Part shown: positions 1-64,000 of the stretch, in pieces
Layout of the letters: each line of letters starts with the position of its first letter
Position numbering within the stretch: the first letter of the stretch is position 1
Assembly: GCA_041690395.1 (NCBI GenBank)
Contig: JAWLHJ010000003.1
Coordinates: forward strand, 288,001-352,000
DNA length: 64,000 bases
From: Longimicrobiales bacterium
Lineage (GTDB): Bacteria > Gemmatimonadota > Gemmatimonadetes > Longimicrobiales > Gaopeijiaceae
Reading direction: 5' to 3'
The notes under the pieces: generated by a model
The model's input: the letters and a program-made list of their open reading frames with translations, nothing else
What the model was told of the DNA's origin: nothing
The model's database searches: none
Position numbers and translations under genes: made by a program

Positions 1-2
1 GG

Positions 3-1607
3 TGGCACTACGACTACCTGCAGGCGCGACTCCAGAGCGGCGCGCTCTTCGCCCAGGCGTTCCTGAACCGCAGCGAGGCCGGCGACACGTACCTGCTCCG
101 TGACGGCGCGCCCCTGTTCGATCAGTCTCGTCTGTTCGGCGCCCAGGCTCGCCATGCGTTCACATTCGCCGATGGGCGCCAGGAGATCACCTACGGAGGC
201 GACTGGGTCCGGACCGACCCGCGCACCGGCGGCACGATCCACGGCCAGTTCGAGGACGACGATGTCATCACCGAGTACGGGGGTTACGTGCAGTCCCGTA
301 CGCGCATCGGCGGGGGCCTCCAGCTCATCGGGACGATCAGGCTCGACGAGTCCAACGTGATCGAGGACCCCGTCGTGTCACCGCGCGTCGGGATCGTGTT
401 CGAGCCCCGGGACGGGCACCACTTCAGCGCCTCCTGGAGCCGAGGCTTCTCGACCCCGACGCCCACCAACTACTTCCTCGACCTGTCGGCCGGATCGGCG
501 CCCGGTCCGTTGAGCGCCTTGGGGTACCGCGTCCGGGCACGCGGAACGGGCCGCGAGGGGATCCGCTTCTCGGACGGCCAGGGCGGCTTCCAGGGGATGC
601 GCTCGCCGCGTACGCCACCGGAGTCGGGCGGACCGTCGCAGCTCGTACCGGCTACGTCGACCGTGATGTGGCAGTGCGCGGTGGGCCTGATGCGCCAGCA
701 GGGCGTGCTCGACGATCCGACGTTCGCCTACCTCCGGTCGCTGGATCCGGGCGACCAGGTCGGCGTGAACGCCTTCGATCCGGTGACCGAGACGCTATCG
801 CCGCTCACCCCTGGGTCGGTGGAGGACGTGGCGCCCCTCGGTGAGAACACGACCAGCACGTTCGAGCTCGGCTACCGCGGGCTCATCGCGGACCGGCTCT
901 TCCTTCAGGCCGGGGTGTGGCGCACCCGCCGCCAGAACTTCACGTCGCCCCTGCTGCTGCGGACGCCGCTCCTCACGCTGGACGGAGAGGACCTCGCGGC
1001 GTTCCTCGCCTCGAACGGGATCGCCCCCGAACAGGCTGGTGCGATCGCAGCCGCCGTCGCGCCGATTCCGCTGGGTGTGTTGTCTTCGGAAGACATCGCC
1101 GCGCAGGGAGCCGAGCTCATCGCCACGTACGAGAACTTCGGCACGCTGACGTACTGGGGCTACGACATCGGGGGCCGGGCGGAGCTGAGCCGGCAACTCA
1201 CGCTATCGGGTTCGCTTTCCTGGATCAGCGACGACCACTTCGACGTCGAGGAACGCCTCGTGCCGCTGAACGCGCCCGCCCTCAAGGGGACACTCTCGCT
1301 GGCGGTCTCGAACCTGTCGGTCCCGGTGACCGGCGACGTGCGGGTGCGCCACCACAGTGGCTTTCCGGTTTCGTCCGGTGACTACGTGGGAACCGCATGC
1401 CTCGGCGTCACGGGCTCGCTGGTCGAGGACTGCGTCGACGCCGCGACGCTCCTGGACCTATCGCTGGGTCTCGACGACCTCATGGGATCGGGCCTGGCGC
1501 TCCGCGTGAGCGCGACGAACTTGCTCGGCACCGCGTACCGACCGTTCGTCGGTGTCCCGACCATCGGTCGGCAGCTCCTCACGCAGCTGGAGTACCGGCT
1601 GCGCTGA
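3..1607 (+). CDS. TonB-dependent outer membrane receptor, C-terminal barrel part (5' end outside the window)
   Basis: Frame is open from base 3 (WHYDYLQARL...) into ORF 288-1607. Beta-strand pattern, VSPRVGIVF, FELGYRG, ATNLLG and an aromatic C-terminus (LEYRLR) are typical of TBDRs. Confidence 0.85.
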   Translation, partial: WHYDYLQARLQSGALFAQAFLNRSEAGDTYLLRDGAPLFDQSRLFGAQARHAFTFADGRQEITYGGDWVRTDPRTGGTIHGQFEDDDVITEYGGYVQSRTRIGGGLQLIGTIRLDESNVIEDPVVSPRVGIVFEPRDGHHFSASWSRGFSTPTPTNYFLDLSAGSAPGPLSALGYRVRARGTGREGIRFSDGQGGFQGMRSPRTPPESGGPSQLVPATSTVMWQCAVGLMRQQGVLDDPTFAYLRSLDPGDQVGVNAFDPVTETLSPLTPGSVEDVAPLGENTTSTFELGYRGLIADRLFLQAGVWRTRRQNFTSPLLLRTPLLTLDGEDLAAFLASNGIAPEQAGAIAAAVAPIPLGVLSSEDIAAQGAELIATYENFGTLTYWGYDIGGRAELSRQLTLSGSLSWISDDHFDVEERLVPLNAPALKGTLSLAVSNLSVPVTGDVRVRHHSGFPVSSGDYVGTACLGVTGSLVEDCVDAATLLDLSLGLDDLMGSGLALRVSATNLLGTAYRPFVGVPTIGRQLLTQLEYRLR

Positions 1608-1628
1608 AGGGCCGGACCCACCTCTGAC

Positions 1629-1657
1629 GAGGGGGGTGCCTTGCGAGCCCCCCCCTC
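1629..1657. terminator. GC-rich hairpin between convergent TBDR and fhs
   Basis: GAGGGGGG(T)GC-loop-GCCCCCCCCTC; no U tract. Confidence 0.35.
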
Positions 1658-1660
1658 CCC

Positions 1661-3328
1661 TCAGGCCAGCCCCACGATCGTCCCGTCCTCCTCCACCCGC
1701 ATCCCCAGCGAAGCCGGCTTCAGCGGCAGCCCCGGCATGGTCATCATGTCGCCGGTCTTCACGACCACGAATCCGGCCCCGGCCGACGGCTGAGCCTCGC
1801 GGACGGTGATGCGGAAGCCGGTGGGCGCCCCGAGGCGGCTCGGATCATCGCTGAACGAGTATTGCGTCTTGGCCATGCAGACGGGCGCGGTGCCCATGCC
1901 GAGGCCTTCGCACTCGTCGATCTGGCGTTGGGCCGCCGGGAGGATATCCACTCCGTCGGCCCGGTAGATCTCGCGCGCGATGGTCTCGATCTTCTCGGTG
2001 AGCGGCATCTCGTCCGGATAGAGGGGACGGAAGCACGACTTCTCCTCCTCCAATACGTCCCAGACGGCGTCGGCGAGATCCAGGCAGCCGGTCCCGGTCT
2101 GGGTGTACGGATCGGCGACCACGGCCTTCGCCCCGAGCTCGGCGCACGCGTCGATCACGGTCTGGAGCTCCGCCTCGGTATCCAGCGGGAACCGGTTCAC
2201 GGCGACCACCGGCTCGAGGCCGAACTTCCGGACGTTCTCGATGTGGCGCAGAACGTTCGAGAGCCCGCACTTCAACGCCTCCGTGTTCTCGGTACCCAAC
2301 TGGTCGCGGGGCACGCCACCGTTGAACTTGGCCGCCCGCACCGTAGCCGCGATGACGACCGCGTCGGGGGACAGCCCGCCGAACCGGCACTTGATGTTCA
2401 GGAACTTCTCGGCGCCCAGATCTGCGCCGAAGCCCGCCTCGGTGATCGCGACGTCGCCGAACGACAGGGCGGCCCGCGTGGCCAGCAGCGAATTGCACCC
2501 GTGGGCAATGTTCGCGAACGGCCCGCCATGGATGAACGTCGGCGTCCCACCCAGGGTCTGGACGAGGTTCGGCGCAACGGCGTCCTTCAGCAGGAGCGTC
2601 ATGGCGCCCTGGGCGTCGAGCTGGCTGGCCCGCACCGGCTGCCCGTCCACGTCGTACGCCACCACGATCTCCCCGAGGCGGCGCTCGAGGTCTTCGAGCC
2701 CGTCGGCCAGGCAGAACACCGCCATGACCTCCGACGCGGCGGTGATGTCGAAGCCGTCCTGCCGCGGCAGACCGCCGGTGCGACCCCCGAGGCCGATGAC
2801 GATCGAGCGGAGCGCCCGGTCATTCATATCGACTGCCCGCTTCCAGACGACGCGCCGCGGATCGATGCGCAGCGAGTTGGGGCGGAAGAGGTGGTTGTCC
2901 AGCAAAGCCGCGAGCAGCGCGTTCGCCGAGCTGATGGCGTGGAAGTCGCCGGTGAAGTGGAGGTTGATGTCCTCCATGGGAATCACCTGCGAGTACCCAC
3001 CGCCCGCGGCCCCACCTTTCATCCCGAACACCGGCCCGAGGCTCGGCTCCCGGAGACAGAGGACGGGGTTCCGCTTCCGGATGCTCATGGCGTCGGCCAG
3101 CCCGACGGAGATCGTCGACTTCCCTTCCCCGGCCGGCGTGGGGTTCACGCCGGTGACCAGAACCAGCTTCCCGGGGGCGCCCTCGTGCTTTCGGATGACC
3201 GACAGCGGGACCTTGGCCTTGGTCCTTCCGTACGGCTCGATCTCGGATTCGGCGAGGCCCAGCTTCGCGGCGATTTCGGCGATGGGGCGTGCGGCGGCGG
3301 CCTGAGCGATCTGGATGTCGGTCAGCAT
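1661..3328 (-). CDS. fhs: formate--tetrahydrofolate ligase
   Basis: MLTDIQIAQ start; TPAGEGKST, REPSLGPVFGMKGGAAGGGY, HGGPFANIAHGCNS, EAGFGADLGAEKF, MTMPGLP signatures. Confidence 0.97.
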   Translation of the reverse strand: MLTDIQIAQAAAARPIAEIAAKLGLAESEIEPYGRTKAKVPLSVIRKHEGAPGKLVLVTGVNPTPAGEGKSTISVGLADAMSIRKRNPVLCLREPSLGPVFGMKGGAAGGGYSQVIPMEDINLHFTGDFHAISSANALLAALLDNHLFRPNSLRIDPRRVVWKRAVDMNDRALRSIVIGLGGRTGGLPRQDGFDITAASEVMAVFCLADGLEDLERRLGEIVVAYDVDGQPVRASQLDAQGAMTLLLKDAVAPNLVQTLGGTPTFIHGGPFANIAHGCNSLLATRAALSFGDVAITEAGFGADLGAEKFLNIKCRFGGLSPDAVVIAATVRAAKFNGGVPRDQLGTENTEALKCGLSNVLRHIENVRKFGLEPVVAVNRFPLDTEAELQTVIDACAELGAKAVVADPYTQTGTGCLDLADAVWDVLEEEKSCFRPLYPDEMPLTEKIETIAREIYRADGVDILPAAQRQIDECEGLGMGTAPVCMAKTQYSFSDDPSRLGAPTGFRITVREAQPSAGAGFVVVKTGDMMTMPGLPLKPASLGMRVEEDGTIVGLA

Positions 3329-3473
3329 GGAGCTCGGAGCGTAGGTGGGGGGAGGAGCGCGGCGGGCTCGGCTTCGGCAGCCTCCAGGGTCGGGGGGCGG
3401 CAGGTTGGGCGCAAGTCGTGGGCCGTCGCTATCTTCACGGCCCCCGCATCGACACCGTCCCACCACGCCCGTC

Positions 3474-5366
<1,893 letters not shown>

Positions 5367-5547
5367 CCCCACTGGACCCACTGGGCCCGCCGGTCCAGGC
5401 GCCGCGACACCAGGGGGGCGACACAGGGGGGGGGCGCGCGACTTCCCCGGCGGAAGCACCCCGTTCGCATCATTCTCTGGATCCCCCGGGAGGGACCTGT
5501 AGCCGGAAGTCTGGAGCTCCATCCGCTGCCGTTTGCGCTCGACCGAG

Positions 5548-5730
5548 CGTGGCAGAAACATGCCCAAGCGGACGACCTCGATCGGCGATTGGCATGTTGA
5601 CCACCCTATATGGCAGAAAGGTCACAAGGCCGCCGCCGAGATTCCGGCCCATGGCATGTTGACCGCCCTATGCGGCAGAAACATCACGCGCGGTCGGCGC
5701 ACCTGCCCGCCGTGTCACGTTTCTGCCACG
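5548..5730. repeat. intergenic ~61-62 bp periodic array of alternating inverted motifs (REP/BIME-like)
   Basis: GGCAGAAA at 5551, 5612 and 5674; opposite-orientation arms GGCATGTTGACC at 5591 and 5653, and GTCACGTTTCTGCC at ~5714. Confidence 0.75.
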
Positions 5731-6025
5731 CGCCGAGCAGGCAGCCCGCTCTCCCATCGGTGCGTCAGTCCTGGACGTCCGCCCGGTGTGCGTGAGATTC
5801 GATTCCTGCTTGCTGCCACATATCGACTCCTCTGAAACCTCGGTTGATTCACTGCCGGACGGACTGATCCGGACCGCGCGGACGCAGAGCGCCCACACCG
5901 GGAGTCTCCCGGGAAGGAGTCGCCGTGAGCATCACACGGCTTTGTCGGTGTGGCGGGTCACCCCTTTGGGGGATACCGCTCGGGCCACGCCGGCACGGGG
6001 GTGTCGCACGGCGGATCCAGGTGAC

Positions 6026-7753
6026 TCACCCCCCTGCCGCGTGCCCGTCCTTGCGCGGGTCGGACCCGGCGGCGTACCCGCGCTCGAGCTTCATGATGGC
6101 CTGGGCACCTCCGTAGCTCAGACGCCCGGCATCGCCCACCTCGTGACCCATGGCGGCGAGCTCGGCGCGCACCTCGTCCGTGATCGGAGGCTCGAGCGTG
6201 ATCCGCAGCCCCCCGGAGTGCTGGATGCGCGCTGCATCGATGGCGCCCTGCAGGTCCATGTCGAACTCCAGCAGGTTGAGCATCACCTGCACGTGGCCCT
6301 GCGGCTGGAATCCACCGCCCATGACGCCGTAGCTGAGCCAGGGCTCCTCTCCCGCTTCGGTCTCGCGGGTGACGAACGCGGGGATGATGGTGTGGAAGGG
6401 CCTCTTGCCGGCGGCGATCGTGTTCGGGTGTCCCTCCTCCAGCGTGAATCCCGCCCCGCGGTTGTGGAGCATGATCCCGGTCCCGGGGACGACGACGCCC
6501 GAGCCGAAGTAGCCGTAGATGCTGTTGATGAGCGACACCATGTTGCCCTCGGAGTCCGCGACACTGAGGTAGATCGTCTCGCTGTCGGTCAGGAAGCTGC
6601 CGGGGTCCACCCGCTCCGCAGGCCGTTCCAGGTCGATGAGCGCGGCGCGCTCGGCCAGGTACTCCTCGGAGAGAAGCTCCTCCGGGGACACGAGCATGTG
6701 GTCCGGATCCGAGATGTGTTCGGACAAGTCGGCGTACGCCAGCTTCTTCACCTCGGTCATGAGGTGGATGTACTCGGCCGAGTTGTGCTCCATGGCGCCC
6801 ACGTCGAAGCCGTCGAGCATCCGGAGCATCTGGAGCGCCGCGATCCCCTGGTTCGGGGGCGGAAGCTGGTACATGCGGTAGCCGCGGAAGGGCACCGAGA
6901 TCGGATCCACCCACTCGACCTCGTGCGCGGAGAGGTCCTCGAGCGTCACGAAGCCACCGAGCTCCTGGAGGCCTTCGACGATCCGGGCGCCGAGCGCACC
7001 ACCGTAGAACGCGCCTATTCCCTGGCTGGCGACAGTCCGCAAGGAAGACGCCAGATCCGGATTCCGGTGCCACTCACCCGCCTCCGGCGGTCTCTCGCCG
7101 TCGAAGAGATAGACGGCGGTCGCCCCTTCGTTGCGCTGGAGCTTCTCGACCTGTCGCGACCAGTCCTCGGCGATGATGGGCGTGACCGGGAAGCCCCCCT
7201 CGGCGAGACGGATCGCGGGCTGCAGCGCTTCGGCGAGCGTAAGCGTGCCGTGCCGCTCGAGGAGCGCGGCCCATCCCGCGAGCGACCCCGGAACCGTGAC
7301 GGCTTCGGCCCCGCTGCCCGGCATCCGCTCGTGACCGCGGGCGACGAGCGTGTCGCGGGACGCGAGCGACCCGGCCCGCCCGATGGAGCGCATGCCGATG
7401 AGCCTGCCCTCGTCGGCGTCCCATGACAACGTGAAGACGTCGCCCCCGATACCGGTCATGTGGGGCTCCACGACGTTCAGGACCATGGCCGCGACCACCG
7501 CCGCGTCGTAGGCGTTGCCGCCCTCCTCCAACACGCGGAGCGCGGCGGACGTGGCGAGCGGCTGGCTGGTCGCCACCGCGTGGTTCGGCGCGTAGACCGT
7601 GGAGCGCCTGGCCAGGGTGGTGGGGCGAGGGCCTTCCTCTCCGCTGGATGCCTGGCTCTCGGACGACGGCGCCTGACAGCCGAGGAGGAGGCCGCTGGCG
7701 AGGAGCGCGGTCGCGGCAGCGGAGAGAAGCGTGGAGCTGAAGCGTCGGGACAT
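6026..7753 (-). CDS. ggt: gamma-glutamyltransferase family protein (lipoprotein signal)
   Basis: LEEGGNAYDAAV, VVEPHMTGIGGD, autoprocessing Thr in SETIYLSVAD, RPFHTIIP, GVMGG, GSDPRKDG; LLLGC lipobox-like signal. Confidence 0.93.
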   Translation of the reverse strand: MSRRFSSTLLSAAATALLASGLLLGCQAPSSESQASSGEEGPRPTTLARRSTVYAPNHAVATSQPLATSAALRVLEEGGNAYDAAVVAAMVLNVVEPHMTGIGGDVFTLSWDADEGRLIGMRSIGRAGSLASRDTLVARGHERMPGSGAEAVTVPGSLAGWAALLERHGTLTLAEALQPAIRLAEGGFPVTPIIAEDWSRQVEKLQRNEGATAVYLFDGERPPEAGEWHRNPDLASSLRTVASQGIGAFYGGALGARIVEGLQELGGFVTLEDLSAHEVEWVDPISVPFRGYRMYQLPPPNQGIAALQMLRMLDGFDVGAMEHNSAEYIHLMTEVKKLAYADLSEHISDPDHMLVSPEELLSEEYLAERAALIDLERPAERVDPGSFLTDSETIYLSVADSEGNMVSLINSIYGYFGSGVVVPGTGIMLHNRGAGFTLEEGHPNTIAAGKRPFHTIIPAFVTRETEAGEEPWLSYGVMGGGFQPQGHVQVMLNLLEFDMDLQGAIDAARIQHSGGLRITLEPPITDEVRAELAAMGHEVGDAGRLSYGGAQAIMKLERGYAAGSDPRKDGHAAGG

Positions 7754-7968
7754 GGAGACCTCTGGCGGCATCGGGTCGGGACCTGGTGGGTCCGCTCGAG
7801 CCCGGAGAATGCGCCCGCGACCGCCGTTCACGCAATCCGGGATCCCGGTCGGAGGATGCGAGCAGCGCCACCCGACCCATGTCCGGACGCGCGACACACC
7901 GTATACTCTTGCCGATCCCGCGACCCAGACGCGCGAGCCACACACCCCGGACCCGGACGGCAGCCTCC

Positions 7969-9048
7969 GTGCGTACCCAGAGCCTCACCCCGATCGCCCT
8001 TCTCGTCGCCATGCTCGTTGCCGTGGCTCCACTCAGCAACGTCGCGGCCCAGAGCACGGCGCCCTACAAGCTCGGCATGTTCCGCGACGCCGGCCGGGCG
8101 TTCGTCGGCATCGTGGTGGACGAGCAGGTCGTCATCGACCTGGGCCGGGCCGAGCCGGACGCGCCGGAGACGCTGAAGGCCCTGATCGGCCGGTGGGACT
8201 CGGGGTGGGCGGAACGGATCGGGAGACTGGCTGCCGCATCCCGACAGGATCCGCCGGCGTACGCGTTCCCATTGAGCCACGTCACCACCCTCCCACCGCT
8301 CGACGACCCCGAAGTGCTCCTGATGGCCGCGCGCAACTACGTGGAGCATGCCGAGGAGATGGCCGCGGTGGGGCGCGCCTCCGGCACCACGAGCGTCATC
8401 GACGAGAGCGTGCGGGTCGGGCTGCCGGGCATCTGGCAGCGGGACCAGGCGGACGACCGGCCGAACCCGTACCTCTTTCCGAAGCTCAAGACGGCGATCT
8501 CGGCCACCGGCGACCCGATCGTGCTGCCGCCCGGCCGCCCGATGATCGACTTCGAGTGCGAGTTGGTCGCGGTGATCGGACGAACGACGCGCCGGGTCGC
8601 GGTCGATGAGGCGCTGGACCACGTCTTCGGATACATGGCCATGGTCGACGTTTCCGACCGGCAGGAACGGGACGACGGCCGCTACGGCTCGGACTGGTTC
8701 ATGGGCAAGAGCCACGACTCGTTCGGGCCGAGCGGGCCGTTCGTGGTGCCGGCGGAGTTCGTCGGCGACCCCCAGGATCTCGCCATCGAGTACCGCCTGA
8801 ACGGCAACGTCATGCAGGACGCGAGCACGGCCCTGATGGTGCATACGGTGCGCGACCTCGTCTCGTTCGCGTCGCACATTGTGACGCTCGTGCCCGGTGA
8901 CATGGTCGGGACCGGCACGCCCGGCGGGGTCGGCGAGGGACGGACGCCCCCCGTCTACCTGAAGGCGGGCGACCAGAGCATGTGCACCATCGAGCGGATC
9001 GGGACGATTCGGAACCCGGTGGTGGCTGCGCCGGCGGGGTCGTTCTGA
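7969..9048 (+). CDS. fumarylacetoacetate hydrolase family protein with N-terminal signal peptide
   Basis: ARNYVEH, DFECELVAVIG, DVSDR, GKSHDSFGPSGP, PGDMVGTGTPGGVG. Hydrophobic leader ends VAAQ. Start approximate. Confidence 0.85.
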   Translation: MRTQSLTPIALLVAMLVAVAPLSNVAAQSTAPYKLGMFRDAGRAFVGIVVDEQVVIDLGRAEPDAPETLKALIGRWDSGWAERIGRLAAASRQDPPAYAFPLSHVTTLPPLDDPEVLLMAARNYVEHAEEMAAVGRASGTTSVIDESVRVGLPGIWQRDQADDRPNPYLFPKLKTAISATGDPIVLPPGRPMIDFECELVAVIGRTTRRVAVDEALDHVFGYMAMVDVSDRQERDDGRYGSDWFMGKSHDSFGPSGPFVVPAEFVGDPQDLAIEYRLNGNVMQDASTALMVHTVRDLVSFASHIVTLVPGDMVGTGTPGGVGEGRTPPVYLKAGDQSMCTIERIGTIRNPVVAAPAGSF

Positions 9049-9062
9049 GCGTGCGGGCTGGC

Positions 9063-9635
9063 ATGCCGCCGTCCGAGAGGCGGCGGGCCCGAGCTTGGGT
9101 CCGCCTCGCCCTCCTTCTGCTCGTCGCGGCCTCATGGGGCTGCTCGGGAGAAGTCCCGGAGCGACCTGCCGAAGCCCCCGAGGTGGATACGACCGTCTCG
9201 GAAGCCGCCGCTCCTCCCGAGCCGCTGGCGGACGCATCTCCGGACACAGGGGCCCCCGTCTTCGACGAGCCGGTGATCGTCTTCGCGACCGCGGGTGCCG
9301 ATGAGCTGGAATCCGTACGGTCGGACATGGGAGACGAGGACTTCTACGCGATGGCGGACGACCTGATGTGGTACAGGGCGATGGCGGAGGATGTCCTCGC
9401 TGGCCAGGACATCCGGGTGGCGCGCGTCGAGGGCCGTTCCGGGCTCCGCTTTCTCGTCGAGGGTGAGGCGCGCCTCCACGCATTCCGGGACGAGCCGACA
9501 TTGGACCTCATCGTGCTCTATCGGCCCGGTGCCGAGCCGGTGGCCGTACCCCCGATCGAGCTCTCCGTGGATCCGGAGTTGGTCGCGCGGTACTTCGCCG
9601 ACTCCGTCGGCCCGGACCCGGCGCCTGGACGCTGA
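9063..9635 (+). CDS. hypothetical lipoprotein
   Basis: LLLLVAASWGC lipobox-like signal, Pro/Ala linker, acidic domain (EDFYAMADDLMWY); directly follows the FAH gene. Confidence 0.6.
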   Translation: MPPSERRRARAWVRLALLLLVAASWGCSGEVPERPAEAPEVDTTVSEAAAPPEPLADASPDTGAPVFDEPVIVFATAGADELESVRSDMGDEDFYAMADDLMWYRAMAEDVLAGQDIRVARVEGRSGLRFLVEGEARLHAFRDEPTLDLIVLYRPGAEPVAVPPIELSVDPELVARYFADSVGPDPAPGR

Positions 9636-9787
9636 GGGACGAGCGAGGTCCGCGTGGCGCGGACGACCGTGCGGCCCCCGACGTCTGTGCGGCGATCGGT
9701 GCGCGTCGAGTTGGCGCGACACCCGGGTCCGGCCTATCCTCCGGGCGCCTCGCAGCGCCTGTTCCCCGACGAGTCCGGAGTCTCCGC

Positions 9788-10828
9788 TTGCAGTGCCGTC
9801 CGCTAGCCCACGCCCTGACGCTCTCCCTGGCGATCGCCGCCTGCGGCCCGGGCGCCGCGCCCGCCGATTCGGACAGCGCGCCCGCCGAGCGCCCCGGCGA
9901 GCCACTCCGCCCCTCGATGACGGCGCACGACGTCCTCCCCTGGGCCTTCACCCTGAACGACCCACCGGTCGAGGGGGCTCCGTCGCCCGATCCGGACGAG
10001 GTCGTGACGGTCCCGGGCTCGGACCTCACGGTCCGGCGCGCCGACATCAGCATCGACAACGGCCCGCCGGATTGGCACCCGGACGGCCACCCGCCGATGC
10101 CCGACGTCGTGGCGAGCGGCGGCGGCGAGGGAGTGTTGGCCTGCGCGTACTGCCATCTTCCCAACGGCCAGGGCAAGCCGGAGAACGCCGGCCTGGCGGG
10201 CCAGCCCTTCGACTACCTGGTGCAGCAGATGGAGGACTACCGGAACGGCCTCCGCCGAACTGGTGATCCGCGCATGGGCCCGCCCACGCTCATGATGGGC
10301 ATCGGGGCCGCCGCCACCGACGAGCAGGCCCGGGTCGCGGCCGAGTACTTTTCGTCGATCGATTTCAAACCGTGGATCCGGGTGATCGAGACCGACTCCG
10401 TGCCCGTCACGCGCATCGGGGGATGGCTGCACGAGGTGGTGGAGGACGCCGGCATGGAGCCGATCGGCACGCGGGTGGTCGAGACCCCCGAGGACCTCGC
10501 GCGGACCAAGCTGCGCGACGACGCGTCGGGCTTCGTCGCCTACGTGCCGCGCGGGGCGATCGCGCGGGGGGAGCGCCTGGTCCGGACCGGAGGCGCCGAT
10601 GGGCGGACGGTCGCGTGCACCACCTGTCACGGTGACGACCTGCGCGGCCTGGGTCCGATCCCCGCCCTGGCGGGGCGCTCCCCGAGCTACATGGCCCGCC
10701 AGCTCTACGACCTGAGGGTCGGGAACCGCGACGGCGCGTGGTCCGATCTCATGGACGCGGCGGTGGAGAACCTCACGGTGGAGGACGTCGTCGACATCGT
10801 CGCTTATACGGCGAGCCTCACCCCCTAG
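9788..10828 (+). CDS. diheme c-type cytochrome (c4/c553-like), lipoprotein
   Basis: Two CxxCH motifs (CAYCH, CTTCH), LAGQ..YLVQQM and LAGRSPSYMARQL, Met axial-ligand candidates, LAIAAC lipobox. Confidence 0.88.
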   Translation: MQCRPLAHALTLSLAIAACGPGAAPADSDSAPAERPGEPLRPSMTAHDVLPWAFTLNDPPVEGAPSPDPDEVVTVPGSDLTVRRADISIDNGPPDWHPDGHPPMPDVVASGGGEGVLACAYCHLPNGQGKPENAGLAGQPFDYLVQQMEDYRNGLRRTGDPRMGPPTLMMGIGAAATDEQARVAAEYFSSIDFKPWIRVIETDSVPVTRIGGWLHEVVEDAGMEPIGTRVVETPEDLARTKLRDDASGFVAYVPRGAIARGERLVRTGGADGRTVACTTCHGDDLRGLGPIPALAGRSPSYMARQLYDLRVGNRDGAWSDLMDAAVENLTVEDVVDIVAYTASLTP

Positions 10829-11337
10829 GGTGGCGCGGCCTCCCACACGTACAGGACGTGAGGGAGGCCCGCGTGCGTCAGCTTACGCTCGTAACCGAGA
10901 CCGACCTTCTCGAGCACCCGCTGTGACGCCCGGTTCGTGGTGAGCGTGATACCGACGACACGAGACAGCCCCACGGTCTCACGCGCGAGCCGGACGCCCG
11001 CCTCGGCGATCTCGGTCGCGAAGCCCCCGCCCCACCGCTCACGAACGACGGCGTAACCCACCTCGACCTCCAGCGCGCCCTCGACCTCCAGGTACCGGAT
11101 CCCGCCGCGTCCCACGAACGCGCCCGTCTCGAGGTCATGCGCCATCCACCAGCCGAAGCCATGCCGTCGCCAGTGGTCCTCCTGCGCCATGGCATAGCCC
11201 ATGGTCTCCTTCTCCGAGCGCAGGCCACCCAGAGTGGCCATGACCTCGGGATCGCCATCGAGCTCACGGAACTCCACCCAGTCCTCGGCACGGATCGGAC
11301 GAAGGGAGAGGCGGTCGGTCGTGAGGCCCTCGGTCAT
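10825..11337 (-). CDS. GNAT N-acetyltransferase (RimJ/RimL family)
   Basis: LTTDRLSLRP, EVGYAV..WGGGFATE, NRASQRVLEKVG; start overlaps the upstream gene stop (ATGA). Confidence 0.88.
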   Translation of the reverse strand: MTEGLTTDRLSLRPIRAEDWVEFRELDGDPEVMATLGGLRSEKETMGYAMAQEDHWRRHGFGWWMAHDLETGAFVGRGGIRYLEVEGALEVEVGYAVVRERWGGGFATEIAEAGVRLARETVGLSRVVGITLTTNRASQRVLEKVGLGYERKLTHAGLPHVLYVWEAAPP

Positions 11338-11777
11338 GCCCCGAACACGACGCTGCCCGTGTAGCTGACCATCCACTGCACACCGAAGCGATCCCGGCAG
11401 CTTCCGTACTTCTCCGCCCATTCCGTCCGGCTCAACGCCATCTCGACGGTCCCCGCCTCCGAGAGGCCCTCGAAAACCCGCTCGGCGTCGTCCGGGCTGT
11501 CGAGCTCCAGGTGGATGTAGCTGTTCGTGCCGACGACGAACCCCTCTCGCCACGCCCCGATCACGTCGGTCCCCATGAGGGTCGTTCCGTTCCCGAGGGC
11601 GAGCCCGATGTTGGCGATGAGATCCAGCTCCGCGTCGGGAACGTCCATCGGGTCTTCGGGGAAGTCGCGATACCGGAACGGCCCGATGAGCTCCCCTCCC
11701 AGCACGGAGCGGTAGAAGTCGAACGCCTCTTCCGTGTTGCCGGGAAAGTTGAGGTACGGATTGACGGCCTTGATCAT
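11334..11777 (-). CDS. VOC family protein (PhnB-like)
   Basis: VNPYLNFPGNTEEAFDFYRSVLG, WAEKYG..RDRFGVQWMV; AGGAG RBS upstream. Confidence 0.88.
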   Translation of the reverse strand: MIKAVNPYLNFPGNTEEAFDFYRSVLGGELIGPFRYRDFPEDPMDVPDAELDLIANIGLALGNGTTLMGTDVIGAWREGFVVGTNSYIHLELDSPDDAERVFEGLSEAGTVEMALSRTEWAEKYGSCRDRFGVQWMVSYTGSVVFGA

Positions 11778-11830
11778 GGTGAGCTCCTCTGATTGTGGGC
11801 GCGCGGCCCTTGCGACGGGTTCTCCCGGTA

Positions 11831-11857
11831 GTCGTTCGACCGTGCCGCAATTCGACG
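11831..11857 (-). promoter_or_regulatory. putative ECF42-type promoter for the leftward VOC-GNAT operon
   Basis: Minus strand CGTCGA-17 bp-CGAC; resembles the ECF42 consensus TGTCGA...CG(A/T)C. Confidence 0.55.
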
Positions 11858-11891
11858 ATACCTCCGAGGCATCGATTCCGCCCACTTCCGC

Positions 11892-11918
11892 TGTCGAAAT
11901 CACCCGCTCTCACTCGAC
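11892..11918 (+). promoter_or_regulatory. putative ECF42-type promoter for the rightward VOC gene
   Basis: TGTCGA-17 bp-CGAC, 47 bp upstream of ATG 11966. Confidence 0.6.
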
Positions 11919-11965
11919 CATGGGATGAATCCGACCAACCCCAGCGAGGAGCCGACCCGTAACCC

Positions 11966-12466
11966 ATGCCCCATATCAACCTGACCCCGTGCCTCTGGTT
12001 CTCCGACGAGGCTGAAGAAGCCGCCGACGCCTACACGGCCATCTTCCCCAACTCCCGCATCGTGCGCGTGACCCGGTACGGCCGCGAGGGTCACGACCTG
12101 CACGGGCGCCCGGAAGGCTCCGTGATGACGGTCGACTTCGAGCTCGACGGCCATCCTCTGACCGCGCTGAACGGCGGACCCCATTTCACGTTCAACGAGG
12201 CGATCTCGCTACAGATCTTCTGTGATACCCAGGACGAGATCGACCGATATTGGGACGCCCTCGCGCAGGACGGCGATCCGCTGGCTCGGCAGTGCGGGTG
12301 GCTCAAGGACCGCTTCGGCGTGTCCTGGCAGGTGATTCCCAGGGGTCTGGATGCCCTCATCGCCGACCCGGACTCCCCCGCCTGCCAGAGGGCGATGTAT
12401 GCCCTTCTCCGCATGGAGAAGATCGACCTCGGAGCGATCCGGGCGGCGCACGCGGGAACGGCCTGA
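11966..12466 (+). CDS. VOC family protein (3-demethylubiquinone-9 3-methyltransferase-annotated, PhnB-like)
   Basis: LTPCLWF..EAEEAA, ALNGGPHFTFNEAISL, QCGWLKDRFGVSWQVIP. Confidence 0.92.
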   Translation: MPHINLTPCLWFSDEAEEAADAYTAIFPNSRIVRVTRYGREGHDLHGRPEGSVMTVDFELDGHPLTALNGGPHFTFNEAISLQIFCDTQDEIDRYWDALAQDGDPLARQCGWLKDRFGVSWQVIPRGLDALIADPDSPACQRAMYALLRMEKIDLGAIRAAHAGTA

Positions 12467-12550
12467 AGGCGATCCGCGAAGGCTGTCGCGAAGCGCGCCC
12501 GGGCCTTAGTCTCCCGGACCGGAAAATCATCCCGTGCTTCAGGAGATCGC

Positions 12551-13468
12551 ATGAAGAGGAAGGTCATGGTTCTGGCGACGCTCGCGTTCGCCGCCGCAGG
12601 GTGCTCGAGCGACGCCCAGGACGCCCAGCCCGAAGGACCGAGCGCCCAGGAGATCGCCGCGTCGGCCGCCGAGCGACAGGCCGAGCTCGACGCCGTCGAA
12701 CGGCCCATCGCGGCGCTGAACAGCCTGTGGCTGGAGGAGCTGACCTGGATCGAGATCCGGGACGCCGTGCGCGAGGGCAACACGACGGCGCTCATCCTCA
12801 CCGGTGGCGTCGAGTCGAACGGACCGTACCTCGCCTCCGGCAAGCACAACTACTCGAACCGGCTCATGGGCGAGTCCGTCGCCGAGGCGCTCGGAAATGC
12901 CTTGATCGCGCCGCTCGTCACCATCGAGCCCGGTCGCCCGAGCGGCCCGGTCACCGTCGGAAACACCGGCCCCATGGTCTCGCAGGACACCTACGTACGC
13001 TGGCTCGTCGACCTCGGGGACAGCCTCCGGGGGATGGGCTTCACCGAGATCTACTACATGGGGGACAGCGGCGGGAACCAGCGCGGACAGCAGGCGGCCG
13101 CGGATACCCTGAACGCCCGCTATGGGGGATCGCCGGCTGTGTTCCATCACGTGGCGGAGTTCTACAACCACGAGGAGGTCCGTCGCTGGATCCAGGAGGA
13201 TCTCGGCATCCCGGAGGAGATCGAGTACTCCGCGAGCCGCGGGTCCGACGGCATCCACGACGAGCTGTCGATCTCGGCGGTCATGTCCGTGCTCGATCCG
13301 ACGACGATCCGCTATGAGCAGCGGGTCGCCGAGGGGCTGGCGTCGATCAACGGCATCAGCCTCGAACCGCTGTCCGGGACGCAGGACCTGGGAAGACGGG
13401 TCATCGAGTACCGCACCGGTATCACCGTCGACGCCATCGAGGCGTTCCGCGCCGATCGAGGGCGCTGA
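12551..13468 (+). CDS. creatininase family protein, lipoprotein
   Basis: LEELTWIEIRD, TGGVESNGPYLASGKHN, MGDSGGNQ, IHDE; AAAGC lipobox; AGGAG RBS. Confidence 0.85.
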   Translation: MKRKVMVLATLAFAAAGCSSDAQDAQPEGPSAQEIAASAAERQAELDAVERPIAALNSLWLEELTWIEIRDAVREGNTTALILTGGVESNGPYLASGKHNYSNRLMGESVAEALGNALIAPLVTIEPGRPSGPVTVGNTGPMVSQDTYVRWLVDLGDSLRGMGFTEIYYMGDSGGNQRGQQAAADTLNARYGGSPAVFHHVAEFYNHEEVRRWIQEDLGIPEEIEYSASRGSDGIHDELSISAVMSVLDPTTIRYEQRVAEGLASINGISLEPLSGTQDLGRRVIEYRTGITVDAIEAFRADRGR

Positions 13469-13480
13469 GTTCCACGGGAG

Positions 13481-13509
13481 GCCCGTCGGCCCGGATCGGC
13501 CCGACGGGC
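13481..13509 (+). terminator. GC hairpin after the creatininase gene
   Basis: GCCCGTCGG...CCGACGGGC 9 bp stem with inner CCG/CGG pairing; no U tract. Confidence 0.4.
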
Positions 13510-13538
13510 GACCCCACCCCCACCCATTCAATCGACCC

Positions 13539-14000
13539 ATGTCCCAGGTAGAAATCCAGGTCGCCAGAGACTTTCCAGGCACCGCCGAGGTGGCCTACGG
13601 AATCCTCGCCGACTATCACGAGGGGCACCCCTCGATCCTCCCGACCCGGTACTTCACGCACCTCACGGTCGAGCGTGGCGGCCACGGTGCGGGAACGGTC
13701 ATCCGATTCGGGTTGAAGCTCGCCGGCCGGGTGCAGGAAGCCCGGGCGACCGTGTCGGAACCCGAGCCGGGACGCGTGCTCGTGGAGCGCGTGGAGGACT
13801 CGAGAGGCACCGAGACGACGTTCACCGTCGAGCCGCTTCCCGACCGGCACGTACGCGTCACCATCCGGACCGTGTGGACGGCTCGTGGGCTCTCGGGAGC
13901 CTTCGAGCGCTGGCTCGCCCCGCGACTCCTACGCCCGATCTACCGAGAGGAGCTCGAAAACCTGGAAGGTGTGGTGCGGGAGCGCCTCAGTACGCCATAG
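13539..14000 (+). CDS. SRPBCC / polyketide cyclase-dehydrase family protein
   Basis: YGILADYHEGHPSILP, GGHGAGTVIRF, EPEPGRVLVE, IYREELENL. Confidence 0.8.
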   Translation: MSQVEIQVARDFPGTAEVAYGILADYHEGHPSILPTRYFTHLTVERGGHGAGTVIRFGLKLAGRVQEARATVSEPEPGRVLVERVEDSRGTETTFTVEPLPDRHVRVTIRTVWTARGLSGAFERWLAPRLLRPIYREELENLEGVVRERLSTP

Positions 14001-15000
14001 CGTAGATGATGAGGTTCAGGAAGAGCCGGGACGCGAACGTCGAATAGGACAGCGGATAGCTCGGAGACTCCGCCCACTCGAGCGCGTCGCCGAGGTCGGT
14101 GTTCCAGTTGATGGCGACGATGAGCCGGCCGTTCCGGTCGAAGATGCCACGAAGATGCGCCTCATAGCCGTCGCGCTCCCACGTTCGAGCGCCGGGGATG
14201 CCGCGGGCGACCGCCTGGCCGTTGCCGACGTTCGGAACCTGGACGATGTCCTCGTCGATCTCGTAGTAGGAACGGAAGACGGCGTGGTCGCGCGGTACGT
14301 CGACGATGGAATGTTCGGGGAGCACGCGGCTCAGCTGGTACTCGACGTTGCGCCACTCGGCGGTCCCCCAGAAGTCGTCGAGCATCAGAAAGCCACCGGC
14401 GAGCAGATAGTCGCGCAGTCCCCGGACCTCGGCGTCCGTGAGGTCTGCGTACCCCCACTCCAGGCTGTAGAGGAACGGGTAGCGACGGAGGTCCGGATCG
14501 GCGAGTGAGATCGGGCGCTCCCACTCGCAGGCGTCCAGGTTGGACAAGCGTGTGGCGACACGGGCCATGACACGGTCGGCGTTCGGATAGTCGATCGACC
14601 ATCCGGGGCCGCGGTCTCCGAGACGGTCCCCGCCCCCACCGAAATAACCCCCTCCCCGGTAGCCGGTGTACATGGCCCGGGCGAAGTAGAACTGATAGGG
14701 TCGGGCCGGCTCGCCCGGCGGCGGCTTGAAGTAGCCTTCGGGCATGACCTCCATCTCGGAGAGGCGCCTGGGGCCCGGCCCGCACGTCCATGCCGTCGAC
14801 GACGGCGGGAGGAGCGGCGGGGTCGCGCGCGCCGCATGGAGCGACGGAGGGGTGGCCGATGCGCGGAACGCCGAGCCCGCGACCACCGGAGTGCGGCTCT
14901 CTGCGACGCCCGGCGCCGTCCGCCAGGCCCCCGCGATCCCGCCCGCGGTCGCGAGCACGGCGGCCAGGCCGGCCCCCACCCACAGCACACGCCCCTTCAT
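13987..15000 (-). CDS. DUF4159 domain protein with signal peptide
   Basis: FYFARAMY, WSIDYPNAD, YPFLY, LRDYLLAGGFLMLDDFWG, NWNTDLGDALE. Confidence 0.82.
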   Translation of the reverse strand: MKGRVLWVGAGLAAVLATAGGIAGAWRTAPGVAESRTPVVAGSAFRASATPPSLHAARATPPLLPPSSTAWTCGPGPRRLSEMEVMPEGYFKPPPGEPARPYQFYFARAMYTGYRGGGYFGGGGDRLGDRGPGWSIDYPNADRVMARVATRLSNLDACEWERPISLADPDLRRYPFLYSLEWGYADLTDAEVRGLRDYLLAGGFLMLDDFWGTAEWRNVEYQLSRVLPEHSIVDVPRDHAVFRSYYEIDEDIVQVPNVGNGQAVARGIPGARTWERDGYEAHLRGIFDRNGRLIVAINWNTDLGDALEWAESPSYPLSYSTFASRLFLNLIIYAMAY

Positions 15001-15190
15001 CGGGGACGACTCCTGGCGGGCGTGACGCTTTCCGGCATGTCCACCACTCCTTGGGGGCAACGTTCAAGTCCCTACACCCTTCGCCACTCCGGGGTCGCAC
15101 GATCCGTGCCCTTCCAAGGACCGGGTGCGGCACCCTCCGCCCCACGCGGAGTATCATGCGCACGTCGACCACTACCCGAGAGCCCCCCGG

Positions 15191-15673
15191 ATGCCGGCAC
15201 CTCCGTACCTGACATCCCGTCTCGACCGACGGCCCGCGACATCGGCCGCGGCACGATACCGCCCTCGGCGCCCCGCCCGCGCCGCTGCGCGGGTGACCCT
15301 GGCCGCCCTGGCGCTCGCCTCCGCCGCCTGCGCCAGAGGCGTGGAAACGCCCGACTTCAGGGGAACGCGCACCACTCAGGCGGCGCCCATCCAGGTAGAC
15401 GTCCACAACCTCAACTACGCTGACATCACCGTCCATGCAAGCCGTGACGGCGCGTGGCGAAGGATCGGGCAGGTCACCGGTAATACCGAGCAGACCCTGC
15501 AGGTGCCAGCGGACATCGGCTCACCGGCCGGATATCTCCGGTTGCGCGTACACGCGATCGGGTCGCCCGACGCGAGCGACTTCGTCACGGACGGCATCAT
15601 GGCGGGCGGCGGGGACATCGTCGAACTGCGTGTGGCCCCGGTGCTCCGCATGTCGAGCTGGTCGGTCCGATAG
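15191..15673 (+). CDS. hypothetical lipoprotein
   Basis: LALASAAC lipobox, then a beta-rich domain (VHNLNYADITVH, RRIGQVTG). Start uncertain. Confidence 0.6.
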   Translation: MPAPPYLTSRLDRRPATSAAARYRPRRPARAAARVTLAALALASAACARGVETPDFRGTRTTQAAPIQVDVHNLNYADITVHASRDGAWRRIGQVTGNTEQTLQVPADIGSPAGYLRLRVHAIGSPDASDFVTDGIMAGGGDIVELRVAPVLRMSSWSVR

Positions 15674-15678
15674 CCTGA

Positions 15679-16632
15679 ATGACGGATTCGCTCGTTCCGC
15701 TGATCCCGATTCTGCTCGGGCTCGCAGTCCTTTGGGTCGGAGCCGGGCTGGTGCTTCATGGCGCCACCCGCATGGGAAGCCGCTCGCCACGCTGGGAGAT
15801 GCTCGCCGGACTGGCCATGGCCGCGATGGCGCCGGTCCTACCCGAGATCGGCATCTCGCTCGCGGTCGCCGCGTCGGAGGCGTCGGCGGAAGCGGTGTCC
15901 GGGCTGGTGGTCGGGACCGTGCTCGGGAGCGTCCTCGCGCGCGCGACGTTCGTACTCGGATGCGGAGGCCTGATCGGCGTGTCTCGGCCGCAACCGCCCG
16001 ACGCCGCGACCCGCCCGCCCCTGGTGCTCGGGGCCGTCGCTCTGGTCGCCATCCTCTCCATCGACGGATTCCTGGGCCCGATCGACGGAGGCGTATTGGT
16101 CTCGCTCGGCCTCGTGAGCCTCGTCCGCCGCACCCGGACCCGGGCCGCCGTGAGGACCGGCCCGGCCGCCCGTCACGGACTGCTCCCCGACCCGTTCGTG
16201 ATCGTGTCCGGGTTGGCCGTGGCCGGTTTCGCGGCGTGGCTGCTCGCGCCGCGCGCGCTCACGCTGTCCGGGACGTGGGGCATCGACCCGATGCTGGTCG
16301 GCCTGCTCGTGCTCGGGGTCGGCGCGAGCCTCCCCGAGCTCGTCCTGGCCGTGAACGCAGCCACGAGGGGAGAGCGCGAGCTGTCGGCCTCCTCGGTGCT
16401 GGCCAACGGAACGCTGGGCCTCCTCCTCCCGCTCGGCCTGGGGGCGCTCATTCGTCCGCTGGGTGTCGACCGGCTGGCCCTCCTCCTCGATCTGCCGGCC
16501 CTCGGGATCGTGATCCTCTGCCTGTGGACGTGGGACCGTCGGGGCGTACGGGTCGCGGGAGCACGCGCGGCTACGCTCCTCGCGGCCTTCCTCATCTACG
16601 TGGTCGCTCGAATGGCGTCGAGCTGGCTCTGA
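15679..16632 (+). CDS. CaCA-family (YrbG-like) sodium:calcium antiporter, divergent
   Basis: About 10 TM helices; two alpha-repeat remnants (APVLPE, GASLPE). Confidence 0.72.
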   Translation: MTDSLVPLIPILLGLAVLWVGAGLVLHGATRMGSRSPRWEMLAGLAMAAMAPVLPEIGISLAVAASEASAEAVSGLVVGTVLGSVLARATFVLGCGGLIGVSRPQPPDAATRPPLVLGAVALVAILSIDGFLGPIDGGVLVSLGLVSLVRRTRTRAAVRTGPAARHGLLPDPFVIVSGLAVAGFAAWLLAPRALTLSGTWGIDPMLVGLLVLGVGASLPELVLAVNAATRGERELSASSVLANGTLGLLLPLGLGALIRPLGVDRLALLLDLPALGIVILCLWTWDRRGVRVAGARAATLLAAFLIYVVARMASSWL

Positions 16633-16654
16633 CGAGCCGTCCGGCGAGACCGTC

Positions 16655-16972
16655 CTACAGCGCGTCCGGATCCGCGAGCCGCCGCAGATACTCGAACGGA
16701 TAGATCCCCGTGCTGTGGCCGTCGCTCCACATGAACTGGAGCGCGTACCGCCCCACGTAGTGGATCTCGGTCGGATACACGCCGGGGTCGATCATCTCGG
16801 GCACGAGCATACGCTCCCCGGTCATCTCGTCCACGCATCCGGCACAGGGGCAGCGCAGCCGCAGGTCTCGCGGAGCATGCTCCGTGACGAAGCCGTCTTT
16901 CCAACGGATACGGAGGCGGGCGCCGTCCTCGGTGGGCGCGATGTCCTCGGGAACGAACCGGTGGTCAGCCAC
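16655..16972 (-). CDS. DUF971 (GBBH-like N-terminal) Cys-rich protein
   Basis: LRIRWKDG, LRLRCPCAGC, VGRYALQFMWSDGHSTGIY. Confidence 0.9.
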   Translation of the reverse strand: MADHRFVPEDIAPTEDGARLRIRWKDGFVTEHAPRDLRLRCPCAGCVDEMTGERMLVPEMIDPGVYPTEIHYVGRYALQFMWSDGHSTGIYPFEYLRRLADPDAL

Positions 16973-17627
16973 GGGCGTCGTCCGCTCGCCGCCGAAGCGC
17001 GGCCGCAAGGGCCCGGAAGGCCTCACCCCGGTGGCTACGCGCGTCCTTCTCCTCGGGCGACAGCTCCGCGAAGGTCCGTCCGAGCTCGGGGACGAGCACG
17101 TGCGGATCGTATCCGAACCCGCCATCCCCCCGCGGCTCGTCCACGATGGTGCCGTCGGCCGCTCCTCGCGTGACGAGGCCGGCATCACCGGTCTGCCCGT
17201 CGAGCATCACCGCCACGCACACGTAGCGCGCGGTTCGCCGGTCGGCGTCCACGCCGCGCAGTCGTTCGACGAGGTAGACGTTGTTCGCCGCGTCCTGCCC
17301 CCCGTGTCCCTCGGCGAGCTCCGGCGGCGCGAACCGCTTGCTCCGAACCCCGGGTGCACCGTCGAGGGCGTCGACCACGATGCCCGAGTCGTCGGCCACG
17401 GTGGGTATGCCCGTCTTCCGAAAGAAGTAGGCGGCCTTGGACCGCGCGTTCTCCTCGAAGGTATCGAACGGCTCCAGTCCGTCTTCCTCGGGCGCCTCGG
17501 CGATGCCGGCGTCGTCGAGCGACAGCACCTCGAGACCCGGGACGTCGGCGAGGATCCGGCGGATCTCCCGCATCTTGCCCGCGCTCCTGGTGGCGACCAG
17601 GAGCTTCCCCGGCCCGGAGATCGTCAC
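16965..17627 (-). CDS. rdgB: non-canonical purine NTP pyrophosphatase (RdgB/HAM1)
   Basis: [44 protein letters not shown]; follows rph. Confidence 0.94.
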
Positions 17628-18340
17628 GGACGGAGGGCGCGCGCCTGGGCCGCGAGCAACGCCTCGATGCCCGAGGTCGCGAGATCGAGCAGGGCGTCCA
17701 GCTCGTCGCGTCGGAACGGGTCGCCCTCGGCTGTTCCCTGGACCTCCACGAGACCGCCGCTCTCCGTGCCGACCACGTTCATGTCGACCTGCGCCCGGAC
17801 GTCTTCGCGGTAATCGAGGTCCAGGCGGGGCATGCCGTCCACGATGCCGACGCTTACCGCCGCGACCCGCTCGCTCACGGGATTCCGCTCGACCAGACCT
17901 TCGTCGAGCATCCACCGGCCGGCGAGGATGAGGGCCACGCAGGCCCCGGTGATCGAGGCCGTCCGGGTCCCGCCGTCGGCCTGGAGCACGTCGCAGTCGA
18001 CGGTGACCGTGTGCTGACCGAGGGCCTGCATGTCGGTGACGGAGCGGAGCGAGCGGCCGATCAGCCGCTGGATCTCCTGGGTACGTCCCTTGGGACCGTT
18101 TCGCTCTCGTCCGGACCGCGTGTGGGTCGCGCGGGGCAGCATCGCGTACTCGCCCGTAACCCACCCGGCGCCGCTCCTGAGCCGCCAGTCGGGAACGCCT
18201 TCGACCACGGAGGCCGTGCAGAGAACCCGGGTGTCACCGGTCGAGATGGTGCACGAGCCCTCGGCATACGGAGCCACGCCCGTCTCGATCGTGATCGGTC
18301 GCGGCTCGTCGAGCCTCCTTCCATCGGGGCGGTCAGCCAT
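17624..18340 (-). CDS. rph: ribonuclease PH
   Basis: [60 protein letters not shown]. Confidence 0.97.
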
Positions 18341-18821
18341 CCCCAGTCTCCCTGATTCGTCGCAGCAGTGCCGTCGTGGAGTAGCCCTCCACGAACGGTA
18401 TGATCTCCACGCGCCCCCCCGCCCCTTCGACCGCTTCGCGGCCGACGACCTGATCGACGGTGTAGTCCCCGCCCTTCACCAGGACGTCCGGCAGGAGCGC
18501 CTCGATGAGCGCGGCGGGTGTATCCTCGTCGAACAGGGACACGGCGTCCACCGACTCGAGCGAGGCGAGCACGAGCGCCCGCGCTTCTTCTCCCACGAGG
18601 GGACGGTCCGCGGCCTTGTCGAGCCGACGTACCGACGCGTCGGTGTTCACACCGACCACGAGGGCGTCTCCGAGCGCGCGCGCCCGGGCCAGGTAGGTCA
18701 CGTGCCCGGGGTGCAGGAGATCGAAGCACCCGTTCGTGAAGACCAGTCGCCCGGTGCGCGGGCGGCCGAACCTGGCCAGGAGCACGTCTCTCGACAGCAC
18801 CTTGTCCGCAGGGCGTCTCAC
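18333..18821 (-). CDS. rfaE2: D-glycero-beta-D-manno-heptose 1-phosphate adenylyltransferase (stand-alone HldE domain II)
   Basis: [40 protein letters not shown]. Confidence 0.93.
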
Positions 18822-18831
18822 GCCGGCGTCC

Positions 18832-19644
18832 TCATGCGGAGGCCGCGGCCGCGAGCAGGTCGCGCCCGCCGCGCTCGATCAGCTGCTCGGCGATACGACG
18901 CCCCGCGGTCGCCGGATCGTCGAGCCGCCCGGAGAAGTCGGCACGGACGAGCCGTCGGTCCGCACGGGCGGGCAGCAGCGCACGCATCCGGAGCAGCGGG
19001 CCGTGGGGCCGGGCCATCACACCGACCGGCGCATCCGGGCCCACGTCGAGCACTTGGAGGACGACCTGCTCGGCCTCGAGCGCCGCACGGGCGGCCGGCT
19101 CGTCCAGCTCGGCGAGAATCTCCGTCAGGGCGTTCTGGTCGGCGTCGGCCTGGAGCACGACGCTTCCCCGCCCCACCGCGGTCGCCCAGGAGGTCGGCTC
19201 GAAGATCTCGCGGATCACGTCGCCGAGCCCGACCGCACGCGCCACGCCCACCGGCGCGATCCATGCATGGACATCCCCCCGCTCGAGCAGATCGGCGGCC
19301 TCGCGTGCGTCTTCGACACGTACCTCGCGCAACTCCACGCGATGCACGCCGAGCATCTCCGCGCGGAGGCCACCAGCCAGCGCTACCCGGGCACCGGCCG
19401 GGAGCTCGGACAGGCTCGGCTTTCCCTCGGGGCCGGTCACGAGCGCGTCGCGCGGCTCGGCCAGACCGATGACCGCCGCGGAGCGCGCCGGCATCTCCGT
19501 GAGCCCCTCGGCCGAAGTCAGGTGCAACTCGGCATCGTGGTCGGCGTCCACGACCGTCACGGAGAAACCCAGGGCGGCAAGCCGGTCCGCGAGACGCGCG
19601 GCCTGACCTCGGAGCGGATCCGCAACCGCCAATCGCAAGCTCAC
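18832..19644 (-). CDS. hydroxymethylbilane synthase (HemC)-like protein, predicted catalytically inactive
   Basis: Co-linear with HemC ([43 protein letters not shown]) but lacks the cofactor Cys, the catalytic Asp and most conserved Args. Confidence 0.8.
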
Positions 19645-19659
19645 GCGCGCCGCTCCCGG

Positions 19660-21339
19660 TCAGAGATAGACGATCAGGCTCGCCGCGAGAATGATCGCCA
19701 CCCACAGCACCATGCTCCCGACGGGCCAGGAACGCGCGAGCGGCCCGACCGGCCCATGCGTACGGGCCAGGCCCGCGATGAGCGCGCGCACTCGCCCGAG
19801 ACCGGCCGTGGCCAGATGCTCCCGGGCCGCAGTGGTCCGCACCGCGAACTCACGTCCGACGGCGGTCCCGAAGCGCCGGTAGAACCAGTCCCAGTCCAGC
19901 GAAATGGTGAGCGTCCGCTTCATCAGGGGCAACATCACGAAGAACGCGAGGCCCGCGAAGAGCAGAAGCTGGAACTGGCTTACCAGGTGGCTCGCGGTGT
20001 ATGGCTCGTACTCCACCGGATACGGCAGAATCGCGTAGAGCGGCCCCGGCAGCACGCCGAGCCCGATGCAGAACGCGCTGAACAGCCACATGGGCCAGAC
20101 CATGTTCTTCGGCGGATCCGACGGGCGGAGCCCGGAGTCCTTCTGGAAGAACACGAACCACGGGAACTTGATGCCCGCGTGGAGGAAGACGCCCGCGGAC
20201 GCCGCCGTAAGCACGAACCAGGCGATCGCGATGTGCTCGTGGGCCGCCGCGTCGTTGATCATCGACTTCGAGATGAAGCCCGAAGTGAACGGGAACGACG
20301 AGATGGCGAGGGCGCCGATGATCCCGGCCGTCGCGGTCTGCGGCATGGTCCGGAAGAGACCGCCGAGGTCCGTACACTTCCGCTTGCCCGTCATGTACAG
20401 CACGCTGCCGGCCGACATGAGTAGGAGCGCCTTGTAGATGATGTGGCTGAAGGCGTGCGCGGTCGCGCCGTTCAGCGCCTCCTCCGTCCCGATCCCGATG
20501 CCGGTCACCATGAACCCGACCTGGTTCACGATCGAGTACGCCAGGATACGCCGCATGTCGTTCTCGAGCAGCGCGTAGACGATCCCGTACACGGCCATGT
20601 AGAGACCGACGTAGATGAGGACCTGCGTACCCGGGAACGCCATCATGAGCGTGAAGACGGCGGTCTTCGTCGTGAACGCCGACAGGAAGACCATGCCGCT
20701 CGGGCTCGCCTCCGGATACGCGTCCGCGATCCAGGCCGAGAGCGGCGGCGCGCCGGCGTTGATCAGGAAGCCGATCAGGATCATCACGTTCGCGAAGCTG
20801 TCGAGCTGCATCGGCTCGAACGCCACCGATCCGGTCTGCGCGATGTGCGCGACCACGCCGAACATGAGAACGACGCCGCCGAACACGTGCACGAGCAGAT
20901 AGCGCATGCTCGCCGCGTACGCCTCCGACTGGTCCGACGCCCACAGGACCAGCGTCGATCCGATCGCCATCAGCTCCCAGAACACGAACATCGTGATCAG
21001 GTCGCCCGCGAACGTCACGCCCACCGCGCTGCCCGCGTAGGCGAAGGCCGCGGCGAGCTCGAGGACCCGCGCCTGGCGGATGGCGAACACCCCGCCCGCG
21101 AACGCCATGATGGCGAAGACGGTGGCGAACACCCGCCCGGTCGCCGTCCAATGGACGGGCATGAGGTCGTAGTCGAGGAACGGCACGGTGACCGTGTGCC
21201 CCTCGGGGACCATCCAGACGGCGGCGAGGGTCAGGAGCGGCAGCCCCATCACCACCAGGTTGCGCAGGCCGCCCCGGGTCGCCGGAATCAGGAACGCTCC
21301 GGCGATGAGCAACAGGCCGGGAGGGAACGACACGGTCAT
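19660..21339 (-). CDS. mrpD: Mrp-type Na+/H+ antiporter, proton-conducting subunit (D/A-like)
   Basis: FVFWELM, WIADAYPEASPSG, FTTKTAV, ENDMRRILAYS, HAFSHIIYKALL. Confidence 0.87.
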   Translation of the reverse strand: MTVSFPPGLLLIAGAFLIPATRGGLRNLVVMGLPLLTLAAVWMVPEGHTVTVPFLDYDLMPVHWTATGRVFATVFAIMAFAGGVFAIRQARVLELAAAFAYAGSAVGVTFAGDLITMFVFWELMAIGSTLVLWASDQSEAYAASMRYLLVHVFGGVVLMFGVVAHIAQTGSVAFEPMQLDSFANVMILIGFLINAGAPPLSAWIADAYPEASPSGMVFLSAFTTKTAVFTLMMAFPGTQVLIYVGLYMAVYGIVYALLENDMRRILAYSIVNQVGFMVTGIGIGTEEALNGATAHAFSHIIYKALLLMSAGSVLYMTGKRKCTDLGGLFRTMPQTATAGIIGALAISSFPFTSGFISKSMINDAAAHEHIAIAWFVLTAASAGVFLHAGIKFPWFVFFQKDSGLRPSDPPKNMVWPMWLFSAFCIGLGVLPGPLYAILPYPVEYEPYTASHLVSQFQLLLFAGLAFFVMLPLMKRTLTISLDWDWFYRRFGTAVGREFAVRTTAAREHLATAGLGRVRALIAGLARTHGPVGPLARSWPVGSMVLWVAIILAASLIVYL

Positions 21340-21680
21340 CGGTCGCCTCCGGTCCGGCCGTCGGTGTCCGGGAAGCCGTTGGCCGCCCCGTCGTAGTACA
21401 CGTCCTTCCGCTTCAGGAAGATGCCCAGGAGCTTCGCGCCGACGACCATCGCCACGCACGTGACGAAGCCGTACCAGGCATAGAAGCCGAACGTGGCGTC
21501 GATACCGAAGTACTCGTAGTGGTCGACGAACAGGTCACCGGCGACGATCAGCGCCAGGACCACGGACGACCCGATCCACAGCTTGCGGATCGTTTCGGGC
21601 TTCACGAGCCAGTGCTCGGGCTCGTCGGGCGCCTTGCGCGGCGGATTTCCGGGCTCGGTCATGCGGCGTGCTTCACTCAT
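21336..21680 (-). CDS. small two-TM protein inside the mrp operon
   Basis: HWLVKPETIRKLW...FYAWYGFVTCVAMV...LKRKDVYY; coupled to both neighbours by ATGA overlaps. Confidence 0.75.
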   Translation of the reverse strand: MSEARRMTEPGNPPRKAPDEPEHWLVKPETIRKLWIGSSVVLALIVAGDLFVDHYEYFGIDATFGFYAWYGFVTCVAMVVGAKLLGIFLKRKDVYYDGAANGFPDTDGRTGGDR

Positions 21681-23191
21681 GGAGCGCCTCCGACGAGGGC
21701 CTTGGCCAGCGCGAGCGGCACTCCGGGGAAGAAGAAGAGGAGAACGGTCAGCCCAGCGGTGATGGTGAGCGCCACGACGATCGGCCAGGGCGCCTCACCA
21801 TGGTCGTGCGCGCCGTGATCGTCACCGCCTCCGCCGACGTACGCCGGAGCCTGGGCCTCCTCCGCCTGGAAGAAGGCCATGTAGATGATCGGCACGAAGT
21901 ACGCGGCGTTCAGCAGCGTCGACGCGATCAGGATCGCGAGCACGACCATGTGCTGGGACTCGAAGGCCCCCATCATCATGTACCACTTGCTGATGAAGCC
22001 CCCAGCGGGCGGCAGTCCGATCATGGACAACGCGCCCACCGCGAAGGCGCCCATGGTCCAGGGCATCCGGCGGCCGATGCCCCTGAGCTGGCTGATCTCG
22101 GTCTTGTGCGCGGCCGTGTAGATGGAGCCCGCCGCGAAGAACAGGGTGATCTTGCCGAATGCGTGCGCCACGATGTGGAGCGCCGCACCCGCGGCGGCCA
22201 TCGGCACGAACATGGCTGCCGCCAGCACCACGTAGCTCAACTGGCTGACCGTGGAGTACGCGAGCATGCGCTTCAGGTTACCCCGCGCCATCAGGATCCG
22301 GAGCGCCACGATGGAGCCCGCGAGGACCGTGAACCCCGAGGCGTAAACCAGCCACCCGGTTCCGGCCTCAGCCGCCAGGAAGTCGAGGCCGAAGACGTAG
22401 ACGACGACCTTCACGACGCTGAACACACCGGCCTTCACGACGGCCACGGCGTGGAGGAGCGCCGAAACCGGCGTCGGCGCGACCATCGCGGCCGGGAGCC
22501 AGCGATGGACCGGCATGACCGCCGCCTTACCGATGCCGAACATGAAGAGCGCGAGCAGGACGCCCACCAGCGGACCCTCGACGTGCCCTGCGAGAATGCC
22601 ACCCTGCTGGAAGTCCACCGACCCGGTGAGCACGTACGTCCAGATGATGCCCAGGAGGAGCAGTCCGACCGACGTCGTGATCAGGATGCCGAGATACACC
22701 CGGCCCGCCTTCATGGCGTCCTCGGTGCCCTTGTGGGTCACGAGCGGGTACGTCGAGACGGTGAGGATCTCGTAGAAGACGAAGAGCGTGACCAGGTTGC
22801 CGGAGAAGGCGATGCCGATGGCGCTCGCGATCGCCACCGCGAAGCAGACGTAGAAGCGGGTCTGCTTCTTCTCGTGGTTCCCCCGCATGTACCCGATGGA
22901 GTACAGCGAGTTGACCGGCCACAGGAGCGCCGCCACGCCGGCGAAGATCATGCCCAGCGGCTCGACTTCGAGGATGAGGCTGATCCCCGGAACCATCTCG
23001 ACCAGCGTGACCTGGGGACGGCCGCCCGCGAGAACTTCGGGCAGGATCGACCCGACGATGACGAGAAGGATGCCCGCGGTGACCAGCGTGACCGTCTCGC
23101 GGAGATTCGGGCTCGCGCCGGTGAGGGCGATTCCGAACGCCCCGACTGTCGGGACGACGAGCGCGAGCACCATCAGCATCTCGGTGCTCAC
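21677..23191 (-). CDS. mrpD: Mrp-type antiporter subunit D family
   Basis: FVFYEILT, KAAVMPVHRWLPAAMVAPTPVSALLHAVAVVKAG, AHAFGKITLF. Confidence 0.9.
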   Translation of the reverse strand: MSTEMLMVLALVVPTVGAFGIALTGASPNLRETVTLVTAGILLVIVGSILPEVLAGGRPQVTLVEMVPGISLILEVEPLGMIFAGVAALLWPVNSLYSIGYMRGNHEKKQTRFYVCFAVAIASAIGIAFSGNLVTLFVFYEILTVSTYPLVTHKGTEDAMKAGRVYLGILITTSVGLLLLGIIWTYVLTGSVDFQQGGILAGHVEGPLVGVLLALFMFGIGKAAVMPVHRWLPAAMVAPTPVSALLHAVAVVKAGVFSVVKVVVYVFGLDFLAAEAGTGWLVYASGFTVLAGSIVALRILMARGNLKRMLAYSTVSQLSYVVLAAAMFVPMAAAGAALHIVAHAFGKITLFFAAGSIYTAAHKTEISQLRGIGRRMPWTMGAFAVGALSMIGLPPAGGFISKWYMMMGAFESQHMVVLAILIASTLLNAAYFVPIIYMAFFQAEEAQAPAYVGGGGDDHGAHDHGEAPWPIVVALTITAGLTVLLFFFPGVPLALAKALVGGAP

Positions 23192-24666
23192 GGCGTGCCT
23201 CCGAGCAGCATGCGCGCGGCCTGGCCCGCGACCCCGGACGTGAAGGTCGCGTCGATGCCGAAGTAGAAGTTGGCCACGATCAACGCCCAGGTCGGGAGGA
23301 GCAGGCCGAGCGGAGCTTCCTGAACCGTATCGTCATCACCGGCGAAGTCCTTGAAGTACGCGGCCTCCACGACCTTCCAGATATAGACGACCGCCATCAG
23401 CGACGTGATGAGCACCAGCACCGCGACCGGCCACCAGCCGAGCTCGAGCGCGCCCGAGATCAGGTACCACTTGCTGATGAACCCGACCGTGGCGGGAACG
23501 CCGATGAGGCTCAGGCCGGCCAGCACGAATGAGGCCATGGTCCACGGCATCTTACGGCCGAGTCCCTGCATGGCCTCGATGTGGACGGACCCGATGCGGT
23601 AGAAGACGGCGCCGAGCGCCATGAAGAGCGCGCCCTTCATGAGGGCGTGGTTGAACATGTGCACGATGGCCGCCGTGAGGCCTGTCACCGAGGCCATGCT
23701 CACGCCGAGGATCATGTACCCGATCTGCGCGACCGACGAATAGGCCAGCATGCGCTTCACGTTGACCTGGAAGATCGCGACCAGCGACATGCTGAAGATC
23801 GCGACCAGCGCGAGCGGCATGAACACCAGGTCCACCTGCATCCGGTCGAACGCGAAGGCCGCGCCGAACACGGTGAAGAAGAACCGGAGCATCATGTAGA
23901 CCGCGACCTTGGTCGCGGTCGCCGCGATGAACGCCGTGACGGCCGAAGGCGCGTACGTGTATGCGTTCGGCAGCCACAGATGGAGCGGGAAGAGCGCCAG
24001 CTTCAGGCTGAACCCGACGGCCAGGAACGCGAAGGCGACCGGAATCGTACGCTGGTCCATGACCGCGGGTAGCCGCTCGGCCAGGTCGACCATGTTCAGC
24101 GTGCCGGTCATCGCGTACATGAGCCCGATGCCGATCACGATGAAGGTCGCGCCGACCGACCCCATGATGAGGTACTGGTACGAGGACACAAGGGCCCGCC
24201 GGTCCTGCCCCATCGCGATGAGCGCGTAGGCGGAGAGCGACGAGATCTCGAGGAAGACGAAGACGTTGAACACGTCGCCGGTCACCGAGATGCCGAGGAG
24301 CCCGGTCAGGCTCAGGATCCACGCGGCGTAGAAGAGCGGAATGCGGTCGCTCTCGACCTCGCGCTCGACGCTCTGTCTCGCATAGAGCACCGCGACCGCG
24401 CCGATGGCCGCGACGATGAACGCCACGAAAGCGCTCACCGCGTCGATGCGGTACTCGATACCGATCGGTGGAGCCCAGGACCCCATCTCGTAGCGCAGGA
24501 CCCGGCCGCCCTGCACCTGCGCGAGCAGCCCACCGGCAGCGTAGAGCGCCCAGAAAGAAGCCGCCACCGCGACCAGCCACGAGAGCGTGGGCCGGTTCAG
24601 GAGCGCGGCCAGCGGAGCCGCGATGAGCGGGACCGCGACGAGAAGTACCGGAAGGTGCTCGATCAC
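23188..24666 (-). CDS. mrpD: Mrp-type antiporter subunit D
   Basis: FNVFVFLEISS, LKLALFPLHLWLPNAY, KRMLAYSSVAQIGY, NHALMKGALF. Confidence 0.92.
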   Translation of the reverse strand: MIEHLPVLLVAVPLIAAPLAALLNRPTLSWLVAVAASFWALYAAGGLLAQVQGGRVLRYEMGSWAPPIGIEYRIDAVSAFVAFIVAAIGAVAVLYARQSVEREVESDRIPLFYAAWILSLTGLLGISVTGDVFNVFVFLEISSLSAYALIAMGQDRRALVSSYQYLIMGSVGATFIVIGIGLMYAMTGTLNMVDLAERLPAVMDQRTIPVAFAFLAVGFSLKLALFPLHLWLPNAYTYAPSAVTAFIAATATKVAVYMMLRFFFTVFGAAFAFDRMQVDLVFMPLALVAIFSMSLVAIFQVNVKRMLAYSSVAQIGYMILGVSMASVTGLTAAIVHMFNHALMKGALFMALGAVFYRIGSVHIEAMQGLGRKMPWTMASFVLAGLSLIGVPATVGFISKWYLISGALELGWWPVAVLVLITSLMAVVYIWKVVEAAYFKDFAGDDDTVQEAPLGLLLPTWALIVANFYFGIDATFTSGVAGQAARMLLGGTP

Positions 24667-25016
24667 TGGCTCTCGTCCTCGATCTCGGCTTCTTCGATGG
24701 TTCCGTAGGCCTCTTTGATCCTCACCGTGAGCGCGAGGCCGACCGCGGTCGTGGCGACGCCGACGACGATGGCGGTCAGGATGAGGACGTGCGGTATCGG
24801 ATTGGAGTAGACCACCCCTTCCGCCCCCGAGATCAGGTACGGGGGGGTCCCGCCGGTGATCTTGCCCAGGCTGATGTAGAGGATGAAGACCGACGCCTGG
24901 AAGATGTTCAGGCCGATCAGCTTCTTCACCAGGTTCCCGCGGGCGATCAGGATGTAGAAACCGGTCATCATCAGGAAGACGACCGCCCAGTAGTTGAAGA
25001 GCCCCAACGCTTCCAT
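24663..25016 (-). CDS. mrpC: Mrp antiporter subunit C
   Basis: NLVKKLIGL, NPIPHVLILTAIVVGVAT. Confidence 0.92.
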   Translation of the reverse strand: MEALGLFNYWAVVFLMMTGFYILIARGNLVKKLIGLNIFQASVFILYISLGKITGGTPPYLISGAEGVVYSNPIPHVLILTAIVVGVATTAVGLALTVRIKEAYGTIEEAEIEDESQ

Positions 25017-25017
25017 A

Positions 25018-25437
25018 TCAGCTCTTCCTCCGGCCGGCGAACGCGTAGAACAGGCCCACCATGACCCCGAAGACCGTGGTGATCACCCCTGCTTCGATCA
25101 TCAGGATGCCGTAGTGCTGCCCGGACGCCGGGTCGGGTCCGAGCACGTTGTAGCCCAGGAAGTTTTCGCCGAGGGCCAGCGCCAGGAATCCCGTCCCCGC
25201 GAAGATCATGACCCCCAGCGCGCCGCACACGTACGGGACGGAGGGGGGCAGGACGCGCAGAACGTTGGCGAGGCCGTATACGAGGGCGTAGAGGATGAAC
25301 GCCGAAGCCAGGATCACCCCGGCCTGGAAGCCGCCGCCGGGGCCGTAGTCGCCGTGGAACTGGACGTAGAAGGCGAAGACCATGATGAACGGAGTCAGGA
25401 TCTTCGAGCCGATCCTGAGGATCACGCGATCATCCAT
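25018..25437 (-). CDS. mrpB: Mrp antiporter subunit B
   Basis: QFHGDYGPGGGFQAGV MnhB motif. Confidence 0.9.
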   Translation of the reverse strand: MDDRVILRIGSKILTPFIMVFAFYVQFHGDYGPGGGFQAGVILASAFILYALVYGLANVLRVLPPSVPYVCGALGVMIFAGTGFLALALGENFLGYNVLGPDPASGQHYGILMIEAGVITTVFGVMVGLFYAFAGRRKS

Positions 25438-26062
25438 GGTCGGCCTCCTTCTTCTTCCTCGCCGGGCTGGCGCCGCCGGCTCGCCGGATCGCGTCACGGC
25501 CCAGGGAGCCGGGCCGCATGTCCACCGACCGGTGACCGTTCTGCCCGCCTCGCGCCAGCAGCAGGAGCACGCCGACGAGCGCGGTGAAGACCACGGCCGC
25601 CTCACCCATGGTGTCGAATCCGCGGTACGAGCCGAGCACCACGGTCACGATGTTCGGGATGTGCGTGTCGTCATAGGACTCTTCCAGGTAGTACGGCGCG
25701 ACGTGCTGATGAACGGGATTGTCGGCCGCGCCGAACGTCGGCATGTCCAGCGACCCGTAGATCAGGATCCCACCGACCACGAGCGTGACGAAGAGAGGCA
25801 GGATGGGCCGATGCTTCGGCTTCGCCTCCTCGCTTCCGACGAGGGCGAGCGTCCCCAGCATGAGGATCGTGGAGACCCCGGCGCCGACGGCGGCCTCCGT
25901 GAAGGCCACGTCCATTGCGTCCATGGTCACGAACAGGCCCGCGGAAAGCAGGCTGTAGATGCCCATGAGCATGGTGGCGGCGAACAGGTTCCGGATACGA
26001 ACCACCGCGATGGCGGTCACGCCGAGGAGCACCAGCAGCACGATATCGACGACGGTGATCAC
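25430..26062 (-). CDS. Mrp subunit B'/A C-terminal part (DUF4040 domain)
   Basis: DVAFTEAAVGAG, NIVTVVLGSYRGFDTMGE. Confidence 0.88.
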   Translation of the reverse strand: MITVVDIVLLVLLGVTAIAVVRIRNLFAATMLMGIYSLLSAGLFVTMDAMDVAFTEAAVGAGVSTILMLGTLALVGSEEAKPKHRPILPLFVTLVVGGILIYGSLDMPTFGAADNPVHQHVAPYYLEESYDDTHIPNIVTVVLGSYRGFDTMGEAAVVFTALVGVLLLLARGGQNGHRSVDMRPGSLGRDAIRRAGGASPARKKKEADHG

Positions 26063-26382
26063 GAGGCGGCCTCCCCCTGCTCGTCGGGTGCCGAGCGACT
26101 CATCCCGAGAATCGCGGCCCGGGCGAGCGCGTGGCTCGCTATGGGGCTGGTGAAGAGCAGGAACGCGTAGATGAAGAGGAGCCGGACAAGTACCATCCAG
26201 TCGGTGGTCTGGAGCGCCATGCCGAGCAAGAGGAAGCCCGCCCCCATGGTGTCCGTCATGCCGGCCGGATGGAGTCGGGCGAGGATGTCGGGCATCCTCA
26301 GGATGCCGACGGTCCCGACGATCATGAAGAACAGCCCCGAGACGATGAAGACCCAGCTCAGGATATCGAGGATCGGCTCCAT
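26059..26382 (-). CDS. mrpG: Mrp antiporter subunit G
   Basis: GILRMPDILARLHPAG..DTMG, TSPIASHALARAA. Confidence 0.92.
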   Translation of the reverse strand: MEPILDILSWVFIVSGLFFMIVGTVGILRMPDILARLHPAGMTDTMGAGFLLLGMALQTTDWMVLVRLLFIYAFLLFTSPIASHALARAAILGMSRSAPDEQGEAAS

Positions 26383-26669
26383 CAGGCCTCCCCTCCCCCG
26401 AGCGGCTCGCGCCCACGCCCGAGATCCCGGAACTCGAAGAACTTCAGCACGGTGATGGTCCCGATGAAGTTGATGAGCGCGTAGACGAGCGCGAGATCGA
26501 GGAATTCGGGGCGGCCGTTCAGGTATCCGAGCACCGCGATCAGCAGCACGGTCTTGGTGCCGAAGATGTTCACGGCGAGCACACGGTCGTATACGGAGGG
26601 CCCGACGAGCGCGCGCACGAGCGCCAAGCTCATGCTGACGAGGACTCCGGCGGTGGCGACGAAGAACAT
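26382..26669 (-). CDS. mrpF: Mrp antiporter subunit F
   Basis: GPSVYDRVLA, DLALVYALINFIGT. Confidence 0.92.
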   Translation of the reverse strand: MFFVATAGVLVSMSLALVRALVGPSVYDRVLAVNIFGTKTVLLIAVLGYLNGRPEFLDLALVYALINFIGTITVLKFFEFRDLGRGREPLGGGEA

Positions 26670-27142
26670 CAGGAACCCTCCACCCAGTGGACGCGGCGGA
26701 TCATCGGGTCGGCTTCGTCGGTGTCGAAACCGTCACCTTCGAGCACGTGCACCTCGATCGTGTCGCCGTCGATCGCGGTCGTGACGGTGCCCGGCGTCAG
26801 CGTCACCGAGTTCCCGTAGATGACCTTGGCGAGGTCGGTGCGGTAGCGGATCGGGTAGCGGCCGAGCTTCGGCGAGATGGGCAGCCGCGGATCGAGGACG
26901 ATGCGGGCCATGCGCACGTTCGACTTGAAAACCTCCCAGAGGAGCCACGGGAGGTAGACGAGGAAGCGGAAGCCGATGTGGAGCGGGAGGCCTTCCTCGT
27001 CGACCACGTCCATGCGGCGCGCGACGTACACCACGAGGAGGCACGAAGCCGCTCCCAGGCTCAGGAGCAGAGGTGTATAGTGCCCCGAAAGGAGGAGCCA
27101 GAAACCGTACAGTATCGCGCCCAGTCCGAATAGTCGGAGCAA
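26669..27142 (-). CDS. mrpE: Mrp antiporter subunit E
   Basis: FWLLLSGH, NSVTLTPGTVT, EVHVL; TTG start after a GGAG RBS. Confidence 0.9.
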   Translation of the reverse strand: MLRLFGLGAILYGFWLLLSGHYTPLLLSLGAASCLLVVYVARRMDVVDEEGLPLHIGFRFLVYLPWLLWEVFKSNVRMARIVLDPRLPISPKLGRYPIRYRTDLAKVIYGNSVTLTPGTVTTAIDGDTIEVHVLEGDGFDTDEADPMIRRVHWVEGS

Positions 27143-27215
27143 GCTTGACTCCCTGATGAATGTTCCAGGCTGACGGGCGTGCGCGCCCCGCATAGGCGAA
27201 AAATCAGCGCGGAAT

Positions 27216-27761
27216 CTACCAGTTGGACTGCGCCCCGTCCACAATGGCCTGGACCAACAGCTCGATGGCGGCTCTCCGCCCCTCTTCCTCGGGGGCGCCT
27301 TCCGCGAAAAGCCCTTGCGCCGTCTCGCTGTTCGATTCCCAAAGGATCACGTTCTCGACCCGGTCGACGATCTGGACGCTGATCGAGATCCGCACCTCGC
27401 GCTGGAGCACCTCGGCAGGCTGACCACCCGCACCTGCCCTGTAGTTCGGTGCTTGGACGTCGTAGCGGGTGACGGATCCGCGCACCACCGCGTCGGCCGA
27501 CTCCAGACCCGCCTGGCGGACGCCGAGCGCGGACGGGAGACTCCTCACGAGCTCGTCGTAGAGCTCGCTCGCGACCTCGAATCGCTCGGACTCGTTGTCG
27601 AACGGCTCGATCGCGATGGTGCGGACGTGTGGCGGAGGGAAGGAGCCCGCTTGGAAGGAGTAGTTGCACCCCGCGGCCGCGATCACCGCCGCCAGCACCG
27701 TGCAGGCGGTGAGCGGCACTCGGCGGCGGGGGCGCAGGGTCGGCGTCAGGTCGGAGATCAT
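27216..27761 (-). CDS. lptE: LPS assembly lipoprotein LptE family
   Basis: AAGCNYSF lipobox, VRTIAIEPFDNES, ADAVVRGSVTRY, C-terminal QSNW. Confidence 0.75.
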   Translation of the reverse strand: MISDLTPTLRPRRRVPLTACTVLAAVIAAAGCNYSFQAGSFPPPHVRTIAIEPFDNESERFEVASELYDELVRSLPSALGVRQAGLESADAVVRGSVTRYDVQAPNYRAGAGGQPAEVLQREVRISISVQIVDRVENVILWESNSETAQGLFAEGAPEEEGRRAAIELLVQAIVDGAQSNW

Positions 27762-28465
27762 CAGCGGGTGGGAATCCAGATGTCGTCGGGGAAGGACGAT
27801 ACGGTCTCCATGGATTCCCGCACCAGCTGAAGCTCGCGGAAGTCCGTCCGGTGCCGGTACGTCGCCTCGGTAGGGAAGCGCTCTCCGGCGGCGATGACAA
27901 GTTCGACTTCCTCGACCACGCGGCCGCCGCTCAGCACTTCCACGCGCACCAGGACGTCGTCGAGGGCCTGATAGTGGAGCTCCGTCCCGTCCGGGTAGCG
28001 GTACCGGAGCCGCACGCTACCGTCCTCCAAACGGTCGCCGCCCGTGAAGGTCGCGTCGGGACCGGGGTGGACCACGCCGAGGGCGGCCCACAGCAAGTCG
28101 GGTGGAGGAAGCACGTCGTCGGAGGCTCCGGCGGGAAGCCGGATCTCCGAGTCGACCAGAGCCGCGCGCAGGGCCGTCTCGCCGTTGTCGAGGAACAGGT
28201 CCAGGCGCGCGCGGGCCGGCGGCGCGACCCGGGCGGCGCCCCGCCCCCGCGCCCGTACCCCACGGTCGTTGGCTCGCCAGCCGAAGACGACCTGGACGGC
28301 GGTGTCCAGGCGTGTCTCGGCCCGGAGGGCGTCGGCCATGCCGGCCGCGTCGGGCACGGGTGCGACCACGGCGGGGCGGCCGGGGGCGCAGCCGGTCAGG
28401 AGCGCCGCCAGGAGCATGGCTCCCGAGGCGTTGCGGACGGAGGCTGAAGCGCTGGGTAGGTTCAT
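27761..28465 (-). CDS. hypothetical lipoprotein (possibly LolB/DUF4292-like)
   Basis: LLAALLTGC lipobox, ARLDLF, beta-rich domain; stop abuts the lptE start. Alternative start 28417. Confidence 0.6.
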   Translation of the reverse strand: MNLPSASASVRNASGAMLLAALLTGCAPGRPAVVAPVPDAAGMADALRAETRLDTAVQVVFGWRANDRGVRARGRGAARVAPPARARLDLFLDNGETALRAALVDSEIRLPAGASDDVLPPPDLLWAALGVVHPGPDATFTGGDRLEDGSVRLRYRYPDGTELHYQALDDVLVRVEVLSGGRVVEEVELVIAAGERFPTEATYRHRTDFRELQLVRESMETVSSFPDDIWIPTR

Positions 28466-28555
28466 ACGACGCAAAGTAAGCAAATCACGGACCGTGAGGG
28501 GCGTCGCCACGCGCGGCCCTTCCAAACGGCGCCCGTTCTTGCCTACCTTCGCAGC

Positions 28556-29305
28556 GTGACTGCCTCCCAACCCGTCTACCTCGCCTCCGACGTCCATTAC
28601 GGCGCGATCTCCCGCGACCGGGAGCGGGCTTTCCTGGCCTGGCTCGAGCATGCGGCCGCCGAAGCCTCGCGCATCGTGGTCAACGGAGACCTCTTCGACT
28701 TCTGGTTCGAATACCGGACCGGGCCGACGCGCGGATACGACGAGCTGCTGGACCTCCTCCGGAGGATCGTGGCTTCCGGCGTACCGATCACGCTGATGGG
28801 CGGCAACCACGACTGCTGGGGCGGGCGCTACCTCACCGAGGACGTCGGCGTCGAGTTCCTGAACGGTCCCGTCGTGCGCGACTACGCGGGACACAGGACC
28901 TTTCTCGCCCACGGGGACGGACTCGGGCGCGGGGACTGGGGCTACCGGCTCGTGAAGCCGATCCTGCGGAGCAGGCTCACGTCGTTCGCCTTCGGCCTGC
29001 TACCCCCGGCCGTCGGGGACCGCATCGCGGGACGGGCGTCCAGGACCGAAGGCCGGTGGTCGGAGCCGAACGCGCGACAGCTCGACAGGGCTCGGGCGCT
29101 GGAGGAGTGGGCCGTCGCGAAGCTCACCGCCGAGCCCGACCTGGATCTGGTGGTTCTTGGACATGCGCACGTCCCGTCGGCTCTGGAGGTGGCCCCGGGG
29201 CGGTGGTACGTCAATGCCGGCGACTGGGTCTTCCGGCGGACGTACGTCGTGCTCGAGCGCGGGTCTCCACCCGCCCTCGAGGAGTGGGAGGAGATCTCCG
29301 CATGA
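28556..29305 (+). CDS. lpxH: UDP-2,3-diacylglucosamine diphosphatase (LpxH-like metallophosphoesterase)
   Basis: SDVHYG, NGDLFDFWFEY, GNHD, AHGDG, GHAH, NAGDW. Confidence 0.85.
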   Translation: MTASQPVYLASDVHYGAISRDRERAFLAWLEHAAAEASRIVVNGDLFDFWFEYRTGPTRGYDELLDLLRRIVASGVPITLMGGNHDCWGGRYLTEDVGVEFLNGPVVRDYAGHRTFLAHGDGLGRGDWGYRLVKPILRSRLTSFAFGLLPPAVGDRIAGRASRTEGRWSEPNARQLDRARALEEWAVAKLTAEPDLDLVVLGHAHVPSALEVAPGRWYVNAGDWVFRRTYVVLERGSPPALEEWEEISA

Positions 29306-29901
29306 GGGTCCTGGTCGCCCTGGTCATCTCGGTGCTCGTCTCGGTGGTGGACGTCACGGCCCAGAACGTGCCCACGCCGCCGCCGGACGCGCCGACCCCC
29401 GACCTCGTGCTCGGGCGTCCGGCGCTCGATCCCCCGAGCCCCGGAGGCGCGTTTCTCCGCTCGCTCGCGTTGCCCGGGTGGGGCCATGCCGCGATCGGAT
29501 CCTACGGGCGGGGCGCGTTCTACGTGGCGGCCGAAGCGGGTACGTGGTACGCGTTGATCCGTACGCGGATGCGCTTGAACGAGGCGCGTGATCGGGCGTC
29601 GCTGAGGGAGCGCAACCTGCGAGCCGGGCTGGAGCGCGAGGGCCTCACGGACCCGATCGAGATCGAGCAGCGGCTCGACGCCGATGCTCGGCTCCAAGAC
29701 GTGCGGGGCCTGGTCGAGTCGCGTGAGTCCCAGCAAGAGGATTGGGTGGCGCTCGGCATCTTCCTGATGCTGCTGAGCGGCGCTGACGCTTACGTGTCGG
29801 CGCATCTCGCGAACTTCCCCGAACCGATCGACGTCGGCGTGGTGCCGGGCACGGCCGGCGGTGTGGAGCTCGCGGTCCGGGTACCCGTCGGGGGTCGGTA
29901 G
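29302..29901 (+). CDS. hypothetical exported/membrane protein (DUF5683-like)
   Basis: SPGGAFLRSLALPGWGH, DAYVSAHL; signal peptide; ATGA overlap with lpxH. Confidence 0.7.
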   Translation: MRVLVALVISVLVSVVDVTAQNVPTPPPDAPTPDLVLGRPALDPPSPGGAFLRSLALPGWGHAAIGSYGRGAFYVAAEAGTWYALIRTRMRLNEARDRASLRERNLRAGLEREGLTDPIEIEQRLDADARLQDVRGLVESRESQQEDWVALGIFLMLLSGADAYVSAHLANFPEPIDVGVVPGTAGGVELAVRVPVGGR

Positions 29902-29914
29902 GAAACCGTTACCC

Positions 29915-29943
29915 CTCGCCCGCTCCGCCCATCGTCGGGCGAG
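29915..29943. terminator. hairpin between the convergent DUF5683-like gene and the selC 3' end
   Basis: CTCGCCCG...CGGGCGAG 8 bp stem. Confidence 0.4.
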
Positions 29944-29944
29944 C

Positions 29945-30041
29945 TGGCGGGAACGTGTGGGAATCGAACCCACCCACCCGGGTTTTAGCCGGGCTGCACG
30001 GTTTTGAAGACCGCCGGAGACACCAGTCCCCTTCCGCTCCC
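29945..30041 (-). tRNA. selC: tRNA-Sec (anticodon UCA)
   Basis: Reverse complement folds as acceptor GGGAGCG(G)/(A)CGUUCCC-G-CCA, 6 bp D stem GGGGAC-UGGU-GUCUCC, anticodon arm GCGGU-CUUCAAA-ACCGU, long variable arm CCCGG/CCGGG, T arm GUGGG-UUCGAUU-CCCAC; 97 nt. Confidence 0.95.
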
Positions 30042-30051
30042 CTACAGCTGC

Positions 30052-30057
30052 ATCGTA
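30052..30057 (-). promoter_or_regulatory. putative sigma70 -10 box for selC
   Basis: TACGAT on the minus strand, 10 nt upstream of the tRNA 5' end. Confidence 0.45.
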
Positions 30058-30167
30058 TCCGCCGTCGCGGCCCGCCGTAGCAGGACCGCATCGTCGCGCG
30101 CCCGGACTCTAGGAAGGTCCGCTCGGACCGCCAACCCCCGGCCGTCCGAGCGATGGCTCGGCGACGG

Positions 30168-30557
30168 TCAGCTCCTCACCCGCGCGACGCACTCGATCTC
30201 GACACCGGACGCCTTCGGGAGCGCTGCCGCCTGCACCGCCGCGCGGGCGGGACGGTGGTCACCGAAGTGCTTGGCGTAGACTTCGTTCATCTCCTGGAAG
30301 TCACCCATGTCGGCCAGGAAGACGGTGGTCTTCACGACGCGGTCCATCCCCGAGCCCGCGGCCTCGAGCACGGCACGCATGTTCCGGAGGACCAGATCGG
30401 TCTGGTCCGCGATCGACCCCCTCTCCATCTCCCCCGTCGACGGATCGAGCGGGATCTGCCCCGAGCAGAACACGAAGTCGCCGGTGACGATGGCCTGTGA
30501 ATAGGGTCCGATCGCGGCGGGGGCGTCGTCGGTCTGGATGCGTGCGAGGTCGCTCAT
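30168..30557 (-). CDS. ridA: RidA family enamine/imine deaminase
   Basis: APAAIGPYSQA, SGQIPLDP, VVKTTVFL, MNEVY, PARAAV, LPK...EIECVA. Confidence 0.93.
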   Translation of the reverse strand: MSDLARIQTDDAPAAIGPYSQAIVTGDFVFCSGQIPLDPSTGEMERGSIADQTDLVLRNMRAVLEAAGSGMDRVVKTTVFLADMGDFQEMNEVYAKHFGDHRPARAAVQAAALPKASGVEIECVARVRS

Positions 30558-31567
30558 GGATGGGTCTCCTTCAGGTTGGATTCGTGGAAGCGGCGCACGT
30601 GGTCGCTGAGCTCGTCGGGCGACACGGTCGCCACGCCGGGCTTGCCGACTTCGATGGCGGCGGCGTGGTTGGCGAGCAGAGCCGCCTCCTCGACGGTTCC
30701 TCCTGCGGCCAGGACGACCGCCACGACGGCGGTCACGGTGTCGCCCGCGCCCGAGACATCGTATACGCCGCGGGCCGCCGTGGGCACCCTGACCAGATCT
30801 CCCTCCCCGGTCTGCAGCGCCATGCCCCGTTCCCCCAGTGTCAGGAGGAGGTGCCTTGCCCCCAGGCGCGTCCGGGTCGCCTCCATCCAGCCCTGGTCGC
30901 CGGGGTGGATGAACGCGCCGAGCGCGTCCTCGAGCTCCTTCGCGTTCGGCTTGAACACGGTCGCGCCACCGTATGCGAAGAAGTTCCGGCGCTTCGGATC
31001 GACGACCGACGGAATGCCATGGCGCTCTGCCACGGCCAGGACGCTCGAGATGACCGAGGGAACGAGGACGCCCTTGTTGTAGTCCTCCATGACCACCACG
31101 TCCGAGCCTGCCCCGAGCTCCTCGACCGTGCGGGCGAGCGTCTGGGCGAGCTCGCCCTCGGCGTCGGCGTCGACCTCGTGGTCGAAGCGAACGACCTGCT
31201 GCCGCCGCGCCAGGATCCGCGTCTTCACCGTCGTGGGGCGCTCGTCGGAGAGCACCATCCCCTCGGTTCTGACGCCGAGCTTCTCGAGCTCGCCGCGCAT
31301 CGCCTCGCCGGACGCGTCGCGGCCCGCGAGCCCGACCACGCGGCAGGTCGCGCCGAGCGCGGCGACGTTGGCCGCCACGTTCCCGGCGCCACCGACCGCG
31401 GAGGCCTCCTCCTCGACGCGCACGACCGGAACCGGAGCCTCGGGCGACACCCGGTCGACGACGCCGGAGATGTAGCGGTCGAGCATGAGATCTCCGACCA
31501 CCAGGACCCGGACGTCCGCGATGGCCTGGAGCAGCTCGTGGACGCGCTGCTCCGTCAGCCGGTCCAC
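30554..31567 (-). CDS. rfaE1: D-glycero-beta-D-manno-heptose-7-phosphate kinase (stand-alone HldE domain I)
   Basis: VVGDLMLDRY, RVSPEAPVPVV, GGAGNVAAN, DYNKG, KPN, DVSGAGDTV. Confidence 0.93.
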   Translation of the reverse strand: MDRLTEQRVHELLQAIADVRVLVVGDLMLDRYISGVVDRVSPEAPVPVVRVEEEASAVGGAGNVAANVAALGATCRVVGLAGRDASGEAMRGELEKLGVRTEGMVLSDERPTTVKTRILARRQQVVRFDHEVDADAEGELAQTLARTVEELGAGSDVVVMEDYNKGVLVPSVISSVLAVAERHGIPSVVDPKRRNFFAYGGATVFKPNAKELEDALGAFIHPGDQGWMEATRTRLGARHLLLTLGERGMALQTGEGDLVRVPTAARGVYDVSGAGDTVTAVVAVVLAAGGTVEEAALLANHAAAIEVGKPGVATVSPDELSDHVRRFHESNLKETHP

Positions 31568-32676
31568 GCGTCGCGCCCCCGTGCCTCCAGCGCCACCCAT
31601 CGGTGATCGTCACCGTCTCGAGCCAGGAGCCGGTCCTGGAGGTTCACCGACACGCAGACGTGGTTCGGCACGATCCGGACGCGCTCGGCGATGGACGGGG
31701 TCCAGTCCGACCGGGACAGGTCGAGAACACCGTGCTCCTCGGACAGTCCCTTCACCAGCACCTCTGGATGGTCGAGCACGAAGCCGTACCCCGCGTCGCC
31801 GCCGCGCTCCTCCTTCGAGAGGGCCTTCGAGCCCGCGTCGACGACCGCGCTGCCGGGCACCGCGGTGCTGACCACCGTGGCGAGCACCGTATACGCGACG
31901 GTGTCCGGCGTCGCGATCCCGATCGCGAGTCCCTCGCGGTCGTAGAAGATGCACGACCCGGAACGGATCTCGGTGAGACCGGCGATCTCGTGGCTCCTGC
32001 GCAGCGTCGGCGTGGAGCCACCGCTCACGATCTCGGGCTCCAGGCCCTCGGACCGCAGGGCGTCGAGCGTCTCGGCGACGCGATCGGACACGCGCGCGAC
32101 GGCGGGCCCCTGATCTGCCTCCGCGCCGCGGATATGCCCCGGGTAGAACTGGATGCCACGGAACGCGACCCCGTCCAGGTCGGCGGCCCTACGCGCCAGC
32201 TCGACGACCTGTTCCGCGGTCTGGACGCCTACCCGCCCGAGGCCGACGTCGAGCTCCACCAGCACGCCGATCGTCACGCCGGCGGCGGCCGCCGCGGAGG
32301 CGAGGGGGACCAGCACGTCGGCCGCGTCGAGCGCCACCTTGAGATCGACCCGCTTCGCGATCCGGGTGACCCGTTCGAGCTTGGCCGCGCCCACCGGAGG
32401 ATACGCGAGGAGTAGATCGTCGGTGAGCTCCGACATGACCTCAGCTTCGCGCGGCGTCGCGACCGTCAGCCCCGTCGCGCCGGCCGCGAGCTGGATGCGG
32501 GCGATCTCCAGGGATTTGTGGGTCTTGATGTGGGGCCGCCACGCGAGGCCGTGAGCGGAGGCATAGGCGGCCACGCTCCGGGCGTTGGCCCGCACCCGCT
32601 CGAGATCCACGAGCCCGACGGGCGTCTCCACGGCCTCCGGATCGGGACGGGAGCCTTCGATGTCGCGTTCCGTCAC
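31555..32676 (-). CDS. fold-type III PLP enzyme (D-threonine aldolase / D-serine dehydratase-like)
   Basis: WRPHIKTHK, SGGSTPT, DAGSKALS, SEEHG, PNHVCVSVNL. Confidence 0.88.
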   Translation of the reverse strand: MTERDIEGSRPDPEAVETPVGLVDLERVRANARSVAAYASAHGLAWRPHIKTHKSLEIARIQLAAGATGLTVATPREAEVMSELTDDLLLAYPPVGAAKLERVTRIAKRVDLKVALDAADVLVPLASAAAAAGVTIGVLVELDVGLGRVGVQTAEQVVELARRAADLDGVAFRGIQFYPGHIRGAEADQGPAVARVSDRVAETLDALRSEGLEPEIVSGGSTPTLRRSHEIAGLTEIRSGSCIFYDREGLAIGIATPDTVAYTVLATVVSTAVPGSAVVDAGSKALSKEERGGDAGYGFVLDHPEVLVKGLSEEHGVLDLSRSDWTPSIAERVRIVPNHVCVSVNLQDRLLARDGDDHRWVALEARGRDAWTG

Positions 32677-33209
32677 AGGACCTCGTCCAGCGCCGCGAGG
32701 AACTCGGGATCCCCTTCCGGGATCGGGCCGAATCGGAGCCAGCGCAGCGTCCCCTCCCTGTCGATGAGGAACGTCGCCGGGAGACCGAGCGCCTGGTACA
32801 GGTCCATGCCCCGCATCGCGGGATCGTGCAGGATCGTGTACGTGACGTCGTACTCGTCGACGAACATGCGGACCGCGTCCGCCTGGTTACGCGTGTCCAT
32901 CGAAGCCCCCACGATCTGGAAGCCCCGGTCCCTGTGCTCCTCGAAGATCTCCTGTAGATACGGGGTCTCCTCACGGCACGGCGTGCACCACGTCGCCCAC
33001 AGGTTGAGGAGGACGACGTTCCCACGGAGCGACTCCAGGGAGACCGTGTCCCCGTCGAGCGTCACCGCCTCGTAGGCGCGCGTGGGCTCACCGATTCTCG
33101 GCGGGCCCTGGCGCTCCGGCGCGGCGCACGCGGTCCATGTCGTCATGGCGACCGCGACGATCCACGCGGCGGCCGTCCTGCGGTGCTTCGGTCTCTTTCG
33201 ATGCATCAT
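32673..33209 (-). CDS. TlpA/ResA family thiol-disulfide reductase
   Basis: VVLLNLWATWCTPCREE, GLPATFLIDREG. Confidence 0.9.
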   Translation of the reverse strand: MMHRKRPKHRRTAAAWIVAVAMTTWTACAAPERQGPPRIGEPTRAYEAVTLDGDTVSLESLRGNVVLLNLWATWCTPCREETPYLQEIFEEHRDRGFQIVGASMDTRNQADAVRMFVDEYDVTYTILHDPAMRGMDLYQALGLPATFLIDREGTLRWLRFGPIPEGDPEFLAALDEVL

Positions 33210-34444
33210 CGGTCGTCCCGGATGTCGAGTCTGGCCATGCGGACGGACGGGCGCTCTCCCGTCGCGTCGGTCCAAGCGAGCACCACGTCTCCGCCGGTGA
33301 CCGGAGCCATGCGGGGAAAGCCGCTGGCCCTCGCGGCGGAGCTCTCGCTCACCGTACCGCTCGGACCCACCGCGCCGGCCGCGTCGACGGTCCGCACGCG
33401 GATGGCCGCGGTCTCGGCGCCGGTCTGCTCGAGCCAGCTCACGAGCGCCCGACCGTCGTCCAGATACAGAATGTCCACCCGGCCGATCGGGTTCCCGTCG
33501 TCGACCGTCACCGGCGCGCCGAAGCTGGCGCCCCCGTCCGAGGACAGCGCGACCTTGGCGCGGGGCACGTCGTCGGCCCCCGTGAACCACGCGACCGCGA
33601 CGTTCCGACCCCGGGCGGCGATCGCCGGTCCGTTCACGGGACAACCGCCGATCTCCCAGCCGTCGTCATGAACCGGAACACCCTCGGTCCAGCCGTCCCC
33701 CACGCGGCGCGTGACGTAGATGTCCCGGATCTCGTCCGCGGTGCGGTCACGGTAGACGACGACGGCCCCTTCCGAGGTCATGGCGGCGGCGGTCTGGCAG
33801 CAGTCGCACACGCGCGCGTCCACCAACATCTCGGGGCCAGCCTCACCGTTCGAGCCCACCTCACGATGCCGGAGCGTCATCTCCTCGGTCGCCTCGCCGT
33901 GGGCGCCGTCCACGTACTGTCGCCCGTCGAGCCAGGTCATGGCGATACCGTCCGCCGAAGGCAGGACCGAAACGAAGCCGTGCTCGGTGGGCGACGCGTC
34001 CTCGTGCGGGGTCCACGGCTCGCTCCAGCTCACCCCGCCGTCGTCCGAGCGCACCACACGGATCCCGTAGTCGTAGCCGCCCATGTCGCCACGCTCGAGC
34101 CAGTGCGCCCAGAGGGTGCCGTCCGCGGCCGGGGTCACCGACGGGAAGTCCGCCCAGTTGACGAAGAACCGCTCGCTCCGCTCGACGGTCCTCGCGTCAC
34201 TCCACCCTTCCCCGCCCAGGCTCGCGACCCGGAGCTCGTGGCTCCCGTCGGCCATCTCCTCGAGCCAGCTCATGTGGACCCGCTCGCCGTCGCTCGACAG
34301 GAAGGGCTCTCCACTGCCCTCCCCGGCGGGCACCGTCACCGGCTCCATGGACATGAACGGAGACTCGGGGGTATCAGGCGCACAGGACACGGTCGCGAAA
34401 AGGGCGAAGACCCAGAGCGATCGGGCGGACGTTGTCGTGACCAT
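33206..34444 (-). CDS. BNR/Asp-box (sialidase-fold) lipoprotein with a CxCC motif
   Basis: Asp boxes SDDGGVSW and SSDGGASF; FVNWADFP, CDCCQT, GCPVNGP; ATVSC lipobox. Confidence 0.82.
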   Translation of the reverse strand: MVTTTSARSLWVFALFATVSCAPDTPESPFMSMEPVTVPAGEGSGEPFLSSDGERVHMSWLEEMADGSHELRVASLGGEGWSDARTVERSERFFVNWADFPSVTPAADGTLWAHWLERGDMGGYDYGIRVVRSDDGGVSWSEPWTPHEDASPTEHGFVSVLPSADGIAMTWLDGRQYVDGAHGEATEEMTLRHREVGSNGEAGPEMLVDARVCDCCQTAAAMTSEGAVVVYRDRTADEIRDIYVTRRVGDGWTEGVPVHDDGWEIGGCPVNGPAIAARGRNVAVAWFTGADDVPRAKVALSSDGGASFGAPVTVDDGNPIGRVDILYLDDGRALVSWLEQTGAETAAIRVRTVDAAGAVGPSGTVSESSAARASGFPRMAPVTGGDVVLAWTDATGERPSVRMARLDIRDDR

Positions 34445-34745
34445 GGCGATTCGGACCTGAGCGAGGGTTCCGGCGCACCCCACCGACCGGGAAATCGGCT
34501 TGCGGGAGGGCGCATCATACCGGAGAATCTCGGCGCGGGCCCCATCACGGTCAAACCGATCGCCGTCGTCCGGGGTCGAGGCGCGGAACAAGCGAGCCCG
34601 GACGGTGGTTCCCAAGGAAGGACCGAAGCGGCACGTCGTGTGCAAGTCATTCGTGCTCAATCGTCCTACATTGCGTAGTCGGCACACCCGACGGGCAGCT
34701 GGCACACCGGCTTCCGGAACTCGAGCGAACATCCAGGCGGCGATC

Positions 34746-37700
34746 ATGCGTTTCACCAACGGCGGCACGACGCGATTCCTAATGGCGGCCCTCCTCGCGT
34801 CGAGCGCGGCGGTGGCGCTCCCGGGAGACGCCTCTGGCCAGTACTTCGGGCGTAACAAGGTCCAGTTCGAGGACTTCGACTTCCGCGTGATGCGGACCGA
34901 TCACTTCGACCTCTACTTCTACGGCGACGACCCGGAGCCCATCGAAGACGCCGCCCGCATGGGTGAGCGCTGGTACGAGCGTTTCGCTCGGACCTTCCAG
35001 CACGAGTTCGAGACCTCCAAGCCGCTGATCCTGTACCGGGATCACCCGGATTTCCAGCAGACCAACACGCTCTCCGGCAGCATCGGCGAAGGCACGGGAG
35101 GTGTGACCGAGTCGCTGAAGAACCGGGTGATCATGCCGCTCACCGGCTCCTACTGGGACACCGATCACGTGCTGGGCCACGAGCTGGTCCACGCCTTCCA
35201 GTACAACATCGCCCAGTCCCGTCGGGGCGGCGGAATCCAGGGGCTCATGGCTCTTCCCCTCTGGCTCGTCGAGGGGATGGCCGAGTACCTGTCGGTCGGT
35301 CGCGAGGACCCGCTCACGGCCATGTGGATGCGCGACGCGATCCGTCGCGACGAGCTCCCGACCATCCGCCAGATGACGCGCGACACCCGCTTCTTCCCCT
35401 ACCGGTTCGGCCAGGCGCTTTGGGCCTACATCGGCGGAACGTATGGAGACGACGCGGTGATCCAGATCTACCGGCGCTCGCTGCGCGTGGGCTTCGAGAA
35501 CGCCATCCAGCAGGTGCTCGGCCAGCCGACCGACTCCCTTTCCGTCCGCTGGAAAGAGCAGGTGGCTCTCGACTACGGTCCCGTGCTCGAGGGGCGGCTG
35601 GCGCCGTCCGAGGATGGCGATTTGATCCTGGCTCCGAGCACCGGCTCGGGCCGGACGAACATGTCCCCGGCCATCAGCCCGGACGGACGGTTCGTGGCCT
35701 ATCTCTCGGAGAAGGACCTCTTCTCCGTCGACCTCTTCCTGGCCAATGCCGAGACCGGTGAGGTCGTGCGCAAGCTGACGAGCGCGAACTCGGATCCGCA
35801 CATCGAGGCACTCCGCTACATCGACTCGTCCGGCACCTGGTCTCCGGATTCCCGCTTCTTCGCGTATTCGGTGATCGCCGGCGGTGACAACCGCCTGATC
35901 ATCGTGGACGCGGAGAATGGCGACGTCACCCGTCGCATCGACCCGGGCTCGAACATCGGCGCGCTGAGCAACCCGAGTTGGTCGCCCGACGGGCGCTACA
36001 TCGCCTTTTCCGGCATGGTGGAGGGCCTGAGCGATCTCTTCGTCTACGACCTCGAGACGAGCTCCCTGCGCCGGCTCACCGACGACAAGCACGCCGATCT
36101 GCAGCCGAACTGGTCACCGGACGGCCGGAGCATCGTCTTCACGTCGGACCGGGGAGCGGGCACCGACTTCGAGCAGCTCACCTACAGCTCGTTCCAGCTG
36201 GCCACCGTGGACGTCGCGACCGGAGTCGTCGAGCCGATCTCCATCTTCGGAGACGTCAAGCACATCAACCCGTTCTACTCCGCGGACGGCACCGAGATCT
36301 ACTTCATCTCCGACCGGGACGGCGTGAGCGACATCTACGCGCTCGAGCTGGAGTCGCGGAACGTGCGCCGCATCACGAACCTGGCGACGGGCGTGAGCGG
36401 GCACACCTACATCTCGCCGGCGATGTCCGTGTCGCGCACCGGGCTCGCGGCCTACACGGTCTTCGACTCACTCGAGTTCCACGTCTACACGAAGTCGGTC
36501 AACCAGGGGACCATGGTGGCTGCCGTGGACGAGGGCACGGACTTCCCGGGCCGCCGGCTGCCGCCGGTCGATCCGGACCGCTTCAGCCGTGTCGAGACCT
36601 ACCTGTCCGACGCCGGGACGGGCCTCTACGCCTCGGGATCCTTCCGCGCGGAGGAAGCCGAAGAGTACTCCGCGGGGCTTTCGCTGGACTACGTGGGCCA
36701 GCCGTCCATCGGCGTGGGCGCGGACAGCTACGGCAGCTACGTCGGCGGAGGTGCTTCGGCCTACTTCAGCGACATGCTGGGCAACAAGGTGCTCGGGGTG
36801 GCCATCCAGGCGCAGGGCACCTTCAAGGACATCGGCGGCCAGGCGTTCTACACCGACATGTCGAACCGGTGGAACTGGGGCGTGGGAGGCGGCCGGATTC
36901 CCTACATGCTCGGCTACCGCCAGTTCGGCCAGGACGAGCTCGGCTTCATCGAGGAGCAGACGCTCTTCCGGATCTACAACACCTCGCTGATCGGCCAGGT
37001 GGCCTACCCGTTCTCATCCACCCGGCGCGCGGAATTCGGCCTCGGAGCCACCCGCTACAGCTACGACGTCGAGACGTACACCTACTACTACGACTCCTTC
37101 GGGCGCCCGTACAACCTGGTCCGGGAGGATCGTGACGACCTCGCGCCCGATGCGCTCAGCCTGGTCGAGGCCTCGGCCGCGCTGGTCGGCGACAACACCT
37201 TCTTCGGCTTCGTCTCCCCCGTGCGCGGCGGACGGTATCGTCTCGAGGTACAGCAGACGTTCGGCAACGTCGACTTCACGACGCTGATCGTGGATTGGCG
37301 CCGCTACTACGCCGCTCATCGGAACCTGACGTTCGGCGTCCGGGGCATGCACTACGGGCGGTACGGGCTCGACGGCGAGGAGTCGACCCAGGGCGGCTTC
37401 GGGCTGCTCAGCCCCCTCTTCCTCGGCTATGAGACGCTGGTCCGCGGTTACGCATGGGAGAGCTTCGAGAACAGCGAGTGTGCGGCCGGGTCGTCCGCCG
37501 CCGACAGCTGCCCGACCATCAACCGTCTGCGAGGCCAGCGCATCGGCGTAATGAACCTCGAGATGCGGATTCCCTTCATCGGTGTGGAAGAGTACGGGCT
37601 CATCAACTTCCCGTTCCTCCCGACCGAGCTGGTGGCGTTCGCGGACGCCGGCCTGGCCTGGAACACGAACGACCAGTTCAACCTCGAGATCTCGCGCTCG

Positions 37701-37850
37701 TCGACGGACCGGGTGCCGGTGATGTCCACCGGGGTATCGCTCCGTTCGAATCTCCTCGGCTTCCTGATCCTCGAGGCGTACTACGCCTACCCGTGGCAGC
37801 GGCCGGACAAGGGTTGGCACTGGGGCTTCCAGATCGCTCCGGGCTGGTAG
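34746..37850 (+). CDS. exported zinc-peptidase + PD40 propeller + Omp85/BamA-like barrel fusion
   Basis: Signal peptide ending QYFGRNKV; HELVH plus LVEGMAEY (gluzincin-like); repeated P.WSPDG; LVRGY loop motif, FADAG, C-terminal W. Confidence 0.82.
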   Translation: MRFTNGGTTRFLMAALLASSAAVALPGDASGQYFGRNKVQFEDFDFRVMRTDHFDLYFYGDDPEPIEDAARMGERWYERFARTFQHEFETSKPLILYRDHPDFQQTNTLSGSIGEGTGGVTESLKNRVIMPLTGSYWDTDHVLGHELVHAFQYNIAQSRRGGGIQGLMALPLWLVEGMAEYLSVGREDPLTAMWMRDAIRRDELPTIRQMTRDTRFFPYRFGQALWAYIGGTYGDDAVIQIYRRSLRVGFENAIQQVLGQPTDSLSVRWKEQVALDYGPVLEGRLAPSEDGDLILAPSTGSGRTNMSPAISPDGRFVAYLSEKDLFSVDLFLANAETGEVVRKLTSANSDPHIEALRYIDSSGTWSPDSRFFAYSVIAGGDNRLIIVDAENGDVTRRIDPGSNIGALSNPSWSPDGRYIAFSGMVEGLSDLFVYDLETSSLRRLTDDKHADLQPNWSPDGRSIVFTSDRGAGTDFEQLTYSSFQLATVDVATGVVEPISIFGDVKHINPFYSADGTEIYFISDRDGVSDIYALELESRNVRRITNLATGVSGHTYISPAMSVSRTGLAAYTVFDSLEFHVYTKSVNQGTMVAAVDEGTDFPGRRLPPVDPDRFSRVETYLSDAGTGLYASGSFRAEEAEEYSAGLSLDYVGQPSIGVGADSYGSYVGGGASAYFSDMLGNKVLGVAIQAQGTFKDIGGQAFYTDMSNRWNWGVGGGRIPYMLGYRQFGQDELGFIEEQTLFRIYNTSLIGQVAYPFSSTRRAEFGLGATRYSYDVETYTYYYDSFGRPYNLVREDRDDLAPDALSLVEASAALVGDNTFFGFVSPVRGGRYRLEVQQTFGNVDFTTLIVDWRRYYAAHRNLTFGVRGMHYGRYGLDGEESTQGGFGLLSPLFLGYETLVRGYAWESFENSECAAGSSAADSCPTINRLRGQRIGVMNLEMRIPFIGVEEYGLINFPFLPTELVAFADAGLAWNTNDQFNLEISRSSTDRVPVMSTGVSLRSNLLGFLILEAYYAYPWQRPDKGWHWGFQIAPGW

Positions 37851-37869
37851 GACGAAGCGAGAGCATCGG

Positions 37870-37907
37870 AAAAAGCGAAGGGCCGGGGGACATCCCCCGG
37901 CCCTTCG
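37870..37907. terminator. intrinsic terminator between convergent genes
   Basis: CGAAGGGCCGGGGGA-CA-TCCCCCGGCCCTTCG perfect inverted repeat; upstream AAAAA gives a U tract on the minus strand. Confidence 0.85.
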
Positions 37908-37940
37908 TCGTTCGGCGGTGGCTCGAGACCCGGTTCGCCG

Positions 37941-38900
37941 TCAGAAGATCGACAGGCTGATGTACTTGCGCGGGTTCTCCTGCAGGTCGACGAGCAGGGC
38001 GTTCAGACTCTGGGCCGCGGTGTGCAGGCTCACGTAGAGCGCCTCGTCGGTCGAAAGGCGTCCCAGCGTCCCCTCGCCCCGCTCGATTCGCCCGAGCACC
38101 TCGCGGAGCGACGCGGCCGCACCGTCGAGGGTACGGCTCGTGGACTCGAGCTGGGCCATGGCGGAGTCCGCGCGGGCGATGGCGCTCGCGATCTCCGGAC
38201 CCGCCGCGCTGGCCTCCTCGAGGCCGGCGGCCGAGCGACGCAAGCTCTCGGTGAGCTCCCGCAGCCCACCCCGCTGCTCGTTCGCGATGGCGGAGAGCTC
38301 CGTGAGCAGCACCTCCATCTCCTGAGCGCTTCCCTGGACCGACCCGATCGTCTGCTGGTCCAGGAGCTGGTTGATGCGCTCCATCACCGAGCCGGCCTGG
38401 CCGCTGAGCTCGTCCACGGCGCCGAGCATCCCCTCACCCGCCGCCGACTCGCCCGGGATCGTGTCCCAGGCCTGGAGCATCTGGGACGACTCACCCGGCT
38501 CGATCACGAGCGTACGCCCGCCGAAGATGCCGGAAGCGCCGAAACGCGCTCGCGAGTCCACCGGGATCTCCCAGCGGCCCTCGATCTCCATGGTGATGTC
38601 CACCCGTCCGGGCTCCGTCAGCTCGAAGTCGTGGACGCGGCCCAGATTGATCCCGTACATCTGGATGGGGTCTCCCGCGCGTACGCCGCCCGCGTCCGTA
38701 ACGGTCGTCACGACCTTGTAGCGCCCCCGGAAGGTGGCGGGATCGGTCATCCAGAAGAGGACGATGACGAACGACACCAGTCCCAGGAGGACGAAGACCC
38801 CGACACGCGCGTTCTTGGCCCCCGACTCCTGGGGGACGGCGGCCATCAGCTCTTCGTCGCTCACGCCCTTCCGGGCGCGATCCTTCTTCTCTTCAGTCAT
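37941..38900 (-). CDS. mlaD: MlaD/MCE family protein with a long helical extension
   Basis: N-terminal TM, AGGVRAGDPI..GINLGRV, GEGTLGRL, ENPRKYI. Confidence 0.85.
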   Translation of the reverse strand: MTEEKKDRARKGVSDEELMAAVPQESGAKNARVGVFVLLGLVSFVIVLFWMTDPATFRGRYKVVTTVTDAGGVRAGDPIQMYGINLGRVHDFELTEPGRVDITMEIEGRWEIPVDSRARFGASGIFGGRTLVIEPGESSQMLQAWDTIPGESAAGEGMLGAVDELSGQAGSVMERINQLLDQQTIGSVQGSAQEMEVLLTELSAIANEQRGGLRELTESLRRSAAGLEEASAAGPEIASAIARADSAMAQLESTSRTLDGAAASLREVLGRIERGEGTLGRLSTDEALYVSLHTAAQSLNALLVDLQENPRKYISLSIF

Positions 38901-39667
38901 GCCGCATTGGTTCCATTGTCGAGCGCGGCCTCCGCAGCCGCCCGGTCCACGAAGGCCCGGACCCGGGGGTCCGGTGATTTCCTGAACTCGTCCGGCGTCC
39001 CGCAGAAGCGCAGGTGTCCGCCGTCGAGCATGGCGACGCGATCACACATCAAGAGCCCGCCCTCCACATCGTGCGTGACGAGCAGCGAGGTGACCTCGAG
39101 CTCGTCGGAGAGACGGGTGATGAGTCGTTCGACCGCGGCCGTGTTCACCGGGTCGAGCCCCGTCGTCGGCTCGTCCCAGAGGAGCACCTTCGGGCGCCCC
39201 ACGATGGCGCGGGCGATGCCGACCCGCTTCCGCATGCCGCCCGACAGCTCGGCGGGGATCTTGGCCATCACCTCGGCCGGATCGAGGTTCACCGTCTCGA
39301 TGGCCGACCAGACCCGCCGCGCTACGTCCAGCTTGGCCGTCCGGGCGAGCTCCTCCTCGGGAATCCCCATGGCCACGTTGTCGTAGACGTTGAGGGAGTC
39401 GAAGAGCGCCGCGTTCTGGAACACGTATCCGACGCGGCGACGCACACGTCCCAGTGCATCGGGGCCGCCGCGATAGACCGAGATCCCGTCGACCTCCACG
39501 TCCCCCCGGTCCGGCACGATGAGCGAGAGCGTGGTCTTGAGGAGCACGCTCTTACCCGTGCCGCTCGGCCCGAAGAGCGCGAACATCTCGCCGGCGTCGA
39601 CCGTCAGGTCGATCCCCTGGAGGACCGGCTGATCGAACGCCTTGTGGATGTTCCGGTAGGTGATCAC
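38897..39667 (-). CDS. mlaF: MlaF-type ABC ATPase
   Basis: GPSGTGKS, FQNAALFDSL, LSGGMRKRVGIARA, DEPTTGLDP, VTHD. Confidence 0.9.
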   Translation of the reverse strand: MITYRNIHKAFDQPVLQGIDLTVDAGEMFALFGPSGTGKSVLLKTTLSLIVPDRGDVEVDGISVYRGGPDALGRVRRRVGYVFQNAALFDSLNVYDNVAMGIPEEELARTAKLDVARRVWSAIETVNLDPAEVMAKIPAELSGGMRKRVGIARAIVGRPKVLLWDEPTTGLDPVNTAAVERLITRLSDELEVTSLLVTHDVEGGLLMCDRVAMLDGGHLRFCGTPDEFRKSPDPRVRAFVDRAAAEAALDNGTNAA

Positions 39668-39677
39668 GTCGGGCCTC

Positions 39678-40463
39678 CTACTGGAGCAGGAGCGGCGGGA
39701 ACATGGCGTCGATGATCAGGAGCGCCAGGATCATGAACATGACGGCCTGCGTCGTCGTGAGCCCCACACCGGCCGCGCCGCCCTTGGTGCGGAGTCCCAT
39801 GTGCACGGACACCAGGGGAATGATCAGGCCGAACACCACCGACTTCGAGAAGCCGTAGAAGAGGTCCCAGGAGTGCCAGAAGAGGCGGGCCCCGTAGAGG
39901 AACGCCTCAGTCCCGAGCCCCGTCGACAGATTCGCGGCCACCATGCCGGCCGCGATTCCAATGACGTCCGCGAACCCCACCAGGAGCGGCATCGTGATGA
40001 CCCCGGCGATGACACGCGGCGCCCCGAGGATGGCCACAGGATCGCGCCCGAGGGCCTCGAAGGCGTCGATCTGCTCGGAGACCACCATGGTTCCGAGCTC
40101 TGCGGTGATCCGCGCGCCGATCCGTCCGACGAGCACGATGGCGGTGAGGAGCGGGCCCAGCTCGAGCACGACGCTCTGCACCACCAGCGTGCCCAGCAGA
40201 TAGGCCGGGGACGTCGAGGCGAGCTGGTAGCCGCCCTGCTGGCTCGTCACGATGCCCGCCAGCGAGGCCGTGACGAACACGATGGGGAGGCTCTGGATCC
40301 CCATGATGTACATCTGCCGGAGCACGTCCTGAGAGCGTACCCGCCCCTGCGCGATCGCCTTCACGATGCCCACGCTCAGGATTCCGAGCGCGCCCGCGTG
40401 GTCGAGCGTGATGACGGACGCACGCCCGAACCCGCTGAGCCAGCGGTGGATGAACGACGGCAC
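39678..40463 (-). CDS. mlaE: MlaE-type ABC permease
   Basis: ELGPLLTA, GRIGARITAELGTMVVSEQIDA, GGAAGVG.TT.AV. Confidence 0.9.
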   Translation of the reverse strand: MPSFIHRWLSGFGRASVITLDHAGALGILSVGIVKAIAQGRVRSQDVLRQMYIMGIQSLPIVFVTASLAGIVTSQQGGYQLASTSPAYLLGTLVVQSVVLELGPLLTAIVLVGRIGARITAELGTMVVSEQIDAFEALGRDPVAILGAPRVIAGVITMPLLVGFADVIGIAAGMVAANLSTGLGTEAFLYGARLFWHSWDLFYGFSKSVVFGLIIPLVSVHMGLRTKGGAAGVGLTTTQAVMFMILALLIIDAMFPPLLLQ

Positions 40464-40669
40464 GGGAAGCGCGCGAGTGGAACGCTTCAAGACAGGATGG
40501 CTCCGAGCGAGTGGGTCCCCGGCTGGTCGTCCCGGGGTGTAGAGCGATGAACCTTCGGAAGAACGCCGGCCAAAATCAACCGGCGGTGGTGTCGGGGAAG
40601 CGCACACGCTACCGTCATCGTGCCGACTCGTCGGCACACCAACCACTGTTGAAACCCGGAGATGTCCAT

Positions 40670-41965
40670 ATGACACGGTCCCTCTCGATGGGCGCGCTCG
40701 GCGCCGTCGTCGCCTTCGGCCTGGCCGCTTCGCCGGCTTCGGCGCAGACCCCCGACTACGCCGCCGAGATCGAGCGGATCGCGGCGCACCCGGCGGTACA
40801 GCGGGCCATGGACATGATCGAATCGACCGACGACCGGACCATGGCCGACCTGCGCGAGCTGACGCAGATCCCCGCGCCCCCGTTCATGGAGACCGAGCGC
40901 GGCCTTCGTTTCCAGGAGCTGCTGCAGGAAGCCGGCGCCGACTCCACGTGGATCGACGAAGAGGGTAACGTCATCGGCCTGCGGCGTGGCAGCGTCGGCG
41001 ACGAGGTGATCGCCATCAGCGGGCACCTCGACACGGTCTTCCCCGAAGGGACGGACCTCACCATCCAGGAAGACGGCGACACCCTGCGCGCTCCCGGCAT
41101 CGCCGACGACACGCGTGGGCTCGCCGCCGTGTTGGCGATCCTGCGGGCGATGAACGAGGCGGACGTCACCACCGAGGACGACGTGTTGTTCATCGGGACG
41201 GTCGGCGAGGAGGGCCTCGGAGACCTTCGGGGAATGAAGCACCTGTTCCGCGAGGGCGGGCCACGCATCGACGCCTTCATCTCGATCGACGGGACGAGCC
41301 ACGAGCGCGTGACGCACCAGGCGCTCGGATCGTACCGGTACCGGGTGACGATCCATGGACCCGGCGGACACTCGTGGGGAGCGTTCGGCCTGGCCAATCC
41401 GCAGCACGCGCTCGGCCACGCCATTGCCCACTTCGATGTGGCGGCCGACGCGATCACCCGCATGGGGCCGCGCACCAGCTACAACGTGGGCCGCATCGGC
41501 GGGGGCACCTCGGTCAACTCGATCCCCTTCGAGGCCTGGATGGAGGTCGACATGCGCTCGGAGAGCCCGGAGAGCCTCGACCGAATCGACGCCGCCTTCC
41601 GTAGGGCCATGGAGCGGGCCGTCGACGAGGCCAACGCCACGCGTCGCGAGGGTGAGCCGCTCAGGTTGGAGCTCGACAAGATCGGCGAGCGGCCGTCGGG
41701 CGAGATCCCGGCGAGCGATCCGTTCGTGCAGCGCGCCGTCGCGGTTACGCGCCACCTCGGCATCGAGCCGAGCCTCGGACGCAGCTCCACCGACTCGAAC
41801 ATCCCGATCTCCATGGGCATTCCTTCGTTCACGCTCGGCGGGGGCGGCATCGGCGGCAACGCGCACTCGCTCGACGAGTGGTTCGTGAACGAGAACGGCC
41901 CACTCGGCATCCAGAGGGCGATGCTCATCGTGGTGGCGCAGGCGGGGATTCCCGGCACGAGCTGA
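40670..41965 (+). CDS. M20/M25/M40 family metallo-hydrolase, exported
   Basis: GHLDTVFP, PGIADD, VGEEGLG, GPGGHS, SSTDSN, AHSLDEW; signal peptide ending ASAQ. Confidence 0.88.
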   Translation: MTRSLSMGALGAVVAFGLAASPASAQTPDYAAEIERIAAHPAVQRAMDMIESTDDRTMADLRELTQIPAPPFMETERGLRFQELLQEAGADSTWIDEEGNVIGLRRGSVGDEVIAISGHLDTVFPEGTDLTIQEDGDTLRAPGIADDTRGLAAVLAILRAMNEADVTTEDDVLFIGTVGEEGLGDLRGMKHLFREGGPRIDAFISIDGTSHERVTHQALGSYRYRVTIHGPGGHSWGAFGLANPQHALGHAIAHFDVAADAITRMGPRTSYNVGRIGGGTSVNSIPFEAWMEVDMRSESPESLDRIDAAFRRAMERAVDEANATRREGEPLRLELDKIGERPSGEIPASDPFVQRAVAVTRHLGIEPSLGRSSTDSNIPISMGIPSFTLGGGGIGGNAHSLDEWFVNENGPLGIQRAMLIVVAQAGIPGTS

Positions 41966-42058
41966 GGCCCCGGGGGCGGCGGCCCAGACGCTGCACGCCG
42001 CCGTCCCCGACCTCGCAGCCGACACACTTCGACACTCAGAGCGGGACGTTCAGGATTC

Positions 42059-42817
42059 ATGGCGGAAAGCGAGAGGTTGGACGGCAAGGTGGCGGTGGTC
42101 ACGGGCGCTTCGGCGGGCATCGGGGAGGCCACGGCGCTCGCCCTGGCCGAAGCGGGCGCCTCGGTGGTGCTGACCGCGCGGCGAGAGGATCGGCTGGAGG
42201 CCCTCGCGAAGCGTATCCGCGACGCGGGCGGCAAGGCCCTCGTCCACGCGGCCGACGTGGCCTCCCTGGACGATGTGCGCGCGCTCACCGACGCCGCGCT
42301 CTCCGGGTTCGGTCGTATCGACATCCTCGTGAACAACGCAGGGTTGATGCCGCTGTCGCCCCTGGCCGAGGTCCGCATCGAGGACTGGACCCGGATGGTG
42401 GACGTGAACGTGAAGGGCGTCCTCCACTGCATCGCGACCATGCTGCCGGGGATGATCGAGCGCGGCTCGGGACACGTCGTCAACGTGGGATCGCTGGCGG
42501 GCCGTCGCCCGTTTCCGGGCGGTTCCGTCTATTCGGCGACGAAGTTCGCCGTGCGCTCGCTGTCGTGGGGGATGCACCTCGAACTCGGCGCCGCGCACGG
42601 AATCAAGGTGACCGACATCCAGCCGGGCTTCGTCTCGACGGAGCTCATGGACACGGTGCCGGACCCGGAGCTCAAGGAGCGCTGGGACGAGGCGTGGAAG
42701 GGTCGGCGGACGCTGCAGCCCGAAGACGTCGCGCGATCCGTCATGTTCGCCGTAACTTCGCCGGATCACGTTTCGGTGAGCGAGGTGCTGGTGCGCCCGC
42801 TCGATCAGGCGACCTGA
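42059..42817 (+). CDS. SDR oxidoreductase (YdfG-like)
   Basis: TGASAGIG, NNAG, YSATK. Confidence 0.93.
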   Translation: MAESERLDGKVAVVTGASAGIGEATALALAEAGASVVLTARREDRLEALAKRIRDAGGKALVHAADVASLDDVRALTDAALSGFGRIDILVNNAGLMPLSPLAEVRIEDWTRMVDVNVKGVLHCIATMLPGMIERGSGHVVNVGSLAGRRPFPGGSVYSATKFAVRSLSWGMHLELGAAHGIKVTDIQPGFVSTELMDTVPDPELKERWDEAWKGRRTLQPEDVARSVMFAVTSPDHVSVSEVLVRPLDQAT

Positions 42818-42870
42818 CTCTTCGGGTCCGGCCGGCCCCGAACCACATCACGACCGGAGTTGGAAGAACG

Positions 42871-44925
42871 ATGGACCGGACCCCTCCCGCTCGACGCCTG
42901 GCTCTCTCGACGCTCGCGGCGCTGACGCTCCTCCTAGCGCCCGCTCTTTCCCGGGACGCACAGGCCCAGGAGCGGCCGGTCCGCCTCACCGCGGAGCCCG
43001 CGCGCGTCCAACTCGTGGTCGGCGAGGATGCGTCCCTCACGGTGACCGCCGTGGGCCCGGACGGGGAGCCGGTGGACGTGGCCGTCCGCTTCGCCGCGCC
43101 CCGCAGGGCGCTGCAGGTCCGCGACGGAAGGGTACGCGGCCTGGCCGTCGGGAGCTGGGAGGTCGTGGCGACCGCGGCCGTCGCGCCCGACGCCGACGGC
43201 GAGGTGCCGACCGTGACCGTGCCCGTCGTGGTGGATTGGCCCGCCGTGACGCGCGTGACCGTCGAAGGGGAAGGCCCGCAGCTCTACACGGGGACCACGC
43301 TCGAGCACCGGGCGGCGGCCTTCCACGCGGACGGGACGCGCCGGCCCGAGGCCGACGTGGCCTGGAGCGTGTCGGACCCCCGGGTCGCGACGGTCGACAG
43401 GTTCGGATCGGTGACGGCGCTCCAGGAAGGATCCGTGACCGTGACCGCCACGGTCCAGGGCGTCAGCGAGGACGTGGCGTATCGGGTGCTCCCCTTCCCG
43501 GCCGTCGAGCTCGAGCTCGACGGCGGCGCGGCCGAAGCCCGCACCGGAGACGTGCTCCGGTTCTCCGCGCGCGGCGTAGCAGCGGACGGCGGGAACGTCG
43601 ACGCTCTGCCCGTCACCTGGGCGTACACGTTCCAGCCCGACGACTCGATCCAGGCCCCGGGGGCGGCCGCGATCATCGACGACGGTGCGTTCGTCGCGGA
43701 GGTACCGGGCCGTTATACGGTGTTGGCCATGTCCGGCCCGCTGTCGACGCGGGCCGCGGTGCGGGTCACGCCACGCGAGGTCGTGCGCAGGGTGGAGTTT
43801 CAGGGTCAGGGACGGGTGTCCGACGTCCACACGTCGGACCTCTGGGTGTACGAGGGCGTCGATGGGCGCGACTACGCCGTGACCGGCACCTGGGGCGCCG
43901 ACGGCTGGGCGTACTTCTGGGATGTGACCGACCCGACCAACCCCGTCAGGACGGACTCCATCCAGGTGGACGCCCGGACCGTCAACGACGTGAAGGTGTC
44001 CCCCGACGGGCGCTACGCCGCCCTGTCCCGCGAGGGCGCGTCGAGCCGCAGGAACGGGGTCGTCATTCTCGACCTCACCGACCCGGCGCACCCCAGCATC
44101 GCGTCGACCTTCGACGGGAACGGGGTGACGGGGGGCGTGCACAACATGTTCGCCACCAACGATCACCTGTTCGCGCTGGCCGGTGGCGACAAGTACGTCA
44201 TTCTGGACGTCACCGACATCCGGAATCCGCGGTTCGTGAGCGAGTACAACCACCCGGACAGCCGCATCCACGACGTCTGGGTCCACGACGGCATCGCCTA
44301 TTCGTCGGAGTGGGAGAACGGCGTGGTCGTGGTCGACGTCGGCAACGGACGGTGGGGCGGGACCATCGAGAACCCGGTCTTCGTGACCAACGTCCCCTAC
44401 CCCGTCGGGCGCACGCACGCCGCGTTCCCGTACGTGCAGGAATCGACCGGCAAGGTCTACCTCTTCCTGGGCGACGAGATCCTCACGCGAGAAGGCGCCG
44501 CCTTCGAGGGCTTCGGCGGGGACGCCGCGTACGACGCGGCGACCGGCACCGGGGGCGTCCAGTCTCCGTCGAGCGGATACGTCCACATCATCGACTTCAC
44601 CGATCCCGAGAATCCGAAGGACGTGGCGCGTTACGAGATCCCCGAGGCCGGGACGCACAACATGTGGATCGAGGACGACGTCCTGTACCAGGCCTACTAC
44701 GAAGGCGGCCTGCGGCTCGTGGACATCTCCGGCGAGCTGATGGGCAACCTCGCGACCCAGGGGCGTGAGATCGCGGTCTTCAAGCCGTTCGACCCTCAGG
44801 GCTTCATGGCGAACCAGCCCAACGTCTGGGGCGCGCAGCCGCACAAGGGACACGTCTTCTTCAGCGACTTCAACTCGGGGCTCTGGTCGGTCCGGGTCCA
44901 GCCGCCCTCGCGCCCGATCTCCTGA
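42871..44925 (+). CDS. exported Ig-like (Big_2) + LVIVD-repeat beta-propeller protein
   Basis: Signal peptide ending AQAQ; WSVSDPRVATVD..GSVTA Ig-like domain; repeats VILDLTDP, VILDVTD, IIDFTDP, LRLVDIS. Confidence 0.8.
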   Translation: MDRTPPARRLALSTLAALTLLLAPALSRDAQAQERPVRLTAEPARVQLVVGEDASLTVTAVGPDGEPVDVAVRFAAPRRALQVRDGRVRGLAVGSWEVVATAAVAPDADGEVPTVTVPVVVDWPAVTRVTVEGEGPQLYTGTTLEHRAAAFHADGTRRPEADVAWSVSDPRVATVDRFGSVTALQEGSVTVTATVQGVSEDVAYRVLPFPAVELELDGGAAEARTGDVLRFSARGVAADGGNVDALPVTWAYTFQPDDSIQAPGAAAIIDDGAFVAEVPGRYTVLAMSGPLSTRAAVRVTPREVVRRVEFQGQGRVSDVHTSDLWVYEGVDGRDYAVTGTWGADGWAYFWDVTDPTNPVRTDSIQVDARTVNDVKVSPDGRYAALSREGASSRRNGVVILDLTDPAHPSIASTFDGNGVTGGVHNMFATNDHLFALAGGDKYVILDVTDIRNPRFVSEYNHPDSRIHDVWVHDGIAYSSEWENGVVVVDVGNGRWGGTIENPVFVTNVPYPVGRTHAAFPYVQESTGKVYLFLGDEILTREGAAFEGFGGDAAYDAATGTGGVQSPSSGYVHIIDFTDPENPKDVARYEIPEAGTHNMWIEDDVLYQAYYEGGLRLVDISGELMGNLATQGREIAVFKPFDPQGFMANQPNVWGAQPHKGHVFFSDFNSGLWSVRVQPPSRPIS

Positions 44926-44968
44926 TTCACACCGCGGCGGTGGCCCGGCGCGCCGTCGGCCCCGCCCG

Positions 44969-46186
44969 TCAGGGCGTGGCGGGCTCCATCTTCCAGAACG
45001 CGATCCCGCCGGCCTGCTGGCCGACCTCGGCCGAGCCGATGCGCTCGAGGGAGCGCAGATCGAAGACGTCGACCTTCCCCGGCTCGGCGCCCTTCCCCTC
45101 GACGCTGATGAAGGCGTACCGGGAGTCGGGGGTGACGGCCACACCGTGCGTCACCGTCGTCGACGACGGAAGCACCGCGAGGCTCTCACCGGTCGTGAGG
45201 TCGAAGAACTGGACCTGGCCGGCCGTCTTGAGCGACGCAACAAGGATCCGGCCGTCCGGCGTGACGTCCAGATTGTAGGGCCCGGCCCCCGTGGGGAGCT
45301 TGCGCTCCAGCGTCCAGGACGCCCGGTCGACGACGAGGATCTCGTTGCTCCGGTTACAGGCCACGTAGACCCGGTCACCGTCCGGTGACGGCTCCGCCCA
45401 GGTGGGCGAGCAGGTCGGCGCCGTCGCTTCGTGCTCGTGGTGCATGCCCTCCATCCCTCCCATGGCGCCCTCGGCGGGCGCGGCGCGCATGCCACGGGCA
45501 CCCGTCATGATCTCCGGCTCGGCGTAGTGGGCGATGGGAGCTTCGGCGCCCGAGGCGACCGAGAAGCGCCGGGAGACCTCGAAGGTGCGCGTGTCGATCT
45601 CGACGAGCTGGTCGTCCATCATGCACATCGAATACGCGAACAGGCCATCGGGAGATAGCCGCATGCCGTGGGGCATGGTGCAGGTGGGAATCTGATCGAC
45701 CTCGACCATGTTGGGCGTGTAGACCACCGACACGGTCGACGGGACGTGCTCCCCGTGCAGGTTGAAGTTCACCACGAACGCGTAGAGACCGTCCGGCGTG
45801 ACGTCGAGCGTGGCGGGAAAGTTGCCGAGAAGGACGGGGGCGGCGACCAGCGTATCCGCGCCCGTGTCGAGCTTCCACAGCTTCCCGTCGGGGACGCCGT
45901 GCGCCGTGGTCATGTACAGGTGGCGGCCGTCCGGCGAGATCGCCAGGCCGTGCGGGCCCTCGGTCTCGACCGGGGTCTCCCCGACGGGCGTCGTGCGCTC
46001 CACCGTCACGCCGTCGGGCCCGAGCCGGACCACGTGGATCAGGTCCGCCGACTCGGCGCCGACGTAGACGTAGTAGGCCTGGTCCGTGGCCGTCGGGCTC
46101 GGAGCCGGCCCGCCCGACGGAGTCGCGGCCCCGGCACAGGCGCCGAGGAGCGGGGCGAGAGCCAGGCAGAAGAGGCGCTTGAACAT
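44969..46186 (-). CDS. YncE/YVTN-type beta-propeller lipoprotein
   Basis: LLGAC lipobox; repeats GPHGLAISPDG, MPHGMRLSPDG, GPYNLDVTPDG, THGVAVTPD. Confidence 0.82.
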   Translation of the reverse strand: MFKRLFCLALAPLLGACAGAATPSGGPAPSPTATDQAYYVYVGAESADLIHVVRLGPDGVTVERTTPVGETPVETEGPHGLAISPDGRHLYMTTAHGVPDGKLWKLDTGADTLVAAPVLLGNFPATLDVTPDGLYAFVVNFNLHGEHVPSTVSVVYTPNMVEVDQIPTCTMPHGMRLSPDGLFAYSMCMMDDQLVEIDTRTFEVSRRFSVASGAEAPIAHYAEPEIMTGARGMRAAPAEGAMGGMEGMHHEHEATAPTCSPTWAEPSPDGDRVYVACNRSNEILVVDRASWTLERKLPTGAGPYNLDVTPDGRILVASLKTAGQVQFFDLTTGESLAVLPSSTTVTHGVAVTPDSRYAFISVEGKGAEPGKVDVFDLRSLERIGSAEVGQQAGGIAFWKMEPATP

Positions 46187-46370
46187 CGATCTGATCCGGG
46201 AGTTTCGGCGCTCGGGCGGCTTCCTTCACCGGAGGCGCGCGAGCGTGCGCGAGTCGGGGGCCCGAAGTCGAGCCGGAACGTCAAGTTCGTGACTCGGGCG
46301 GTCGCTCGCCAGACCCGGAGTCGCCGGGGCGGGCCACCGCGTCCATCCCTCTCCCGGAGACCTGGCGGCT

Positions 46371-47084
46371 CTACTTCCTGCGCTCGTCGGAGTCCACCAG
46401 GCCGTCGACCATACGCACGATCCGGTCGCAGCGACCGGCGATCGCCTCGTCGTGCGTCACGATGAGGAAACCGGTCCCGTGGTCCTCGTTCACCCGGCGG
46501 AGGAGGTCGAAGACGCGGTCCCCTGACTCGGTGTCCAGGTTGCCGGTCGGCTCATCGGCGAGGACCAGCGCCGGCCTCATGACGAGGGCCCTCGCGACGG
46601 CGATACGCTGCTGCTGCCCACCGGAGAGATCCGTCACCTTATATCGGGCCCGGTCCGACAGATCGACCTGTTCCAGTAACTCGAGCGCCCGCTCGCGCAT
46701 CCAACCCTCCGGCCTACCGTGCCGTGACAGCAGCGGCATCATGACGTTCTCCACCGCGGTGAACGCCATCAGCAGGTGGTGGAACTGGAAGATGAAGCCC
46801 AGCGACTCGGCCCTCATCGTGGTTCGGCCGGCGTCGTCGAGCGGCCCGGTGTCCCGGCCCTCGAGCAGGACCCGACCCGTGGTCGGCCGGTCCAGCAGCC
46901 CGAGGATGTTCAGGAGGGTGGTCTTGCCGCACCCGGAGGGCCCGGTCAGGGCGCAGAACGCACCTCCTTCCAACTCCAGATCGATACCCTTGAGGGCTTC
47001 CGTCACCACGCGCGTGCCGTAGGTCTTGCGGACGCCCTCGGCCACGAGGAGCGGTGCGGCCGCGACCGTCGCCGGCTCACCCAT
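46371..47084 (-). CDS. ABC ATPase (LolD/MacB-type)
   Basis: GPSGCGKTT, FIFQFHHLL, LSGGQQQR, ADEPTGNLD. Confidence 0.92.
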   Translation of the reverse strand: MGEPATVAAAPLLVAEGVRKTYGTRVVTEALKGIDLELEGGAFCALTGPSGCGKTTLLNILGLLDRPTTGRVLLEGRDTGPLDDAGRTTMRAESLGFIFQFHHLLMAFTAVENVMMPLLSRHGRPEGWMRERALELLEQVDLSDRARYKVTDLSGGQQQRIAVARALVMRPALVLADEPTGNLDTESGDRVFDLLRRVNEDHGTGFLIVTHDEAIAGRCDRIVRMVDGLVDSDERRK

Positions 47085-48306
47085 CGCGGATGACGGTCGC
47101 CGGATCCATGCGGGCGGCACTCCGGGCGGGAACGAGCGACGCCACCACCCCGACCCCCAACGCCACGCCGGCCGAGCGGAGGAAGAGCCATCCCGTCAGG
47201 TTGACGGGGAAGGTCGCCGAGCCGTCTGCGTTTCGCGCGACACCCTGGAAGAGCCAGGAGAGCACGGAGCCCAGGCCGATGCCCAACAGCGAGCCCACGA
47301 GCCCGAGGATGGCGCCCTGAAGAACGAAGACCAGCGTGACCGAGGAAGCCCGGGTGCCCGTCGCTCTCAGAATGCCGATCTCCCTGGACCGTTGTACGAC
47401 GGACACGGTCAGGACGCTCGCGATGCCGAGCGCCACGGCGATCACGACGAAAACCTGGATCATGACGCTGGACAGGCTCTGTGAGCGAAGACCGACCAGG
47501 AGATCCTCGTTACGGGCGATCCAGCTCTCCGTGTCGGTCCCGGTGCGCTCCGCGATCCGCGTCGCGAGCGCATCGGCCTCGAAAACGTCCCGGTTGCGAA
47601 TCTCCAGCGACGACACGCCACCCTCGAGGTCGAAGAGGTTCTGGGCACTCGGCAGGGACACAAGGACGAGGCGCTCGTTCAGGTCCGTGCTTCCGTAGTC
47701 GGACACACCCGCGACCGTGAAGACCCCGCCACGGTCTCCCGCCACCTGCAGCCGCACCCTGCCACCCACGCCCACCCCGAGTGACTCCGCGAGGCCCGTG
47801 CCGACCACCGCCCGGAATCCGTCCAGCGACAGCGCGCCTTCCACCAGCCGCTCCTCGACGTCGACGATGGCGAGGTACGACGAGGGCTCGATCCCCCGAA
47901 TGGAGACGGACACGGAGCCGAGGCCCCGCACCGCGATACCCGGTCCGTCCACGGTTGGCGCCACCGCCGTCACACCCGGCAACCGCTCGATGGAAGCCCC
48001 GATCGCCTGCCACTCCGCGATGGAGCGGACCCGCTGAGCAGGGCGTTCGACCTCCACGATCTCGATCGTTCCGGTACCTCCCCCTTCCTCCCGGGCGAGC
48101 ACCCGCGGCATCTCCTCGGGAGGACGAACCGAGACGAGGGCCTGACTGCCCAGCGTGCGATCGATCAGGCTGTCCTGCAGGCCCGTGATGAGCGCGGACA
48201 GGAAGATGATGACCCCGACTCCGACCCCGATCCCCGTCAGGATCAGAAGCGTCTGAAGGCGGCCGTCCCTCAGATAGCGGAGCGCGACGAAGAGCTCGAA
48301 CGGCAT
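47077..48306 (-). CDS. FtsX-like ABC permease (LolC/E, MacB family)
   Basis: FVALRYLR, large periplasmic loop, REIGILRATG, PARSAARMDP. Confidence 0.9.
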   Translation of the reverse strand: MPFELFVALRYLRDGRLQTLLILTGIGVGVGVIIFLSALITGLQDSLIDRTLGSQALVSVRPPEEMPRVLAREEGGGTGTIEIVEVERPAQRVRSIAEWQAIGASIERLPGVTAVAPTVDGPGIAVRGLGSVSVSIRGIEPSSYLAIVDVEERLVEGALSLDGFRAVVGTGLAESLGVGVGGRVRLQVAGDRGGVFTVAGVSDYGSTDLNERLVLVSLPSAQNLFDLEGGVSSLEIRNRDVFEADALATRIAERTGTDTESWIARNEDLLVGLRSQSLSSVMIQVFVVIAVALGIASVLTVSVVQRSREIGILRATGTRASSVTLVFVLQGAILGLVGSLLGIGLGSVLSWLFQGVARNADGSATFPVNLTGWLFLRSAGVALGVGVVASLVPARSAARMDPATVIRDG

Positions 48307-48314
48307 GGGCGGCG

Positions 48315-49484
48315 TCAGCCTCCGTTCCCGGGCCGCACGCGGTCTCCCGGCTCGACCTCGTCCGCGGCCCGGATGACGGCGTCCCCGGGTTCCAGGCCCT
48401 CGGTGACTTCGACGAACGCGTCTCCTCGCACACCCAGACCCACATCCCTGCGCTCACTTCGGCCGTCACGCGCGAGCATGACCCAGGCCTCGTCCGTGGC
48501 CAGCCCGCGCACGGCGCTCACGGGCACGGTCACGCCGGCTCGACGCCGCTCCACCTCGAGGTTCACGGAGACCGTCATGCCCGGACGGAGGTAGGGGACC
48601 GTACCGTCGATGGACAGGCGGACCTCGACGGTTCCCTGCGCGTCATCGACCGCGGGTGCCACCAGGCTCACCGTAGCCTCGAAGACGTCGTCGGGGTACG
48701 CGTCGGCGGACACCCGTGCCGGCACGCCGACCGCGATGCGAGCCAGGTTCTCCTCGGCCGGAAACGTGACCAGCTCGGTCGGCCCGTCGGCGGCCAGCGC
48801 GAGCAACCCGCGCCCGGGCTGCACGGCGTCGCCCGGCTCGACCAGTCGGCTCAGGACGGTCCCGGCGTAAGGCGCGGCGATGGTGTGCCGAGCCAATCGG
48901 GCCCGTGCAGCCTCGAGCCCCGCGCGGGCCTCCGCGACCCTCGCGGTTCCCCCGGTGCCACCTGCTCCGGCGCGGGCGGCCCTCAGCCGGCTGAGGGCGT
49001 CCGCCTCACGCTGCTCGGCCTGCTCGAGGCGCTGCTGCGTGAGCCCACCCTCGAGGACGACGGAGCGAACGCGCTCCGCGTCGCGTCGGGCTTGCTCGAG
49101 CTCGAGCTCGGCCCGTCGGATCTCGTCCTCCGCGACGGCCTCCACGTCGGCGAACCGGGCCTCGGCCTGCGCCACGAGTGCCCGGGCCTCACGGTCGTCG
49201 AGCCGCAGGAGCAGGTCGCCGGCCCCGACGGCGTCGCCCTCTCGAACCGCCACGATGTCCACCACGCCGGCGACCCCAGTGCCGACGTCCGAGCGAATCG
49301 GCGGCCGCACCCGGCCGGTCACGACGAGCGTGCGCACCACCTCCCGGGAAGCCGCCTGCACGACCTCGACCTCCGTCGTCCGCACCCTCGGGTAGAGCAC
49401 GGCGGTGGCCGCCACGACGGCCACGCCCACGACCGTCCGCACCACCCACTTCCTTCGGCCGGTCCATCCGGCCTCGGAGGTCAC
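48315..49484 (-). CDS. efflux periplasmic adaptor subunit (MacA/HlyD-like)
   Basis: VREGDAVGAGDLL, helical hairpin, APYAGTV, LRPGMTV, GLEPGD. Confidence 0.88.
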   Translation of the reverse strand: MTSEAGWTGRRKWVVRTVVGVAVVAATAVLYPRVRTTEVEVVQAASREVVRTLVVTGRVRPPIRSDVGTGVAGVVDIVAVREGDAVGAGDLLLRLDDREARALVAQAEARFADVEAVAEDEIRRAELELEQARRDAERVRSVVLEGGLTQQRLEQAEQREADALSRLRAARAGAGGTGGTARVAEARAGLEAARARLARHTIAAPYAGTVLSRLVEPGDAVQPGRGLLALAADGPTELVTFPAEENLARIAVGVPARVSADAYPDDVFEATVSLVAPAVDDAQGTVEVRLSIDGTVPYLRPGMTVSVNLEVERRRAGVTVPVSAVRGLATDEAWVMLARDGRSERRDVGLGVRGDAFVEVTEGLEPGDAVIRAADEVEPGDRVRPGNGG

Positions 49485-50593
49485 GGGACCTCCTCCATCC
49501 GCGGGTTGTCGCGATACCATCGTCCGACCTTCGCGGCCGGCTCGCCATCGAGACGCACGACGTCCGCCGTGTAGTCGTAGCGCCCCCCCATGAGCGCGGA
49601 GCCGACCCCGTACGAGTCTACGGGCACGCCCATCTCCTCGAACATCCGGATCTTGTCGACCGTGAAGCCGCCCGAGACGGCGATGTGCACGTGTCCGAAG
49701 CCCCCGCCGTCGAGGGCCTCCCGCACGCGGTACACCAGGCGCGGGTTCACGCCGGTCGGGTCGAAGTCGCCCATCTCCTCGAAGAGCGCGCGGTCCACCA
49801 GCTTCGAAGAGGTATCGAGCCGGACGCCCCAAAGGCGCTCGCCGAGCGCCTCCGCCACCGCCAGCGACGTACCCACGCAGTCGTTGTCGAAGTCGACGAG
49901 CGAGATCACCCGCACATCGTCCGGCATCGTGTCCGCGAACGCCCGGGTCGCCCCCACCGTATCGCCACCGAACGCGGCGATGAGCGCGTGCGGCACCGTG
50001 CCGATCCCCTCGGAGCCCCACCACGACGCCTGCGCGTCGGTCGACACGCCGATGGCGCCGGCGACGTGGGCCGCCCAGCCGTCGCCGGTCTGCACCATCC
50101 AGTGGTCGTGGCGGGCCGGAAAGAACATCACCGGCCTCGGCCAGGCCGCCTCGACGACCGCGCGCGTGTTGGACGCGATCCGGGTACGTCGGGCGAGCAC
50201 GCCCAGGTAGAGGGTCTCGAGGTGCGCGAAGGCCGCATAGGGCCCGGTGACGTGCATGACCGGCTCCCAGGGCTCCGCCCCGTCCCCGTCGCGGAGCGCG
50301 CGGACCTCCAGGTCAGAGAAACGGTAGCCGTCGGTCAGGCAGAGCTTGAGGATGGCGATCGCCTCGTCGGTGCCCGCCACGAACGCGTCGTTCTTCTGGA
50401 AGACCTGCATGGTGACCTCCGCGCCGGGCCGCTCGGCCAGCACGACGTCACGGGCACGGACGAAGTACTTGTCCGAGTAGTATCCCTCGCGCATGCGGTC
50501 GACGGGAAGCTGGAAGACCGACGGGTCGAGTCGCTCCGCCGGGCGAAGCGGGTCCGGAGGTCGCGGGCGGGCCGGGTCTCGAGAATCGGTCAT
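49481..50593 (-). CDS. nicotinate/quinolinate phosphoribosyltransferase-like protein
   Basis: YSDKYF, LETLYLG, GTVPHALIA, LVDFDND, GVRLDTS, SGGF, YGVGS. Confidence 0.85.
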   Translation of the reverse strand: MTDSRDPARPRPPDPLRPAERLDPSVFQLPVDRMREGYYSDKYFVRARDVVLAERPGAEVTMQVFQKNDAFVAGTDEAIAILKLCLTDGYRFSDLEVRALRDGDGAEPWEPVMHVTGPYAAFAHLETLYLGVLARRTRIASNTRAVVEAAWPRPVMFFPARHDHWMVQTGDGWAAHVAGAIGVSTDAQASWWGSEGIGTVPHALIAAFGGDTVGATRAFADTMPDDVRVISLVDFDNDCVGTSLAVAEALGERLWGVRLDTSSKLVDRALFEEMGDFDPTGVNPRLVYRVREALDGGGFGHVHIAVSGGFTVDKIRMFEEMGVPVDSYGVGSALMGGRYDYTADVVRLDGEPAAKVGRWYRDNPRMEEVP

Positions 50594-50773
50594 GGGCGGC
50601 TCGGGTCGGGGGCTTAGCAGCTTGTTGCCAGCCCTCCTACCCCGGACCCGACGATGGATCCGCGGCGCCGCGCTCGGTCGACCTCCGTCGGGCCAGCTAG
50701 TATCTTCCCGTTTCGACTCTCAGCGGCCGTCCCCGCACCGAGGGCCGCCCCTTCGAACACGGAGCGACAGAGC

Positions 50774-51202
50774 ATGGCCATCCGAAGCGCCAACGCGGTT
50801 TGGGAAGGAGACCTCAAGGGAGGCCGGGGCATGGTCTCCACGGAGAGTGGGGCCCTCGACGTGCCGTACGACTTCCGGTCGCGGTTCGAGGAGGGTCAGG
50901 AGACGAACCCGGAGGAGCTGATCGGAGCGGCGCACGCAGGCTGCTTCTCCATGGCGCTCGCGAACATTCTGGCCGAGGCCGGCCACGAGCCGACCCGCGT
51001 CAGCACGACCGCCCGGGTGAAGCTCGAGATGCTCGACGACGGGCCGACCATCACGTCGATCGCGCTGAAGACCCGTGGCGTGGTGCCGGGGCTGGACGAA
51101 GCCGCCTTCCGCGAGCACGCCGAAGCGGCGAAGAAGGGCTGCCCGGTGTCGCGCGCGCTGAAGGCGGTCGACATCACCCTCGACGCCGCGCTGGAGGGCT
51201 GA
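50774..51202 (+). CDS. osmC: OsmC family peroxiredoxin
   Basis: TNPEELIGAAHAGCFSMAL, GCPVSRAL. Confidence 0.95.
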   Translation: MAIRSANAVWEGDLKGGRGMVSTESGALDVPYDFRSRFEEGQETNPEELIGAAHAGCFSMALANILAEAGHEPTRVSTTARVKLEMLDDGPTITSIALKTRGVVPGLDEAAFREHAEAAKKGCPVSRALKAVDITLDAALEG

Positions 51203-51236
51203 CCGACGGGCGGGCTCAGGGCCCGCCTACCCTCTC

Positions 51237-52460
51237 ATGATCACACTCGCGTGGATCCTGGGCGTCGCGCTGACGACGTCTTTCCTGTGCTCGATCCTCG
51301 AGGCGGTCTTCCTCTCCGTCTCGCACTCCTACACCGCGCTCCTCAAGGAAGAGGGGCACTGGGTGGGCGAGTGGCTCGAGAAGGCTCAGCGGAACATCGA
51401 CGAGCCGATCGCCGCCATCCTGACGCTGAACACGATCGCCCACTCGATGGGCGCCGCGATGGGTGGCGCCGTGGCCGCGAGGGTGTTCGGCGAAGCCTGG
51501 GTGACCGCCTTCTCGGCGGCGCTCACGCTCGCCGTGCTGCTCTTCTCCGAGATCGTGCCGAAGACCGTGGGCGCGACGTTCTGGAAGCAGCTCGTGGTTC
51601 CGTCGGTCTACGTCCTGCGCGTGATGATCGTGGTCATGAAGCCCGTCCTGATCCCCCTGGGATGGCTCTCACGAATGCTCACGCCCGACGGCGAGCAGCC
51701 GACGATCAGCCGTGCCGAGCTCGAGGTCCTGGCGGAGATCGGGCGTCGCGAGGGGGCCCTCGACGAGGACGAGTGGCGCGTGGTGTCGAGCGTCATCCGG
51801 CTCGACGAAGTGTCCATCGGCGAGGTCATGACGCCGCGTACCGACGTCGTGGCGATCGAGTCGACCGCGACCATCCAGGACGCCCGGGACACGATGCTCG
51901 AGGTCGGCCACATGCGCCTCCCTGTCTACGAGGAGAACCTCGACCACGTCCTGGGGATCGTGATCGGACGTGACGTATGGCGCGCCGACCGCGACGGGAT
52001 CACGGACCTCGAAGCCATCATGCGGCCTCTGCCCTTCGCCCCGGCTTCTAAGCCGGTCGAAGACCTCATCCCCGAGATGCGCCAACAGCGGACCAAGATG
52101 GCGGTCGTGCTCGACGAGTTCGGTGGAACCGCGGGGATCGTCACGCTGGAGGACCTCATCGAGGAGATCGTCGGCGAGATCCAGGACGAGCACGAAGCCG
52201 ACGAGCCCGTCGACTTCCAACCCCTGGCGGCCGGTCGGCTGCGCGTGTGGGGCGGCGCCTCGCTAAGGGAGGCCACCGAGCGGCTCGACTTCACGCCCGA
52301 CGAGGACGAGGACTTCGACACGGTGGGGGGGCTCGTCTTCGGACGGCTCAACCGCATTCCGTCGGTCGGCGACGAGATCGACATCGGGTCCGGCCGGCTA
52401 CGGGTGACCCGTATGCGGGGCCGGCGCATCGAGTATCTCCTCTTCCTGCCGGCCGCCTAG
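51237..52460 (+). CDS. CNNM/CBS/CorC 'hemolysin family' protein
   Basis: CSILEAV, SEIVPKT, VMTPR, VLDEFGGTAGIVTLEDLIEEIVGEI, DTVGG. Confidence 0.92.
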   Translation: MITLAWILGVALTTSFLCSILEAVFLSVSHSYTALLKEEGHWVGEWLEKAQRNIDEPIAAILTLNTIAHSMGAAMGGAVAARVFGEAWVTAFSAALTLAVLLFSEIVPKTVGATFWKQLVVPSVYVLRVMIVVMKPVLIPLGWLSRMLTPDGEQPTISRAELEVLAEIGRREGALDEDEWRVVSSVIRLDEVSIGEVMTPRTDVVAIESTATIQDARDTMLEVGHMRLPVYEENLDHVLGIVIGRDVWRADRDGITDLEAIMRPLPFAPASKPVEDLIPEMRQQRTKMAVVLDEFGGTAGIVTLEDLIEEIVGEIQDEHEADEPVDFQPLAAGRLRVWGGASLREATERLDFTPDEDEDFDTVGGLVFGRLNRIPSVGDEIDIGSGRLRVTRMRGRRIEYLLFLPAA

Positions 52461-52502
52461 AACGTCCCCGCGCGAGTAAGGCGGGCCTCGCGCAGGGCCT
52501 CG

Positions 52503-53078
52503 TCAGAGGGGATCCGCCTCCCCCGCCGCGGCGTCCACTCCAGCCCCCTCCGTCTCGGTGCCCTCCACTTCAGCGGCATTCTCGGCCGCCGCAGCTTCCC
52601 GTGCGATCTGCTTCTCCTCCAGCCAGAACGAGATCGCCAGCATGACGGCGCCGCAGGTGATGGCCATGTCGGCCACGTTGAAGATCGGGAAGTACCAGAA
52701 CCCCAGATCGAGCGGACCGATGAAGTCGACGACGCCACGGTCCCACCGGAGCCGGTCGTAGAGATTGCCCAGCGCGCCGGACACGACGAGCGCGATCGCC
52801 CCGATGCGCAGCCAGTCACCCCGCTCCGCCTGCTTGAAGAGGACGCCAAGCAGGCCCAGTGCCACGAACGTGATCGGCACGAAGAGCCAACGCGAGTCCT
52901 CTCCAACGCTGATGCCGAAGGCCGCGCCCTTGTTGAAGGCCAGCGTCAACGGCACCAGCCCGCCGAACAGCTCGCCCCGCTCGAAGGCCAGGGTGCGGAG
53001 CGCCCAGCTCTTGGTGACGAGATCGAGCGCGAGCACGACCGGGAGCGTGACGGCGAGAACGGTGAGCTTGGATCGCAC
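52503..53078 (-). CDS. lspA: lipoprotein signal peptidase II
   Basis: DLVTK, NKGAAFG, GALGNLYDR, GVVDFI, FNVADMAI. Confidence 0.95.
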   Translation of the reverse strand: MRSKLTVLAVTLPVVLALDLVTKSWALRTLAFERGELFGGLVPLTLAFNKGAAFGISVGEDSRWLFVPITFVALGLLGVLFKQAERGDWLRIGAIALVVSGALGNLYDRLRWDRGVVDFIGPLDLGFWYFPIFNVADMAITCGAVMLAISFWLEEKQIAREAAAAENAAEVEGTETEGAGVDAAAGEADPL

Positions 53079-53165
53079 GGGCGGTCCGATTCCGGGAATC
53101 GAGGGACGGGAGGGTTTCGCCAGTCTACGCGTTCGGCGGCGGTTCGTTCCCCGCGGGCGCGCGCG

Positions 53166-54746
53166 TCAAATGCGTCCGGGCTCGTCTCCGACACGCCCCA
53201 CCCACGAGATCGAAAAGAGGTCGGTGCGACGGTCGTTCCACGGCTGCACCGTCCCCGAGTAACGGTGGCGGCGGAGGAGCGCGAGGTCGACGTCCGCGAT
53301 GACGAGCGTCTCGACGTCGGGCGTGGACTCCGCGGCGATCCCGTCACGGGCGAAAGAGAAGTCGAGCGGGGTGAAGATGGCCGACTGCGCGTAGTGCACG
53401 TCGGCGTTGTCCACGAACGGCAGATTCCCCGTGCAACCGGCGATCGCGACGAACACGTCGTTCTCGACCGCCCGCGACATGGCCGCGTAGCGAGTCCTCA
53501 GGTAAGCCGACCGATCGCTCGCCGTGAACGGAACGAACAGGATCTCCGCACCGAGCCCCGAAGCGATGCGGGCCAATTCCGGGAACGCGACGTCGTAGGA
53601 CACCAGGATCGCGATCTTGCCGTGGTCCGTATCGAACACGCCGAAGCCCTCACCGCCCTCGAGGCCCCACCAGCGTCGCTCGTCCGGGGTCACGTGCAGC
53701 TTAGCCTGCTGCTCGATCGTGCCGTCGCGCCGGAACAGGTAGGCGATGTTGTACAGCCGATCGCCCTGCAGTGTGAACTGCGAGCCCCCGATGATGTTCA
53801 CGTTGTACTTCACCGCGGACCGGGTGAAGAACTCCAGATAGTCCGCGGTCCGGCCCGCCACGCCGCGCACCGCGTCGGCCGGCCGCCCCGCCGCCTCGAG
53901 CGCAAGGAGCTGCGTCGTCACGAGCTCGGGGAACAGCACGAAATCCGCCTTCTGGTCCGCCGCCGCATCCAGGAAGTACGCGCACTGGCGGCAGAACTCG
54001 TCCCAGCTCTCGATGGGACGCATCTGGTACTGCACCGCGCACAGCCGTACGGGGACCACGCGCTGCCAGGCCTTCTGGGGGTCGGGCACGTAGTCCAGGT
54101 TGGTCCACTCGAGGTGCGTCGCGTACCCGCGGGATGCCTCGTCCGACGGGAAATAGTCGGGAATGAGCGCCTTCAGCACGAAGCCGTTCGCGACCTGAGT
54201 GGTGAGCACGGGATCGTACAGCCCGCGTTCGGTCACCTTCTCGACGTACTCGCGAGCGGTCATCTCCTCGGCCTGGCCGCCGTACCCGGGAATGCGGCCG
54301 CCGATCACGATGCGCGCGAGGTTGAGGCGCCTGCAGAGGTCCTTGCGGGCGTCGTAGAGGCGCCGCGCAAGGTGCATGCCCCGGAAGTCCGGGTCCACCA
54401 TGATCTCGATGCCGTAGAGCGTGTCGCCATCGGGCTCATGATTGCGAATGAAGCCGGCGTCGGAGATCCGGGTCCAGTCGTGCCAGTCCTCGTAGCGATC
54501 GTAGTCCACGATGAGGGAGCTCGACGAAGCCACGATACGGCCGTCCAGCTCGATGCAGAGCTGCCCCTCCGGGAAGGTCCGGATCTGACTCTCGATCTGG
54601 TCGCGGCCCCACGGCTTCATGCCCGGAAACGAGCGGAGCTGCATGTCCACGAGCGCGTCGTAGTCGTCTTGCCGAATCGGTCGAAGCCGTATCTTCTTCT
54701 CGAAGTCCTTCAGCCGAAGCTTCACGCCCGTCCTCTTTTCCGACAT
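53166..54746 (-). CDS. bifunctional GNAT acetyltransferase / carbon-nitrogen hydrolase-fold protein (nucleophile Cys replaced by Ser)
   Basis: [39 protein letters not shown]. Nitrilase fold: FPE, KLHVTP, ILVSYD..FPE, RAVEN. GGAG RBS 7 nt before ATG 54746. Confidence 0.9.
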
Positions 54747-54762
54747 CGAAGGCTCCAAATAA

Positions 54763-55578
54763 ATGCTGATCGATTGCCACGTGCACCTGAATAACTACTA
54801 CACCGAAGAGGGCAAGCATCCCAGGCCGACGCGTGAGAACGTCGACCTCCTCTTCCAGGAGATGGACACGCACGGCATCGACCACGCGGTCGTGCTCACG
54901 TCGTATCTGGTCAACGTCTCCCGCCCGGCCGTCGAGGAGCTGCTCGAGCTCCTCGCCGAGGACGGTCGCACGACCATCGTCGAAGGCCTCCGGTGGCGGA
55001 GCGAGAACCGGACCGACCTGTTCGTCATGGAGGAGCGCATACGGGACGGGCTCGTGAAGGGCATCAAGCTCTACCCGGGATACGACCGTTACGCCATCAA
55101 CGACCCCTCGCTCGAGGCGGTCTTCCGGATCGCGGCCAAGCATGACGTGCCGGTGATGATCCACACCGGAGACACGTTCGCCAAGGGAGCGAAGGTCAGC
55201 CAGGCCCACCCGCTGCTCGTCGACGACGTGGCCGTGGACTTCCCGGACGTGCGCTTCGTGATGTGCCACCTGGGCAACCCGTGGTTCATGGATGCGGCTC
55301 AGGTCCTCTACAAGAACGACAACGTCTGGGCGGACGTGTCGGGGCTGGCGCTGAAGGAACCCGACGACGTCTACATGCGCTTCCTGGCCGACGGGGTCCA
55401 GCGCATGGTGTCGTACATGGGCGACCCCGGGACGAAGCTGATGTACGGCACCGACTGGCCGTTGGCCGATATGGGGATGTACCGCCGGCTCTTCGACCGC
55501 CTCGGGCTTCCCGAGGAGTCCAGGGAGGGCATCCTCTGGAAGACCGCTGCGGACCTTTTCGGGATCGAGGTTTCGTGA
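54763..55578 (+). CDS. amidohydrolase_2 family metal-dependent hydrolase
   Basis: [36 protein letters not shown]. Confidence 0.9.
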
Positions 55579-56273
55579 CGAGTGTCCCGGCCGGGGCGGC
55601 GTCCGGGCGGGCAGGCGGCGCGCGCGTGAGGCGCCCGCCCTTCCGGGCCGTCGCGCTCGGTGGACGAACCTACCAGGCGCTGGACCTCGACCACCCCGAG
55701 ATCGTGCGCGAGGTCACCCGCGACATGGACGAAGGCATTGCCGTCTACTACGACCGGAGGTGGGGGCTGACCGAGCGGTTCTGCCGTTTCCTTCTCGAGC
55801 GGCCCGCCCTGGTCGAGGGGCGCAAGGTCCTGGTGGCCGGCGCGGGGGTCGGCCTCGAGGCCGTGGTGATCGCGTCGCTGGCCGGACGGACGGTCGTCAA
55901 CGACCTGGCGCCGGCCTCGTTGACCCTCGCCGCGCGTCAACTCGAGGCGAACGGCCTGCAGCGCTTCGATCTCGACCCAGGGCTCTTCCAGGACGCGGAT
56001 CTCGACGGCGTCGACCTGGTGATCGCGTGCTTCGTCGTGTACAACGGAGAGACTCGAGACGCGATGGCCGAGCTCCTCCGCCGTGCGGCGGGGCGCGATA
56101 TCCCCGTCGTCCTGGCGAACGAGGACGTGGGCTCGTACTTCCAGGAGGTGCTGGACGGCGCCGCGGGGTCCGTGGAGACGATGGCGGAGTTCGAGCGCGG
56201 GCGGGTCGTCCGAGTGGGTGGTCCGGCTGGATCGAGTGGGCGAGGAGGTGAGTCTTTCTCCGCCTCCTCGTGA
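55575..56273 (+). CDS. class I SAM-dependent methyltransferase (Methyltransf_16-like)
   Basis: VEGRKVLVAGAGVGL, VVNDL, VDLVIACFVVY; GTGA overlap with the amidohydrolase. Confidence 0.7.
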   Translation: MTSVPAGAASGRAGGARVRRPPFRAVALGGRTYQALDLDHPEIVREVTRDMDEGIAVYYDRRWGLTERFCRFLLERPALVEGRKVLVAGAGVGLEAVVIASLAGRTVVNDLAPASLTLAARQLEANGLQRFDLDPGLFQDADLDGVDLVIACFVVYNGETRDAMAELLRRAAGRDIPVVLANEDVGSYFQEVLDGAAGSVETMAEFERGRVVRVGGPAGSSGRGGESFSASS

Positions 56274-56410
56274 GTCGTTCGATGTTCGAACGGTTTCTTT
56301 CGCCTCGCCGACAATGACGTAGGACTCCTATGTCCCGGTGGGGTGCGGAGATACGCTCAGGGGGTCCCCATGAGCGATCCTCTCCAAGTCGTTCGACTTT
56401 CGAACGACTT
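56241..56410. other. cluster of hairpins including two copies of a CGTTCGA-N3-TCGAACG palindrome
   Basis: Stems at 56241-56270, 56276-56292, 56347-56385 and 56386-56410. Confidence 0.6.
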
Positions 56411-56455
56411 TCGAAGCTCGCGTGCAAGGGGCCGCAGCACGAAGCCGGTCGCACT

Positions 56456-57331
56456 CTACCGCGAGAAATCGATCGACTCCAGCTCCACCGTCCTCCGCCA
56501 CGCGTCATACTGCCGACGAAGGTCCAGGAGCGGATTCTCAGCCAGCCGCTCGGTGTGCACGGAGAGCGCAAGCCACGGCGCGTCGGGGGTGCCGGCGTCG
56601 GTCATGCCGATGTTCTCGGTCGCGTAGGGCTCGTCCCCTCCGCGCGCCACCAGGATGGCGGCCATGGACGTCGTCTGGCGGACGTTCCCCTGATTACAGC
56701 GAACGTCGCCTCCCGCGACGGACCCCGCCTCGAGGGCCCTCATGAGCCGGTCGGGGAGCGAGTTGAAGCCGGCCGGGTCGTCCCGCCGGTAGGCGTCGAG
56801 CGGCGCTCGCACGACCTCGGGGCTCTCCAGGGTGTTCCCCTGTGAGCTCACCCCGTGGCTCGCGTCGGCCATGACGCCCGCGTACCGCACCGAACCGTCC
56901 TCGTCGGTGGTCATCCCCTGTCTGGACGGCGTGGTGTAGCCGGCCACGTGCACCAGTCCGTCGTGCATGGTGACCACCCCGTACTGGCGCCGGTCGAGCT
57001 CGGTGTCGCGCTCCGGATCGGTGACGCGCAGGATCACCTCCTCGGCCGTCAGCCCCTCCTGGATGGCCTCGAACACGACGTTCCGGTTGTCGATGTCGAA
57101 GCCCGCCTGCGTGGCGGCAGCGCCCATCCCGGGCACGAGCGCGGCCACCCCGTCGCCGAACGTCTCGACGCACGACGACACCGCGACCCCGACGTCTCCG
57201 GTCTCCGGATCCACCGCGACCACGGACCACGTGGTCATGTCGAGCTCGCGGGGATACTCCGGCTCCTCCGGGGCGCACGCCACCAGGGTCACGAGGGCGA
57301 AGATGGGGGCGGTCCGCAGGGTCGGGTGCAT
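56456..57331 (-). CDS. DUF1028 (Ntn-hydrolase-like) lipoprotein
   Basis: LVAC lipobox, TWSVVAVDPETGDVGVAVSS, GAAATQA, RRQYGVV, QGNTL, GGDVRC. Confidence 0.85.
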   Translation of the reverse strand: MHPTLRTAPIFALVTLVACAPEEPEYPRELDMTTWSVVAVDPETGDVGVAVSSCVETFGDGVAALVPGMGAAATQAGFDIDNRNVVFEAIQEGLTAEEVILRVTDPERDTELDRRQYGVVTMHDGLVHVAGYTTPSRQGMTTDEDGSVRYAGVMADASHGVSSQGNTLESPEVVRAPLDAYRRDDPAGFNSLPDRLMRALEAGSVAGGDVRCNQGNVRQTTSMAAILVARGGDEPYATENIGMTDAGTPDAPWLALSVHTERLAENPLLDLRRQYDAWRRTVELESIDFSR

Positions 57332-57431
57332 CGAATTCACTCCGTGAGGTTTCGTTGGGTCGCGCCAAGGTAGGGCGGCGCGAGGGAGGGCGCCACGCGG
57401 TCCGTCTCGCACTCGAGCGCGACATCTCCTC

Positions 57432-57511
57432 CGGTCACTTCCGAGTCACCGAAAGCGCGCGAAGCGGGCTCATTCCGGTGCGCCGGTCACGGCTCCGTAA
57501 AATGCTGTAAA
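57432..57511 (+). promoter_or_regulatory. Pho-box-like direct repeats upstream of phoX
   Basis: GTCAC at 57434 and 57445 (11 bp period); GTCAC/GTAAA/GTAAA at 57486, 57497 and 57507. Confidence 0.5.
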
Positions 57512-57608
57512 GAGATGGCTTCGAGGGCCGAAATCGCATTGTGGGACGGGCCTTTCTACCGGTAGCGTCATCGCGTCCCATCGACGCATCCTCCCTCGGA
57601 GACACCCC

Positions 57609-59003
57609 ATGACCGACCTCTCACGCCGCAACTTCCTGCGCAGGGCCGCCATCGCGGCACCTTCGCTCGCGGGCCTCGTCGCCTGCTCCGACCGCACGAT
57701 CCTCGAGCCCCTGGCGGGCGACGCGCCGTCGCTGGCCAGGGGTGGCCTGGGCGGCCGCCCGGGATACGGCGAGCTGAAGGTGTACAAGGACTACCCGCAG
57801 ATCTCCCTCCCCCCGGGGTTCCACGCCCGGCTGCTCAGCACCTCCGGCGACGTCATGAGCGACGGCAACATCACCGGCAACGCGCTGGACGGAATGGGCG
57901 CCTTCGCCGCGGGCGGCAACCGCGTCCGCCTGGTCCGAAACCACGAGATCCGGAACGGACGGAACGACCCGAACCGGCGTCCGCTCGCGAGCGGTAACCT
58001 CTACGACGACTTCGCGCCGTCCGGCAACACGACGCTCGAGGTCGAGGTACGCCCCGACGGCTCGGCCGAGCTCAAGCGTGACTTCGTGTCCCTCGCCGGT
58101 ACCTACGTGAACTGCGCCGGTGGCGAGACTCCGTGGGGGAGCTGGATCACCTGTGAGGAGACCGTGGCGGGAACGGGCGCCGGTTGGGCGCGGAATCACG
58201 GGTACAACTTCGAGATCCCGGCTGCGGCCAATGGCATCGTCGCCCCCGTCCCGCTGCGCGAGATGGGACGCTTCGTGCACGAGGCCATCGCCGTGGACCC
58301 GGACACCGGCATCGTCTACCAGACCGAGGACCGGAACCCGAGCGGGTTCTACCGCTTCATCCCTCGTGTGCCGCGTCAGCTCGACCAGGGCGGAACGCTG
58401 GAGATGCTGGCCATCCGGAGCCAGCCGCAGTACGACACCCGCCGCGGTCAGATCGTGGGCGTGAGCCTCGAGTGCGAGTGGGTGCCTATCGAGAACCCGG
58501 ACACGGACGAGCCATCGATTTCGAGTGGCTTCGTGTTCGACCAGGGCGACGCGCTCGGCGGCGCCCGGTTCGCCCGTCTCGAGGGATGCTGGTGGGGCGA
58601 CGGTGGCGTGTACTTCAATGCCACGAGCGGCGGCGACGCGGGTGCGGGCCAGGTGTTCAAATTCACGCCCGACGGCATCAACGGCGGAGAGCTCACCCTC
58701 GTGTTCGAGTCGCCCGGGACCGACGTGCTGAACTCGCCCGACAACATCTGCATCAGCCCGCGCGGCGGCATCGTGATCTGCGAGGACGGCTCCGGCACGT
58801 GTTACGTCCGGGGCATCACCCGGAGCGGCGAGGTCTTCGACCTGGTGCGCAACAACGTGAACACGGCCGAATGGGCCGGCGCATGTTTCAGTCCCCAGGG
58901 CCGGACCCTGTTCGTGAACATCCAGGGCTCCACGAACAGCGCGTCGTCGACGCTCGGTCAGACGTTCGCGATCTGGGGGCCGTGGGAGTCGGGTCCGCTC
59001 TAA
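57609..59003 (+). CDS. phoX: PhoX family alkaline phosphatase (DUF839), Tat-exported
   Basis: SRRNFL Tat motif; LVRNHE, NCAGGETPWGSWITCEE, GRFVHEA, TED, RLEG, PDNI, CED, EWAGACFSP, LFVNIQ. Confidence 0.92.
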   Translation: MTDLSRRNFLRRAAIAAPSLAGLVACSDRTILEPLAGDAPSLARGGLGGRPGYGELKVYKDYPQISLPPGFHARLLSTSGDVMSDGNITGNALDGMGAFAAGGNRVRLVRNHEIRNGRNDPNRRPLASGNLYDDFAPSGNTTLEVEVRPDGSAELKRDFVSLAGTYVNCAGGETPWGSWITCEETVAGTGAGWARNHGYNFEIPAAANGIVAPVPLREMGRFVHEAIAVDPDTGIVYQTEDRNPSGFYRFIPRVPRQLDQGGTLEMLAIRSQPQYDTRRGQIVGVSLECEWVPIENPDTDEPSISSGFVFDQGDALGGARFARLEGCWWGDGGVYFNATSGGDAGAGQVFKFTPDGINGGELTLVFESPGTDVLNSPDNICISPRGGIVICEDGSGTCYVRGITRSGEVFDLVRNNVNTAEWAGACFSPQGRTLFVNIQGSTNSASSTLGQTFAIWGPWESGPL

Positions 59004-59032
59004 CCGCCCCCGGATGAGCCACCAGCAGCACG

Positions 59033-59068
59033 CGTCGGCGCCTCCTCCGGGGGGCGCCGACGTTCCTT
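59033..59068 (+). terminator. probable intrinsic terminator after phoX
   Basis: CGTCGGCGCCTCC-TCCG-GGGGGCGCCGACG followed by TTCCTT. Confidence 0.65.
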
Positions 59069-59092
59069 CCTCCAAGAAACGACGAGAGAACG

Positions 59093-59560
59093 ATGTCGAC
59101 CAGATTCGTACACATCGAGACCGACAAGGGCCGCATTACCGCCGAGCTGTTCGAGCGTGACTGCCCGGGAACGGTCGAGCATTTCGAGCAGCTCGTGCGG
59201 GACGGCTTCTACGACGGTACGGCGGTCCACGGCGTTGAGCCGGACCGCCTGCTCGCCGCGGGAGACCCGCTCTCCCGGGACCTCCCCGTCGACGATCCAC
59301 GGGTAGGAACCGGCGGTCCAGAGCGGACCATCCCCTGCGAATGGGTGGGGAACAAGAACCGGCACGAGCAGGGGGCGCTGACCATGATCACCGACGGCCC
59401 GGACACGGGTGGCAGCCGCTTCGGAATCGTGCTGGCCGAGGACGGACTGCCCGAGCGAGACGGAGCGCACACGGTGTTCGGCGAGGTGACGGAGGGCATC
59501 GAGGTCGCGCGTGCGCTGGAAGTCGGCGACCGCCTCCGGGTGCTCACGATCCACGAGTAG
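59093..59560 (+). CDS. cyclophilin-type PPIase homolog, predicted inactive
   Basis: IETDKGRI, GFYDG, GDP, GTGGP, GALTM, DTGGS, HTVFGEV.EG; active-site residues substituted. Confidence 0.85.
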   Translation: MSTRFVHIETDKGRITAELFERDCPGTVEHFEQLVRDGFYDGTAVHGVEPDRLLAAGDPLSRDLPVDDPRVGTGGPERTIPCEWVGNKNRHEQGALTMITDGPDTGGSRFGIVLAEDGLPERDGAHTVFGEVTEGIEVARALEVGDRLRVLTIHE

Positions 59561-59642
59561 CGCCGGCGCTGGCCAGAGGCGGCGGGGTGTCCCATGATAG
59601 GCGCAGATCTCCGCCGCCTCGCCCTCGACAGGTCGCAGCGCC

Positions 59643-60857
59643 ATGCCGAGTCTTCGACCCCTGCTCGCCCTCACCGCCATCGTGGCGGCGTGCACCTCCG
59701 ACAACGACCGTCCCGACGCCCCCGCTGCGGCCACGGTGCGCGACAGCGCCGGCGTCACCCTCGTAGAGAACGCCGCGGCCGCCTTCGACGCCGACGCCCC
59801 CTGGACCGTCGGAGCCGAGCCCACGCTCGACCTCGGTACGGTCGAAGGAGACGGTCCCGAGGCCTTCTTTCGGGTGACCGACGTCCATCGAGCTCCGGAC
59901 GGCCGCGTCCTGGTCGCGGACGCCGGACACGCGGAGGTGCGGGTCTTCTCGGCGGACGGGTCGCATCTCTCGACGTGGGGCCGGCAGGGGGACGGGCCCG
60001 GCGAGTTCCGAGCGCCCGGCGCCCTCCTCCCCTGGCCGGCGGGCGATACCATGGCTGTTTGGGACCAGCGCCAGAGGCGGCTCACCCTGTTCGACGCCGC
60101 CGGCAACCCGGGCCGGTCCCTGCCGATGTCCGAGGCGGCCGGCATCACCTCTCCGCGTGTGCCGGGAATCCTGCCGGACGGAGCGCTGCTCCTCACAGGC
60201 ATCGATTTCTCCTTCGACGACGCGGGCGACGGACTGGTTCGCCCGCCCAACTCGGCCGCTCTAGTGGAGCCCGATCTCTCGGAGCGAGCCCATCTCGGCA
60301 CGCACCCGGGATCCGAGGCGCGCATGAGCGTGTCGCCGGAGCGGGTCGAGATCTTCCGCGTGCCGTTCGCCCGGGGCGTCGTGGCCGAGGTCGTTGGAGA
60401 CCGAGTCGTCTTCTCGCCGACCGACCGGTGGGACCTCCGGATCCACGGGCGCGACGGACGACTCGAACGGATCGTGCGGGTGGACAGGGCCGCGACTCCC
60501 GTCACGCCGGCGATGGTCGAGGCGGAGATCGAGCGGCAGGTGGCCGGCGCTCCCGAGGTCGCCCGGGCGGGACTACGCACCCGACTCGCCGAAGGCCCCC
60601 ATCCCGAGGCCCTGCCCGCGTTCGGCGCGGTGGTGGGCGACGCCGGAGGACGTCTGTGGGTCGAGGTGTTCCGCCCGGAGGCAGAGGCCGGCCCGGCCCG
60701 CTGGGTCGTGTTCGACGCCGAGGGACGCCTGCTCGGTGGCCTGACGCTCCCCGAGGGGTTCACGCCGCATCGGGCCGGCGAGGGGTGGCTGCTCGGCGTC
60801 GCGGTGGACGAGCTGGGCGTCGAGAGGGTCCAGCTCTGGCCCCTGGCGCGTCGCTGA
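59643..60857 (+). CDS. 6-bladed beta-propeller lipoprotein
   Basis: IVAAC lipobox, VRDSAGVTLVEN, GRQGDGPGEF, DELGVERVQL. Confidence 0.75.
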   Translation: MPSLRPLLALTAIVAACTSDNDRPDAPAAATVRDSAGVTLVENAAAAFDADAPWTVGAEPTLDLGTVEGDGPEAFFRVTDVHRAPDGRVLVADAGHAEVRVFSADGSHLSTWGRQGDGPGEFRAPGALLPWPAGDTMAVWDQRQRRLTLFDAAGNPGRSLPMSEAAGITSPRVPGILPDGALLLTGIDFSFDDAGDGLVRPPNSAALVEPDLSERAHLGTHPGSEARMSVSPERVEIFRVPFARGVVAEVVGDRVVFSPTDRWDLRIHGRDGRLERIVRVDRAATPVTPAMVEAEIERQVAGAPEVARAGLRTRLAEGPHPEALPAFGAVVGDAGGRLWVEVFRPEAEAGPARWVVFDAEGRLLGGLTLPEGFTPHRAGEGWLLGVAVDELGVERVQLWPLARR

Positions 60858-60923
60858 ACGAGTCACCTTGTCCATCGCGCAAGCGCGCCCCATCCTGGCA
60901 CCCCATCCGCAACCCGTGACCTC

Positions 60924-61880
60924 ATGGAGGCCTCGATGGCGCTCGGCTCCTGCGACCACACCGTTCACCAGCGACACCATCAGCACGTCTGGGACAGGGA
61001 CATCGACCCCGTGGTCGAGGTGGACGACGGTGCCAGCATCGAGTTCGAGACCACCGATTCATCGGGGGGACAGCTCGACGCGTCCTCCACCGCCGCGGAT
61101 CTCGCGGCCCTGGACTTCGACCGGGTGAACCCCGTCACCGGGCCCGTCTTCGTGAAGGGAGCGGCCCCGGGCGACATGCTCGAGGTCGAGATCCTGGAGC
61201 TGGGCACCACGGGCTGGGGGTGGACGGCCATCATACCGGGCTTCGGGCTCCTGGCGGATCAGTACCCGGACGGCTGGCTGAAGCATTGGGAGCTCGAGGC
61301 CGGCGCGCCGACCGCGGTGTTCGCCGACGGTGTCGAGATTCCGGTCGCGCCCTTCCCCGGCACGATCGGGGTCGCGCCACCGGACCCCGGTCCACACAGC
61401 ACGGTGCCCCCCACCAGATGGGGTGGGAACATGGATACCCGGCACCTCACGACCGGCACCAAGCTCTACCTCCCGGTGGGTGTCGAAGGCGCGTTGTTCT
61501 CCGTCGGGGACACGCACGCCGCCCAGGGAGACGGAGAAGTCTGCGGCACCGCCGTCGAATCCCCGATGCGTATCGCCCTCCGCTTCCGGGTACGTCGGGA
61601 CCTCGGCCTGCGGGCACCCGCGTTCGAGACCTTCGGGGCCGCACCCGCCGACCGCGCGACGTCCGGCTCCTTCGTCACGACCGGTGTCGGACCGAGCCTC
61701 ATGGACGCGGCGCGCGACGCGATCTCCGGCATGATCGACCACCTCATGGCCAGCCGCGGATTGGACGCGAACGAAGCGTATGCGCTGTGCAGTGTGGCGG
61801 TCGATCTCCGCATCCACGAGATCGTGGACCAGCCGAACTGGGTCGTGGGCGCCTGGCTGCCCAGGGAGATCCTGCGCTAG
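60924..61880 (+). CDS. acetamidase/formamidase family protein
   Basis: NPVTGPVFVKGAAPGD, PFPGTIGV, GGNMD, GDTHAAQGDGEVCGTAVE, AYALCSVAVDL. Confidence 0.93.
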   Translation: MEASMALGSCDHTVHQRHHQHVWDRDIDPVVEVDDGASIEFETTDSSGGQLDASSTAADLAALDFDRVNPVTGPVFVKGAAPGDMLEVEILELGTTGWGWTAIIPGFGLLADQYPDGWLKHWELEAGAPTAVFADGVEIPVAPFPGTIGVAPPDPGPHSTVPPTRWGGNMDTRHLTTGTKLYLPVGVEGALFSVGDTHAAQGDGEVCGTAVESPMRIALRFRVRRDLGLRAPAFETFGAAPADRATSGSFVTTGVGPSLMDAARDAISGMIDHLMASRGLDANEAYALCSVAVDLRIHEIVDQPNWVVGAWLPREILR

Positions 61881-61932
61881 CCACGGACCCGCCCCGCCCA
61901 CCAAACACGGACCACCACCCGGAGGACCACCC

Positions 61933-62922
61933 ATGCTCCCCGCTCCACCCGCATCTCGCACGAGGCGTATGCGCCTCGCCCGGAGGAGCGCCCTCCCGAC
62001 GCTGCTGCTCGCGGGACTGGCCACGCTGTCGCCCGGTCACGAACTCCAGGCGCAGGACGCGCACCGGGAGATCCTGCGCCAGCACCTCCAGGAGCGCCTC
62101 GAGAACATCGTCTCCGGCTACGAGGGCGTCGCGGGCGTGCACGTCCTGGACCTCACGGACGGCACCCGCTTCGCGGTCCGGGACGACCTCGCGTTCCCCC
62201 AGGCATCCTCCATCAAGATCCCGATCCTGCTCGAGCTCTTCCGCCGCGCGGAGGCGGAGCCGGGCCTGCTCGAGCGTCGGGTGGAGATGACCGACGAGGT
62301 GCGGACGGGCGGCAGCGGTGTGCTCCAGTACCTGACCGACGGCGGCTCGGCGCTCTCCCTAGAGGACTACGCGGTCTACATGATCCTCTACTCGGACAAC
62401 ACGGCCACCAACGTCCTCATCGACGCGCTGGGCATGGACGCGGTGAACGCCCTGTCCGCCTCGCTCGGCGCGACCCGGACGCTCCTCCAACGGAAGATGA
62501 TCCGCCCGGAGGAGTCGGCTCGGGGCAACGAGAACCTGTCCACGCCGAGCGACGCGGCGCGCATCATGGAGCGGATCGCGTCCTGTGACCTACCCATGAG
62601 TGAGGCCTCGTGCGAGCGCGCCCGGGAGATCCTGGAAATTCCCAAGGGTGGCCCGTTCCGGGATCCCGTGCCGAGCTCCGTACCGGTGGCCTGGAAGCCG
62701 GGGGGCATCACGGGCGTGGCCGCGGCGTGGGGCCTCGTGGACCTTCCGGACCGACCGTACGTGCTCGTGGTCATGTCGAGCTACGGAGGGGACGGCGGCG
62801 CGGTGATCCGGGAGATCTCGACGGCCGCCTGGGACTACTTCTCGCGCCTCTCGGGCGTGACCGAGTACGGGACCCGCGTTCCGCTGGAGGTGAAGCGCCG
62901 GATCGGCGGAGGCGGATCGTGA
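61933..62922 (+). CDS. exported serine hydrolase, class A beta-lactamase-like
   Basis: SxxK (ASSIK), SDN (YSDNTATN), KPG; GGAGG RBS; signal peptide. Confidence 0.87.
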   Translation: MLPAPPASRTRRMRLARRSALPTLLLAGLATLSPGHELQAQDAHREILRQHLQERLENIVSGYEGVAGVHVLDLTDGTRFAVRDDLAFPQASSIKIPILLELFRRAEAEPGLLERRVEMTDEVRTGGSGVLQYLTDGGSALSLEDYAVYMILYSDNTATNVLIDALGMDAVNALSASLGATRTLLQRKMIRPEESARGNENLSTPSDAARIMERIASCDLPMSEASCERAREILEIPKGGPFRDPVPSSVPVAWKPGGITGVAAAWGLVDLPDRPYVLVVMSSYGGDGGAVIREISTAAWDYFSRLSGVTEYGTRVPLEVKRRIGGGGS

Positions 62923-63134
62923 GCCTGCGGGGGGCACGCCTCCTGACCGGCGGCTACTTCCTGCTCATGCTGCTCTTCACCACCTGGCCAGGCGCCGTTC
63001 CGTTCGCCCGCATCCGCCCGCTCGTGCTGGGCCTTCCGTTCTCCTTCGCCTGGGTCGCGGGGTGGATTCTGGGGTCGGTCTTCGTGCTGGTCGCGCTGGA
63101 CCGGGTCGAGAAGCGACACAGGACGGACGACTGA
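62919..63134 (+). CDS. small two-TM SSS-associated protein (DUF3311-like)
   Basis: RIRPLVLGLPFSFAW; overlaps both neighbours. Confidence 0.75.
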   Translation: MSLRGARLLTGGYFLLMLLFTTWPGAVPFARIRPLVLGLPFSFAWVAGWILGSVFVLVALDRVEKRHRTDD

Positions 63135-64000
63135 TGGAGCGCTGGGTCGTCGTCTCGATCATCATCGCGATCTACCTGGGCGTGACCCTCACCATCGGGC
63201 TCCTCGCGGGGCGCCGATCGTCCCACAGCGTGCAGGGCTACGTCGCCGGAGACCGCAGCTTCGGCCTGCTGGTCATGTACTTCGTCACCGGGGCGTCCGT
63301 GTTCAGCGCGTTCGCCTTCCTGGGCGGGCCCGGCTGGGCGTACTCCCGCGGCGCCGCGGCCTTCTACATCCTCGCGTACGGGGCTCTGGGCATGGCCCCC
63401 TTCTACTGGATGGGCCCCCGCATCGCGGCCCTGGGGCGCAAGCACGGATACGTGACCCAGGCGCAGCTCCTCTGCGGCCGCTTCCCTTCCCGTCAGCTCT
63501 CGACCCTGCTGGCGATCCTCAGCCTCATCGCCTTCGTCCCCTATGTCACCCTGCAGATGCGCGGGGCGGGTATCGTCATCGAGGCGGTCACCGACGGGAA
63601 CGTCCCACTGTGGCTGGGCGCGCTGATCGCCTACGGGATCGTGATCACGTACGTGTTGAGCGCGGGCGTGATGGCCGTGGGCTGGACCAACACGTTCCAG
63701 GGGATCTTCATGGTGGTCATCGCCTGGACGCTCGGGCTGTACCTGCCCATCCGCATGTACGGGGGCGTCGGCGAGATGTTCGAGCAGATCGCCGCCGCCC
63801 GGCCCGAGATGCTCACGCCGCCGGGGTTGGACGCCGCGGGCGGGCCCTGGAGCTGGGGCGCCTACTCGTCGTTCATCCTGGTGAGCGCCATCGGGCTCAT
63901 GATGTGGCCGCATCTCTTCATGAAGGCCTTCGCGGCGAAGGACGACGACACCATGCGCCGGACGGTGATCCTCTTCCCCACCTTCCAGCTCTTCCTGATT
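63134..64000 (+). CDS. sodium:solute symporter family protein (3' end outside the window)
   Basis: Read manually from ATG 63134: YVAGDRSFG, FSAFAFLGGPGWAYSRG, QMRGAG, AVGWTNTFQG, MWPHLF. Confidence 0.9.
   Translation, partial: MERWVVVSIIIAIYLGVTLTIGLLAGRRSSHSVQGYVAGDRSFGLLVMYFVTGASVFSAFAFLGGPGWAYSRGAAAFYILAYGALGMAPFYWMGPRIAALGRKHGYVTQAQLLCGRFPSRQLSTLLAILSLIAFVPYVTLQMRGAGIVIEAVTDGNVPLWLGALIAYGIVITYVLSAGVMAVGWTNTFQGIFMVVIAWTLGLYLPIRMYGGVGEMFEQIAAARPEMLTPPGLDAAGGPWSWGAYSSFILVSAIGLMMWPHLFMKAFAAKDDDTMRRTVILFPTFQLFLI

Follow-up and report, generated by a model that had tools for sequence, protein, structure and literature searches.

The window, which is the whole 64,000 nt stretch of DNA analysed here, carries on its minus strand a 270 aa open reading frame that begins with GTG at position 19644 and ends with a stop codon at 18832. 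It is situated 15 bp behind the stop codon of the last MrpD-like gene of an Mrp antiporter cluster and 10 bp ahead of the rfaE2 start; both gaps and the neighbours are as given in a preliminary description of this DNA. The genes and features of the locus are as follows.

18832..19644, minus strand: pseudo-HemC gene, a three-domain hydroxymethylbilane-synthase fold without the active site, 270 aa (open reading frame, profile matches and model).
19653..19657, minus strand: Shine-Dalgarno-like GGGAG, 8 nt before the GTG start; putative, its function predicted from the sequence.
18333..18821, minus strand: rfaE2 (heptose-1-phosphate adenylyltransferase), context gene of the ancestral slot (TIGR02199 over cut-off).
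17624..18340, minus strand: rph (RNase PH), context gene (TIGR01966 over cut-off).
16965..17630, minus strand: rdgB/Ham1 family, context gene, start approximate (profile match).
19660..27244, minus strand: Mrp antiporter cluster between lptE and the hemC slot, a neighbour and not a partner (profile matches and comparison).
27216..27761, minus strand: lptE, which flanks the slot upstream in many relatives that have no mrp there (locus comparison).

The Mrp D-type subunit beside the pseudo-HemC gene matches NF009310 over cut-off, and lptE is found just before mrpE. A scan for promoters and terminators in this region gave chance-level signals only. A small membrane-protein-like gene (21336-21680, minus strand) lies within the mrp cluster, where it separates the second MrpD-like gene from the third; it shows no Pfam match and is kept at the same place in relatives. 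The two HldE halves are present as separate genes flanking the mrp cluster, a PfkB kinase (30554-31600, minus strand), which we take to be RfaE1-like, and rfaE2 (18333-18821, minus strand). Outside of the window on the same contig, three more MrpD/NuoL-like genes in a row (G000:C3:360485-364430) possibly form a second Mrp-type or hydrogenase-linked cluster.

The window protein matches TIGR00212 with an E-value = 1.5e-18 (66.9 bits, below the cut-off of 164), PF01379 with an E-value = 1.4e-4 and PF03900 with an E-value = 1.4e-3, both under cut-off, and the E. coli HemC structures (1ah5) with an E-value = 3.7e-13. All significant matches are to HemC, and the homology is far above chance. An AlphaFold2 model built from a 17-sequence alignment has a mean pLDDT of 93.6 and a pTM of 0.90. 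When compared with 48,161 PDB representatives in a VIA-align search, its best structural match is 1ah5 (Z 27.1, rmsd 3.4 A, 268 residues aligned), followed by type II binding proteins with Z of 12.2 or less. The three-domain scaffold proposed in the preliminary description is confirmed by the model and this match, and its assignment of a type II binding-protein fold to domains 1-2 agrees with the matches at Z ~12.

The active site is almost entirely gone. According to the portion of the E. coli study available (PMC3945110), the enzyme needs C242, D84, R11, R131, R132, R149, R155, R176, R232 and the 40-63 loop; D84A and D84N inactivate it, and R131 and R132 grip the cofactor carboxylates. In an alignment with the intact HemC of the same genome, R11/K83/D84/R131/R132 are A/E/G/L/R in the window protein and R149/R155/R176/R232/C242 are gap/A/A/Q/P, which leaves R132 as the only listed active-site residue. 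The segments that stand in place of the HemC motifs are ADPL at aa 8, TSAEG at aa 43, ALAGGLR at aa 88, VEDAREAA at aa 110 and a 10-residue cofactor-site segment at aa 199-208 that includes Pro203. Every motif quoted in the preliminary description is found where it was placed, with the Cys to Pro change at 19038-19036, and the deletion of the lid that it reported is also seen: none of the 23 residues of the TxGD..FxKE active-site loop segment is left. The altered sites, from the alignment, are:

19036..19038, minus strand: Pro203, which replaces the cofactor-bearing Cys242 (E. coli numbering).
19504..19506, minus strand: Gly47, at the position of the catalytic Asp84; the deletion of the active-site loop falls after about aa 34.
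19363..19368, minus strand: Leu93-Arg94, with Arg131 lost and Arg132 kept.

As a member of HemC, the protein thus has the fold and is without Cys242, Asp84, the Arg set, the active-site loop and a TIGR00212 score at cut-off. Judged by its sequence it is a catalytically dead HemC.

A working copy is found elsewhere in the genome. The assembly, which is 98% complete, gives two TIGR00212 matches, the window gene and one over cut-off on another contig (C2). The C2 hemC is intact (HSCKD, GTSSPRR, RGNV, GCQ) and sits in a hemB-A-C-D-L-E-H-Y cluster, in which names are from translations and hemB is confirmed by profile; the single hemB match of the genome is also on C2. The check for a canonical hemC called for in the preliminary description therefore finds one, of a separate lineage and in a hem operon.

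The window gene belongs to a family of dead copies. A protein search showed 16 relatives with 45-92% identity and lengths of 267-288 aa, all degenerate, and the two that carry a taxon are Gemmatimonadota. The ESM Atlas gave HemC-named clusters only, among them a 71-member Gemmatimonadota cluster, with similar ones in Krumholzibacteriota and Bacillota. In the 251 genomes of the window's family, a TIGR00212 match is present in 206 and is over cut-off in 179. Sixty-seven genomes chosen for a weak or second match were searched again, and 60 regions around weak matches were fetched. The resulting degenerate alignment consists of 65 whole frames from 13 genera; it leaves out a copy split over two frames (G248), two at contig ends (G273 and G103), a remnant at another locus (G029) and a duplicate of G001. 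A search with a family profile added four whole copies (G083, G149, G194, G213). Of the 72 degenerate slot loci fetched, 69 have whole frames, one is split and two are cut by contig ends. Internal stops had been flagged in G001 and G061, and were dismissed as the positions are outside of the true open reading frames, which are whole (272 and 274 aa).

Within the 65 degenerate copies C242, D84, R11 and R149 are each present in one and K83 in none, as against R131 in 59 and R132 in 54. All 41 intact copies keep the listed residues, save one that is cut by a contig end at R11. Three copies from genus g73 (L126, L128, L129), in a slot without rfaE2, are the most eroded whole copies; the copies of this genus still show the domain-3 strands along with a WxPAxGQG motif.

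Among 141 genomes sampled across the phylum, one near-full-length sub-cut-off match was found outside of the window's family, and no others. It is a HemC match in another family of the class (G391:C82:11804-12496). Two HemC homologues without Cys242, P0135 and P0195, also come from outside of the family; P0135 keeps K83/D84 and P0195 keeps W153. On their sequences these three may possibly be independent dead HemCs.

All 65 degenerate loci are found upstream of rfaE2/rph/rdgB, and so are all 19 intact slot hemC genes; some of these belong to other genera of the family, the rest to two further families of the order. In a careful tree built on 38 of the 109 rows, 13 of them degenerate, the degenerate copies group as one clade (98/97). 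It is joined as sister (100/98) by the intact slot HemCs of the window's family, and the operon HemCs form a separate clade. A quick tree of all 109 rows agrees and groups 64 of the 65 degenerate rows together. The exception, G033, represents a second, milder degeneration; this copy (L041:2981-3829) has kept most arginines and has lost K83/D84/C242 and part of the lid, and an intact operon hemC is found elsewhere in that genome. Long branches call for caution in both trees, but synteny and shared residues agree with them, and thus the window gene is the original hemC of the family and not a duplicate of the operon gene. The intact hemC of the lptE-hemC-rfaE2-rph-rdgB slot is its ortholog. A recent duplication of the operon hemC is rejected on the topology of both trees. 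The operon HemCs of five genomes (G131, G190, G115, G019, G023) fall outside of the main operon clade in the quick tree, which suggests that operon HemCs were acquired several times.

The neighbours downstream are themselves variable. The slot is without rfaE2 in g73 and some g12 and without rph in g69, so neither gene is a constant companion. The absence of rph between rfaE2 and rdgB extends over a whole subclade (L074, L087-L089, L143-L147; genera g69, g63, g67, g68).

Pairwise codon models show that the dead gene is maintained. The window gene and its nearest relative, the G002 copy, give dN/dS = 0.139 (dN 0.129, dS 0.93; p ~1e-25 against 1), and four other pairs with dS <1 give 0.148, 0.201, 0.168 and 0.173 (p <1e-11 against 1 each). 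Three more pairs, which are saturated, give 0.03-0.09. Tree-wide IQ-TREE values are 0.04-0.2 with a precision inflated by saturated dS; because dS is saturated across the tree, reliance is placed on the pairs with dS <1. In these same unsaturated pairs rph, rfaE2 and rdgB show 0.04-0.29, and operon hemC 0.07. Within the window's genus, at the four more distant loci, pseudo-HemC identity is 45-55% as against 73-90% for rfaE2/rph, i.e. the gene evolves faster. Pseudo-HemC is therefore somewhat relaxed but clearly under purifying selection. The preliminary description had named as contrary evidence an intact hemC at this position in close relatives together with neutral decay of this copy; the first is found (19 of 19 loci), the second is not (dN/dS 0.14-0.20). 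A neutral pseudogene is ruled out by these ratios and by the 69 of 72 whole frames.

With a probability of about 0.9, the window gene is a HemC pseudoenzyme under selection, whatever its job. The earlier suggestion of a repurposed pseudoenzyme stands to the extent that the gene is dead but maintained, and falls where it made the protein an Mrp accessory.

The gene has also been lost repeatedly. On a neighbour-gene tree (rph+rfaE2+rdgB), which covers 104 of 108 slot loci, absence of the gene requires 10 changes, of which at least eight are forced by starred branches, and some of the deletions counted are of the intact copy. Repeated deletion indicates that the job of the gene is dispensable. 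These losses would also fit an expressed relic that has no job within a needed operon, where only misfolding and frame breaks are selected against and loss is slow. Such a relic would account for the graded erosion, which begins with G033, where most arginines survive, and increases through g12/g84 towards g1 and g73, for conserved positions that are mostly general fold residues, and for the G248 copy split across two frames. However, in the 24 genomes without a detected pseudo-HemC, mrpD is found directly before rfaE2 in 11 of 19 rfaE2 loci, and these clean deletions show that the operon does not need pseudo-HemC as a spacer. The relic is also difficult to reconcile with persistence over 13 genera or more, at distances well beyond synonymous saturation and with dN/dS like that of the neighbours, or with what happened to a hem cluster of the family that was truly redundant: in the one case seen (G029) it decayed to pieces. 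We regard it as quite improbable. The G029 cluster itself (G029:C21, L098:3028-4957) is a decaying second hem cluster, with a hemC of 134 aa resulting from an in-frame internal deletion and with hemB and hemL in fragments; an intact hemC is kept at the ancestral slot of this genome.

The ancestry of the protein, and the presence of both hemC copies in 7 of 7 genomes of the window's genus, suggest a regulator or scaffold of the haem pathway, for instance one that binds working HemC/HemD or buffers intermediates. The occurrence of the gene across the family does not follow this pattern. Five carriers, all 93-100% complete, were compared (G081 and G122, which are single contigs at 98%, and G112, G135 and G237). 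In these assembled genomes, where absence means "not found", no hemC over cut-off and no hemB was found, hemD, hemE and ferrochelatase (hemH) were found in none of the five, and hemA gave short sub-cut-off matches only, in three of the five. The dead gene is nevertheless selected in genus g69 (dN/dS 0.17 between pairs), and conversely several genomes with an operon-type hemC have no pseudo-HemC. Haem-pathway regulation as a general role is thus largely refuted and we consider it very unlikely; a general HemC/HemD regulator is rejected on account of the carriers without a hemA/B/C/D/E/H match. The ligand sensor or scaffold of the preliminary description, read as a HemC/HemD regulator or a porphobilinogen sensor, is weakened by the same carriers. 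In the window's family as a whole hemC goes without a match in 45 of 251 genomes and hemB in 76 of 251, closed genomes included, and from these searches haem auxotrophy looks common in the family.

An Mrp accessory was among the roles proposed in the preliminary description. The 15 bp gap and the shared strand would fit a protein that serves the neighbouring Mrp Na+/H+ antiporter as accessory subunit or as regulator, and mrp genes are present at 50 of the 65 degenerate loci. This frequency is explained by shared ancestry of the locus. Mrp genes lie between lptE and hemC in some genomes only; in many relatives without mrp at the slot the upstream gene resembles lptE. Since lptE is upstream both with and without mrp, the Mrp cluster is a block of variable occurrence between lptE and hemC. 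Slots that lack it have lptE or other transporter genes upstream, and the mrp cluster of g13 and g77 is oriented away from pseudo-HemC. The intact hemC is also preceded by mrp in 3 of 19 loci (1.5-kb flanks), and mrp persists where the gene is cleanly deleted. Among 18 carriers in which mrp was not seen beside the gene, this MrpD type is over cut-off in three and intermediate or partial in four; the other 11, the single-contig G149 included, have no MrpD-type match better than E = 1e-41, a level at which matches probably represent NuoL/M. Conversely, Mrp is over cut-off in 4 of 6 genomes tested that are without pseudo-HemC. The protein is soluble alpha/beta in the model and shows no Mrp family match. 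An accessory role is rejected as pseudo-HemC and Mrp each occur without the other, and hardly any credence is left for it. The presence or absence of pseudo-HemC is independent of both Mrp and the haem pathway. That the gene is kept in relatives without detected haem or Mrp genes makes a second, non-catalytic binding job likely.

Two parts of the molecule could perform such a job, the opened cleft and domain 3. The distribution of conserved residues bears on both.

18859..19101, minus strand: domain 3, aa 182-262, the best-conserved part of the family (alignment).
19186..19188, minus strand: Trp153, present in 77 of 77 aligned pseudo-HemCs and 19 of 19 intact slot HemCs, not in operon HemCs (alignment).

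Identity between genera for domains 1a/2/1b/3 is 0.27/0.38/0.41/0.43 in pseudo-HemC as against 0.60/0.59/0.50/0.43 in operon HemC. Catalytic domain 1a is thus the least and domain 3 the most conserved in pseudo-HemC, the reverse of the order in operon HemCs, and dN/dS is lower in domain 3 than in domain 2 in 6 of 7 pairs.

Binding of a small molecule in the opened cleft, a putative role, would fit the retention of R131 and R132 in most family members when the other catalytic residues are almost never kept. In E. coli this pair holds the carboxylates of the cofactor (PMC3945110, in the part available), and domains 1-2 resemble type II binding proteins. The rest of the cleft is variable, however, and has acquired no new conserved set. 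R131 itself is lost from the window's genus, which has diverged further (R101 and W221 are L and R, R131 is L in 6 of 7 genomes, and several copies have R for Q198). Without hemB a carrier is unable to produce porphobilinogen, so that a cleft ligand would have to be something else. Cleft binding is an unlikely explanation of the family.

The residues shared by dead and intact slot HemCs point instead to domain 3. The majority of the conserved positions of pseudo-HemC are ordinary fold residues of all HemCs, and W153, E192 and R219 are invariant in 77 pseudo-HemC sequences. A signature consisting of R136, W153, P213, R219, W221, V233, D236, T238 and R258 is common to dead and intact slot HemCs of the family, but seldom found among operon HemCs or 70 other intact HemCs. 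Expressed as percentages of degenerate copies/intact slot HemCs in the family/operon group/70 other intact HemCs, W153 is 100/100/0/16, R219 100/100/12/26, W221 83/64/0/1, D236 75/73/0/10, T238 86/73/0/11, P213 75/82/8/13 and R136 80/64/20/17. Domain 3 carries P213, R219, position 221 (W in the majority of relatives and R in the window protein), R234, D236, S/T238 and R258. In the model 219/221 and 234/236/238 alternate on adjacent strands (E217-226 and E231-240), and helices cover only one face of the domain-3 sheet in the E. coli enzyme as described in the part of PMC3945110 available. From this alternation, these positions would line the helix-free face of the sheet. P0135, a dead HemC from outside of the window's family, is without most of the signature.

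Thus the family may consist of putative non-catalytic binding proteins that use a domain-3 surface which the working ancestor already possessed, with the side job continued after catalysis was lost; we give this form of the pseudoenzyme reading about an even chance. Catalysis would have become dispensable, either because the pathway was lost or because a separately derived hem operon replaced it. The second job would have kept the dead gene, and may consist of cytoplasmic partner binding on the helix-free face of domain 3 and the adjoining W153 loop. Several observations run counter to the domain-3 form. The signature residues may instead serve to hold domain 3 against domain 1, and residues common to degenerate and intact slot copies may reflect shared ancestry alone. 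In addition, W221 is replaced by R in the window's own genus, and the gene is both deleted many times over and further eroded in g73. A wider version, in which the working HemC of this lineage moonlights via domain 3 in a non-haem job, the dead copies act as separation-of-function mutants that isolate this job, and the job is widespread in bacteria, is offered tentatively and is on balance doubtful.

Textbooks present HemC as a monomeric enzyme. The family has given up its entire active site and is still selected even without the haem pathway, which points to a second HemC function and supplies a tool for finding it. In databases pseudo-HemCs are annotated as hydroxymethylbilane synthase, with the result that haem-synthesis calls are inflated in Gemmatimonadota genomes that apparently do not have the pathway. 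Haem biosynthesis has been called general in this phylum, in a text the accessible part of which does not mention hemC (PMC10581226). Titles and abstract starts in the open literature, with few subscription papers covered, yielded no description of a HemC pseudoenzyme, and those of the open literature yielded no non-catalytic or moonlighting role of bacterial HemC; in the part of PMC13564367 available the sole mention of moonlighting concerns PBG synthase. The window family is a real HemC variant and, as far as these searches reach, an undescribed one.

When compared with HemC itself (EC 2.5.1.61; PF01379 and PF03900; TIGR00212; PDB 1AH5, 1PDA), the window protein has the same three-domain fold over its full length (Z 27.1), keeps the hinge motif EPRD, RPDL-like and PAxGQG-like motifs, E231 and R132, and has as its direct ancestor an intact hemC of this locus. 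It differs in being without Cys242, Asp84, Lys83, Arg11/131/149/155/176/232 and the active-site loop, and is approximately 35-45 aa shorter; the conservation profile of the family is inverted, with domain 3 best kept, and the gene is kept without detected haem-synthesis genes. With the type II periplasmic binding and LysR substrate-binding fold it shares domains 1-2, which align at Z 9-12, as in every HemC. Unlike those proteins it has the HemC domain 3, and the model shows its N-terminus as a structured strand; by descent it belongs to HemC and not to the transporter components. Pseudoenzymes are dead homologues kept as regulators or scaffolds, e.g. HisZ, the partner of short HisG, and the pseudokinases, and the window protein likewise has the fold kept, the catalytic set lost and purifying selection. 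Pseudoenzymes usually act on an active paralogue or its pathway, whereas the window family persists in some genomes in which neither was found.
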